Below, in pieces: positions 1 through 64,000 of a stretch of 64,000 nt of DNA. Each line of letters begins with the position of its first letter. Positions within the stretch are counted from its first letter, which is position 1. The notes below the pieces were generated by a model. That model worked only from the letters and a program-made list of their open reading frames with translations, was not told the origin of the DNA and made no database searches. This DNA is from Malacoraja senta (lineage: Eukaryota): the NCBI GenBank assembly GCA_038087875.1, contig CM075982.1, positions 36,766,001-36,830,000 on the forward strand. The letters are read 5' to 3'. The translations under genes were made by a program, and so were the position numbers.

Positions 1-384
1 CAAATTGAGGCCTCTGTTGAGGACAGACCATTCTGTATCGGAAAGTGGGAGGTCGGGGGGGATGGGGATAGTTTGGCGGATGAGGGATAGTTACTTTTTG
101 ACCAAACAAGCACATTTTTAGACCCCAAACTACTAAGGTCTGAACTTACAGAACTTGGTTTTTCCCACTCTGCACCACTCCCTTTGTTTAAACTTGCCAA
201 AGTTGCTTTCTCAATTTAATTCAGTGAGATTATTAAAAAGGTTTACAAATAGCACAGCACTGCGATTGTGGAAAAATTAAATATCTTATCTTGGACATTT
301 TTTCTTGGAAACGGATCTTTTGCAGATACTTCCAGGAATTTCCCGATGACGCATAAAAGTATAACAAATAGGTACAGAAGCAGC

Positions 385-1185
385 AAAATGACCACCTGGT
401 GGCGCCGTGAGAGGCAGCCTCGCCGACAGCCTTTGTCCCTTTCTTCTGTTGATTTTAGTCCGTTTTATGTGTATGTTTTACTTGATCTTTAGTTTTTGTA
501 TTATGTGGGGGGTGAGGCGGGGGAAACTTTAAAAAATCTCTTCTGACGGAGATGCGACTTTTTCCCATGTATTTCAGTCCGCACTGCGGCCTAACATCGT
601 GGAGCTGGCGGTCCCTTTGCTAGGGATAGACTTTGGGAACTACAACCGCAGGAGCTTCAACTGCCCCGATCGAGGGAGCCTCGATCGCCCCGACTGCAGA
701 TGTTTTTATCACCCCGACCGCAGGATAAAAGGAGGAAGAAGGTAAAGTTATTCGCCTTTCATCACATTGAGGAGTGCGATGTCACCGAAAGCAAGATGGA
801 TGCTGCTGCGCTGGTGGGACCCGGAGGGATTGCTGTGAGTGCGGTGGTCTCTGTGTTTGCGGGGACGTCGCGCCACGAGAGCGTCCTGGAGATTGGTGCG
901 AGTGCGGACGGCGTTCTGACTTTTCGGGCAGATAGGGACTGCAGATAGAGTGACAAGCGGTTGGCACAACTCTGTTCACATCACGGTGAAGAGCTTGTTT
1001 GTGGCCCAGACATTGCCTGTGGGTTTCTGCTTTTGCTGTGTGCCTGGGGATTCTCACACGCCGCTGTGAAGGCTGTTTATGTTTAATTTTTATGTAATAT
1101 TGTGTCTTGTTGCTTTATTTTGGTGTGACTATATGATAAATTAAATTTCATTGTACCTTAGGGTACACATGACAATAAAGGACTA
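385..1185 (+). mobile_element. GC-rich non-autonomous retroposon family, copy 1 (Rex1-type 3' tail)
   Basis: Shares the 5' GGCGCC..cagc motif, T-rich block, GGGGGAAAC, GGAGATGCG, GCGGCCTA and the 3' tail aatttcattgtacc..ggtacacatgacaataaa with copies at 4975, 7875 and 46236. Confidence 0.75.
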
Positions 1186-1609
1186 TTTAATTATTGAAAT
1201 GGCTTTTCAAGCTTTGTCTCCACTGGCATTGAATGAGATCATAGCTGATCCTACCTACCCCCTCAGATCTCTTGTAGTTTAAACGTATGTCACTCTCTGC
1301 CTTAACTTGACGCATCTAACTACCAAGTCAACTAGCGAGATGCTCACTGCTATGTCAGAGGTAGAGCACAATGAAGAATCTCACAAGTTGTGCACCAAAG
1401 CGAGCCTTTCAGCCACACATTGTTAACTTACCCGAAAGTTACCGTAATCAATTATTTTCATTAATGCTAACTTCCTTCAATAAAATTTATACATAAAAGC
1501 AGAAAGTCATTTTGTAATGGTGCTGAAATCATTCTGAAAGACAATCTTAAATATATCACATGCAATTGATGCTCACTAAGCTCTTGTTCTGCAATAAGAA
1601 TAAATTACA

Positions 1610-1785
1610 GACAAGGTGAACAATTTGCAGAACACTTCTGTTCAAGCTGCAATGGTGATTTTGAACTTTAAGTCACCTGTTATTATTTTAATTCCTATCC
1701 TGGACCTATCAATCTTTGGTCTCCTTCCTGTATAGTTCTGATAATGCCTGTAGGCTTGGGAATACATCTTCTGACTTGCATTTGA
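1610..1785 (+). mobile_element. Degenerate Penelope-like GIY-YIG C-terminal remnant
   Basis: ggtgaacaatttgcagaacac..ttttaattcc resembles 52750-52900 of the Penelope copy in this window. Confidence 0.4.
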
Positions 1786-1931
1786 CCTCCCAAAGTGCAA
1801 AACCTCACAATTGCCTCAGTCCAAATGGGCTCCTTCAGAATTGTTTTAAGTTTTAAAAGAATCAAATGTCTGAAGAATAAATGGGGTTATCGAAATGTCA
1901 TTCATAACTAAATATTTTCTTTCATTTCAGA

Positions 1932-2207
1932 GGGGCGGCACAGTGGCGCAGCAGTAGAGTTGCTGCCTTACAGCGTCAGAGACCCGGGTTCAATCCTGAC
2001 TACAGGTGCTGTCTGCACGGAGTTTATATACGTTCTCCCTGTGACCTGCGTGGGTTTTCTCCAGGAGTTCCGGTTTCATCCCACACTCCAAAGACGTACA
2101 GGTTTGTAGACTAATTGGCTTGGTAAAATTGTAAATTGTCCCGTTTGTGTGGGATAGTGTTAGTATGCGGGGATCCATGTTGTATCTCTAAACTAAACTA
2201 AAAACTA
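1932..2207 (+). mobile_element. HE1-type V-SINE (tRNA-derived)
   Basis: tRNA-like head (ggcacagtggcgcagcagtagag A-box; gggttcaatcc B-box), V-domain (gttctccctgtgacctgcgtgggttttctcc), (ctaaa)n tail. Confidence 0.9.
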
Positions 2208-2309
2208 GGTAAATCAGAGCTATTCAAATGATCGGAGTTAGAGCTTTTATTGAGAAACACACATGGTGAGAATTGTGTTTAAACAGTGCATTACGTAGCC
2301 TCAGGTTAT

Positions 2310-2560
2310 TAGTCACTGTCAAAGGAAACACAGAAGACAATTTACACACAGCAGACTCCTGCAAACAATGTGATAATGATTAATCAATCGATTTTAGTGA
2401 TGCTCAAAGATAAGCATCGGTCAAGTCATGAAGAAAATATTTCTGTTTCATTACGCAGTGGCAGGGAATCCTTTCCAGCCAGCCAAGAGTATTGATTGTC
2501 ATCTCATTTGAAAAACAACATCTCCAGCATTCCCTCCGTACGACACTCCTCTAATTAGAG
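2310..2560 (-). mobile_element. SacSINE1/DeuSINE-like old SINE remnant
   Basis: cacagcagactcctgcaaacaatgtgataatg..gtcatctcatttgaaaaacaacatctcc..cattccctccgtac matches the recalled reverse Deu-domain consensus. Confidence 0.6.
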
Positions 2561-2599
2561 GCTACTATGCTACCAACAAAAACAGAGCAGCCCCCATGA

Positions 2600-2798
2600 A
2601 TAAAGACTGCAAATGCTAGAATCTGGAGCAAAGAGTAAACTACTGGAGGAACTGGTTGGTTGCACAACATGTATTGAGGGCAAAGGAAAGAAATGTCGAT
2701 GTTTCAGAGCTCGACCCAAAATGTTGGCAACTCCTCTGCCCCATCTCCCATTGATGCTCCTCAACTTGCTGAGTTTCTCCAGCTATTTGCATTTTGCC
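2600..2798. mobile_element. Penelope-derived fold-back terminal repeat (old)
   Basis: ctgcaaatgctagaatc..ctggaggaact and inverted tgctgagtttctccagc. Confidence 0.7.
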
Positions 2799-3512
2799 AA
2801 AGAAAAATACTTCTCACTGCCATGTACAAGAGATACGGAATACCTTTGCAACAGGTTTAGGTTCCAGGTTATTCTTGTCATGTGGATTTAGCCCAGTTTA
2901 TTACTGGCCAGAGCACCCTACCACTGACAGTGGTACAGTGAAATGATTGGTTTGCATGCTATACAATCAAATTAGATAATAGTATACATAAATACAATCA
3001 AGCCAAATTAATGTACATTAAAGGGCTGTCCCACTGCGGTGACCTAATCCGCGAGTTCAGAAGAGTGTCTTCAACCTTCAAGCTCGAGGGCACTCGCCTG
3101 GAAAACCTCGAACTGGATCGACCGTCAGCGACGAAACCGCGAGCTGGATCGACCGACCGCACGCACGCACACACATATACAAACGCATCGCAAAGGCGGG
3201 GGCCAGGGAAAGCGGGGGAGCGCTGTCTGAAATTCACACCCGCGATGAAGAGGAAGGTAAAAGGCGGTTGCACAGTGTATAAGTCCTTTAGAGAGCGTGG
3301 GGGAGGGGAGGGGGAGAGAGAGAAGGGGAAAAAGGGAGGGGGGAGGGGGGGAAGGGAGGGTGGAAGTGAAGGGGGGGAGGGGGGGAGGAAAGGGGGGGAG
3401 GAAGGGGGGGAGGGGGGGGAGGAAGGGGGGGGAAGAAGGGGGGGGAGGAAGGGGGGGGGGAGGAAGAGGGGGGGAAGGAGTGGAGACACTTTTAAGAAGT
3501 CAGATAAAGTTT

Positions 3513-3736
3513 TAAAGAAGGAACTGCAGATGCTGGAAAATCGAGGGTACACAAAAATGCTGGAGAAACTCAGCGGGTGCAGCAGCATCTATGGAGCGAA
3601 GGAGATAGGCAACGTTTCGGGCCGAAACCCTTCTCCAGTCTGAAGAAGGGTTTCGGCCCGAAACGTTGCCTATCTCCTTCGCTCCATAGATGCTGCTGCA
3701 CCCGCTGAGTTTCTCCAGCATTTTTGTGTACCTTTA
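3513..3736. mobile_element. Penelope-derived fold-back element (near-perfect 187-bp palindrome, 3546-3732)
   Basis: Arms are reverse complements about 3639, with one visible mismatch near the centre; TSD ataaagttt at 3504-3512 and 3737-3745. Confidence 0.9.
3640..3667 (+). ncRNA. Minimal type-I hammerhead-ribozyme-like core
   Basis: CUGAAGA-A-GGG(UUUCGG)CCC-GAAAC-GUU; palindromic ACGU stem III; stem I only ~2 bp. Confidence 0.6.
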
Positions 3737-4974
3737 ATAAAGTTTAGCGGGCATTTTACCTAATGGTCGGTTTTCCTTGGTCCTGAAAACTCCAATGAGC
3801 CAATTAAAATGCCCGGTCAGCGAAGGAGATTGCCTACGGCTGCCCCCAACTGCCTGTAAATACATAGCGACCCCACTCCACTGCACTACGAGTTCAAAAG
3901 AACCATGCCAACCAATTTTTACTCATGGAAAAATTTTCAGCATGCTGAAAATTTTTCCACAACCTAGCTGAGGCCGCGAGTATGCGGGAACTTCCCTCGA
4001 GCATGAAGGAGAGTTCCAGTGACCTCATAGGACCTCCTAGGGCCACGTGTCGACCATGCTGCGAGTTTGAGTCGAGGGTAAACTCATCTAAACTCGCAGA
4101 TTAGGTTGCCGCAGTGGGACAGCCCCTTTAGGGTGGAAGATAGAGTTCATAATATAGTTCTTAGTATATCATAACAATTTCAGAGAAAGTACGATGTTCG
4201 CAACAAGGTAGAATCCTTTGATCACTGTACCCTAGCTTATGGAAGGGCAGTTCAGAAGCCTGATACGGAGGAGTAGAAGCTGTTCCCACGTCTGGTGGTG
4301 CTCTCTTTCAAGCTTCTTAATCTTCTGCCTGACTGCAGTGGGGTCAAGGAGAAATGACTGAGGCGGGATTATGTTGGCTGCTTTTCTGAGGCAGCATGTA
4401 GAAATGAGGAATTGTAGATGGAGTCGGTGGTAGGGTGCCCTGGCCTGTGTGATAAACTAGGCTGAATCCACAACTCTGTCATTTTTTGCGGTTTTGGGCA
4501 GAGCTGTTCCCAAACCAAGCTGTGATGCAGTCGTCAAAGTCTGTTAGTCATTGGAGATGTGCCAAATTTCCTCAGCTCCTGAGCAAGCAGGTGTGTTGGT
4601 GTGTCTTCCTGCTGTCGCTTCAATGTGATTGCTCCACGAAAGATCATTGGTAATATTTACACAAAGGAACGAAGCTGTCAACCATTTCCACTTCGGTACC
4701 ATTGATGCTGATCGAGGCATGTACCCCATCACGCTTCCCGAGATCGATAATTAGCTGCTTCATTTTGCTGACATTGAGGTTGTCCTGACACCATGTTATT
4801 AATAAGTTCTCTATCGCATTCCTGTACTCCTTCTCGTCATTTTTTCACGCTCCAGCACACCGCAGTGGTGTCATCTGCAAACTTGTGGATGAGTTAGTTT
4901 ACTTTTCTGCAGTCGTGAATGTATAGGGGACCGAGAACCCATTCCTGCAGGCCACTGATGATGAGAATGAGGAA

Positions 4975-5812
4975 CGATGCCGAGGAAGAGAGGGGCGCCG
5001 TCGAGTATGGCTGCCCAGACTGCAGCTGTCCGTCCTTTTCACCCTCTAAAATTTTTTAGTATGTTAAAAGTGTTGTTTTTGGAGGTTTTCTAGTCTTTTT
5101 ATTTGAGGGGGGAAACTTTTTTTTCTCAGTCCCTACCTGGTCGGAGATGCGGTTTTCCTCCGAGCTGCATCTTCGCCCCTTCCTCGCGGCCTACCAACGG
5201 GACTGGAGCGGCGTTTCCTGCCGGGACCGGCAAGAACTTCAGCTTCGGCGCAGCGCTGAAGCACCATCGCGGAGTGGGCAATGCCTTATCGAGGGTCGCC
5301 GCGTGGTAAGCTTCGGAGTGCTGCGACCGCCGACTCCAACATCGCGGAGCTGTGCGGTCTGCGGAACGTCCAGCCGCGGCGGCGCTTACTTTCAAACTCC
5401 GCGGAGCCTGGGATCTCTCATCGAGATCGCCAATGTCGGAGCTCCGACCAGCGCGGCCTGTGGACTAAGGGAGCCGCGGTATCGGGTAGGAGGCGGCCGT
5501 TCCAGACACTCCAAGCCGCTGAGAGTGTTCTCCTGACGCCGGAGCTCCATCATCCGGCGAGAGGGCCTGAAACATCAGGTCACCGTTGCGGCGACTGCGG
5601 AGGCCTCAATAGGCCCGACCATGGGTGAACAAGAGGAAGAGGACTGGACTCTGTTGCCTTCCCTCACAGTGGGAACCATTGTGGGGGATGTTTTTATGTT
5701 TGGTGTTAAATTCTTCTTTAATGTTGTGTCTTATTTTTATTGGTGTGCTGCAAAATGGCAATTCAAATTTCACTACACCAATGGGTGTATGTGACAATAA
5801 ATGTCCTTGTCC
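4975..5812 (+). mobile_element. GC-rich non-autonomous retroposon family, copy 2
   Basis: Same conserved blocks as copy 1; tail aatttcactacacc..gtatgtgacaataaatgtccttgtcc. Confidence 0.75.
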
Positions 5813-5828
5813 TTAGAATTATTATAGT

Positions 5829-6028
5829 NNNNNNNNNNNNNNNNNNNNNNNNNNNNNNNNNNNNNNNNNNNNNNNNNNNNNNNNNNNNNNNNNNNNNNNN
5901 NNNNNNNNNNNNNNNNNNNNNNNNNNNNNNNNNNNNNNNNNNNNNNNNNNNNNNNNNNNNNNNNNNNNNNNNNNNNNNNNNNNNNNNNNNNNNNNNNNNN
6001 NNNNNNNNNNNNNNNNNNNNNNNNNNNN
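5829..6028. other. Assembly gap (200 N)
   Basis: Run of N; the round length suggests a fixed-size scaffolding gap. Confidence 1.
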
Positions 6029-6089
6029 GAATGGAATCTTAAATCCTAATCTGGCCTGTATGGGACCAAATGCCCACTATATATGTGTG

Positions 6090-6265
6090 ATTCTTCCTAG
6101 GCAGTCTCATGTAATTTGCCTCCCCTTCAGTTCTGTGACTGGTGATGCCCATGAAGGCTCCAACAGACTCTGTCACAGGTGGTATGGGACATGGCATGTT
6201 TTTCTACCATTTTTGCCAGCTGTCTACTTTTGCTGCATAGACTGGTACCTTCCAAGAACATACTC
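6090..6265 (-). mobile_element. RTE-clade LINE 3' end remnant
   Basis: Reverse strand: cacctgtgacagagtctgt..ggcatcaccagtcac (C-terminal TCDRVC..SH-like motif) and tail ctgcctaggaagaa. Confidence 0.5.
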
Positions 6266-6689
6266 TTCTGTTTTGATCAACCACAAACAGGCTTTGAGAA
6301 CATTATTGATGAGTTTTCTATCCTTGCAAATGACAAATGTCCAGTTTTTAGTTCATGCATGGTTCCTCGAGGTTCATGATGCATATTTTGAGACAATGCG
6401 CTTTCAAATGAATGATTAATGTTAAGGGATTTTTAGCCACAAAGCATTCATAGTATGTTGGATACCCCTCAATTCTTCAAGGACCAAGCAGAAAACTTTA
6501 CCAAATAGTGCTTTACATAGGAAACAAACTTCAACTGAAATATCACATTAAAAAAGAATAAAGTGTTGTTTATATCACACTTCAAAAGCCCCACCAGCTT
6601 TGCAGTGCACAAAAAACAACTTTGATGTTTGATGCAGAGCAAGGCAGTTGTAGTAAGAAACCCTGGCTCTTGAGAGAAATGTAAGCACT

Positions 6690-7035
6690 ATGTCAGGAAA
6701 TAGGGGTCAGGTATAGACAGCTGAGATCAGCAAAATCCTTGGACAATTGGGGATCGAGAGCGATCAGAAGGGCAAAAGGGTGGCATAAAATAGCTCTAAC
6801 AAACGAGATTAAAGAGAACAAAAATATTTAACAAATATACTAAGGGAAAAATGGTATTAGAGGGAGAATAGGGTCCCTTACAAACCAAAGTGATCACCTG
6901 TGTATGAGAGCGGCAAGGACCTCAATTAATATTTTGCCTCTGTTTTTACCACAAAGACATGAAGACTAAGGAACTTGAGAAAGACCAAGGACAGTCTGTA
7001 TTACAGTTGAAGAAGTGCTGGATGTCCTAAAACAT
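6690..7035 (+). mobile_element. CR1/HER1 LINE fragment
   Basis: gattaaagagaac..agaatagggtccct..tattttgcctctgtttttacc (IKEN..RIGPL..YFASVFT). Confidence 0.75.
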
Positions 7036-7149
7036 ATGTAGAAAGGGGTCCTTTGGGGTCCTTCTACCCACCACAGCTAAACCAAACTTTATTTGATCCA
7101 CTATAATTTATTTGCCCTCATTACATCTTTATCCTTCTCAGCCTTTTCT

Positions 7150-7570
7150 CGTTTTAGTTTCAGTCTAAATACCTCTTAAACATAGAAATTGTATCCAATT
7201 TCTCTCTCCCCCCCCCCCCCCCCCCCCCCCCCCCCGGCCATCAGCTCACTCCAGGTATCTACCACTTCTGCTTAAAACTGTTCTCTTCTTTAAAACTCCT
7301 TCCTCTCATCTCAGACTCGTGTTCTCTTGTTTTGATACCGCTACCATGGGAAAAAGATTGACTATTGTATCTATGCCTATAATGATCTTATATACTTCTA
7401 TTTGGTCACCCTTTAGCTTCCTTCACTCCAAGGAAAAGAAGAGTCGATCCATTCTTTCTCCATAACCAAAGTCCACCAATCCAGGAAACATCATCATAAG
7501 TCTCCTCCGCACTCTTTCCGACACAAACACACTCTTCCTCTGGTGTGACAACCAGACGTTTACGCGGGAC
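7150..7570 (-). mobile_element. CR1 LINE 3' fragment
   Basis: Reverse strand: tccttggagtgaagg..ggtgaccaaatagaagtatataagatcatt. Confidence 0.65.
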
Positions 7571-7874
7571 TTCAAATGCCCAGGGTGTCCCCATTTTGCC
7601 ACTGCTGACCCAAACTTTTACATTCTCAGTCGCACAGAATTTTTACAGACTAAGTTGGATATTAAACTGAATTACTTCAACTGAATTACTTCAACAATTG
7701 AAGTGCTGAATGCAGCTAAAAACTAATTAATCACATTATTAATATTGTCAATGGTAATTAGGCCAGTGAAGCTTCTGAAGCAAACAAATAAACATAATTG
7801 GTCACAAGGTTGAAAACTTGGGGAAACCTATTTGGTCATAGATGAGATTTTCTTAAATCTATGCAAAATCCATC

Positions 7875-8655
7875 GGGTGGCGCCACCGCAGTGGCTGCCT
7901 AACCCGCAGCTGTTAGTCCTTTCAACCTTTTTGTTATTTTTAATGCGTCTAAATGTATGTTTTAAATGTTTCTTAGTACGTCTTATGTTCGGGGGGGGGT
8001 GAATAGGGCGAAACCGTTTTTCAGTCACTTACCTGGACGGAGATGCGTCTTTTCCCCATGGCGCATCTCCCCCACCTCCCCCCTCGCGGCCTACCAACTG
8101 GATTGGCGCGGCCTTTCCTTTCCAGCCAGAGCTTCAGCTGCGCAGCGCTGAATTATCTTCACGGAGCAATTCCTTGCCGGGGATCGCCTGTGTTCGAGCT
8201 CCGGAGTGTTGGGCCTGCTGACTTTAACACCGTGGAGCTGTGGTTTGCGGTGCTTCTAGCAGCGGACAGCGCTGACTTTAATATCGCAGAGGAAGGCAAT
8301 CCCTTGCCAGGGATCGCCAGTGTTGGAGCTCTGTCCAGCTCGGCCTGTGGACTTCAGAAGCCGGGGCCGATTCAAAATCTCCAAGCCACGAGTGTGTTCC
8401 GATCCATTCCGACGCCGGAGTTTCGATCATCCCAGCGAGAGGGCCTGTACATCGGACCGTCCATAGCGGCGACTGCAGAGGGTTCAAAGGCCCCGACCAC
8501 GGGGGAACAAAGAGGAAGATGACTGAACTTTATTGCCTTCCATCACAGTTAGGAATGGTGATTCCGCTGTGGTGGACGTTTATGTTAAACTCTATCGTGT
8601 AATGTGTTCTTTTTACTTGTATGGCTGTATGGTAACTCAAATCTCACTGTACCAA
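7875..8655 (+). mobile_element. GC-rich non-autonomous retroposon family, copy 3
   Basis: ggtggcgccacc..ggctgcc 5' block; gccttccatcacag..ccgctgtggtgg; tail aaatctcactgtacc. Confidence 0.75.
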
Positions 8656-9794
8656 TGGAGACCATGGATAGATGGAACAGAGAACCTATCCATGTTCTCC
8701 AACAATGCTGACTGGCCCGCTGAGTTACTCCTGCACTCTGTGCCCAGTTTGTGTAATCTCTCCTCAATCCTTTGAGAGCAGACAATTGCATACTCCCTTC
8801 TCAGTCAATATACTTTTCCTAAGATTATGTGCTGAGGTGTGGTCTAACTAGGGCTTTCCAATTGATCATTGGAGGTCCCTCCATGTAGTCCCTTCCTTAA
8901 GATGAAAAGTTCAACATTCCAATAGCTTTTCTGATCATTTTGGAATCTGTCCAATCATTTTAACGATGTATAGTTCCTGTACTGCTTCAAACTTTTCATC
9001 CATTCTTTTTAGGTCGAAAGAGGATGAGCTCTTACTGTCTCAATTTAAATGCATTTCTCATTGATTTATCGAATGATTTAATCTTATAATATGTCATTAT
9101 AATTTCAGGTTTTTAATCCACACATAGGTCTGCCTTTCTGTGGGTCAAGAATCTTGATTACTCGGCTTTCTATCTGAACAGTTTATAAATACCAGGATTC
9201 GTTTCAGCTCCAGTGGTGGTCCTTGAAGAACACATCATAACCATTCTATCTATTTTGAACACTTAATTAAACGATAATATTACGATGGCTGTTAGATAAA
9301 TATTCATGAAGTGCTAGGATGCTGAGTAAATCTAACACATTATTAACCAGCTCATTACCAAGTATAACATGGGCTTGTCCCCATGTTGATACTCAAAAGG
9401 TAGTGTGCAAAAACCACCATCCCGAATAGCAGAAATTTATACAATTTCTGGCATGTCACATTCAAAATGCAACTCAAATTTCACTGTACCTTAATTGGTA
9501 CATGTGACAATTAAATTGAATCTTGAATCTTCAAAATGAAATAGTTTCTCAGTAATATTTTCCTGCCAAGATTATGTTTCCCCAGTTTCTTTATTTAAGC
9601 ATTGTGCCACTTCACAGCCAATGCAAAAGTCTTGTACACAATTTCTGCCAGTTTCAAATCCTTCCCATTTCTTTATTTCTGTCTTTAAAGGTAAAGCACT
9701 TAACCTTCTTTAAAAGGTCATGTTTCCTTATAGATCCTATTATTGATTATTCAACTTTAATGATTAAAGCATTATTGTCTCCAACATTTTGGAT

Positions 9795-12030
9795 TAAATT
9801 GCATTTATTTAAATGCTAGAAGCCTAATAGGCAAGGCAGATGAGCTCAGGGCGTGGCAGGTACATGCAACTGGCATGTTATAGCTATTACAGAAACCTGG
9901 CTGAGGAAGGAACAGGACTAGCAGCCTAATGTTCCAGGATGCAGGTGCTGCAGGCGAAATAGGGGAGGGAGTAAGAGGCGGTGGAGTTGCTTTATTGATT
10001 AAGATGAATATCGCAGCAGTAGTTCGGGATGACATTACTGAAGGATCATCCAGAGAGGCCACATAGGAGAAGCTGGGCAAGAAAAAGAGGATGATCACTT
10101 TGTCTGGATTGTACTAGAAGCCCCCAAGTTATTAATTGTAATTAGAGGAACGATTTGTGCGAGACTGCAGATAGCTGCAGGGCTAACAGGATTGGCATCG
10201 GGGATTTTTACTTTCCAAATATAGACTGGGACTACAATAGTGTCAAATGTGTTCGAGGAAAGTTTTCTCAGGCGATATGTAGAGGGCCCTACATGGGAGA
10301 GGACAAAGCTTAACTGCTTTTAGGCAAATGGACAGAGTAAGTGACTGAAGTGTCAGTGGACCAGAGTTTTGAGATCAGTTCAATTAGCTTTAAAATAGTT
10401 ATGGGTAAAGACAAAGCTGAAACACAAGTTCAAGTTCCGCATTGGGGCAAGGCCAACTTTGATGGTCTTAGACAGGAACTTGCTAAATTTGATTGGGGTA
10501 GCTTGTTGGGCAAAAGGATGTCCATCAAGTGGGAAGCCTTTAAAAGTTAGACAGTGAGAGTTGCAAGGTCCACATATTCCTGTTAGAGTGAAGGGCCAGG
10601 CAAATGGGCGTAGGGAATCCCAGATGACAGAAGAAATTGGGTCAAGAAAAAGCAGGCATATGTCAGATATAGACAGATGATAATGTGTGTCCCAGGTGGA
10701 ATGTAGGGATTGAGGAACAAACAAGGAAATCAGGAAGGCAAAAGGGGGGGGGGGGGGGGCATGATTACTTTCCAAATATAAACTGGGACTATCATAGTGT
10801 CACAGGGTCAAATTTGTGATTTTGAACATAGATAAGATTAAGAGAATCCAAAGAGATTGTGTAAGTACATTGTGGAAAAGGGTAACTAGAAAGAGAATAG
10901 GGCCTCTCAGAAATGGGACTGATCATCTGTGTGTAGAGTCACAGGAGATGGGCAAGGTAATGGACATGATGGACCAGCTACAGAAATGGGTAGAGAAATG
11001 GCAGATGGAGTTTTAACCAAGCAAGTGTGAGGTTTCTCATTTTAGGAGGTTCATTGTAACGTGAGAACGAATGGTAAGACCGTTAACAGCACTGTTGTAC
11101 ACAGGGATCTTGAGGTTTAAGTCCACAGCTCCCAAGAAGTGGCAACACAAGTAGATAGAGAAATAAAGAAAGTCCACAGTATGATTGCCTTCATTGGTCA
11201 GGAAATGGAGTATAGGAGTCAGAAACTCAAGTTGCAACTTTACACAACTTTGGTTTGGTTGCATTTGGAGTATTATACGGCGTTCTGATCATTCCATTAC
11301 AGGAAGGATGTGAAGGCTTTGGAGAAGGTGCAGATCATGTTTATACCCAGGATTACATGGTATTAACTATAAGAAGAAGAAGAAGAAGAAGACGACAAAC
11401 TTGGATTGTTTTCACTGGAGCGTCGGAAGCTGAGGGGAGACCCAATATAAGTATATCAAATTATGAAAGTTATAGATAGGTAGACAGTCAGAAGCTTTTT
11501 CCCCCCAGAGTGAGAATGTCAGACTAAATGGCCTAGCTTTATGATGAGCGAGGCAAAGTTAAAAGAGATGTGTGGGGCAATATTTGTTTTTTATTACACA
11601 GAGTAGTGGATACCTGGAACATGTTGCCAGGGGTGGTCGTTAAGGCAGATATGATAGAGGCATTCAAGAGGTTTTTTGATAAACACATGGATATACAGGG
11701 AATGGAGGGATATAGATCACATGCAGACAGAGCGTCACAACGGCTGGGAAGGCAGATGAAGGCTGCAGCAGAAAGGGTCGCCGGTCGTCTGGACTCCATG
11801 CCCCTGGATCTTGACCCAGATCTGTCAAGGGCTGTGGGATGGCTGTCTGTGCTCCAGTCTCCCCACGTTAAACAAAGTCACGCGCTGGCGTCCTCCATAT
11901 AGGGAATAACACCCTGGAGACACCCATGGTCAGCCATGACCGAGGGGGGCCTAAGAAGAGCAGATGAATTTAACTTGGCATCAATGTACAGACATTGTGG
12001 CTGAAGAGCCTGTTCCTTTACTGTCCCATT
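9795..12030 (+). mobile_element. CR1/HER1 LINE, degenerate ORF2 (APE endonuclease + partial RT) with large internal deletion
   Basis: IAITETWL-like (atagctattacagaaacctgg), GGGVALLIK, GDF.FPNIDW-like, WGKANFDGLRQEL, KWQMEF; 3' tail gggcc/gcctgttcc. Confidence 0.9.
11728..11960 (+). mobile_element. Short RTE-related insertion (possible bipartite SINE) in CR1 tail
   Basis: Interrupts the CR1 3' UTR; ends ggcctaagaagag like the RTE tail at 6090; body resembles recalled RTE 5' regions. Confidence 0.45.
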
Positions 12031-12459
12031 TCGCAGTTGCCGGACCCTGGGTTATGGCTGCAAAATACTTCAGAGTAATGGGTGGACTGGCACTGCTGCT
12101 GCTGCCATCAGCCGACACCCCCAGTTCCTCTTAACAAAGCGCTTTCTGCATTGCCATGATGCACTGGCACTCGGCAATCAGGTAACACTTGTGGCAATAG
12201 CAGGCCTACAGCTACATGCCCCGTACCCTTTCAGCCACACGTCAGTCATGGTTCTGGCAGTGGGAGCTGTTTGGATGTCTGGGAAGACTTCTCTTGCCTT
12301 TCGAGCTGCCAGGCGTTCTTGCTCTTCCACTCATACAGAGGACTTTGAGTTTGCAACAGACTGGGAAAAAGATCGGCCGGTAAAGGAAGACTTTACCAGC
12401 TGTGAGCGAGTTAACTCTTCACGGGAGCATCAATGCTCTAGTCGGGGAATTGGGTTGTT

Positions 12460-12625
12460 CACGTCTCTTATTATACCGGAGCAGCTAATGGAATAAGCGA
12501 GTTCGAAATAACTTACCAGGATCGCATCTCTATATATGCTGTTATGATGACCCAGTGTAGGATGGTGTCATTTAGCGCTCCATTCTCTAGGATCATATCT
12601 GTAGCGCTAAATGGGATTTTATTGC
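12460..12625 (+). mobile_element. Solo terminus related to the 62327-63768 element
   Basis: TCTCTT-N22-AATAAGCGAGTT, the same bipartite motif as the ends of the HTRA2-carrying element; internal inverted catttagcgct/agcgctaaatg. Confidence 0.45.
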
Positions 12626-12644
12626 ATTATCTTTTGGTTCAAGA

Positions 12645-12900
12645 TCACCTACTTCCGATCAACAATCAGACTCTTGAACCACTCTGCACAAATCTACCTC
12701 GGCACCAAATTACCATGTACTTTGCAAAACTGCGGTTGTACAATGTACTTTGACTTGCACTATCAGTCTAGTTTACTAGAATAACTGATAATTTAACGTA
12801 TATTTATTTGTTATTGGGTTTAATGATAAGCTTGTAAAAGTGTAGCAAGTAAGACTTTGATTGTCCTGTGCAGATAACAATTAAACACTCTTCACTTGAC
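12645..12900 (+). mobile_element. Rex1-type LINE 3' tail
   Basis: tacttccgatcaacaatcagactcttgaac (YFP.TIRLLN-like end) followed by UTR ending acaattaaacactcttcacttgac. Confidence 0.6.
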
Positions 12901-13969
12901 TTTTAACAGCTGGAACATTTAAACCCCAAGTGCTGTTACCTGAGATTGCCATTTAAGTTGAATGTTACCAAAGAGTAACGCAATTGGGCTGATCTTCAAA
13001 TTCAGCAAGGATGACCAAGACTAAACAGAACAAGAGTAAATAAGTAAGAAAAGAAAATGCTTCTACAGATGTATATAAAGAGAGTGGCTACGGTTGATAA
13101 GAGGCCGAGTCAGGAAAAAAACTTAAATATGAAATAAGGAAATGAATGGCATTAAACATCTTGCACTCCCCTTGCACAAAGTACAAGACGACATTACAAA
13201 AATACAATGCAAAAGTAAAATATATTATCTGTAAAGAAATAGACCGAGAAATAAATGTCCAAAGATGATCAAATTCTCCAAGCATGGCTTACACCCTCAC
13301 AGTATTAAATTAGATGTAGTTGATCTACAAATCCCTCAATTTACAATGTCAACAAGATATTCAAAGTTGTGAGTCTTGCCTTGCACTTTGAAGGATGGTC
13401 ACATTTTTTTTTAATTAACTTACATAGGCAGCAAAGCAAACAACAGATCCTATATAACACAGCACTTAGTAAATCATGAAGCAAAGAATCAACATTTTAT
13501 GAAAGGGAAACTTTGGTAAAATCCCAGTTGCTTTTTTTTTTAGGTTGTAACCAGCAGGACAGCAAGAAGAAACAAGTGGAATTTGTGCATTCTCCACAAA
13601 TGAACACAGCGGAAAAATTAACTGTCACTGCACCTGTGAAAACGGAAATTGTATCTGAGAACTCAACAGTAATATACTGATATACTAGACAAAACTCTTG
13701 TCTATGTAACTTTTGATATACTAGACAAAAACAAAGATCAGGCTTACTTCACCTATTAGTACGGTTTACATCGTCCCGAGATTAGTGCCAGTCGTTTATT
13801 GATAACATTCCGAGTATGGCTGTGGATTTAAAACTAGCAAGCAAGTGAGAGCACTGACATCCTGGTCAAAATGTTATGCAACACCTCGAATGCCCAGTCA
13901 GGTGGACACAAAAGATTTGGCACTATTCCAAAGGCAAGGTGCCCACCACTGTTTATTAAAACAGCCAAC

Positions 13970-14560
13970 TATTGGTCATAACATTTCTTCCAACCTGACC
14001 CTCAATGCTGTTGTCCCTCAGGGGGGTGTGCTCAGTCCAGTGTTCTACTCCCTGTACACCTATGACTGTCTGGCAATGTGCAAAGGCAACTGATCTGTAA
14101 GTTTGCCAATTATACTATTATTGTGGAACAGATCAACAATGATGAGATAAGGCGCAAGAAAGAAACATGAACTTTTTGACATGGTGTCAGGACAACAATC
14201 TAGCCTTTAACATCAGCAATACTAAAGAGTTGTTAGTTGACCCAAGGAAACAAGGGGGTGAACACAACTGTTTCCTCATCAACAAATAGAGAAGGTCGAC
14301 AGCTACAAGTTTCTAGGCATCCACATCATCATTGACAACCTAAACTGGTCCCATCACACTGATGTGGTGATCAAGAAAGCCTATCCATCAGTCTATTTAC
14401 TTTCTTAGGCATCTCGGAAGATGTGCCATGCCCAAGAGGATTCTCTTAACTTCCACAGATGTGCATTGTAGCCTTGTGTGGCAACTGCCCTGCTCTTGAC
14501 CGTCTGAACATGCAGAGTGTGAACACAGCTCAGTTCATCACTTCTTTCCATCCAGTCCAT
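13970..14560 (+). mobile_element. Rex1/Babar RT fragment
   Basis: ISSNLTLNAVVPQGGVLSPVFYSLYTYDC; WCQDNNLAFNISNTKELLVD. Confidence 0.85.
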
Positions 14561-14579
14561 CTTCACATCATACACATGA

Positions 14580-15050
14580 TGAATATTCTCAGACACCTCA
14601 GAAAATATATATGCCAATGCACTTTCTTGATCACCACATCAATATAATGGGACCAGATTGGGTTGCTGGTGAAATGGTTGCCTAGGAACTTGAAACTGTC
14701 AACCATTACAAAACCAGCTCCATCTTTAAGAACAGGATTGTGTTTACTCCTGCAGTTCCATGGGTCAACAACCAACTCTTTCATCTTGGTGACATTATGG
14801 GCTAGATTGTTCTAACACCATACTACAAGGTATCAGGTCTCTTTCTTGTACTCCGTCTCATTATTACTGATCCGGTTGATAAGAGTTATTATTGGCAAGG
14901 TGGCACTCTACTTGGCCATACAGTCATGGGTGTACATATATTAGAGCAAGAAACTGAGCAAACAACTCGGTGGAGCATCCGTTTTAAGGGTCAGAGTCAA
15001 TGTTATGAGCATTTCTAACTGAATGAGGTCTGTCGGTCAGGAAGTAATGT
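14580..15050 (-). mobile_element. Rex1/Babar RT fragment (inverted relative to neighbour)
   Basis: MKELVVD..VDSFKFLG..WSHYIDVVIKKVHWHIYFLRCL. Confidence 0.85.
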
Positions 15051-16050
15051 GAATGTTTCTAAAGCATCTTGATGTCAATAAATTAAATCATACATCAGAC
15101 TATTAATAAATATTCAAGAGACATGAAGAACAAACTGAAGACGGAGGTTAAATACACAGGAAAAAAATGTGACTGTTTGGCTCAAGTTTGTGTTTCAGTT
15201 CTTTGTCTTTTCTATAATTATTTCCAATTATCAGCTTCCCGTCAGTATAAAAATATATCCAGAGTATGCAACTCCTTGCAAATCTTGAATGTGAGATTTC
15301 CCCATTTTTCATCAAAATGAGACAACAACAATCTTAACACATGATCCTGCTCAAAACCTAAACCCAAGTCATTGGGTATCAGCTGAAATCAAATAATAAT
15401 CACATTCCACATAAACTCTTCCACATTATGGCAAACCATCCACCAATTGCTACCTTCTCCACTAAGACAAACAATAAATCTATTAAGTCAATCTGAAGCA
15501 TGTGAAATATGTACATACAACAATCATTTTTTTTTACATATTCACAAAGTCTCATTTAGCCACAGCAAAATAAAACTTTGATTTCAAATTTACCTTGTTT
15601 GCTCACTTGTCAGATGTTCCCTTGCCACCCAAAATGACATACTTCTACAACAAGCCTGTTTCACATCTGCTCTCAATCGTTTCCCCTTATATTATGTTTG
15701 TGTATGAAGTATGGGTGTAGTATTTTAGAAAAATGTTTTTTGAATGTTTTACAATTAAATTAAGAAATCAAAACAATTCTGACAGTATTTTACATTATTA
15801 CTCATTTGCCGCATTTAGAATGTTTTTTAACAATGACATCATTTCCTGCAAGAGTTTGTACAGGGATCACATTGTGAAAGCATGTTATGCTAATGCATAA
15901 TAAATAATGGTATATTTTAGCAGCCTAACAAAAAGGACATTTTTAGTTTCCTTTTTTGCCAAATGCAAGCAGGTAAGCACAAAGATTAATCTCTGGGTCT
16001 TGGTTTGAACCACTATATATTTTATGAGCACCTTTAAAGCTGCACATTAC

Positions 16051-16465
16051 TGTTATATTCCGGACGGCAGAATGAATAACAACTTACACGCAGGTTGCCT
16101 GGATCACGAGAGAGTTTTATTACCCAACATTCCCTGCTTATATACAACACCAACTCATTAACATATACATGAATATGTATGAATACATTACACTGCTCTC
16201 CTTTTAAGTATTAAATCTAAGTACTCGGTTACAATTTTGTTGTTGTGTTACTTGATTTAAACCAGTATTTATGAAGTCTTAAATGATAAACATAATATTT
16301 ATTTTACATATCTACACATTTTCGTTTTACTTATACAGTGAGTTACTTAACTTACAAACCAAACTGACTACTGGTTTACGGATCCTGCCTGATCGTCTAA
16401 CAGTGACAGGTGTAAGAGGTTTAGGTATCGACTTAACTGTATGTTTGTTTGGCTCTGTTTTAGTT
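16051..16465 (-). mobile_element. Gypsy-like LTR retrotransposon 3' end (integrase tail, PPT, 142-bp LTR at 16051-16192)
   Basis: RRSGRIRKP integrase C-tail motif; PPT aaaaggagagcag directly before TGTAAT...ATAACA LTR containing TATATAA and AATAAA. Confidence 0.75.
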
Positions 16466-16469
16466 CTCT

Positions 16470-16610
16470 GATGCCAAATTATAGTAAGGTAGCGTGCTTT
16501 AATAACTACCGTCCTGTGGCTCTGACATCCACCACCATGAAGTGCTTCGAGAGACTGGTCATGGCACACATTAATTTCAGCCTCCCAGTGGGCCTTGATC
16601 CATTGCAGTT
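16470..16610 (+). mobile_element. Rex1 RT N-terminal fragment
   Basis: [38 protein letters not shown]. Confidence 0.85.
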
Positions 16611-16611
16611 G

Positions 16612-16722
16612 ATCCAAGGAGAATGGGGTTAGGAGAGAGAGATAGATCAGCCATGATTGAATGGTGTACATTTGATGGGCAGAATGGCCTAATTCTACTC
16701 CTATTCCTTATGATCTTATGAA
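16612..16722 (+). mobile_element. CR1 3' tail
   Basis: gatcagccatgattgaatgg..gaatggcctaattctactcct..(ttatga)n. Confidence 0.8.
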
Positions 16723-16989
16723 CTGGTGATAATCTAGAGCATTTTCTCTTTAATAATGAAAATTGTATTATTATCTGGAATAAAGAGTCAAGACCTGAAG
16801 TGCTGAACATTTTTACATAATAAAATAATGGACAACATTAGCTATTATGATAACATGGAAAGTGAAGTCAACAGGATAAACTGGAGAAGTTGAAAACAAC
16901 AACATATTTACCTCTCTCACGAATCAATCACAAAACTCAATAATCAAAACTTAGTACATGCAGTAAAACAACAACTACAAACACATCTA

Positions 16990-17184
16990 AGGTAGACACA
17001 AAAGGCTGGAGTAACTCAGCATCTCTGGAGAGAACGAATGGGTGATGTTTCGGGTCGAGACCCTTCTTCAGACCCGACCCGAAACGTCACCTGTTCATTC
17101 TTTCCAGAGATGCTGCCTGGCCCGCAGAGTTACTCCGGCATTTTGTGTCTACCTTCGATTTAAAGCAGCATCTACAGTTCTTTC
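16990..17184. mobile_element. Penelope-derived fold-back element
   Basis: Inverted arms; TSD ctacaaacacatcta at 16975-16989 and 17185-17199. Confidence 0.85.
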
Positions 17185-17249
17185 CTACAAACACATCTAC
17201 ATAGACAACTAACTAATACATTTATACAGCAAACATTAATAAACCAATA

Positions 17250-17348
17250 AAAGACATAAATGATGGAGTAACTCAGTAGGACAGGAAGCCCGAGTTACTC
17301 CACTTTGTGCCTTTTTTTTAGTAAGCATCATCTGTAATTCCCTGTATC
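17250..17348. mobile_element. Short Penelope-derived fold-back element
   Basis: ggagtaactc..gagttactcc; TSD acattaataaaYcaata at 17233-17249 and 17349-17365. Confidence 0.75.
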
Positions 17349-17419
17349 ACATTAATAAATCAATACTTTACAGCTATGGGGACAAAATTAATAAAGCTAG
17401 AGTCAAAAACTAAACACAT

Positions 17420-17690
17420 TTAATTGTGGCAGCAATGCACCTGGCATCTCACACTCATCTGCCTTAAACTCCATTAGCCATTCCTCAGCCCATTTGCCCA
17501 ACTGATCAAGATCCTGCTGCAATTCTTGATAACCATCTTCACTATATATACCATCTAATTTTGTGCCATCTGCAAACTTACATTCTCACTTAAATTGTAA
17601 TATAAACCACAAACAACAATGGGCCCAGCACCAATCCCAGAAGAACACCACTAATCACAGGCCTCCAGCCTGAAAAACAACCATTAAATC
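17420..17690 (-). mobile_element. CR1 RT fragment
   Basis: Reverse strand: KFADGTKL-like (aagtttgcagatggcacaaaatt), gtgctgggccc. Confidence 0.7.
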
Positions 17691-17949
17691 CGAGAATCAA
17701 GTCAACCCACATTGAGTTGCTAGGTATCTAAGAATGTGAACATTTGAAAATTATTTGGTGTCAAGGATTGCCTACAAGAAGTAGTCAACCAAGATATGAG
17801 AGAAAGGCAACTACTTACCTTGCATTAACCAGCAATTGCTAAGGCTCAATGTCGATTAAAACTGATTCATCACAATCTTTATGTTACAACAGATTTTCAA
17901 ACAAAATTCGTTTCCACATATTACATTCTCAATCATGGTATTTCAGCAC

Positions 17950-18280
17950 AGATGTCCATTCAGTCGATCAAATCAATACTGGCTTTCGGCCAAGAAATCC
18001 ATCAGTCCTATCCCATATTTTCCTGGACCACATTCTCCCTCACAAGCCTGAATGGCCACACAACGCCCCATACCCCTGATTCTCCTGTACACACAGGGGT
18101 AACGTAGTGACTAATTAACTTTTCTACATATCTTTAAGCTGTGATTGGGGACTGGGGAAAACAAAAAACTCAAGGAGAACGTGTAAAATACACTCGGTTA
18201 ACATCTAAAGTCAGTATTGAGCCTGGGTCACTTCAATTGTAAGACTAACACTAACTGCTGCAGCACTGAACTGCCCATGC
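17950..18280 (-). mobile_element. Degenerate HE1-type SINE
   Basis: ggagaacgtgtaaaatacac..gtattgagcctgggtcac..ctgctgcagcactgaactgccc. Confidence 0.55.
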
Positions 18281-18672
18281 AAATTTAATTTTCACAAACA
18301 TCATTGCACATTGTAATTTGCACAATATCAGGGAAGATTACGCATCAATCAGGAAACCCAAAGCAGTGGTCTGCACTGTAATCAAAAAGACAAAAAGACC
18401 ATAAACTCAGCTACAGACACCCATGTTAAAACCAATGAAGACCTGCAGCAGAAGGCAGGCATGCAGGCAGGCAGGCAAGTGAATAAGTCTTGGTGATCAA
18501 CAGTCAGTCAGCAAAGCAATGAGAAACTGTTAATTTCTTTCGGGCAGACATTGCAGACAGGAAACCACCACTTGTTCATACAGTTGTTTTTGTTGTGCAC
18601 TGCATATGCTTTGTTTAAATAGCAAATAGATCTCCAGAAATTCACAAGAGGAAATTCCTCATCATCTCGGTA

Positions 18673-19422
18673 CAGGTTGAACCGGCACCCTCGGATCCAG
18701 AGCCTTTCTGGATTACCCGCTTTTCCGGACAGAGGTCACGTGATAATGAAACAATATCCCCCCTGGCCAGCTAAAAAACACCCCTCCGGTGTCTCCAAAG
18801 CATCCTGGAGTGCCGGAAACTTAAATAAAACTAAATATACTAAAGATGGTCGAACACCATCTCCCCGGCCATTTAGAACCCCAGCTTCCAACCACAAGGT
18901 GTTTCCAACCACGCAGTCCGGTGACACAGCTATTGTTGTGGCTCGCGTTGTAGCCCCTGGGGATAGTGCTTTCTCACTGTGGGGGTCCCTCCCCTCTAAC
19001 CTGCTGCTGTTTCTTGTTGTCGGCAGTGGCTTTGTCCGCTCTACACTCGACCGCCGCCGTCTTCTTCTCCCGTCGCTCTGTCCAGTCGGCATCTTCCCCG
19101 CCTCCTCCTTCCCTCCCCTCCTTCTCACCCCTCCCTTCAAGGCGCTGACGTACTCCAACTTCGAAGCGACAGCAGGTGAAAGGAGAGGGAGTCCCACAGT
19201 GACCAAGCCCGAATGGCAGCGGCTCAAAGAAAGCACTGTCCCCAAGGGCTACAACGTGAGCCGCAACCCAGCCGTGTTACCAGACCGGGCGGTGGTTCTA
19301 CCTTGAGAGTCGAGAGTGGGGTCGGAAGCCGGAGCTGTAAGCGGCTGGGGATGGATCAGCAGGTCCGTCCACTATAGTGGAAATTGGTTATAAGTGGATC
19401 CATTAAAAATGTGGGTTTACTG
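18673..19422. mobile_element. Non-autonomous Tigger/pogo-like fold-back DNA element
   Basis: TA|CAG...CTG ends; internal inverted repeat (gctcgcgttgtagcccctggggatagtgctttc / gaaagcactgtccccaagggctacaacgtgagc); related copy at 61900-62270. Confidence 0.55.
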
Positions 19423-20029
19423 AATTGCTTCAGCAAGACAGTTAGGACAGAAGATTGAGAGTTTATTTGAAAAGGGATTTTGGGAAGCAGTCTTTTAAAG
19501 GTTGACCAGTATATTAGAGAATGCTTAACAGGAAGTTCACAGTTCTAGAGGGCAAGAGGAATATTGAACAGAATGGTGAGAGGAGGGGCTGTGCGGTGGT
19601 GCATGGGAGGCAGGCAGAGATGAAACACAAAAAACATAAACATTCAGCCAACACAGATAAAATTAGACAAGGCCAAGGACAGACTTTGATGTTTAGAAGT
19701 AAACAAATCACTCTCTCTCTCGACGGAGGGACACCACCCAGAAGACAGCTCGCCTCTCACATTGCCATCTATGGCCGCTCTGGGAATTTCAACTGAGCTC
19801 TCATAATTTTGTCTGGATTATGGGAGGGTTGCCCGACAATCGGTGCTCAACGTGTACTAAATGGAAAATCCTTTATGTCGAGACTGTAGACACGGGTTCT
19901 AGATTTACCGCACCAGAGTAAATAACTTCACAGCATCTACTTTGTCACTGTCCTTCAGAACCTTATGCTAATCAGTGTACAAAAGAGTGTCAAGAATGTT
20001 TAATTGTCATCCGTACCAACAATGGTCTC

Positions 20030-20422
20030 ACTGTAATGCTGGAATAACTCAGTGGGACAGGCAGCATCTCTGGAGAGAAGGAATGGGTGACGTTTCGGAG
20101 CGAGACCCTTCTTCAGACTGGTTAGGGAATAAGGGAAACGAGAGATATAGATGGTGATGTGGAGAGATAAATAACAATGAATGAAAGATATGCAAAGAAA
20201 GTAACGATGATAAAGGAAACAGGCCATTGTAAGCTGTTTGTAAGGTACAAATGAGAAGCTAGTGCGACATGGGTGGGGGAGGGATAGAGATGGAATGCCG
20301 GGGGTGCCTGAAGTGAGAGAAATATGAGACCCGTCCTCCAATTTGCGTTTAGCCTCACTCTAACAATGGAGGAGACCGAGGACAGAAAGGACTGTGTAGG
20401 AATGGGAAGGAGAATTAAAGTA
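20030..20422 (-). mobile_element. Penelope-like element 3' end with terminal repeat
   Basis: Reverse strand: tctgtcctcggtctcctccattgt..gctaaacgcaaattggagg (LSVLGLLHC..AKRKLE), then the tail with a hammerhead-like core. Confidence 0.8.
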
Positions 20423-20424
20423 AT

Positions 20425-22850
20425 CTTTCAGCCACTTGCTTAAATTGAGTCTACTTCTACCCTAAAAATATTCAACGATTCTTCTGCCACCCTTTGAGGA
20501 TGTGATTTCCAGAATTATGACTTTCAAAACACAAAATTCCCTACATATTCAACATTAAATGGGCAACCATTTATATTTATAAAAATACTCCATGGTTCTA
20601 CCCACACGAGAAAAACCCTCTCCATGTCTATTCTACGAAGACATCCTTAGACTTTTATAGGCTTCAATTATGACCCTTCTCACCTTCTGAGTCTTCCAAA
20701 CGCTAGCAGACACAAGCTTTTCTTTACAAGACAGCCTTAGAATGACAGATATTAGTCCAGTATACCCGTGTACGAAAGAACTGCAGATGCTGGTTTAAAT
20801 CAAAGGTAGACACAAAATATTGGAGGAACTCTCTGGAGAAAAGGAATGGGTGATGTTTTGGGTCAAGACCCTTCTTCAATCTGAAGAATTGGAAGGGACC
20901 CTGAAGATTGAACCCTTCTTCAATCTGAAGGGTCTCGATCCGAAATGTCACCCATTCCTTCTCTCCAGAGATGTTGCCTGTCCCGCTCAGTTACTCCAGC
21001 ATTTTGTGCCTAGCCCAGTATACCTTCTCTGAACTGCTTTCTTAAATGAAACAAAGTGAACACAGTAGTCCAGATGTGGTCTCACCAATATCCTATTTAA
21101 CTGAAATATAACCTCCCTACTTGTGTATTCCAATTCCCTTGCAATAAATGATAACAATATTAACCTTCTTAATTGCTCGATCTACCTGCATAGTGGCCTT
21201 CTGTGAATCATTCATTAGGTTAACTAGATCCCTCTGCAACTCGGAGCTCTGCAGTCTCTCACTATTTGGATCATATGCTTCTTTATTTTTCCAGCCAAAA
21301 TGGGCAACTTCACATTTTCCAACGTAGAACACAGAACAGTACAACACAGAAACAGACCTTTGGCTCAATGTCAGTGCCAAACATGATACCAAGTTAAACT
21401 AATCTTCTCTACCCGCATGTGATCCATGTCCCTCTATTCCCTGCATATCCATCTGCCTATCGAAAAGCCCCTTAAAAATCACCCATGCACCACCTTACAA
21501 TTACCCACCGCTGTGTAAAAACTACATGCTGTGCAAATCTCCTTTAAACTTTCCCTTCTAGTCTTTGACAATTCCACCCTTGGAAAAGGTTCTGACCATC
21601 TACCCCATCTATGCCTCTCATCATTTTATATAATCTATCAGATCTCCCGACACTCCAGAGAAAACAATCCAATTTGTCCATTATGTCCTTGCAGCTAAAG
21701 CCCTATAATCCAAATAGCATTCCGATAAAGCTGTTCTGTACCCTCTTCAAAGCAATGCGACCAAACCAAAGTCCTTTAAAGCCGCAACATGACCTCCTGA
21801 CTCTTATACTGAAAGTTGAACCAATGAAGACAAGCATACTATGTGCTTTAATTACCTACTGTAGATTACCAGGTTCAGGGAGCTATAGACTTGGACCCCA
21901 AGATCCCCCTGTACATAATTGCTGTTAAGGGCGTATACTTGCCATTACATCTTTGATCTCCCAAAGTTTAACACCTAATTAACACACAATTAAACTCCAT
22001 CTGCTATTTCTAACCTTTTCTGTAGCTGATTTATATCCCACTATATATTTTGACAGCCGTTCTCAATGCCAGCAAGCCCACCAATGCTGATGTTGCCTAC
22101 AAATTTACTAACCAGCCCGTCTACAATTACGTCCAAGTCTTTATGTATAATTATACACAATTATACATAATAATGATATATCACAGAGGTTCCAGCACAG
22201 ATCCCCACAGACCTCCAATGGTCAGTGACCTCCAGCCAGAATAATATCCTTCCACCACAACCACCTTTGATGAGTAAGCAAGTTCTAAATCCAAACAAAT
22301 TCTAAAGTCTCCTTGGATCCAATTCATCTTCATCTTTTGAATTAGCCTGCCAGGAGGGACTTTATCAAATAACTTACTAGACATCAGTAGACAATATCCA
22401 CTCCCCCACCCGCATTGATTACCTTCATCAAACTCAACCACAAACAAAGTCATGCTGACTGTCTCTAATTAGCCCATTCTCTTTTAATTGAGTGTAAATC
22501 CTACCCCATAGAAACCTTTCCAATTGCTTCCCTATCACTGACGTGAGGTTCACTGACCTAAAATTTCCATTATCATCTTTATTTCCCTTTTTAAATAAAG
22601 GAACAAATAATCTACTCTCCAGTCCTCCGGGTGCTCATTTGTGGCAAGATACAAAGATCTTCATTAAGGCCACAGCAATCTCCATTGTTGTCTCTCTCAA
22701 TAACCTGTGAGAGATCCCATCAGGTCTTGGGGATTTATCCATCTTAATGCTCTTCAAGATCACCAACGCCACCTCCTTCTTGAACTCAAACTCCCCAAGC
22801 CTGTGTTCCCCACACTCTTCTCACCTTTCTCTCATGTCCTTCTGCTAGAC
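20425..22850 (-). mobile_element. Cluster of CR1 LINE fragments
   Basis: GKCEVAHFG, ELQRDL, LFDKVPPGRLIQK, YSGWRSLTIG..GSVLEPL; internal agaac-repeat 3' tail at ~21330. Confidence 0.8.
20767..21010. mobile_element. Penelope-derived fold-back element inside CR1
   Basis: Inverted arms; TSD ccagtatacc at 20757-20766 and 21015-21024. Confidence 0.8.
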
Positions 22851-23040
22851 ACGATATTTCATTCTTCAGATCGTTGCCTTCCTTAATTCATCTGCCGCCT
22901 TGTGTCATCCTTATATACTTTCACTATTTGCATTTTTAATAATCTTTATGCCATCAGAAAATTCTATCATAATAACTGGAAAACTGTTTTGTACTTTTCT
23001 TACGAACTGCTTCAGGCAAAGGCCTTAAAACAGTCATCTA

Positions 23041-24462
23041 CAGTGCATTCAGAAAGTATTCAGACCCCTTCACCTTTTCCACATTTTGTTACGTTACAGC
23101 CTTAATCTAAAATGGATTAAATTCATTTTTTTTAAATCATCAATCTACACACAATACCCCATAATAAAAAAGCGAGAACAGGTGTTTAGAATTTTTTTGC
23201 AAAGTAATAAAAAAGAAATAACTGAAATATCACATTTACATAAGTATTCAGACCCTTTACTCAGTACTTTGTTGAGACAGCCTCAAGTCTTCTTGGGTAT
23301 GAGGCTACAAGCTTGTCACACCTGTATTTGGGTAATTTCACCCATTCTTCTCTGCAGATCCTCTCAAGTGTCAGGTTGGATTGGGGGGGGGGGGGGCGTC
23401 GATGCAGCACTATTTTCAGGTCTCTCCAGAGATGTTCGATCGTTTCAAGTCCGGACTCTGGCTGGGCCACTCAAGGACATTCACAGACTTGTCACGAAGC
23501 CACTCCTGCTTTGTCTTGGCTGTGTGCTTAGGGTTGTTGTCCTGTTGGAAGGTGAACCTCCGCCCCAGTCTGAGGTCCAGAACGCTCTGGAGCAGGTTTT
23601 AATCAAGGTTCTCTCTGTACTTTGCTCCGTTCATCTTTCTCTCGATCCTGACTAGTCTCCCAGTTCCTGCCGTTGAAAAACATCCCCACAGCATGATGCT
23701 GCCACCACCATGTTTCATCACGTCTGGTTTCCTCCAGACGTGATGCTTGGCATTCAGGCCAAAGAGTTCAATCTTGGTTTCATCAGACCAGAGAATCTTG
23801 TTTCTCATGGTCTGAGAGTCTTTAAGGTGCCTTTTAGCAAACTCCAAGCGGGATGTCATGCGCCTTTTACTGAGGAGTGGCTTCCGATCGGCCACTCTAC
23901 CATAAAGGCCTGATTGGTGGAGTGCTGCAAATATAGTTGTCCTTCTGGAAGTTTCTCCCATCTCCACAGAGGAACTCTAGAGCTCTGTCAGCGTGACCAT
24001 CGGGTTCTTGGTCACCTCCCTGACCAAGGCCCTTCTTCCCCGATTACTCAGTTTGGCCGGGCGGCCAGCTCTATGAAAAGTCCTGGCGTTTCCAAAGTTC
24101 TTCCATTTAAGAATGGCGGAGGCCACTGTGCTCTTCTGGACCTGCAATTCTGCAGAAATTGTTTTATACCGTTCCCCAGATCTGTGTCTTGACACAATCC
24201 TGTCTCGGAGGTCTACGGACAATGACTTCGTCTTCATGGCTTGGTTTTTGCTCTGACATGCACTGTCAACTGTGGGACCTTATATAGACAGGTGTGTGCC
24301 TTTCCAAATCATGTCCAATCAATTTAATTTACCACTGGTGAACTCCAAACAAGTTGCAGGAACATCAAGGGTAATCAATGGAAACAGGATGAACCCAAGC
24401 TCAATTTTGAGTGTCATAGCAAAGGGTCTGAATACTTATGTAAGTGTGATATTTCAGGGTTT
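23041..24462 (-). mobile_element. Tc1-family (DD34E-type, long IR/DR TIR) transposon, decayed transposase
   Basis: TA|CAGTGCATTCAGAAAGTATTCAGACCC left end; [65 protein letters not shown]; frameshifts; right TIR truncated by L1-like tail. Confidence 0.95.
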
Positions 24463-24810
24463 TTTTTAAATATTTTAATTTTATTAGAAGTACAATTGTA
24501 TACAATCATATTTTCATAACACATTTTACGTACAACTTCTTATTTTTTAATTTTTATAATAAAGAAGAAAAAGAAAAAGAAGTTAGATAATGAAAAATAG
24601 AAAAATGTGAGATATATAGTGTTTGGAAAAGAAAAATAGAGAGTGAAAGAAGAAAGTTAAAGAATAGAAAATAGGAAAAAGAGAATAAAAGAAGAAAAGG
24701 GAAGAAAGAGAAAAAAGGAGATCTTATTTATAATCTTGACCATCCATCGCCCAGTAACGAGTTAGCTTTTACAATTGTGTTGCACCATATGATTCCAAAA
24801 AGACGACAAT
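24463..24810 (-). mobile_element. L1/Tx1-like LINE 3' UTR with polyA
   Basis: Reverse strand: ..FLESYGATQL*, pyrimidine-rich UTR, ttctaataaaa..polyA; similar tail at 49893-50140. Confidence 0.6.
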
Positions 24811-24829
24811 TTTTTTTTTTTAAGACGAC

Positions 24830-25271
24830 AAATTTCTGTTTTAGCCAGATTTATCACTTGTGAGACTTTTTAGATACCAAAGGAATCAAGAAAAAACACA
24901 AATAATGCCTTACAGTTGATGAAATGCAGTGAGCAAATGCGATAATTTCCAATATTTTCAATTTTCTATATCTGCACGGCCAATGTTCGCCAAGCACTTT
25001 AGCTGTTGTTGTCCCTTCAGCTCTCGCTTCTCTTTACCTTCATTTTGCTTCACTTTTGTAATTCTGAAATTGGGTACACGTCTCTCACGCTTACCCCGAC
25101 TTCCACAATTTTTTACAGCGCAAAAACAACATTTTGGCAGTTTTTAACAGGTAGGAAAGTACGCGTTTCGTGTATTAACAACATATACCGGAAGCTGCGA
25201 TGTCCTCCAGATGGATTGAGCGGCTCCGTGCGTCAAGCCCTATGACCCTGTGACCTTACGTGCAACCCCCC
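24830..25271 (-). mobile_element. DNA-transposon remnant encoding a THAP zinc-finger exon (24914-~25132)
   Basis: CAVKNCGSRGKRERRVPNFRITKVKQNEGKEKRELKGQQQLKCLANIGRADI/ENIGNYRICSLHFIN then GTAAG donor; C2CH THAP signature; end TATA|GGGGGGTTGCACG. Confidence 0.75.
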
Positions 25272-25299
25272 TATAACTGCAAGGGCTACATATATCTAA

Positions 25300-25915
25300 G
25301 ATGTTGCAACACAAAAATGTAGTTGGCAGCAGATTACCTCAGGCAGAGGTTTCCTAATATGTTGGCTAGGGAGAGGTATGAGCCCAAGAGTGCTACATGG
25401 TTGCGAACTAATTAACTGACAGTGGAGGGGGGAGCGAGGGCAGGGACTAGGGAGATTTTTGTAAAGAGTTATCTAAAATAGGAGAATTCACAATTTAGTT
25501 GCGAATTGTGGAACTAGTTAACCAACCTTTAGTGAGGAAAGAGGGGGAGGAAGGGTGGGGGGATGGGAAGCGGGGGAGAGCCAAGACAAGGGAGGTTTTC
25601 ATAAGAGTTACCTAAAATTGGAGAATACCGTTGGGTTGTAAACTACATAAGTGAACCAAGTGGTTAACTAGTTCCACCTTTCGCAATTAAGTATCCCTCT
25701 TGGGCTCACATCTGTCCCTGGCCAAAGTCAGCTGACCAGGGATCCTCCTTGCCCGGGGTCCTGTTGCCGACCCTGATTTGTCTTTTTTTTCCCCCTTCGC
25801 TTCCAGTTTTTTCCTTCCCACTCCAGCTAATTAGTCTGAAGAAGGGTCCCAACCCAAAATGTCACCTATCCATTCTCTCCAGAGATGCTGCCTGACCTGC
25901 TGAATTACACCAGCA
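25300..25915. mobile_element. Rearranged Penelope-like 3' region with terminal repeat
   Basis: gagttacctaaaattggagaat (reverse PLE ORF end) twice; inverted gagcccaagag/ctcttgggctc; tail with mutated hammerhead-like core at ~25836. Confidence 0.65.
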
Positions 25916-26129
25916 TATATATATCTTATCCCTCAGAATACACTGGTCTAGGGCTCCCAGGCTTTTTGTTGCATCCCTTCTTAAGTAGAGGCATAACATT
26001 AACCACCCTCCAATCTTCAGTTCCTATCTCCTGCCCTCCCCTTTGCCCTCCTTAAGTATGTTCCGCAGTTCCAGAAATTCCTGCATGGATACACGTGATC
26101 CCAGCTGCCTATACCTGTCCTATACTTCC

Positions 26130-26530
26130 TTTTTCCTGACCAGTGCCTCAATGCATACCGGGTATGTGTAACACTTTGTTTCCTGAAGTTGATCACTATC
26201 TCCTTTGATTTGCTGACAATGAGAAAAAATGTTGTCTTGACACGAGGCCATAAGGTTCTCAATGTCCATCCTGTTCCCCGTCTCGTCATTATTTGATATG
26301 CGGCCCACAACGTGTCATTCGTAAATTAATAAATTGAATAGGATTTGTACTTGGCTGCACAGTCATGGGTGTATAGGGAGTGAAGAAGGGGGCTGAGAAT
26401 GCATCCTTGCGAGCTCGAGTGTTAGGGGATTATTGTAGAGGATGATTTGTCCTTTATCTTGATCGTGGTCGTTTGGTCATGAAGTCGTGGATCCAGTCAC
26501 AGAGATGAGTGCTGACTCCAAGTTTCACTT
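26130..26530 (-). mobile_element. Rex1 RT fragment
   Basis: GRISNNDETGNRMDIENLMASCQDN; SKSKEIVINFRK. Confidence 0.8.
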
Positions 26531-26559
26531 GTCTGGTCATGACTTTGGATGGGTTAACG

Positions 26560-27310
26560 GAAGTCCCACCTGCCTATACTTGGCCCATAACCCTCAAAAT
26601 ATATCCCTATATATGTACTTATCCAAATGTCTCTTAAATGTTATGATAGTTCCTGTCTCAACTACCTCCACCAGCAGTTTGTTCCATATACCCAACAACC
26701 TTTATGTAAAAATGTTACCCCTCAGGTTCCTATTAAATCTTCCCCTGCTCATCTTAAACCTACGTCCTCTGGTTCTTGATTCCCCTACTCTGGGTAGATG
26801 TGCATTTACCCGACCTATTCCTCTCATGATTTTGTACACCTCCATAAGATCATCCTTCAATCCTCCTGCTCTCCAAGGAATAAAGTCCTATCCTTCTCAA
26901 CCACTCCCTGTAGCTCAGGCCCTCGAGTATTGGTAACATCCTCATATATAATCTCTGCACCCTTTCTTGACAATATCTTTCCTATAGTGTTCAAAATTGA
27001 TACAATATCTGACTGAGATATCTGACTGATGAAGGCCTATGTGCCGAAAGCCTCTTTGACCACCCTACCTACTTATGATGCCACTTTCAAGGAACTATGT
27101 ACCTGGACTCCTAGATCCCTTTGCGCTACAATATTCTCCAGAGCCGTAACATTCAGTGTGTGTGTCATGCCCTTGTTTGACTTCCCAAAAATCTGACCAA
27201 CCTTGTAGCTAATGCCCTTAATCCAAGCATCCTTCTAGTAAAACTGCACCCTTTCCAAAGCCTCCACATCCTACATATATAGGGGTGACCAGAAATGCAT
27301 GCAATACTCC
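26560..27310 (-). mobile_element. CR1 3' fragments
   Basis: Reverse strand: gaggtgtacaaaatcatgagagg, atttaataggaacctgagggg, ttatgggccaag. Confidence 0.8.
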
Positions 27311-28359
27311 AATTCATTGAATTGCAGGGAGAATATACTTCATACTTAACTGATAAACAACTGATAAGGTGTTGTAGAATATTATGAAACTGAAATTAAA
27401 AACAATTGTAAGAAGGGTTGCATGCTGGTAGATGCAAGAAAGACTTGCAAGGAAGACCACTGGAATTCCGATGTTTTAAGATGTTATTCGATCTCCATCC
27501 TCAAGGCATGTCTATTTTGAAGATTTCCTCATCCTTATCTCTCCACTTATCTTCTCACTTTAAGACAGCAGATGTACCCTTGACTTTGGCACCACTATGG
27601 TACCATCCAGGATTTTAAATGGTTTCAAAATGATCTCCACAAGTTTAATTCTATTTACTACTTAAATTGTGAACGATTCATTTATTAAAATTAAACTCAA
27701 TGATATTGATCAATCCTAAATAATTGATTGCCCATCAATAAAATAAATTTAAATTAGTTAAAATATTTATATAGTGCCTATTTATATAGTGCCCGTTTCT
27801 CAAATGTCATATCCTCTTACTGCACAAATGACACCAGGACTAAATTCTGAACATGTTGTTTTGGAACGTTCAGAGGGGGCAAGGCAGTTGAGTTGATAAA
27901 GTAGATTTTAAAATATGTAGTCAATAAAAATGACAACCATAAAACCACGGGTTTATCATCTATCTTGCTCAATGCTGCCCATCAGGAAAGGAAATCTGCC
28001 AACCTGTTCATTATTTACTCCAGATTGATTCTCTCATGGCTTTAGAAATGGCCTGGGATGGACAATATACTTGGCCAACAATGCCTATGTCCCAGAAGCC
28101 AGTAAGTATATAAAAACATAATATTTTCCACATCTGAATTTAGTACCTGCAATATCCCTTCTGCATGGTCACTTGAAGATGATAACAGTTATAAGCATCC
28201 AAAAATCAACCTTAAATTTGGGTCCCACAAAAGACAGAAACAATAGGGGGACAGTTTAAATGGTGAAACTGAAAGTCGGATTACAAAATGCCACAAGAAT
28301 AAATCTTACGACTTTCTTTGCGAGTTCTTTTCCTTTGTGTGTTCACAATGGTCCATTTC

Positions 28360-29098
28360 CTAGCCAAAGGAGCTTGTCATCGACTTCAGGAAGTGTGGGG
28401 CATACAGTCTGTATAAATTTGACTGAAGTGTAAATGGTCCAGAACTTTAAGTTCAGAGTTGTAAATATCACCAATTTGTTCTGGTTCAACCACGTTGACG
28501 CTGTAGTCAATCAGGCCCATCGATGCTTCAACTTGCTCAGAAGACCAAGAAAATCCAGCAGGTCTCCAATGACACCCACGGATTTCTACTGATGCACCGG
28601 AGTAAGTATCCTATCCAGATGCATCACAGCATGGTATGGCAACTGCTCTGCACAAGACCACAATAAATTGCATAGTTCTGAGCGCAGCCCAGTTCAACAC
28701 ACAGACCAGCCACTCTTCGCACCTCCTCCAAAGTTGATTCCATCTACACTTCAAGTTCCTTGGGAAAGCAGCTAACATAACCAAGAACCACAAAAACACT
28801 GGTCATTCTTTCTCCCATTGTGCAGAAGCTACAAAAGCTTGAAAGCACATACCTCCAGATTCAGGAATAGCTTCTTCCCTGTTGTTATTAGACTTGAACG
28901 GACTTCTCATATGCCACGGGTGTATTCCTGATCTCTCATTGCAGCCCTTGCACTTTAAAAAACATCTGTACTTTCTCTGTAGCTGCAACACTACCTTCTG
29001 CACTTTATTTTCTCTTTTGCTCTGCCTAATGTATGGTATGATGTGCTTGGATGACATGCAAAACCTGGTTTTGTACTAAAGCACATAACAATAATAAA
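28360..29098 (+). mobile_element. Rex1 LINE 3' end
   Basis: KELVIDFRK, ILSRCITAWYGNCSAQDH, RFRNSFFPVVIR; tail acataacaataataaa. Confidence 0.85.
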
Positions 29099-30139
29099 AT
29101 TTTCAGCCTGGATTATTGTGCTGCTACGAAGAAAAATGTATACCAGCCATTAATATTTTTGCTCTGAAACACAGGCAACTCATTAGGTGTAAAGGACCAG
29201 CATCTACCTCTTAACAAATGTCAGTATTTCAACAGTTGCCATGTTCACCTCGTTTTATTAAAATCACTTCTTTCCACAATTACCTTCAGAATCCCAAATA
29301 TGAAGTCAGTTCATTTGAAAAAGAGAGAAGTTTTCCCACAAGTTCTAGTGAATAAGAACAGATAGCAAGAAATAGTTAGCTGTCAGAGGAAACAAAATCC
29401 ATGAAGTCGCATTCAATTTAAGATTTTTTTTAAAAGCCATGACCTGGGAGACTATTCTGCTTGTTTCTTTTTTACTTTGTCCCAAATCCATACCCCATCA
29501 TTCAGATGAAAATGCAAAAGCATAAAAATATTTTAAATTACACAGTGTCCCGACTTAGACATCACCACTATCTCCAGACTGCTGCATCAAAATTCTAGCA
29601 TTTCTGAAAGACAATCCAGCAGAAATGCCCTCACCACACCAACAATAGCAGCTTAAGCTGGGTCACCGTCGTCTCCAAGGACAACAAAAAATAGGTGAAA
29701 GAAATGCCAGCATTACTTATGAATCTTATATTCAGATTTTAAATGTAGCAGAGCAGGTAACCGCAAATCTCAATGGACAACTATAAATCCAGAATTCTAT
29801 GAAAATCTATGCAGTATCTGTTCAGCACTGGATAATAAAGGCAAGGAAACAAAGTGAGATACAGAATCTCGCTTTAAGGCATTGTCTTTGATATCTAAAC
29901 AAAAGTTTGCTATATGACCCCAATAGTAAGTAGTTGAAAATCAAATTATAACTAACTGATAAAATTGCTTAATAGTTATTACACCTTTACACGTCATTAG
30001 GATAAGTTGAGAGTAGAAAGGGGCATCAGGATACTCACGAGGGATGGTGGAAAATGATTAAAATGTGCACATGAAAGAAAGCAAAATGAATTGCAAATTG
30101 ATATGTTAAATTTCCTTAGTTTCCAAAGGAAATAGAGGT

Positions 30140-30320
30140 ATTGGTGTGCCACCTTGACTGCTCCGGTTTCCACCACATTTCAAAGATGTGTAGGTTTGTC
30201 AGTTAATTGGTCGCTAGTGTATAGGTTATAATTAATGTAATGGGTGATTGTTGGTCGGCGTGGAGTTGGTGGGCCAAAAAAGGGCATATTTCCACTCTGT
30301 ATCTATAAACAAATCTAAAT
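30140..30320 (+). mobile_element. Partial HE1-type SINE
   Basis: tgctccggtttccaccacatttcaaagatgt..ggtcggcgtggagttggtgggcc..ctgtatct. Confidence 0.65.
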
Positions 30321-30554
30321 ATTTAATCACCAAATCTTAAATGAGGTTACCCAATTCACTTATAATAAGTGCTTCCCACTGCGCCACTGCAATAGAAATA
30401 AAGATGCTTTGAGAATTAAGAGATATAGCTATGGATATGCTCTCATAGGTTAGAACTAGTTCCTAACACTTGCATTAATTAAACAACTGATTTTAGATCC
30501 GTTTCAGCAATCTTATTTTTCTTTTATTCACTGCCAAAAGTTAAGTAAAAAAAG

Positions 30555-30833
30555 TCTAGGCCAACCTCCCTAATTCTCCCAGTCTTTGCCGAGCCAGCAA
30601 TCCCCGCACATTAACACTATCCTACACACACTAGAGACAATTTACATTTATACCAAGCCAATTAACCTACAAACCTGTATGTCTTTGGAGCGTGGGAGGA
30701 AAACGACAATTTCCGAGAAAAACTAGGCGGTCACGGGGAGAACTTACGAACTCTGTACAGACAGCACCCGTACTCAGAACCGAACTCTGGTGTTGCAAGG
30801 CAGCAACTCTACTGCTGCACCACCATGCCGCCC
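30555..30833 (-). mobile_element. HE1-type V-SINE
   Basis: Reverse-complement match to 1932-2207. Confidence 0.85.
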
Positions 30834-31549
30834 CTATATAGCCTTAGATAAAGTGGGAATAATACCTGGAGAATATGAAAAAAGAACGGCAACTACTTTA
30901 ACCTTAGGAATCCCTCCTTCAAATTTTAAACATTACAAAATTGATAACGCAGAACAGTCCATTGTACAATTATCAATTTGTTTAAAAAGCGATAGGATAA
31001 TTGATACCATAATTCCATTCAAGCAGCAGGTTTTTAAACTATTCATAAAAGCAATGCAAATAAGAAGAATGCTATCTACAGGTTGTCAAGGGATTTTGTA
31101 ATGAACACTGATGGGATTAAGTGCCCTCATAATCCCTGATGCAGATTTAATTACCAGATACAAAAAAATCCTATGAGATTTATAATGCAACTATAAACTG
31201 CATCACAAATGAGTTCTGCACTTGCTGTGGTTCTGTTTGGGCGCACTTTCTCAACCGAGTGCTGATTAATTAATCTGTGAACATGAGCTGGGGATCACCA
31301 GGTAATAAGTGGCAGCATTTAAATAGGGAAATATGTAGAGGAACACCGCTGAGACAGCAGGAACAAATTAAATAGTTAATTTAAGTGGACTAAGTATTAC
31401 TCATCAGGCAAGCACAAGATTAACCAGTTGTAATCTTAAGAGGAGCAATGCAGTGCATCAAATAATGCAGCACTCAGATTCTCATGTGGGGTTTTGATTT
31501 AGATGTTGCTATTATTTGGAAACACATTAATAAAAATATAGGGATGATC

Positions 31550-32320
31550 TTAGGTGGACACAAAATGCTGGAGTAACTCAGCGGGACAGGCAGCATCTCT
31601 GGAGAGAAGGAATGGGTGACGTTTCGGGTCGAGACACTTCTTCAGACTGATGTCATGGGAGTGGGCGGGACAATGATAGAATGCAGTTGGAGACAGTAAG
31701 ACTGGTGGGAGAACTGGGCAGGGGGAGGGGATGGAGAGAGAGGGAAAGCAAGGGCTATTTGAAGTTAGAGAAGTCAATGTTCATACTGCTGGGGTGGAAG
31801 CTACCCAAGCAAAATATGAGGTGCTGTTCCTCCAATTTGTGCTGGGCCTCACTCTGACAATGGAGGAGGCCCAGGAAAGAAAGGTCAGATTGGGAATGGG
31901 AGGGGGATTAAAGTGCTGAGCAACCAAGAGATCGGGTAGGTTAAGGCAGAACGAGCAGAGGTGAAACTCTGCCTCACCTGAAAAGACTGTCGGGGTCCTT
32001 GGAATGAGTCGAGGGGGAGGTAAAGGGACAGGTGCTGCATCTCCTGAGGTTGCAGGGGAAAGTACCTGGGGAGGGGGTGGTTTGGGTGGGAAGGGACGAA
32101 TTGACCAGGAAGTTGCAGAGGGAAACAGTCTCTGCGGAAAGCAGAAAGGGGTGGAGATGGGAAGATGTGGCCAGTAGTGGGATCCCGTTGGAGGTGGCAA
32201 AAGTGTTGGAGGATTATATGCTGTATGCGACGGCTGATGAGGTGGAAGGTGAGGACTCTGTCCTTGTTGTGAACGGGGGGGGGGGGGGGGGAGGGGGAGC
32301 AAGAGCTGAGCTGCGGGATA
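31550..32320 (-). mobile_element. Penelope-like element 3' part (GIY-YIG region, internally deleted) plus terminal repeat
   Basis: ggacccc..gtcttttcaggtgaggcagagtttcacct; ctttcctgggcctcctccattgt; tail with CTGAAGA..GAAACGTC. Confidence 0.85.
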
Positions 32321-33217
32321 TCTTATATATCTAAAGGATGAAGAAAACAATATTTAACAGAACCAAATTACCCTGGTCATCTAGAGTAAGAGGAATGTAT
32401 CTTGCCTGAGACACAGACTGCAGAGTTAAATTGGAATACCCAAAGATACAGATGTAAATCATAGGTTAAGTGATGTCAAATCATACAAATTGATAAGGAT
32501 ACTGTGACTTGAAACCTCAGCTGAAGGCAAAATATTAAAACAAACTTGTGACAGTCAAGTCTCGTTTGGCAACAATAGTAAAGAAATCTGGGCAACCGCC
32601 TATGCAAAATTAAAGGACTGCTGCAGTCTCCAGCAGTGTTTCCTCTGAATGCATTTTTAATCAAAGATAAGAATAGCAGACAAATCACAATATTCTTTTG
32701 AAGAACAAAGAGTTTGCCTGACCATCATTCCATCTCAACTAATCGTCAGCTGGAAGGAGATTGTGCTACTTTCATTAGATTTATCTTTGCAATGAGTTGC
32801 AGAAAATATTATTGACTTCACTGAATGCAGTAAATGCAAGTAATGGCATTTAGGGTTGGAAAACCCCCAAATATAATAAAGGAGATCAACAACAAAAATC
32901 AAACATAGGTGCATAGCTACAGAAATGAAGACAAATATCGATGACAATTTGTCCCTTTTCAAACTAATATTGATTCTGAAATAACCCTACACGGGTAAGC
33001 AATAAATTTGTAGCTGAATGAATTAACTGTTTGCCTGTCCCGATATTCTGATTTGGAATGATAGATGTGTCAGGAGTTGGGCACTGCACCTTGCAGACAA
33101 ATGGCCCAAATGAGATGCAATTAGATGCTCAAGCAATGGCAGGTTTACTGTTGTGTTTATGCAAAGTATACAGACAGCTAAACTCTATCAACATGTAAAA
33201 CTGAGATCCTTAAATCT

Positions 33218-34078
33218 GCAAAGGGACACAGAGTGCTGCAGTAACTCAGCATATCAGGCAACATCTGTGGTGAATATGGATAGGCGATGTTGCGGGTCGC
33301 CGAATCCATACTTGGTCTTGCCGAAGTACAGGAGGTCACTTCGGGAACATCGGATGCAGTAGACGAGGTTAGAGAAGGTGTACGTGGACCTCTGTCTCAC
33401 CTGGAAGAAATGCTGGGGTCCCTGAATAGAGGCGAGAGAGGCGATAAAGGGACAGGTGTTACATCTGCAATTGTAGGGCAAAGTACCTGGGGAGGGGGCG
33501 ATTTGGGTGGGAATGGATGAGTGATCCAAGAAGTGGTGGAGGGAGCAGTCTCTGTGAAAGGGGTGGAGATGGGAAGATGTGACTGGTGGTGGGATCACAT
33601 TTGAGGTGATGGAAATAACGGAAGATGATATGTTGGATTGGGAGGCTGGTGGGGTGTCAGTCTAGGACCAGGGGAACTCTATCCCTGTTGCATCTGGGGA
33701 GGAGAGTGAGCGAAAGCAGAACTACGAGACAGAAGAGATGCAGGTGGGGGAATCCATCCATAACAAAAGGGACAAACCACGTTTACCAAAGAAAAGTCTT
33801 CTCTCACACCTGCTTTTATTGCTAGCCTTTGTTCCAACCATCTGCCTATCAAAAAGAAAACCTGCCCATGTCCACCTGTTACTTGCCACCCTTTCTCCTG
33901 CCTCTCCCCTTGTCCACCTTTCTTCTCCCCGCCCCCAAAAATAATCAGTCTGAAGTGGCTTGACCCAAAATGTTACCAATCCATGTTCTCCAGAAATGCT
34001 GCCTGACCTGCTGAGTTACTCCAGTACTTTATGTCCCTTTGATTATTAATCAGCATCTGCAGTTCCTTGTTTCTGCAT
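33218..34078. mobile_element. Penelope-like GIY-YIG fragment bracketed by inverted terminal repeats
   Basis: Minus ORF IQGPQHFFQVRQRSTYTFSNLVYCIRCSRSDLLYFGKTK; tails in opposite orientation at both ends; flanking repeat atccttaaatc. Confidence 0.85.
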
Positions 34079-34974
34079 CCTTAAATCCACATTCAAGTAC
34101 ATGTCATACTATGCATTTAGATAACTTTATTATTTCTACAATAGCACCTCTGCTCACAATAAGGAAAATATTGTACACAACCGTGTTATAGCCTGAATTT
34201 CCCAATGTTTGTGCACTCGGTTTGACCATCAAACATTTAAATTAGCTCATAGATTTTGCAGATCTTATTATACATATTTGGAATTAATTTAATTGTTTGG
34301 CTACTTTTACTCTAATTCGTAGGAAACAAACTTGGCATTGCCAGAATTAAGCACAGAGCCCTTAACCAGTCAGGAGAAATACAATATTAGCTAGTCTAAT
34401 AATTAGCAAGAGCTAGGCAACACAAACAACATCTCACCTGTCAAGGATTCAATGATTTAACGTGTCATTCCAGATTAATCTATCAGTCCTAATGAATCTT
34501 CAGTGTTACATGTATCAGCTTTGCAAAGATTGGGCTATCTTAGATCAAAATATTACTTTATCCATACATTTATCATGCTTGCCACACACAGATGAAGCCA
34601 GCAGACCATGATGGCACGACATATAGCGTTCAAGTTTAGGCTCCCTTCAATGTCAAGCTCCCTTTCATTTCCCTTGTAATCAACTACTCAAAAGTATTTG
34701 ATAAACCATGAATGAATTACATATATTTCCATAAATTTAAATTAGTTTTTAAGATCGTTATCTTCACAATCCCAATATTTTTGTCAAAAAGTTAAATCAA
34801 ACTAAAAGCCCCAAATAGTCATCTAAATATTAATAATTGGCACAGAGAACAGGTAAACAACAATCAAAACATCTGCCTGTTGGTTTTGAAATTAATTGGA
34901 ACAAGAAACTCTAACACTACAGAATTCAATGTCTAGTCTGCCTCAAGGTCAGTAGGAAAGTAGGTCAGGAGACA

Positions 34975-35112
34975 CCTGGCACTGCAAGTGCTGGAATCTT
35001 TTCCTCCATAGCACAATCAGTCTGAAGAAGGGTCCCAACCAGAAAAGTCACATCCATTCCTTCCACAGATGCTACCTAACCCACTGAGTTACGTCAGTAC
35101 TTGCATTTTGTT
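34975..35112. mobile_element. Penelope-derived terminal repeat / fold-back
   Basis: actgcaagtgctggaatc..cagtctgaagaagggtcccaacc..ccactgagttac. Confidence 0.65.
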
Positions 35113-36939
35113 TAGGAAAAGCCTGTTACGAGATGATAAAGGCTTTCAAGTGGATACTGACCTGATTAAGTGGAAAGTAAGATCACAGCAGATGGGACAC
35201 AATGATAGGGAAGATACAATGGTAATGAAAATATGAAATTATCTACTTCGGTATTTAAGTGTTTTTTGTAATGGTATTCTGGCATTTTGTGTTCTTTATG
35301 CAAGGATTATTAAAAGGAATGCTTTGGTAGGATAATATAAGGCTTTTGAATCTACAAGCACTGCATAGTTTGCATTTTTCAAGGAGGGATATATTTCATC
35401 AGATAAGAGGACTGTATTTTGTGCAGAAATCAAGTGGAATGAAGCTATGTTCTCTACAGTTTAGAAGAACAGATGACTTAATGAAACATAAAATTTGAGA
35501 ATGTCGGTGTTCAATGAATTAATATTTGAGAACCACAAATTATGTCAACAAATTAGAACTGCAATGAAGAGAAAATTCAAAGTTCCTGAATCTTTGGAAT
35601 TCTGTATCCCAAAGCAATACTCAGTGACAGAGTTTATTCAAGGCTGAGTGTTTTGATACAGGGTATTAAGAGATTTCATTCCATCGCATGAAATTCAGAG
35701 AAATTCAGCCACCACATGAAATGACAGAGCTGGTTCACAGGTCCCAAATATCATTCTTATAAAAATGAAGGATTTTGACAACCAACATCATTCAGGAACA
35801 CACTGCTTGGGAACATTGGGATGTTTTCCTTAAATGATAGCCATGTCGAAAAATGCAGCCTCTGAATATTTTAGTACACTAATCTTTAGTGCATGCAACA
35901 TCAGTTAACCAACTCTAGTCCTGTCAGATTTGCATCGTGCATATAAAATCTGTAAATGCCACCTTGTTTTTTTAAAATATAATCAATTCAAAGTGCTACC
36001 TCATTTTCAAGTTTCATTATGTAAGCCTGAAATGTTGGTTTGCACAAGAGACAGTCCATAGTTAAAATGCCCAAATCAAGTATTTATGCAAACTGGTGTC
36101 TTTCTGCCAAAAAATCCAATCCAGTAATGTACAAGGTCACTGCTGGAACTGAAAACTGCATCAGCACAACAAGTGAAACACTGGTTTAAAAAAAGTCATG
36201 CTGTTAAAACTATGTAGAACATAGTACAACCAGATATAATCAATAAAAATAGCTTAATTGAAATTAGCCTTGGTGCTCATTATTATAGACAGCCGTAGAT
36301 TTCTCAGATGTTAAATTACAGCTCATACAGTATTCTATAAACACAACGAGAAATGGTTTCCATGTACTTTTGCTTATTTAATTTTATGTCTAGCTTCATT
36401 GATCTTACTGTTTCTGCATATTTGGTTTTTGTGGGACAATAGTACTTTTGGTAAATTCTCATCGTTATTTTCTCATTGGTAATTCCACCTTGCACACTAC
36501 ACTTTAGATTATTTTGCTCATGAGCACTTCAGTACGTTGGGTAAATACCAATATAGCTGTGAAGAAACACAAGAAAATACGCACCAGTGTGGAAAAGGGA
36601 AAGAGGAGATTTTATATTATATTTTATGATTTTATTTTACATATAATGTGTGTCCATGTTTTGCATACCAACAATATGACAACCACTATCATAGGAAACA
36701 GATGGTTGCCCAGCAGCCAGAACATGTGCTATTTAATGACCCAAGCCTTTCGTTCCTTCAGTCCAAGTTGATACATTGGTTATATACATTGGTTAGCATG
36801 CATCGAAAAGCCAATAAAAATTTAACGATTCAGAATTACAGCAACGTCAACCAATTCCACATGATCTTTGATTAATGCCAAACCTCAGCACGTGAATCAT
36901 GCAAATGATCACTCCAGCTATTTTCACAATTTAGTGACT

Positions 36940-37985
36940 CAAGGAACTGCAGGTGCAAGAGCTAAAAATAATGTTGAAGGAAATAATGTTGGAGGAGCTC
37001 AGCGGGTTAGGCAGCACCTGTAGAGGGAAATAAACAGATGACATTTCAGGACAGGACTCTTCTTCAAGACTGGATTAGCGGGGAGATCACCTGTAGAAAG
37101 AGGCAAGATAGAGGTGCAAAAGAGATGGGGAAGGGTCACTGAAATTGGAGAATTCACTGGCCGTGCCGTTGGGTTGTAGGTTTATTCAAGAGGTGCAGTA
37201 CTTCAATAATGTGTATGGCATCACTCTGACAAGGGAAGACCCCACGTTAATTTGGATTGCGAATAGGAAGGGGAATAGAAGTGGATTGCCACCTAGAGCA
37301 ACATACACAAGCCCTGGCATACACCAGCAAAAGAGTTTCCTGGTCTACATTTGATCTCACTGAAAGCACGTAATGCAACAGACGAGGATGGAGGTGGTGC
37401 ATGTAAACTTGTCTCACCTAAAGGGCTGTTTAGATCCTCAAATGGAAGTGAGGAAGGGTAGAGTCAGACAGACGTTGCACCTCCATTGTGAGAGTAAAGC
37501 TATCTGCAAACTGGAAGAACAGCAACTTGAATTCCTTTTGAGTAGCTTATAACCAACAACATAAGCATTGAATTGTTCAATTTCAGGTAAATACACTCCT
37601 CATCCCCCACTTCTCCCCTAATCCATTCAGGTCCTCTTACACACACCTTTCTTTCCATTTCCGTCGCCAAGTTCCTTTTTCCTCCTCCTTTCCCCTCCTC
37701 CTACTCAACTCCCATCCCTACCTCCTCCGGGGTCCCCTATTCTCCCCCTCCCATCTACCTACATCCCGCCCTCTGGCTCTAGGTATCACCATATATTCAT
37801 CCTTCGCTCTCCAACTGGATTCATCTGCCAATCAACCTCACCTTACCTGGATCCATCATGTGCCAGCTATCCCCCCCCCCCCTATACTTCAGTCTTGAAA
37901 GGTACCAACACACAGCATTATTTGTCCATTTCCCTTCCGAGATGCCGCCTGACCCACTGAGTTACTCCAGCAGTCTATTTTTTAT
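36940..37985. mobile_element. Penelope-like element with inversion (minus 36940-37480, plus 37490-37985)
   Basis: Same 3' ORF end (aaactggaagaacagc..attgaatt) present in both orientations, terminal repeats outermost. Confidence 0.7.
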
Positions 37986-38837
37986 TTTCACAAATTGTAT
38001 TTATTAATTCACCATTTTTTGATGCTTAATCAAGTAATATACATTTGCTCTGCAATGTTTCTGAACCTGTGAAATTCAAAGTGAAAAGTTAAATTTATGA
38101 GAACGCGGATGACACAATCCAAACACTGAATCGATTGTTATGTTAATTCTGAAATCAACTCTGAATACTGGGAGCAATGTGTTGTTGAATGATCTGGTTT
38201 TAATGTACATATAATTGATGTTCTTAGTATCTCTGTATTATGCCCTTCAACAATAAACTGAAATAGTATCGAGCTTTAATTCATCTATTCCACAAGCAAT
38301 TTAAGGACTAAAAAAACCTAATTCAAAAGAAGGCCTACTTTGTGAGATAAAATTAACACACTTCACATTCATGCCCACAGGTTCACCTCAGGTTTTGGGA
38401 CGCGAGCTTCTCTGGTTACACCAGGATTTATTCCCCATTCTTTAATGTCCTCAAGAAGATGGTGGTCTTTATGCTGCAGTCTTCCTGGTGAATGTATCGC
38501 TGCAGTGCTATTGAACACAAAGTTCAAGGATTTAGATCCAACAAATGAAGTGGCAATATTATTGTAAATCGGACAGTGTTCTGGTCATAACACAACCTGC
38601 GGAGTGCGGAGAGGGACTGCATTTGTTTTAAGCAGTTGGAAAATATTCCAGTGCACTCCTAATTTCTATTTGTAAGTGATGATATTGCCATAGGATTCCC
38701 AACCTTTGTGGGGAAATGAGAGGGAAAGAAATGTATTTGTTAAATTTTATTATTAGGTATCATAGTTGAGAAAGTGATAAACTAAGTAGAGGTTAGATGT
38801 ATAAACCAAGTTGAATCAAAGTTAAGAGAAGCAAATG

Positions 38838-39055
38838 CAAAATTCTCTGCCTCAGAGGGTGGTGGAGGCAGGTTCTCTGGATGCTTTCAAGAGAGAGCTA
38901 GATAGGGCTCTTAAAATAGCGGAGTCAGGGGATATGGGGAGAAAGCAGGAACAGGGTACTGATTGGGGATGATCAGCCATGATCACATTGAATGGCGGTG
39001 CTGGCTCGAAGGGCCGAATGGCCTACTCCTGCACCTATTGTCTAGTGTCTATTGA
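38838..39055 (+). mobile_element. Young CR1 3' end
   Basis: aattctctgcctcagagggtggtggaggc..gggccgaatggcctactcctgcacctattgtcta. Confidence 0.9.
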
Positions 39056-40037
39056 GTCCAGACCTGAAACATTGCCTGTCCATTCCCTCCACAGATGCTG
39101 CCCAACCCGCTGAGCTCCTCCAGGACTTTGTTTTGTGCAACCTACAGTAGTTGTACAACATTTATCTGTGCTCCACCTTCACTTGTGGAGCAAAATACAT
39201 GACTCAACATACTATATTTGTACTAAATCTATTGCACAACTTTTCCAGTAGTTTAGTTAGATACAATTAGTCTCCACGGCTGAAGAATTTGTCAACAAGG
39301 AGCATACTTGCATTGCACTTTCATTCACACTGAAGCTCAAATCAGCAACAAATGTAATCCAATACATCTCAAGGGTATTAAATCTTGCTGGCTCAATTAA
39401 TAACAACACTAAATGTTCTATGCAAACTCTTAGTTCCAAAGTTTACTCTATCAGTGACCTTCCATTAAAGATCAAATGAAACTGGTGTATAAATGCCTTA
39501 TTGTATCACCAACTCCCAGGTTGGTTATCAATTTATTTCAAAAACTGTTTTAATATTAAGTAAAGATAAGAACTATAGATGCTGGAATCTAAAATAAAAA
39601 CAGAAAATGCTGGGAATACTCTGCAGGTCAGACTGTATCTGCTGGAAGAAAAACAGAGTTAACATTTCAGCTCAAAGATCTTTCATCATTTTAATATATT
39701 TTTTAATATAAAGCCATTATCCTTTTGGATTGATCCTAATTCTTCATTTACCAGATAATCAACCATGAGTACTTCACAACTAGAAGTGACTGACATTGCT
39801 CCCTCATATAGCTCAACTTGAAAATCCAGCCATCTATAACCCAAGCTGTAAAGTTGACTATTTTTCCACAGTTTGTCAAATAAGTATTACATTAGATTTG
39901 GTAAAATCCCACCACCCCCAGTGCAATTATAATACAGAAATATTTTTAGATGCAAGCTCATCTCCTCTGGCACTGGTAAGTCAAAACGAGGCACAGGATA
40001 CAAGATCACCCTGAGAAAAAAATCATAAAATAGGGAC

Positions 40038-40327
40038 TTTAGTTTTAGTTTAGTTTGGAGATACAGCATGGAAACATGCCCTTCGGCCAACTGAGTCCAC
40101 GCTGACCAGCAATCCCTATACACTAGTTCTATCCAACAGACCAGAGACAATTTACAGAAGCCAATTAACCTACAAGTTGCACGCCACTGGGAAACTAGAG
40201 CACCTGGAGAAAACCCATGCGGTCACAGGGAGAACATACAAACTCCATACAGACCCGTAGCCAGGATCGAACCCGGATCTCTGTCACTGTAAGGAAGCAA
40301 CTCTATTGCTGCGCCATAGTGCCGCCC
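40038..40327 (-). mobile_element. HE1-type V-SINE
   Basis: (tttag)n tail, ggagatacagcatggaaac..ggatcgaacccgg..gtgccgccc. Confidence 0.9.
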
Positions 40328-40349
40328 ACTACTGTTTAAGAGTAGAGAT

Positions 40350-40995
40350 CCAAGTGTAATCTTCAAATTAAGTAAATGACATATTGGTCTTTATTACAAA
40401 CGGACTGGAGTTTAGAAATAGGTTTTAGAAATTGTTACAATTGCACAGGGTGTAGGTGTGGCCACATCTAGAGTAATATGCACGTTTATCTTTCCTTTAC
40501 CCAAGAAAGGATATAGTAGCATTATAAGCAGTCCAAAGGAGATTCATCAGGCTAATTTCTGTGATAAGGGGATAATCCTATCAAGAGACATTAAACATGT
40601 TGAGCCTGTATTCTTTCGAGTTTAGTTGAGAAGGGATATCGTAATGAAGCATACAAAATTCTAAAAGTGCAACTGGGGTTTTATGCCGAGATGTTTTCAC
40701 TCGTGGGGGAGTCTCATTCAAGGGAACAGTTCCAGGGTGAAGAGTAGTTATTTAAAGCTATTAGAGAAATTTATTGAACCCAGAATCATCAGAAATCTCT
40801 ACCCGAGAATTATGAAGGCCAAATTATTATAGTATTATAAAGTGGAAATTGCTAAATATTTTAAAAGATTAGGGATTGAGATCTGCAGGAGTCTGGCATA
40901 GAGAAGCAGTTGAGACTGGGGTAGATCACGATCACACTGAATGATGCGGCAGGTGAAGGGTTGGATGGCTTACTTCTGCTGTTATTATGTTTTTT
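40350..40995 (+). mobile_element. Degenerate CR1 3' end
   Basis: ggccacatctagagta..gtccaaaggagattcatcaggctaatt..cttacttctgct. Confidence 0.75.
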
Positions 40996-41137
40996 CTGTG
41001 AAGTAATATACCTTAAAACATTTTCAATTTCTCCATAATTAATAAAATTAGAATCTGAGAATTAAAGAGAACTAATTACAGGAAAGGAATTTCTCTGCAG
41101 TCCCACATGAACAGCTACACCATCACTAATGTTTATA

Positions 41138-41318
41138 CAGCGCCCTCCATAATGTTTGGGACAAAGACCCGTCATTTATTTATTTGCCTCTGTACTCCAC
41201 AATTTGAGATTTGTAATAGAAAAGAAAAGGAAAAAAAATCACATGTGGTTAAAGTGCACATTGTCAGATTTCGTTAAAGGCTATTTTTATACATTTTGGT
41301 TTCACCATGTAGAAATTA
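41138..41318 (+). mobile_element. Tc1-like left TIR fragment
   Basis: TA|CAGCGCCCTCCATAATGTTTGGGAC; near-identical to 42261-42370. Confidence 0.65.
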
Positions 41319-41417
41319 GATAGAGTTAAAACAAGAGAAAAGTGCAGATTAGAATTTCAATATATTTAAGTAAGAGAGCTCTGGTTTAAATATAGCAAAA
41401 CAAATATTAAAATGCTC

Positions 41418-41932
41418 ATAAGATAGACACAAAGTGCTGGAATAACTCAATGGGTCAGACAGCATGTCTGGAGAGAAAAAAGATGAATGGCGATACAGGT
41501 CAGGCCCTTAAGACTGAAAGGGGGTTGGGGTGGGGTGGGGGAGGTGAAGAGCTGCAGGTGATAAAAGACCAGGACCGATCAGGGCCAGCCACAAATGATC
41601 TCAGGCAGGGCATTGACTGGTAGGTTCATTGCTGCCTAGGGAAACTGATCTTAAGAGAAACAGTGGAGACCTGGGGATCTTTTTAAATGACATGGGAAAA
41701 AGGTGGGATGGGGTATCGGAGGGATGTATGAGACGCAGTTACTGAAAATTAGATAATTCAATGTTCATACCACTGGGTTATATGCTACCCAAGTGAAATA
41801 TTCCCCTCACCTACCCCCTCTCCTCCTCCCTAATTCCTAGTCTTCTCCAGAGTTACTGCCTGACCCGCTGAGTTACTCCAGCACTGTGTCTATCTTTGGT
41901 ATAAACCTGCATCTGCAGTTCTTTGTTTCTAG
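41418..41932. mobile_element. Penelope-derived element with inverted tails
   Basis: tgctggaataactc.. and ..gagttactccagc; short flanking repeat aaatgct. Confidence 0.75.
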
Positions 41933-42260
41933 ATTTAAATGCTAATGTATGCAAAAGAGTTTGGGTAAATTAAAGATGCCCACTGACAAACAGTTGGCTG
42001 TGCATATTGGAGAAATAGCAAAATCTCAAACTCTAATTTTCAAAGAAAATCAATTTTTGTTCAACTGCTGTTCATCCTGTGAAATTATTTATTCAAAAAT
42101 CGATAATGGATCGAAAAGTTAGATGTACCAAATGGCAGATATGCTTATTGGTTCCCATCCAGAGGTTTCAAAGAAAACTAGTCAATAAATAGTTGCAGAT
42201 GGAGTAACTCAAATGCTGGAGTAACTCAGCGGGTCAGGCAGCATCTCTGGAGAAAAATAA

Positions 42261-42370
42261 CAGTGCCCTCCATAATGTTTGGGACAAAGACCCATCATTT
42301 ATTTATTTGCCTCTGTACTCCACAATTTGAGATTTGTAATAGAAAAAAATGTGGTTAAAGTGCACATTCT
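42261..42370 (+). mobile_element. Tc1-like left TIR fragment (second direct copy)
   Basis: cagtgccctccataatgtttgggacaaagaccc. Confidence 0.65.
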
Positions 42371-43254
42371 AAATGACTACAGAAAGAAACATGTACATTT
42401 TAATTGCTGTTAAACCACCATTTGTTATTCAGCAGGATCTTTGGAGCAGGGATAACAAAAGTTGAATTTTCCCCTTTTATGCAGAGAGGGTTTACTTGGC
42501 TAAGAAAAATTCTGTCACCATAGACAAGCATTAAAAATCTTACAAGTTCCTGGCTGTTGCAGTTTACCTTACCACAATATACCAAAAGGAGACGCCATTC
42601 ATCTCCCACCGTGGCACGTCTCTGAATGCTTTCAAATTAGTCCCACTCCTTAATTTCTTTCTTATACGTTGACAACATTTTTATTTTTAAATTTCCTTTA
42701 CAAAGTTACTGTAGAAACAGATTCTACCATCTTTTCTTGAAAATGGTTGCGAGAGGAACATGACTAGCAGCTCAATGTTCCGGGATTTCGATGTTTCAAA
42801 CGTGATGGAGATGGAGGGAAAAGAGGTGGAGGAATTGCGTTACTAATCAGAGAGACTGTAACGGAGGCACTCAAAGAGGACATACTGAAAGGTTCGTCTG
42901 TTGAGGTAATACGGGTAAATCTTTAAAATAAGAAAGGTGCAAAGGGATTATACTATAGTCCTCAAATAGCAAACGGGAGATAGAGGAACAGATATGTAGA
43001 CAGATTACATAAAGATGCCAAACAATACGGTTGACATTAACTTCCCCAATATTGACTGGGACCTCCTACTCAGTACCAAAAGCTTAGAATTTGTTAGGAG
43101 CATCCAAGAGGATTTCTTGCAACAGTATGTGAATAGTCCAACCCAAGAAGGGAACATACAGGATCTTGTGTCGGAATATGTGCCTAGCTCAGTGACTGCT
43201 GTTACAGTGGAAGAGCATTTTGGGGTAGTGATCACAACTCTAAGTTTTAATGTG

Positions 43255-44180
43255 TAAGATGGAACTGCAGATGCTAGTTTAAACTGAAGATAAACATAAA
43301 ATGCTGGAGTAACTCAGCTAGACAGGCAGCATCTCTGGAGGGAAGGAATGGGTGACAATAGACATTAGGTGCAGGAGTAGGCCATTTGGCCCTTCGAGCC
43401 AGCACCGCCATTCACTGTGGTCATGGCTGATCATCCACAAACAGTACCCCGTTCCTGCCTTCTCCCCATATCCCTTGACTCTGCTATCTTTAAGAGCTTT
43501 AAATCTCTCTTAAAAGCATCAAGAGAATCAGCCTCCACTGCCTTCTGAGGCAGAGAATTCCACAGATTCACAACTCCCTGGGTGAAAAAGTTTTTTCTCA
43601 TCTCCATTCTAAATGGCCTACCTCTTATTCTTAAACTGTGGCCCCTGGTTCTAGACTCGCCCAATATTGGGAATATGTTTCCCGCTCTAGAGTGTCCAAT
43701 CCCATAATAATCTGAAAATGTTTCAATAAGATTCCCTCTCATCCTTCTAAATTCCAGTATATTCAAGCCCAGTCGCTCCATTCTATCAACATACGACAGT
43801 CCCGCCATCCCGGGAATTAACCTCGTGAACCTACGCTGCACTCCCTCAATAGCAAGAATGTCCTTCCTCAAATTTGGAGACCAAAACTGCACACAATACT
43901 CCAGGTGTGGTGTCACTAGGGCCCTGTGCAACTACAGAAGGACTTCTTTGCTCCTATATTCAACTCCTCTTATTATGAAGGCCAACATGCCATTAGCTTT
44001 CTTCACTGCCTGTTATACCTGCATGCTTACTTTCAGTGACTGATGAACAAGGCCCTCAGATCTCATATTTCAGGTGGAGACCCTTCTTCAGACCCTATCT
44101 CGACTCGAAATGTCACCCATTCCTTCTATTCAGAGATGTTGCCTGTCCCGCTGTGTTACTTCAGCATTGTGTCTATCTTT
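43255..44180. mobile_element. Penelope-derived fold-back element containing a CR1 insertion
   Basis: Left arm 43255-43356, right arm 44070-44180; flanking taagtttt duplication. Confidence 0.75.
43357..44065 (-). mobile_element. Young CR1 3' end
   Basis: PHLEYCVQFWSPNLRKDILAIEGVQRRFTRLIPGM..RTRGHSLRI..FFTQGVVNLWNSLP. Confidence 0.95.
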
Positions 44181-46235
44181 CATAAGTTTTTTAATTGTTT
44201 TCAATAGGGAGAAGGGTGGACCATGAGGGAAGTTACTAAATTGGAGTAAGGCAAATTATAACGTTATTTGACAGGAGCTCGGGAGAGTACAGTGAGATCA
44301 GTTGTTATTCGGCAAGTACACACCTGACATTTGGGAGTCGTTTAAAGGCAAGTTGATCAAAATTCAAGACTGGCGTGTTCCAGTAAAGAGAAAGGCAAAG
44401 TAAGAGAACTTTGGATGACCAAAGAGGTTATAAATTTGGTCAAACAGAAAAAAGTACATGCAAGGTTTAAGAGGATAGAATCAGCCAGAGCCTTTGATGA
44501 ATATAAAGAAAAAAGGAAAGAGCTCAAGCGAGAGTTTAGAAGGGCCAAAAGGGTCCACAAGTTGGCTTTAGCAAGTTGAATTCCCAAATCCCAAAGCTTT
44601 TTAAACAAGAGGGTAACCAGGAAGAATGTAAGACCGTTCAAGATAAAGGCAGGAATTCGTTCTTGAAGTCAGGGGATTATAGACAGGGTACTAATTGAGT
44701 ACTTTGTGCCTGTCTTCATCAAGGAAGACAGCGAGGTCAGTGTGGAGAATACCAATATGCAAGGGCAGTTTCATGTTAAGGACGGGGTGGTGTTGGGGGC
44801 TCTTGAAGAGCATAAGGTGGATATATCCCCAGGACCTGATGGGATCTATCCAGGGTTATTGAGAGAGGCAAGAAGGGAGATTGTAGGAGTTTTGAAGATC
44901 TCCTGTCTCCTCCTGTTTGTGTCTTATCTGGCCACAGGCAAGATCTCGGAGGACTGGAAAGTGGCTAATGTTGTTCCTTTGTTTAAGAAGGGAAGTAGAG
45001 AGAATCCAGGGAATTATGGGCCGGTGAGTGTAACATCAATGGTAGTGAAGCTATTGGAGAAGATTCTTCAGTATAGTATTTACTCCCTTTTGACAGATAG
45101 TAGGTTAATCAGCAACAGTCAGCATGATTTTGTTCACAAGTGGGTCTTACTAAATTGATCAAGTTTTCTGAGGGTGTAATGAAGGTTATTGATGAGGATA
45201 CAGCGGTGAATGTTGTCCACATGGATTTAATAAGGCATTTGATAACGTCGCCCTTCGTAGGCTAGTCCAGAAGATTAAGATGCAGGGAATTAATGACTTC
45301 CTTATGTGAATTCGGAAATGTCTTAGAAGATAGAAAGTTGTGGTGGAAGGACAATATTCAGCTGGAGGTCTGTGACTAGAGGAGTTCCACTGGGATCTCT
45401 GTTCGGACCGCTGGTGTTCGTGAAATATATTAATGACTCAAATGTAAAGGTAGACGGGTTGCTTAGTAAATTTACAGATTACACCAAGATTGCTGCTGGG
45501 GTCACTTAAATGAGAGGCAGGCCGTCAAAGTATACAGCGGATATAGTTTAGCTGCAGAAATGGCAAATGGAGTTTACTCCAAGCAAGTGCAAAGTGTTGC
45601 ATTTTGGGAGGCCAAATGTAAGAGGAAAATATACAATTAATGGCATAACCCTGTACCAATTCCCTAAAAGTGGCAACATAAGTAGATAGAGTAGTAAAGA
45701 AGGCTTATGGTATGCTTGATAGGAGCATTGAGTACAATAGTCAGGAAGTCATATTATGCAATGAGTTGGAATATTGTGTGCAGATCTGGTTACAAGAAGG
45801 ATGTGGAGGCTTTGGAAAAAGTGTAGAGGTGATTTACCAGACTAATGCCTGGATGAGGGGATATTAGCTGCAGGGAAAGGTTGGCCATACTTGGATTGTT
45901 TCTCTGCCACACCGGAGGTTGCAGGGAGACCTGATAGCAGTATATAAAATGATGAGAGGCATAGATAAGGTAAATAGACAGACCCTTTCTTCACCCTGAT
46001 GGAAAAATCAAATACTAGAGAGAAGTACAACATTTAAAGGAGATGTGTGGGGCAAGTGTTTTTTTTTTACACACAGTGGTGAGTGCCAAGAACGTGCTGC
46101 CGGGGGCAGTGATTGAGACAGATATGACAGTGACATTTAAAAACAACTTTGGATAGAAACGTGGATATGGAATGGAAGGATATGGATTGTGTGCAGACAA
46201 ATAGGATTTGGTCTTGGCATCATGTGTGGCACAGA

Positions 46236-47072
46236 CATTTTGTTTTTTTTAGTATGTTTTAGTGTATGGTTTTAATGTTTCTTGGTGTGTCTTGTGTGGG
46301 GGGTGGTGTGGGGGGGTAAGGGGGAAACCTCCATGGAGAGGCGACTTTTTCCATGTCGCCTCCCCCGTGGCCTAACAACAAGGATCGGCGCGGCTGTTCC
46401 CGGAGACGCGCCTGGGGCTTCAGCTGCGGGTGCAGCGTGGACACTCGGCGTGGAGCGGGCGAGCCCTCGCTGGGGCTCGCCGGAGGGGAGCGCTCCGTTC
46501 GCTGGCCCGCGGCAGCCTGAAGCCGCGGTCTGCAGAGCTGCAGCTAGCGCGGCGTCTGCAGCCCGGGATCTCACGTTGGGGACCCGGGGAGAAGAAGAAG
46601 CCACCACCGCCGGCCCTCGGCCAACTTCTACCGCGGGCGCGGCGGCGACTTACCATCAGGAGCGGGGTCCCTCGCTGGGGATCTCTGGAGGGGAGCTCCG
46701 ACTGCCGGCCCTGCAGTCTACGGTGCTTCTGGCTGCGGCACGAACTTTAAATCTCCAACCGCCGGCCTGCACCAACTTGAAGCTGCGGTCTCCGGTGGGG
46801 AAGAGCCGATTCTGGACTTACCTGGACTTTTTACCTTGTCTGCACATCTGGATGCCCACAGCGACGGCTGCGGAGGGTTGAGGTCCCGACCATGGGGGAA
46901 AATGGAGGAGAACTGGCCAAATTTTTGTGCCTTCCACCACAGTGATGAATGCGGTGGGGGATGTTTGTGTTAATTTTTTGATGTGTTTTTGTGTGTTATT
47001 TTTCATTGTACCGCTGCTGGCAAATTCATTTCACTTGCACTTTATGTGCAATGTGACGAATAAAACTGATTG
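46236..47072 (+). mobile_element. GC-rich non-autonomous retroposon family, copy 4
   Basis: Inserted in CR1 tail (gacatt duplicated); ggggaaac, gcctaac, ccgaccatggggg, gccttccaccacagtg, tail atttcacttgcac..gtgacgaataaa. Confidence 0.75.
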
Positions 47073-47764
47073 TTGACATTGTGGACCGAAAGGCCTGTTC
47101 TTGTGCTGTTATATATCAACATCGTAGAAAAAAAATTAAATCCATGTCATCTGCAGTTTTTTTGTTCTTTAATAGATGGTCTTGGGTTATCCACCTCTGC
47201 CACTGTAATCAATTATCTCTTAACCTTTTCAGCTCTTAAATATAATTCACCTCAGATTCACTAATCTTCCCATGGTGCTCAAGGCTATCAAAATCTCACC
47301 TGTACCATCTCCTCAGAATACAAGCACAGTACACATGCATAGGTCCACAAGCTAGGACCTGATCTCTGCTTTATGAAGATTATGTACGTCTTTTGTTTTT
47401 GTGCTAAAGATCTCCATTTGCAAACCTATGGATTGCATATGCCTCTTTATTAATTTTACTAAAATGATTTACACAAAATAACTTTATTCTGCCATATGCC
47501 TACCCATATGGATGATTTGACTACACTCTGCTGCTATTTCCCCCCCCCCCCCCCCCCATGTTCTGTAATATGCAAACTTCAAAATTTTGCCCTGCATACA
47601 TATTAATTTCCCATATACTCACATGCATTTATACACACACACACACACACGTACATGTGTTTGCGTATTTTTTTTCAGTATATGACTTCTATGTGTATGG
47701 TATTAAGGTACTATATGTAGTACCTATACAGTACTTTTTTAATACCATACATAAAGTCATCATT

Positions 47765-48331
47765 AGGGCAGCACAATGGTGCAACAGTAGAGTTGCTACC
47801 TTACAGAGCCAGAGACCCAGGTTTGATCCTGACTATGGATGCTGTCTTAATGAAGTTTGTACATTCTCCCTCTGGGTTTTCCTCGGGAGCTCCGGTTACT
47901 GCCCACACTACAAAGACATACAAGTTTGTAGTTTACACCCCAGCGGTATGAACATTGACCTCTAATTTCAGGGAGTCCCTGCTTTCTCCTCCCCTTCTCA
48001 GCTCTCACTCGGCCCACTCTCAGCCTCTTCCTTTTTTTCTTCTTCCCGCCCCCCCCCCTCACATCAGTCTGAAGAAGGGTCTCGACTTGAAACGCTGCCT
48101 ATTTCCTTCGCTCCATAGATGCTGCTTCACCCGCTGAGTTTCTCCAGCATTTTTGTCTACCTTCGATTTTCCAGCAACTGCAGATCCCTCTTAAACAAGT
48201 TTGTAGGTTAATTGAATACAGTAAAAATTGTAAATTTTCCCAAGAGTGTAGGATTATGCAAGTGTACAGTGTGATCATTGGTTGGCGTGGACTGAAGGGC
48301 CTGTTTCCATGCTCTATCTCTAAAGTCTAAA
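47765..48331 (+). mobile_element. HE1-type V-SINE interrupted by a Penelope tail
   Basis: gggcagcacaatggtgcaacagtagag head, V-domain, tail tatctctaaagtctaaa. Confidence 0.85.
47932..48194 (+). mobile_element. 5'-truncated Penelope-like insertion
   Basis: ttacacccagcggtatgaacattgac ORF end + terminal repeat; TSD acaagtttgtag at 47920-47931 and 48195-48206. Confidence 0.85.
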
Positions 48332-48364
48332 TCTTGAACATCTCCAGCCAATCTTGGTCAGAAT

Positions 48365-48930
48365 TCATCTCGAGGACTGCAAGCAGTTCTGGTCACCAAG
48401 AACTAGAAAGATGCAATCATCCTGGACAGAGGAGATTCAACAGGATGTATTCTGGAATAGAGCAGTCCAGTTATGACCAGAGACTGCAGAAGCTATGTCT
48501 GTTCTCCCAGGAGCACAAGCGTTTAAGCAGGTACATGATTGAGGTACATAAAGTTATGAGGGATATAGGGTTATAAGGGTAATCTGCAGGAAGTGCCCTC
48601 ACCCACCCAGCACCTCTGGAGAGAAGAAATGGGTGACGTTTCGGGTCGAGACTTCTTCAGACGGATCTAGATAAAACTAGAGTATATTGGCTTAGAACAA
48701 GGGGTCAAGGGGACCTTGTTCACACCGAGGGGCAAGTTTCTGGAATGTTCCCGAGAGAGTAAGTAGTTGAAGTTGGGTCGCTGACAGTGTCTAGGTGAGC
48801 ACAGGAATCGCCAGGTCATAGAGGGCTACGTACCAAGTGCTGAATGATGAAAGTAATACAGAACAGTGCCTACTAGCTGGCATGGATGGTTTGGGCTAAA
48901 TGACCCGATTCCATGCTGTACAGCTCTGTA
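48365..48930 (+). mobile_element. Degenerate CR1 3' end
   Basis: QRRFNRMYSG..RLSRYMIEVHKVMR. Confidence 0.7.
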
Positions 48931-49029
48931 ATTCTAATTAGCCATTGTGACTCCCAGCTTTGTCAAATATACAAGCACATAGCCATTGGCCATTTATCTC
49001 ATAAAATGGTTCCCTTGGTGAAACTGGTT

Positions 49030-49290
49030 TTTATAGTGCCTTTCATTAATACAGCACTGCTTTTGAAATGTTTAGGAAACAGCCATTTTGCAAAAAACTC
49101 ACAAATGGTAATGACATAATGGCCAGATAATTTGTGCGATGTTTGTCGATAAATACATTTTGACCAGAGAAGCACTCTGCTCTTTGTTTAAAAAAAGCAA
49201 CAGGCCCTTTAATTCATACCCAAAAACTGTTTAACTCCTTATCGGATATAAAGGTGCCTTAAAGAGCATGCATTCATTAATGCACAGTAC
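49030..49290 (-). mobile_element. Degenerate SacSINE1/DeuSINE-like remnant
   Basis: ttatagtgcctttc..ataatggccagataat..gataaatac..ctctgctctt..gtttaac. Confidence 0.45.
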
Positions 49291-49756
49291 ACACGTACAA
49301 TCATTAAGTACCAGCTACAGATGAAGTGCATTTAGTTGGTCTTCGTGCCACAGACAATTGTTCTTATAAAAGGAATACATCTGTGGAAAAACAGGTTTCT
49401 TTAACCTCGCTAACTTAGGAGACACTGTAGTTCTTCAACATTCTTACAAGTAATGATCATAGATAGCTTTGTATGATGCAAGTTTACTTCCTTTATACTT
49501 TTTTTTAAAGTTTGGAATTTACTTAAGAAAAATAATGCTAGAATTTGAAACCATTTCATTTATCTGAACTAACCATCAGCCATCTTATCCAAGATTAACT
49601 TTCATAGCATGCCGTCAGAGATGCATAATGCTAATATTACAAGTCACTCACTCAATGTCATAACTACCTTAAAAAAAAAATGAAGGCATGTCTAAATGAA
49701 GTGGAAAGTGAAAACTGGAATAGGTTGTTATCCGAAACTGTTGAATTCTACAATGT

Positions 49757-50816
49757 CAGAGCTACCAAGTTTTGTCAGAGCATTTCAGTATTCTAGTACC
49801 TGAAAATCTGTATTTTGCTGGGGAAATCAGTATTTTTATGCGGTGCCAATTTGCTGAAAAAAGTGTTTTTTTTGTGTGCGGTAAGAGTACAACTTTATAA
49901 CCTACGAACCTATCTCCAATGATGTATTATTATTAAATTATTCCACTCTTTTCTTTTTTATCTTGACATTTGTGTTTTTTTCTTTTTTTTCTCTTTCTTT
50001 CTCACTTTCTATCTATAAAAAAAAACTAGAAACAGAATCAATCCACAATTGATAATATTAATAAGGTATGATTGATAAACATGAAATGTTTTTACCATAA
50101 TATGTCTTTGCTTCTAATAAAAATATATATATATTTTTTAAAGAGTACAAGAATGCATAACTTTGCTACCAATTGACATGTCTTCCATGCACCTTACGTG
50201 ACAGTGCATTCATTGCCATCTCTTTGTATACTGCTGTTTGAACAGCTGCTTCCTGCTTTTAGCACCAGATGATGATGAAGCCATTTTGGAAGCCTCCCTT
50301 TCCCTCGCTCTCCCTCCTTCCTCTCTTTCCCTCCCTCCGTCCCTCTACCCCCCCCCCCCTTTATCCCTCCCCCCTCCCCCCTCTCTTATTCCCTCCCTTC
50401 CTCCCACTCCCTCTCTCCCTCCCCCAAGTCTGTGACCCATAGCGCTGTGGCCATAGCACTATGTGTAAAGCCCTCCAGCTGGGAGCGCTATTTTTAGAAC
50501 CCATAGCGCTGTTCGTTTAAATTCCCACACGTTAAACTGACAGCGCTGTTTAAACCTGGAGCGGGACAGGCAGATCAAAGCTTACAAAAATAATCATTCA
50601 GATCTTGAAATTTAAAATACTAATAGATATAATGTTATAATTTTTAGAGGTACAGTATGACTTTTTATATCCTTGCATTTTTTAAGCAGCAAGATGAAAC
50701 AGGAAGTCAGGCTGATTTTTTTTTTTATCCATATTTTACAAAGCAATTCCGTACATCCGTATTCTGATCGCATTTCCGTACAAAATACGGAAAATCCGTA
50801 CTACTTGGCAGCTCTG
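49757..50816. mobile_element. Non-autonomous hAT-like element with 6-bp TSD (hAT6-like)
   Basis: TIR cagagctaccaagt / acttggcagctctg; TSD caatgt at 49751-49756 and 50817-50822; subterminal tccgta/tcagta repeats. Confidence 0.75.
49893..50140 (+). mobile_element. L1-like 3' UTR insertion
   Basis: Ends cttctaataaaa..; TSD aagagtacaa at 49883-49892 and 50141-50150. Confidence 0.7.
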
Positions 50817-51299
50817 CAATGTATCCTGAAATTTGTGACATGCATGCTACTGAGGAATGTGAGGTACTGTTCCTCAAGCTTACCATGAGCTTCATCGAAA
50901 AAGTGCAGGATGTTAAACAGAGATACAAGAATGAGCAAGTCAGGGTAAGAATAGCAAGTAATTGAAAGCCCAGGGACACATTCATGATCTAAAGAAAGAC
51001 ACTTCAAAGTGTCACCCCATCTGTTTGGTTTCCATGATGTAAAAACCATTATCATATGCACTGAATGCAGTAAATTAAACTAGAACAAGTACATGCAAAA
51101 AACGCTGCATCACCTGAAAATTTGAGTGCCTGGAAGATAAAGGGAGGAGGTCGATGGGCAGGTGTTGCATTTCATTTGAGACATTAACACTGACACCATT
51201 TCCTCTGTTGGATAGTTGTAAAAGATAAAAGATATACCATTACTTTCAAGAGCAGGGAAAATCCTGCCGTGACATTGAGCTCTTCTTCCGTTGTCCAAA

Positions 51300-52978
51300 A
51301 TCTGTTTTTAAACCCACCAAAAAGGGAGATGCCATTATTGTCTGGCAAGCTGACCTCTACCATGCTGAGGGCAATCGCCAGCTCTTGGACACCTCCTCAC
51401 ACCTACCACTTGACCATGAAGCCACAGATGATCACCATGCCATCAACCCACACTGTTTCCAATCTCATCACCTCTCCTTCACAGCCTCCAACCTTATTAT
51501 TCCCCAGCCATGCACTACCCGCTTCCATCTCTCCCAAAATCCACAAAGAGGACTGCCATGGTGGACCCTTGTTTCTGCATGGTCCTGCACCACTGAACTC
51601 ATTTTCACATATTTTGATTCCATCCTATTCTCCCCTCGTCCAGTCCCTTCCGAGACACCTCAAACATCCTTCAACTCTTGAATAACGTTGTGTCCTATCC
51701 ATCATTGGCTCATCATTACTATGGATGTCCATTCTCTTTATATCTCCATTCCCCACCAGGAAAGTATCAAGGCTCTCCGGTTCTTCATTGAACAGAGACC
51801 CAATCAATTTATCTGTACATTTGCCTGATGGAAGTTGTCCCCACCCACAAAACCAACTCTTGACTCGTCTCTCTTTCATCAATTTAAAAGTGTAGCCATG
51901 GGCATTCACAATGGCCCCAGCTACGCCTTTTTGGTGGTTGCATCAAACAGTCCTTGTTTCAGACGTACACTGGTACAACCACCCAACTCTTCCTCCACCA
52001 AATCTGCAACTGCATTGGGGTGCCTCCTGCAACCGTGCAGAACTTTTTGATTTCATTAACTTTATCACTAACTTAAACCCCTGACCCACGGTACGAGTTC
52101 ATTCCAAGAGTTCTCCCGAGTTTGAACTCGGAGATTTACGGTAATGGCCACTCGTCGGCACTCGGGCTCTCGTGGACATTTTTCACCATGTTGAAAAATC
52201 TTCACGAATCTTCCCGTGCTTACCTGCCGTTAGCGAGTCTTCCCGAGTACCTGCCGTTAGCGCTAAGAGGTCCCCGAGCTCCGACGTACCCGCTACGTTC
52301 ATTCTCCGTGCTTACGAGTCTGATTTTTTTTTAACTCGGGAGAACTCTTGGAATTAACTCGTACTGTGGGACAGGGCTATTACAAAGACGTTATCCTCTA
52401 CTCTCAATTTCTCCATCTCGGCTGCATCTGCTCCCAAGATAAGGTTTCCAAAGGACAAACATATCATTCTCTAACATTTCCATCACCTCCGACATGATCC
52501 CACCACCAGTCCCCCATCCTTTCCACCTTCCACAGAGAACAGTACCTCTGCAATTCCTTGGATCACTCATCCCTTCCCACCAAAAACTACCCCCTCACCA
52601 AGAAATGTAATACCTGGCCCACACCTCCACCTAGGGACCCCAGCAGTCCTTCCAAGTGAAGCAGAGATTTACTTGCACCTAGTCTAACCTCATTTACTGC
52701 TTCAGATATTCACAATGTGGCCTCCTTTACATCGGCAAGGCCAAGCATAGACTCGCCAACAGTTTCGCTGATCACGGGATCAGTCCCCGCCAAGGCCTAC
52801 TGGATCTCCCAGTTACTAACCATTTTAACTCCTCTTCCTATACTGACCTTTCTGTCCAGGGCCTCCTCCATTGCCCGAGTGGGGCCACATGCAAACCAGA
52901 GGAACAATGCCCCACATTCTGTTTGGGTAATTTACAACCAAATAGTATGAACATTGAATTCTCCCATTTTAGGTAACT
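51300..52978 (+). mobile_element. Penelope-like retroelement remnant (RT + GIY-YIG)
   Basis: KPTKKGDAIIVWQADLY, PKIHKEDC, TMDVHSLYISIPHQ, VAMG..GPSYA, QRFTCT..NLIYC..CGLLYIGK. Confidence 0.9.
52076..52379. mobile_element. PIF/Harbinger-like MITE
   Basis: ~45-bp TIRs (ccctgWcccacRgtacgagttMattccaagagttctcccgagtt); TTA TSD at 52073-52075 and 52380-52382. Confidence 0.85.
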
Positions 52979-53264
52979 TCCAAATCATTTCTGTATTTGC
53001 TATATTATAATGAATGACCATTCTTTTAAAGTAATCATTTATCGCTTGCGTACACGGGATAAGAAAGGCAACACAAAGCTCGTAAGTCAAATTTGGTAAA
53101 ACTGGCTTGTGTTAAAATACATAAAACATGGATGTTCATAAATTTTGAACGTGGGCTGGAACTGTAGTTTTTCAAAATAAAAAATTAAGAGTCTCCATCA
53201 CCAATACTGACAATTCCATAAACAGAATCAGAATCACAAAAACGCCTAATCCCAGCAATGTCAG

Positions 53265-53438
53265 GGTTACCAACTGATTTTGAACATTTCAAAATCCAGC
53301 GGCGACAAAAAAGTCGCGACACTTGAAAAAACACCACGCGTCAATACGTCATCACGCCGCAAATTTTTCGGTGACCTGATACGTCAGTCAATGATGCCGG
53401 CAGTCGCTGAAAAAAATCGGCATGCGGGACAGTCCCTT
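53265..53438. mobile_element. Right end of Harbinger-like MITE
   Basis: CpG-rich, ends gcgggacagtccct followed by tta, like the other Harbinger TIRs. Confidence 0.5.
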
Positions 53439-54564
53439 TAATCTATTTCATGTATACAAAACTATGCAAATACTGCATCATTTATTTAAATTGCATTGAG
53501 TATACAAAAATGATGTCCCTGGAGTATGTGGCAGATTGGTAACCCAGAGATCTTGACTATAATCCATCAACTAGAATTCAAATCCTCCACCATGGCAGTT
53601 ATGGAATTTTAATATAATTATAATCTACAGTTTGCATCAAAAATAACAAGTCTTAATAATTGTCACCACAAAAATTGTGTTGCAAAAACCCATCTGATGT
53701 TTACACAAGAAAACCTCCCATCATTATCCAGCCTGGTTTATGTGCAATCTAAACCTTTGTCATGTAGATCAGGAATGGTGATGCAAAGCCAGTTGTGGCA
53801 AGCTCACCACAACCTTGTCAAAAGGCAATTAGCAAATATAGATAGTACTGTTGTAGTATAACACACTGAATTGAATTTAGGATTCTGGAATTAATCTCAA
53901 CACGACTGCATAATAGTTGTGCACAATAAACTCATATAGGTAATTCACAATGTATTCTGCATTTGGGAATGATTTTTTAACACTTCAAAGTGTATATGAA
54001 GCAACTTTTTCCATAAGTCAAGCCTTCATTTCAGCAATGTAGTCACAAAAGCAAAGAGCATTTATTTCACAGAGTAACTTCAATATAAGTGTTGTATCTA
54101 GCGCATTAGTAGAAGCCAGTTAGAGGCAGTCCACAGGTTCCAGAAAACTATTCATAACCTTTATTTTTCATAAATCAGAAGTGGACAAGATCAGCATGCA
54201 GTAGAGCATGACAGACACCCCCAAGACAGGAGAGCAGACAGACACGGGAGGAGCTCCAGCCAGCCTCACTAAATCAGTGAGCAAGGGAGTCTGCTCATTC
54301 ATTCTGGCTTTGCTCAGCTTGATGCAGCCCTCAATTATTGTAGATTGTTCGTATATATATATGGGTTTCTGTCTATACATTGTGCATTCATAACCCAGGG
54401 AAGACAAATTCTCCTTAGCGCAGCCTGACTGGCTAAGCATTTATTAATCTTTCCATTTTGCAGATTTTACATTTTTTCAGGCAAAGATTAGAAACTTCAA
54501 AAGGACAAGTTCTAAGTCCTGATCAGCCATCACTTTTCTCTGACTCCGTCTTGCCCATGTCATA

Positions 54565-55890
54565 TTAGGGAACTATGGGCCAGCAGGCCTGACATCAGTG
54601 GTGGGAAAGTTGTTGGAATGATCTCTGTGGACAGGATCTAGCAGCATGTGGATAGGCACAGGCTGATTAGGGATAGCGAGTATGGCCTTGTGCAAGGAAA
54701 ATAGTACCTCACAAATCTGATCTTTTTTTTTTTTTTTTTTTTTAAAAGAGGTCACCAAGAGGATTGATTAGGGCAGGGCAGTGGAGTTCGTCTATGTAGA
54801 CTTTAGCAAGGTCTTTGACAAAGTCTCTAATGGGATTCTAGTTTGGAAGGTTAGACCACAGGGAATCAAAGGTGAGCTAGACAAATTAATTCAAATTGGT
54901 TTAGCGGAAGGAGTCAGGACATTTTTTCTGATTGGCGGGTTGTAAACAGGAGTGCCGCAGGGTCAGTACAGTTTATCTAATAAATTTGTAGATTACACCA
55001 AAATTGATGGTAAAGTGGACAGTGAGGAAGGATACCCAGGTCTACAACAGAGTCTAGATTAGTTGAGAAGGTGGGTCAAGGAATGGCAAATGGAATTTAA
55101 TTCTGTAAAGTATGAGGTATTGAATTATCACCAGAGCAGGCTCTACACAGTAAATGGTAGAGTTATGGAGAATATCGCAGAACAGAGAAATATGGGAGCA
55201 CAGGTGCATGGTTATCCGAAAGTGGCGAGTCAGATGGACGGTTTGGTGAAGAAGCCTTTGGCACACTCGCTTTCAGTGGGAAGGGTATTAAGCACAAAAC
55301 TTGGAACATCATGATGCAGTTGTCTAAGTCTTTGGTGAGACCACGCTTGGAATACTCTGTGCAGTTCTGGTCATCGGCTTTTGGAAGGTTGCAAATTAGC
55401 GTGGCAAGTTTGGAAAGTTAGGAAGAGTGCTGAAGAGATTCAGCAGAATGTTTCTAGGGCTTGAGTGTAGGGAGAGGTTGGATAAACTGGGATTTTTTTT
55501 TTCCTTGGAGCGCAGGAGGCTGAAGGATGACCCTATTGAGGTGTACACGGTCATGAAAGGTCATGAATGCTCACGGTGTTTTCCCCCCAAAGTAGAGGAT
55601 TCTAAAACAAGAGGCATTGGCTCAAGGTGAGAAAGGAGAGATTTAAAAGAAACCTCAGCGGTAACATTTTCACTCGGAGGATAGTCCATATCTGGAGTGA
55701 GATGCCAGACGCAGCTATGAAGTGGTTACAATTATAACAGTTAAAAGTCATTTGTTCAGATACATGAAGAGGAAGTGTTTAGAGGGCTATGGGACAATAA
55801 CAGGGAAATGGGACTTTATGCCAACTTGGATGACATGAAGGCGAGTCAAAGGGCCTGTTGCTGTGCAATATAACTCTATGACTATGTCTT
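54565..55890 (+). mobile_element. CR1 LINE RT + 3' end
   Basis: SLTSVVGKLLE, VYVDFSKVFDKVS, WVKEWQMEFNS, RPRLEYSVQFWS; tail (ctatga)n. Confidence 0.9.
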
Positions 55891-56559
55891 TTCTCATGTT
55901 TTCACTATCCCTTCTTCCAATCTTCCCCTCTCCAATCCCAAACAATCTGTCCTTCCAGAGGAGCTTCTGTTTTATTCCTATTTCAATTACAAGCCTGACA
56001 CGGTGCTGAACGATCTACTATCTTCACCTCAGCTTCCATTTCTTTGGTCAGAAGTCATCACACCAAATAGTGGATCCTTCCACCTACCTTCAGAATTCCT
56101 TTTCCAGATGGACTCCTGTGTTCTTACCACTCTTGGTCTATTCATCACAAATTGCACTATAGCGAAATTGCCCGATTCAACTATTTTTTTTTAAAACCGC
56201 TCTTCCTCATCCTGACCAACTTGTTCCAGACCTTATTGAGGAAAGCACGAACGAGGGCATCTCAGGTCTCATATCCCAAAGCAATTTAAAAAAATCAAAT
56301 TAGATTGCTACCTTGTACAGAAAAAGTAGTTGAATACAGGAACATTTATTTTGCACCAAAACCACAATCTAAAATGTAACCTCATGAAATGAATGCATAA
56401 CTCGTCCTTACTCATGAAAAATATATATTTTAAAATAATTGATAAGATCTAAATACAAGTAACAGCAGAATTAAACTGAAAAGAATCTCTGTAATCAAGA
56501 GAAATAAAATAGCAAAAAATAAACATATTATAACAAATGTGTCTAATTATAGCCCCAAT

Positions 56560-57915
56560 CATAGAAACATAGAAAATAGGTACAGGAGTAGGCCATTCGG
56601 CCCTTCGAGCCTGCACCACCATTCAATATGATCATGGCTGATCATCCAACTCAGTATCCTGTACCTGCCTTCTCTCCATACCCCCTGATCCCTTTAGCCA
56701 CAAGGGCCACATCTAATTCCCTCTTAAATATAGCCAATGAACTGGCCTCAACTACCTTCTGTGGCAGAGAATTCCACAGATTCACCACTCTGTGTAAAAA
56801 ATGATTTTCTCATCTCGGTCCTAAAAGACTTCCCCCTTATCCTTGAACTGTGACCCCCTTGTTCTGGACTTCCCAACATCGGGAATAATCTTCCTGCATC
56901 TAGCCTGTCCAACCCCTTAAGAATTTTGTACGTTTCTATAAGATCCCCCCTCAATCTTCTAAATTCTAGCGAGTACAAGCCGAGTCTATCCAGTCATTCT
57001 TCATATGAAAGTCCTGCCATCCAAGGAATCAGTCTGGTGAACCTTCTCTGTACTCCCTCTATGGCAAGAATGTCTTTCCTCAGATTAGGAGACCAAACCT
57101 GTATGCAATACTCCAGGTGTGGTCTCACCAAGACTCTGTACAACTGCAGTAGAACCTCCCTGCTCTTATACTCAAATCCTTTTGCTATGAATGCTAACAT
57201 ACCATTCGCTTTCTTCACTGCCTGCTGCACCTGCATGCCTACTTTCAATGACTGGTGTACCATGACACCCAGATCTCGTTCCATGGGTGGACATGGGGAT
57301 GGGGACTGGACTTTGTGCCTTCCCCCACAGTGGGAGCCATTGTGGGGGGATGTTTTTATGTTTAATGTTAAACTTCTTAATGCTATGTTGTATTTTTATT
57401 AGTGTGCTGCAAGGACATCAGAATTTCCCCTGAATAAGGGGATTAATAAAGTAAAAATCAAATCAAATCAAATCAAATCTCCCCTTTTCCTAATCGGCCA
57501 CCATTCAGATAATAGTCTACTTTCCTGTTTTTGCCACTAAAGTGGATAACCTCACATTTATCCACATTATACTGCATCTGCCATGCATTTGCCCACTCAC
57601 CCAACCTATCCAAGTCACCTTGCAGCCTCCTAGCAATCCTCCTCACAGCTAACAATGCCCCCTAGCTTCGTGTTATCCGCAAACTTGGAGTTGTTGCATT
57701 CAATTCCCTCATCCAGATCATTAATATATATTGTAAATAGCTGGGGTCCCAGCACTGAGCCTTGCGGTACCCCACTAGTCACTGCCTGCCATTCTGAAAA
57801 GGACCCGTTTACTCCTACTCTTTGCTTCCTGTCTGCCAGCCAGTTTTCTATCCACATCAATACTGAACCCCCAATACTGTGTGCTTTAAGTTTGCATACT
57901 AATCTCTTATGTGGG
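56560..57915 (-). mobile_element. Young CR1 LINE RT + 3' end
   Basis: [32 protein letters not shown]; RPHLEYCIQVWSP; (tagaaaca)n tail. Confidence 0.95.
57281..57479 (+). mobile_element. 5'-truncated copy of the GC-rich retroposon family inside CR1
   Basis: ccatgggtg..gccttcccccacagtggg..gaatttc..aataaag + (atcaa)n; matches 5620-5810. Confidence 0.8.
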
Positions 57916-58729
57916 ATATTGATTTACAAATAAAACTTCGTAACATCCAAAAAATGTGTATAAATAACAGATCTAGAACAAAGAAATGGTAAAGTTATAA
58001 AAGATGCCCAAACTACACATTGGAATATATTAATTTCATACATCAGGGCTCTCCCTTAACTTTTTTTCCCTGTTGCCAGCCGGGCAACCATGGCAGCTTT
58101 TTAGGTTGCCAAATTACAGTTTAGGTGGTCATTTAAGATGGCTTGCATGACGCATGCAATAATGTGCTCGGACGAAGTGCGTAGTTACCAGTCGGAATTA
58201 TACTCAATGAAGCATTCACATATTATTTCTGCTTCAAATAAAGTCACAAACTAAACATATTCACCAATGAAGACATGATATATCCCACAATGACATGCAG
58301 CAAAATTATAAGACAGTATCTCAACTCTTTTTACACGTTGCAATTAATGCAATTTCTACTAGTTCTTTCCTCTTCCAAACAACAATGTGGTTGGATTATT
58401 CAGCGTATGATCAACCTGTGTCAATAAATCCTGGACCATGGTAAAATATATGCGTACGTATAGTTGTGATTGTTGCTCATTAACGAACTACAGTACTGAT
58501 ACTCCATATTAAGAGCATTGATTTGCCGTTAAAATGAATTCTGTAATAACGTGTCAACGGCAGCAGTGACAATCGAACACTGCGGTTTTAATGTTTCACG
58601 TGTTCACAATTTAATTAATCCATCTTTATGTATTAAAATAAGTAACATTGGGAATCAAAACACATTTGATTGCATTCCGTTATCAAACATAGTCAAAGTT
58701 CGCTCTGAAGACATTTCCAGCACAATAGG

Positions 58730-59600
58730 GTCAGGGAGGGAGGTGTGTGTGAATTAGTGCGGGGTGGATAGATGGCGGGGGTTGGGGGGGGGGGGGGGGG
58801 TTAGAAGGCAGTCGGTGCAGAATGGATGGATTGAGGCAGGTGAATTAGTACGTGTTGGTTGGAGTAGGTAAAATTGTGAGGGGAGAGCACCGGGGATGTC
58901 AGTGGTGTTAAATGGGGGGGGGGGGGGGATTCAGTACGGGATGGATGGGGGTAAACAAAAGTGCTGGAGAAACTCAGCGGGTGAGGCAGCATTTATGGAG
59001 CGAAGGAAATAGGCAACGTTTCGGGTCGAGACCCTTCTTCAGACTGTTCCCCCCATTCTTCTTGAATGGGAGGATCAGTACAGGATGGATGGAGCGGGAG
59101 ATCAGCGCAGGATGAATGGGGGGGGGGTCAGTACAGTGTGGATCGGAGGGTCTGTGCAGGATGAATGGGGGATCACTACAGGAAGAATGAGGGGAAGGGG
59201 GGAAGGTGCAGGGTAAATGGAGGGTGGGTCAGTATGGGATGAATGCGTGGATTAGTACAGGATGGATGGGGGATCAGTACAGCATGGATGGAGGAGAAGT
59301 GGAGGATGGATGGGAAAGGGGTAAGTACAGGGTGAATTGGGGAACCAGTGTAGGATGGATGATGGGGGGGGGGGGGGTGGCTGGAGAATCAGTGCGAGGT
59401 GGATAGGGTGATCAGCGCAGGATGAATAGATGGGGGGGGGGTAGATGGGGAGGGGAGCACAGGGGATGTCAGTGAGGACTGAATAGAGGCGGGAATGGGG
59501 ATCAGTGCGGGATGGAGTGGAGGGGTCCCAGGATAAGGGGGTGGAGGGGGCGTACAAGAGGGAGAGAGAGAGGGAGAGGGGGGGTGGGGAGGAAGGAAGG
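58730..59600 (+). repeat. G-rich degenerate minisatellite (gggatcagtacaggatggatgg-like units)
   Basis: Repeated RTCAGTRCRGGATG units separated by G runs. Confidence 0.7.
59015..59042 (-). ncRNA. Minimal hammerhead-ribozyme-like core in a Penelope tail
   Basis: Reverse strand CUGAAGA-A-GGG(UCUCGA)CCC-GAAAC-GUU intact. Confidence 0.55.
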
Positions 59601-59710
59601 TCAGCGCTCCTCGGACAACATCGCCCCGCTGCCTTGGCCGTTGGGAACTCCTCGCCACCGCCTCCCTCCTCCGCCAGCCAACAGCAAGGTGCGGGGCCGG
59701 CAGTGCAGCT

Positions 59711-59738
59711 CAGAGATCCTATAGCTATAAGATCTTTG
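59711..59738. mobile_element. 28-bp palindromic micro-MITE
   Basis: cagagatcctatag|ctataagatctttg (12/14 inverted match); 8-bp TSD gtgcagct at 59703-59710 and 59739-59746. Confidence 0.75.
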
Positions 59739-60939
59739 GTGCAGCTGCTTCAGACGAGTCGGAGCGAATGACGGGCCCCGCACAGCGGCAGCGAACAGCA
59801 GCTCCATCTCTTCCTCCCGCCCTGATAAGGGCCTCTGCTTGCAAACCCGCTAACAGCGATAACCGCTTTCAAAACAAATCCTCCCGCACGCCGAGGCCTC
59901 CCCCTCCATCCCTCAGAGTGCGGGAGGGTTTGTTTCGAAAGCGGTTATCGCCGTTACCGGGTTTGCAAGCAGAGGCCCTTATCAGGGCAGGCGGGGTGCG
60001 GGAGGAGGAGGAGATGGAGCCGCTGTCGCGGCCACTGCTGCCGCTGTGCGAAGCCCATCATTCGCTCCGACCCTTCCTCACCCCGCACCTAGTATCTTTG
60101 CCCCGCAATACAGCCATCACTGCCGACACAAAACATCGCGTTCCTTTTCTCCAGAGATGCTGCCTGACCCACAGAGTTACTCCAGTTTTTTGTGTCTCTC
60201 TTCGGTACAAACCAGTATTTGGTTGCCAAGCCGGGCAAAATGACTCGGTGTTTAGGTTGCCCGGCGGCGCTTTGAGTGGTCAGTGGCACCCGGGCAACCT
60301 CTAATTTCGACCCCTGTACATATGACCATGGGTTGAGAAGTGGGGCATCTTTGTTAACACATGAAAAAAATCAAATCCAAGCATTTATGACTAACTCCTA
60401 AATGATCAAACAACTATGATCAATAAGGAAAGTATATCCACATGCCAAAAATGACAACAGGAAATTTGACAGCAGAAAAAAAATGTGCAAACAAGTAAGC
60501 TTCAGTTTCACAGTGCTCCAAGTACACGACAGGTTGGTATTGTCTAATCCAATTTGAGGATTTTGACCACAGCAGGCAGCAATTCAACTGTGGAGAAATT
60601 CTTCATCATTTGAATTTAAGATACATAAAATATCTATTGCAACATAAGAAATGTTTCTCAAAATAGTCTTTCTTTGCTATTCCTGATTTTGGTTCCGAAC
60701 TACTGGAGTTTTAATCAGGGAAATATAGCTCCTCAAAAATACTGTGGCCACCATCAAACTATACAGTAGTTAGTAATGTATTTAAAAGTGAGTTTGATCC
60801 ATAGTTTTAATTTATTGATTTTTTCTTTGTTTTTTTATGTTATCTATGAGTATTATGTTTTCAAGCTTGTTATGCTGTTGCAAGTAAGAATTTCATTGTT
60901 CTGTTGTCGGTACGTATGACAATTAAAAACTCCCGACTC

Positions 60940-61520
60940 CTTTCAACTTTCCCCCTCACACCTTAAAGCTATGTCATCTAGTATTTGGCATTTCCACCAT
61001 TGTAAAAAGATTCTGATTTTCTCACCCTGCCCATGCCTCTCATGTTATAAACTTATACCACATCTCCCCTCAACATCTGGCACTCTACAGAAAACAATTC
61101 AAGTTTGACTGAAGATAAGACACAAAAAGCTGGAGTAACTCAGCAGGACAGACAGCATCTCTGGAGAGAAGGAATGGGTGACGTTTCGGGTTGAGACCCT
61201 TCTTCTGGTTAGGGATAAGGGAAACGAGAGATATAGACAGTGATGTGGAGAGCTAACGATCAACAAATGAAAGATATGCTGCCTGACCCGCTGAGTTACT
61301 CCAGCTTTTTGTGTCTATTTTCGGTTTAAACCAGCATCTGCAGTTCCTTCTTACACAATTCAAGTTTGACTTTCCCTTCCACATAGCTCGTACCCTCTAA
61401 TGCTGGTAGCATTCTGATAAACCTTCTGTATCCTATCCAAAGACTTCACATCCTTGCTGTAATGGGGCGACCAGAACTGCACACTATATTTTAAATGCAG
61501 TTTAACGAAAGATTTATAAA
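60940..61520 (-). mobile_element. CR1 3' fragment
   Basis: Reverse strand: gtgcagttctggtcgccccattacagcaaggatgtg. Confidence 0.8.
61111..61354. mobile_element. Penelope-derived fold-back element
   Basis: Inverted arms; 17-bp TSD acaattcaagtttgact at 61094-61110 and 61355-61371. Confidence 0.9.
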
Positions 61521-61899
61521 GCTACAGGTGGACAAAAATGCTGGAGAAACTCAGCGGGTGAGGCAGCATCTATAGAGTGAAGGAAATAGGCAACGTTTTG
61601 GGCCGAAACCCTTCTTCAGACCATCGCAACTCTGTTCTCTAATCACCAAACATCCAAGATAGCTTTGAGAAAACATCTCAACAGTAAAATGAGTGTGAAA
61701 GCAATGTTATCAAAGTAAAATGGCTGATAAATCAGTGCTCCCTGAAAGTGGCAACAAGTAGGTGGTACAGAAGGTGCACAGTAAGCTTGCCTTCATCAGT
61801 CGGGCAGCAGGTATGACTGTCAGTAAGTCACATTGCATTTTTAGGCCATATTGAGTATCGCGTGCAGTTCTTGTTCATTTCAGAAGACCTTTGATAAAG

Positions 61900-62270
61900 T
61901 GAAGGAGGGTCTGGGGGTGGTGGGGTAGAAGGGAGCGGCGTCCCGGAGAAAGAGCTGTCTCCAGGGGCTAAAACATGAGCCCCACCAACAGCCATGTCAT
62001 CTAAACAAGCGGTGGGCAAAGAAGGGCTCGCTAGTGTACTCTGTAAGTCGGGAGTGGGGTTGGAAGCCAGGGATGGGTTGGCAGGTCATTTCATTCACAT
62101 TCAGTTCGTTTTATATTAGTTTCTGACACTCCATGGTGCTTTAGAGACATGGGACGAGTGTCATTAGCAGGCCAATAGTATATTATTGTTTCATCATCAC
62201 GTGACCTGCTGGCCCAGAAAAATGGATAATCCAGAAAGGCTCGGGAACGACAGTGCTGAAAAAAATCATT
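61900..62270. mobile_element. Half copy of the Tigger-like fold-back family
   Basis: tcatcacgtgacct..ggataatccagaaaggc matches the reverse of 18690-18830; ggagtggggttggaagcc matches ~19313. Confidence 0.55.
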
Positions 62271-62903
62271 TATACCATGGATAAGCATTGGTAAACTTTG
62301 AGATTTGACATTTTTTTATTTTGTACTAGTTCAAAATTCAGGATTCAATTTAATTGTCACATGTACCAATTAATAGTTCTCTTAACTCTATAAAGTTCAG
62401 ACTTAATAAGTGTGTTTGGTATTCCAAAAAACGTAAGGAATCATGGGATTTGTCAAAGGTCATTCGCGAAAAAAAGCGAACGGGGTGCCAAGTAGTAGGA
62501 GAGCAGGGTGTAACAGCGAGAGGGCGCAAATGCGAGTGGGAGGCAGGGGGAGAGACTGGCCCAGCGGAGAGACGGTGAGAGGTGGGGGAGAGAGAAGGGG
62601 GCTTTGTGTTTTGCTCACAGATGTGTTTAGTTCAACATTCCGCGGGGAGTGCCGGAGTTTGCACGTTGGTTGCAGAGGCGGGCAATGTCCCCCAGTCCCT
62701 CCCTCCAGTTTGGGCCGGGGGATGGGGGCGGAGGGATTGTCCTAGCACCGGGGAGTTCTTGCGGAGACGGGGTGTCCGGGACCTGCAGTGAAGCCGCAAT
62801 AGCGAGTTCCTCTCTCCACGTCGCCTCTCCCCCTATCCCCCAGTCCGTATCTCCCCCACTCCTATCCCTCTATCTCCCCTCCTCCCCCACTCTCCCTCCT
62901 CAC

Positions 62904-63150
62904 CTCCCGAGGATCTCGATGTAAACCACCAGCGCCCCCTTCTCCACCACGTCGGCGATGAAGTTGTACTTCAGACGGGGGCTGTCGGGGGGGGGGGGGG
63001 GGGGGGGGGATGTGCCGAGCAGCCTGGAGCCGGGGGAGTGGGAGGGAGAGGCCGAGGCAGAGTCCTTGCCCCGGGTCCCGCTACTCCCCCTCCACCCAGG
63101 CCCGGAACAGCAATGCCGCCGCCCCAGACCCAGCCTCACCTTTACCCGCA
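62904..63150 (-). pseudogene. HTRA2: HTRA2 (Omi) exon 1 fragment, degenerate
   Basis: [29 protein letters not shown]|GTGAG vs human [28 protein letters not shown], same phase-2 intron position in the Arg codon; upstream [17 protein letters not shown]-like segment with frameshifts and a TAG; no downstream exons seen. Confidence 0.85.
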
Positions 63151-63166
63151 GACAAGCATCACTCTA

Positions 63167-63337
63167 TAGGAAGGAACTGCAGATGCTGGTTTACACCGAA
63201 AGGAGAAACAACGTGCTGGAGTAACTCAGCAGGACAGGCAACATCTTTGGAGAAAAGGAATAGGTGACTTTTCAGATCAGGACCCTTCTCCAGAGATGTT
63301 GCCTGACCCACTGAGTTACTGCAGCATTTTGTGTGTA
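63167..63337. mobile_element. Penelope-derived fold-back element inside the HTRA2 fragment region
   Basis: ggaactgcagatgctgg..ggagtaactcagc / ctgagttactgcagcattttgtgt. Confidence 0.8.
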
Positions 63338-64000
63338 TCCCCGTTGATGACAGGGGGTTAACCGACAGCCACTGGATAAGGCGAGAGGTGCCGCTGACGG
63401 TCCCCGGCCCGTCGGGGAACGGGTTCCTCGGGAGTTGGAGCAGAGTTGAGCTGGAGTTAGCGCTGGCTGTAAGTCCGTGTCCCGTCACCCCGGACATCTC
63501 CGGCCACCCCCGGACATGGATGGGACATTCGGGAGGGAACGGGAGTGAGATCACCCGTTTGCACTTGTTCTACATTATTTAACTCCAGTAGCAATTCAAC
63601 AGCGCTTGCAGCACCGGAAACCCAGGTTCAATCCTGACTACAGATGAAACGCAGGTCTGTATACACGCAGCAGCTCAGCTGTTTATCACAAATTATTTAT
63701 GACCTGGGCATGCGCAGTCGGAATACCAAACTCGCTTATTGCAATCCTTCCGATGTGAAAGAGAACAAATCTGGAACATTGTGGAACACAGTGGTCTTAG
63801 TAGCTTCACTTATTTTGTGATATAATGAACAAAGAGAGATGTGGATTGTTTTGTGATCATGGTTTTTGTGACCATTTCCCATTTAATCATTTTGGTATGT
63901 GCCACAGGGTAGTTAAAGCGATTTAGTGTAACTGCAAACATTACATTTCACACACCAAACAAGGCTAACACAATACCAACCAATTAGGTAACATCATTCC

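What the first reader, a model, noticed from the sequence alone, without database searches (positions are those of the whole stretch)
62327..63768. HTRA2 exon 1 captured at DNA level inside a TIR-bounded element (Pack-type transposon candidate)
Seen: an HTRA2 exon-1 fragment (TM-like segment, [24 protein letters not shown]) retains the GT donor at the conserved phase-2 position plus purine-rich intron-like sequence, so it is not a retrocopy. No exon 2 (HPF.GRE..SNGSGF) was found in the ~62 kb downstream. The fragment carries frameshifts, a stop and a one-codon deletion. It is enclosed by inverted bipartite termini (inner box 19/21 identical), and a partial terminal box sits at the cargo junction (62796). 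After removing a retroposon tail at the left tip, the flanks attttgtac/atctggaac match only 6/9, a weak TSD. Inference: a non-autonomous, possibly Academ-like, element that captured the CpG-rich 5' end of HTRA2 and may have dispersed it. Such gene capture is well known in plants and less documented in vertebrates.
Basis: partly seen in the sequence, partly recalled or inferred. Interest (0 to 1): 0.75.

Follow-up and report, generated by a model that had tools for sequence, protein, structure and literature searches.

The report
Dead HTRA2 first-exon fragment, carrier unresolved
This is a broken DNA-level copy of the end of the first exon, the splice donor and the start of the first intron of the protease gene HTRA2; it lies between two short inverted repeats in repeat-rich DNA of a skate-like fish, is probably transposon cargo of a known kind, and I could not confirm which transposon type carried it.

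Summary
On the minus strand, 62903-62998 encodes the conserved end of HTRA2 exon 1. The best solved-structure match is human HTRA2 (E 1.4e-7). A GT donor follows at the position where 25 other vertebrate exon-1 ORFs also stop. Weaker collinear similarity, including the membrane-segment motifs, runs up to about 63160. The copy is dead: at least two frameshifts, one stop, one missing codon, a 22-base homopolymer run and an abundant hairpin repeat at 63167-63340. No other HTRA2 exon motif occurs in the 62 kb downstream. It is therefore neither a retrocopy nor the working gene.

The 19/21 inverted repeat (62405-62425 / 63720-63740) is real and unlikely to be chance. The rest of the terminal-repeat case is weak. 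The outer box is only 10 bases, the "third box" at 62796 is within chance, the target-site duplication is 6/9, and no second copy could be examined.

Earlier notes of this scan report HTRA2 exon-1 fragments in eight other places in this genome and call the carrier a Helitron. I found no canonical Helitron ends in this copy.

Verdict: a transposon-borne gene fragment of a known kind, already met by this scan, with the carrier type unresolved here.

The parts
62903..63160 (-). HTRA2-like 3' part of exon 1. Similarity is strong at 62903-62998 (..[28 protein letters not shown]) and weak but collinear from 62999 to about 63160 (membrane-segment motifs LGLG / GAAALL). It carries at least 2 frameshifts, 1 in-frame stop and 1 missing codon.
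62898..62903 (-). Retained splice donor GTGAGG (GT at 62903/62902), intron phase 2, at the junction position shared by other vertebrate HTRA2 exon-1 ORFs.
62803..62902 (-). Intron-like sequence after the donor, G-rich on the minus strand (GC 0.63, CpG o/e 1.17). How far the HTRA2-derived part extends is unknown because the parental locus could not be fetched.
62989..63010 (.). 22-base G run (C on the coding strand) that replaces part of the linker before DSPR and separates two reading frames. One frameshift here could also be a homopolymer length error in the assembly.
62426..62802 (.). GC-rich internal sequence of unknown origin (GC 0.59, CpG o/e 0.78). No Pfam match to its ORF, no protein relatives and no in-window copy.
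63167..63340 (.). Copy of a very abundant hairpin (MITE-like) repeat. It has dozens of copies in the window and lies exactly at the upstream limit of detectable HTRA2 similarity.
63341..63604 (.). GC-rich internal sequence with no detectable HTRA2 N-terminal similarity and no Pfam match. It holds two GC-rich hairpins (63398-63421, 63495-63518), neither followed by CTRR.
63605..63646 (+). Short fragment of another dispersed repeat (83% identical to 1967-2008). Its tRNA-like look is my own reading; no tRNA was called there.
62405..62425 (+). Left inner box of the inverted repeat (19/21 with the right box).
63720..63740 (-). Right inner box of the inverted repeat.
62374..62383 (+). Left outer box TAGTTCTCTT. 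Its first base is where homology to the neighbouring repeat fragment stops.
63759..63768 (-). Right outer box TTGTTCTCTT (9/10 with the left outer box).
62330..62373 (-). 44-base, 5'-truncated fragment of another repeat, consisting of a palindromic core and a short tandem tail. Other copies lie at 9491-9534, 5751-5801, 1143-1179 and 60879-60927. It reads as a retroposon tail abutting the left tip and is not part of the element.

Best explanation
The locus holds a dead DNA-level copy of a small HTRA2 module: about 260 bases of the 3' part of exon 1, the GT donor and at least 100 bases of intron 1. It most likely arrived as cargo of a non-autonomous DNA transposon and is one member of a dispersed family of such fragments in this skate-like genome. 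In this copy the cargo lies in a composite of about 1.4 kb (62374-63768) framed by a short, imperfect, two-box inverted repeat. The most economical reading of this copy alone is a carrier with short inverted termini. That could be a cut-and-paste element (Pack-type) or a Helitron-like element of the second group (HLE2), which also has short terminal inverted repeats. A hairpin repeat and a retroposon tail were added later. What is shown: HTRA2 identity, the retained junction, the decay, the absence of other exons, and the inverted repeat. What is inferred: that a transposon moved it, which type it was, and that it is multicopy. I put about 0.75 on 'transposon-borne captured fragment' and about 0.4 on 'carrier with these inverted termini'. 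The confidence figure below refers to the second, narrower claim.
For: HTRA2 identity and the retained donor. Frameshifts, a stop and a codon loss. No other HTRA2 exon motifs in the window. The 19/21 inverted repeat is unique in the window. An all-against-all scan for inverted pairs of at least 19/21 lying 100-2000 bases apart gave 27 clusters; by my reading of that list, every other one belongs to the hairpin repeat, to longer-armed elements or to larger palindromes, so chance pairs look rare here. The gapped score of the two ends is 37 against 19.3 +/- 3.8 for shuffles, and one shuffle in 300 reached it. The left tip at 62374 coincides exactly with the break in an unrelated repeat. Earlier scan notes list HTRA2 exon-1 fragments with the same content (exon end, donor, intron start) in eight other places of this genome, among 1201 windows noted. 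I treat this as an unchecked lead. It would imply a copy number in the hundreds; that figure is my own extrapolation and assumes a genome of a few gigabases. Animal TIR elements that carry host fragments are documented (PMC8277862). Short terminal inverted repeats of 12-16 nt are also a defining feature of HLE2 Helitron-like elements (PMC11417382).
Against: There is no convincing target-site duplication. The best case is 6/9 at one chosen length, after removing the retroposon tail; I estimate p at roughly 0.1-0.2 once the choice of length is allowed for (my own calculation, no tool call). Between the two conserved boxes the arms do not align. No second copy with the same termini could be examined. 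No related autonomous element or further terminus lies in the window; the one candidate at 12464-12503 is within chance. The 'third box' is chance-level. Four earlier follow-ups of this scan called the carrier of this cargo a Helitron. The only stem-loop next to the left box belongs to another repeat family, so the HLE2 architecture is not demonstrated either.
Confidence: 0.4

Rival explanations
1. This is a truncated or decayed copy of a canonical Helitron (HLE1) family that captured the HTRA2 exon-1 end, donor and intron start, as earlier notes of this scan concluded for other copies. On this view the inverted repeat around it is unrelated: two inverted copies of some short repeat, or a small inverted-repeat element into which the Helitron copy landed.
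For: Eight earlier notes in the same genome describe the same cargo content, and four follow-ups call the carrier a Helitron spread to hundreds of sites. These are AI notes that I did not check. Two independent captures of the same small module by two carrier types would be an unlikely coincidence. Helitrons are known for promoter and first-exon capture; the bat NUBPL case is cited from my own knowledge and was not looked up here. The composite, multi-fragment interior fits Helitron habits.
Against: In this copy no GC-rich hairpin followed by CTRR and T, and no matching A|TC start, lies between 61.5 and 64.0 kb on either strand. The only CTAG followed by T (62326-62329) sits next to an AT-rich palindrome that belongs to a separate repeat with its own copies elsewhere in the window. 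The inverted repeat is unlikely to be chance.
Confidence: 0.3
2. The fragment was not transposed. It was placed here once by double-strand-break repair (gap filling or template switching) using the HTRA2 locus as template, possibly inside a pre-existing inverted-repeat element. That is how most single-copy animal Pack-TIRs are thought to arise.
For: Single-copy Pack-TIRs in animals are reported to arise mostly by transposition-independent gap filling (PMC8277862). No target-site duplication and no second copy were seen here.
Against: Earlier notes report the same module at eight other sites of this genome (unchecked), which argues for amplification. No microhomology or parental locus could be examined.
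Confidence: 0.15
3. This is exon 1 of the true HTRA2 gene, with a very long first intron or assembly errors.
For: The exon-intron junction is intact. One frameshift lies in a 22-base homopolymer run that could be a length error. The window ends 232 bases beyond the right box, so the upstream neighbour cannot be seen.
Against: There is a further frameshift, an in-frame stop and loss of a codon inside the most conserved stretch. A hairpin repeat sits at the point where the coding similarity ends. No N-terminal similarity is detectable. None of the catalytic-domain motifs appears in 62 kb downstream.
Confidence: 0.03

Closest known systems
Pack-TIR elements of animals (Tan et al. 2021, Nat Commun, PMC8277862) and Pack-MULEs of plants
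   Same: A host gene fragment, here a 5' exon piece with its intron start, lies between inverted termini. There is no transposase, and the fragment is decayed and probably functionless.
   Different: The defining supports are missing here: no clear target-site duplication, termini not assigned to any known TIR family, and the parental locus and other copies were not examined. The inverted repeat is short (21 + 10 bases) and discontinuous.
Helitron gene capture, for example bat Helitrons that amplified the promoter and first exon of NUBPL (from my own knowledge, not looked up here). Earlier notes of this scan call this family 'Helitron carrying HTRA2 exon 1'.
   Same: The same type of cargo: first-exon end, splice donor and intron start. 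The interior is composite, and the cargo is reportedly dispersed in the hundreds.
   Different: This copy shows no 5' TC, no 3' hairpin plus CTRR and no A|T junction. It does show an inverted repeat, which canonical Helitrons lack.
HLE2 Helitron-like elements (Helentron / Helitron2; PMC11417382)
   Same: They have short terminal inverted repeats of 12-16 nt. This is the one known class that would reconcile 'Helitron' with 'inverted termini'.
   Different: The 3' stem-loop after the right repeat and the insertion between T and T are not demonstrated. The only nearby palindrome belongs to another repeat. The conserved inner boxes lie 28-31 bases inside the putative tips.

Membership tests
HTRA2 gene (functional locus) | Exon 1 end with the conserved ..[17 protein letters not shown](G/D)R and the donor at the conserved position | tested here: met
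HTRA2 gene (functional locus) | Open reading frame through exon 1 | tested here: not met
   At least 2 frameshifts, 1 stop and 1 codon deletion
HTRA2 gene (functional locus) | Downstream exons encoding the protease (His/Asp/Ser motifs) and PDZ domains | tested here: not met
   A motif scan of all six frames of the window found none in a plausible context. Sensitivity is limited to those motifs with one mismatch.
Processed retrocopy | Intron loss at the exon junction | tested here: not met
   GTGAGG and intron-like sequence follow the exon end, and no exon 2 sequence is joined to it
Pack-TIR / Pack-MULE-type element | [quoted passage not shown] | tested here: inconclusive
   Inner box 19/21, outer box 9/10, and a non-alignable spacer between them. 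The gapped score is 37 against 19.3 +/- 3.8 for shuffles.
Pack-TIR / Pack-MULE-type element | Target-site duplication directly flanking the termini | tested here: not met
   The directly flanking 8 bases match at 2/8. Only after removing the 62326-62373 piece is there a 6/9 match at one length (counted by eye from the sequence).
Pack-TIR / Pack-MULE-type element | Termini homologous to a known or autonomous TIR transposon family | not testable with these tools
   No vertebrate genome or repeat library was available. No related terminus in the window exceeds chance.
Pack-TIR / Pack-MULE-type element | Several copies with the same chimeric structure and different target-site duplications | not testable with these tools
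Canonical Helitron (HLE1) | 5' TC, and a 3' GC-rich hairpin a few bases before CTRR | tested here: not met
   Scans of 61.5-64.0 kb on both strands, and of the whole window, found no such end near the cargo.
Canonical Helitron (HLE1) | Insertion between A and T, without target-site duplication or terminal inverted repeats | tested here: inconclusive
   No ends could be defined, and an inverted repeat is present.
HLE2 (Helentron / Helitron2) | Short terminal inverted repeats (12-16 nt) | tested here: inconclusive
   A 21-base inverted repeat is present but not demonstrably terminal. The definition is taken from PMC11417382.
HLE2 (Helentron / Helitron2) | Stem-loop after the right repeat, and insertion between T and T | tested here: inconclusive
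   The only palindrome (62350-62373) belongs to another repeat family. T flanks are uninformative in AT-rich DNA.

The most novel reading that the evidence does not exclude
The HTRA2 first-exon/donor module in this cartilaginous fish is mobilised by an element with short inverted termini. This would be either an HLE2-type Helitron-like element, in which case the scan's 'Helitron' calls and this 'TIR' call describe the same family, or a second cut-and-paste carrier that acquired the same cargo. I found no paper linking Helitrons to HTRA2, or Helitron gene capture to skates. Either way it would be a high-copy vertebrate case of first-exon plus splice-donor dispersal that could seed chimeric transcripts.
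Probability: 0.2. Interest if true: 0.5.

Novelty: new member of a known kind. Interest (0 to 1): 0.3.

Why it matters
Gene-fragment capture by DNA transposons is well known in plants and bats but sparsely described in other vertebrates. A family that scatters a CpG-rich first-exon end together with a working-looking splice donor could create alternative first exons or chimeric transcripts in host genes. This copy is decayed and adds only one more instance to a family the scan has already met on other DNA of this genome. Its one distinctive point is the inverted repeat around the cargo, which raises the question of which transposon class is the carrier. That question is easily settled with the genome assembly in hand.

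Tried and rejected
No read depth, copy number, empty site or RNA evidence was obtained.

2) Protein word searches. The 87-aa sense piece returned only genuine exon-1 ORFs of other vertebrates and no paralogous decayed copies. The antisense 91-aa ORF across the intron part returned nothing. Neither result says much about copy number.

3) The search of earlier findings by sequence, for the left part, the right part and the cargo. All three were blank. I sent no further exon letters to search tools afterwards.

4) 'Third terminal box' at 62796: rejected as chance.

5) Split-repeat test. I checked whether the right flank continues the repeat that is broken at 62373, which would have given an empty-site reconstruction. 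It does not: the score is 21 against a shuffle mean of 23.

6) Possible third terminus at 12464-12503: the score of 38 is within what about 1% of random window chunks reach, so I rejected it.

7) Canonical Helitron ends near the cargo: none.

8) Pfam on ORFs of the GC-rich internal parts and of other GC-rich islands in the window: no family.

9) Rfam and tRNA scans of 61.5-64.0 kb: only sub-threshold hairpin matches on the hairpin repeat.

10) The 'Academ-like' label: nothing in the data bears on it.

The large representative protein search was not used, because no claim here rests on absence of relatives.

Full report
WHAT IS THERE

On the minus strand, 62903-62998 reads ..[32 protein letters not shown] and is followed directly by GTGAGG. 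A phmmer search of the 87-aa stop-free piece (62903-63163) against all solved structures gives human HTRA2 as the best match (E 1.4e-7). HTRA1 and HTRA3 score far weaker, at E about 0.01-0.03. The alignment shows one missing codon. A word-based protein search returned 25 ORFs of 66-153 aa from other vertebrates. They are plainly HTRA2 first exons, and every one ends at ..YIEILGR or ..YIEILDR. The reading frame is therefore closed by the intron start at the same place in many species, and the junction retained here is the conserved one (intron phase 2). This excludes a processed retrocopy.

Similarity to those first exons continues upstream, weakly but collinearly, to about 63160. The LGLG motif lies in one frame, GAAALL in another, and a ..LP..A.. 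stretch lies before the proline run. There is one in-frame stop and a 22-base homopolymer run at 62989-63010. A copy of a very abundant hairpin repeat occupies 63167-63340, exactly where the detectable HTRA2 similarity ends. Beyond it, 63341-63604 shows no N-terminal HTRA2 similarity and no Pfam domain.

No motif of the later HTRA2 exons occurs in a credible context in any frame of the window.

THE INVERTED REPEAT

The pair 62405-62425 / 63720-63740 is 19/21. The 21-mer has no other match in the window at up to three mismatches, with 0.00 expected from shuffles. I scanned the whole window for inverted pairs of at least 19/21 lying 100-2000 bases apart and found 27 clusters. By my reading of that list, apart from this pair they all belong to the abundant hairpin repeat, to longer-armed inverted-repeat elements, or to larger palindromes. 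One example is a transposase-bearing element at 23221-24458; 'Tc1/mariner-like' is my own reading of its ORFs, not a database result. Chance pairs of this quality therefore look rare here, and this one is probably a real structure.

A second 10-base box (TWGTTCTCTT) lies 21 and 18 bases further out at 62374-62383 and 63759-63768. The spacers between the two boxes do not align. A gapped comparison of the two ends scores 37 against 19.3 +/- 3.8 for shuffles, and one shuffle in 300 reached it.

THE LEFT TIP

62330-62373 is 93% identical to 9491-9534 and resembles three further in-window copies of a repeat with a palindromic core and a short tandem tail. Its homology stops exactly at 62373/62374, where the outer box begins, so 62374 is a real discontinuity.

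The other half of that repeat is not found beyond the right box, so no empty site can be reconstructed. The bases directly flanking the boxes do not match. After removing the tail, the 9-base flanks match 6/9. Once the free choice of length is allowed for, I estimate p at roughly 0.1-0.2 (my own calculation). The target-site duplication is therefore not established.

WHICH CARRIER?

Earlier notes of this scan list HTRA2 exon-1 fragments with the same content in eight other places of this genome. Four follow-ups call the carrier a Helitron that spread the fragment to hundreds of sites in skate genomes. These are unchecked AI notes, and I used them as a lead.

I tested the canonical Helitron features on this copy. 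No GC-rich hairpin followed by CTRR and T, and no matching TC start, lies within 61.5-64.0 kb on either strand. The only CTAG followed by T (62326-62329) sits beside the AT-rich palindrome of the unrelated repeat. Canonical Helitron membership is thus not met for this copy, although a truncated copy cannot be excluded.

The second group of Helitron-like elements (HLE2: Helentron and Helitron2) is defined by three features: short terminal inverted repeats of 12-16 nt, a stem-loop after the right repeat, and insertion between T and T (PMC11417382). That class would reconcile 'Helitron' with 'inverted termini'. Here, however, the stem-loop and the T|T junction are not demonstrated.

For cut-and-paste Pack-type elements (PMC8277862), the inverted repeat is present but short. 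The target-site duplication, the family assignment of the termini and the multi-copy test are unmet or untestable. Nothing bears on 'Academ-like'.

WHAT COULD NOT BE DONE

The decisive test is to align other genomic copies and see where they stop sharing sequence. I could not run it.

- The findings index gave blanks by sequence.
- Protein searches returned no paralogous copies.
- No vertebrate genome collection is among the tools.

READING AND ODDS

That this is a displaced, dead, DNA-level HTRA2 fragment is close to certain. That it is transposon cargo, one copy of a dispersed family, I put at about 0.75. This rests mainly on the recurrence reported by earlier notes and on the composite, repeat-framed structure.

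For the carrier of this copy, my odds are:

- 0.4: an element with the observed short inverted termini (cut-and-paste or HLE2)
- 0.3: a truncated canonical Helitron, with the inverted repeat being unrelated
- 0.15: a one-off repair duplication
- 0.03: the true gene

COMPARISON AND NOVELTY

Capture of a promoter or first-exon piece by DNA transposons is a known kind of event: Pack-MULEs in plants, Pack-TIRs in animals, and Helitron capture of NUBPL in bats (the last from my own knowledge). I found no paper linking Helitrons to HTRA2, or Helitron gene capture to skates. The scan has already met this cargo on other DNA of the same genome. This copy is one more decayed member. Its only distinctive point is the inverted repeat, which questions the carrier's class.

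Noticed in passing
window 23221-24458: Inverted-repeat element with 42-base arms (23221-23262 / 24417-24458) enclosing minus-strand ORFs at 23602-23976 and 23980-24279. By eye these read like Tc1/mariner transposase remnants.
   Followed up: partly
window 2881-4472: A 1.6-kb unit bounded by 48-base inverted arms (2881-2928 / 4423-4472), with a second nested pair (3018-3049 / 4099-4130). It encloses a GC-rich island with long G/R/P-rich ORFs (2942-3640) and has no Pfam match. It may be another inverted-repeat element with GC-rich cargo.
   Followed up: partly
window 61923-62256 and 18685-19001 / 19216-19365: A repeat of about 335 bases lies directly left of the finding, 66% identical to 18685-19001. 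The second locus is itself palindromic (inverted arms 18935-18974 / 19228-19267). Both copies keep a CACGTGAC motif, and the copy left of the finding also has a CCAAT motif. The nature of this repeat is unknown.
   Followed up: partly
window 5108-5784 and 8006-8658 (partly 46840-46973): A GC-rich repeat family of about 700 bases with two copies 69% identical and a partial third. Its long ORFs have no Pfam match.
   Followed up: partly
window 58600-60300: A GC-rich island (GC 0.57, CpG o/e 0.59) with strong G-skew that then reverses. It contains a 59-base inverted repeat with arms 100 bases apart (59795-59853 / 59954-60026), flanked by a further pair (59756-59776 / 60053-60073). There is no Pfam match and no similarity to the HTRA2 element.
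   Followed up: partly
window 14053-14936: Three nested inverted pairs (14053/14915, 14224/14761, 14356/14620) suggest a long degenerate palindrome of about 880 bases.
   Followed up: no
window 57633-57923 and 43434-43931: Minus-strand ORFs that by eye read like LINE reverse-transcriptase fragments. Much of the window consists of repeats.
   Followed up: no
window 31961-32244 and 33384-33656: Two copies of a 285-base repeat, 73% identical, inside GC-rich, proline-rich ORF regions.
   Followed up: no
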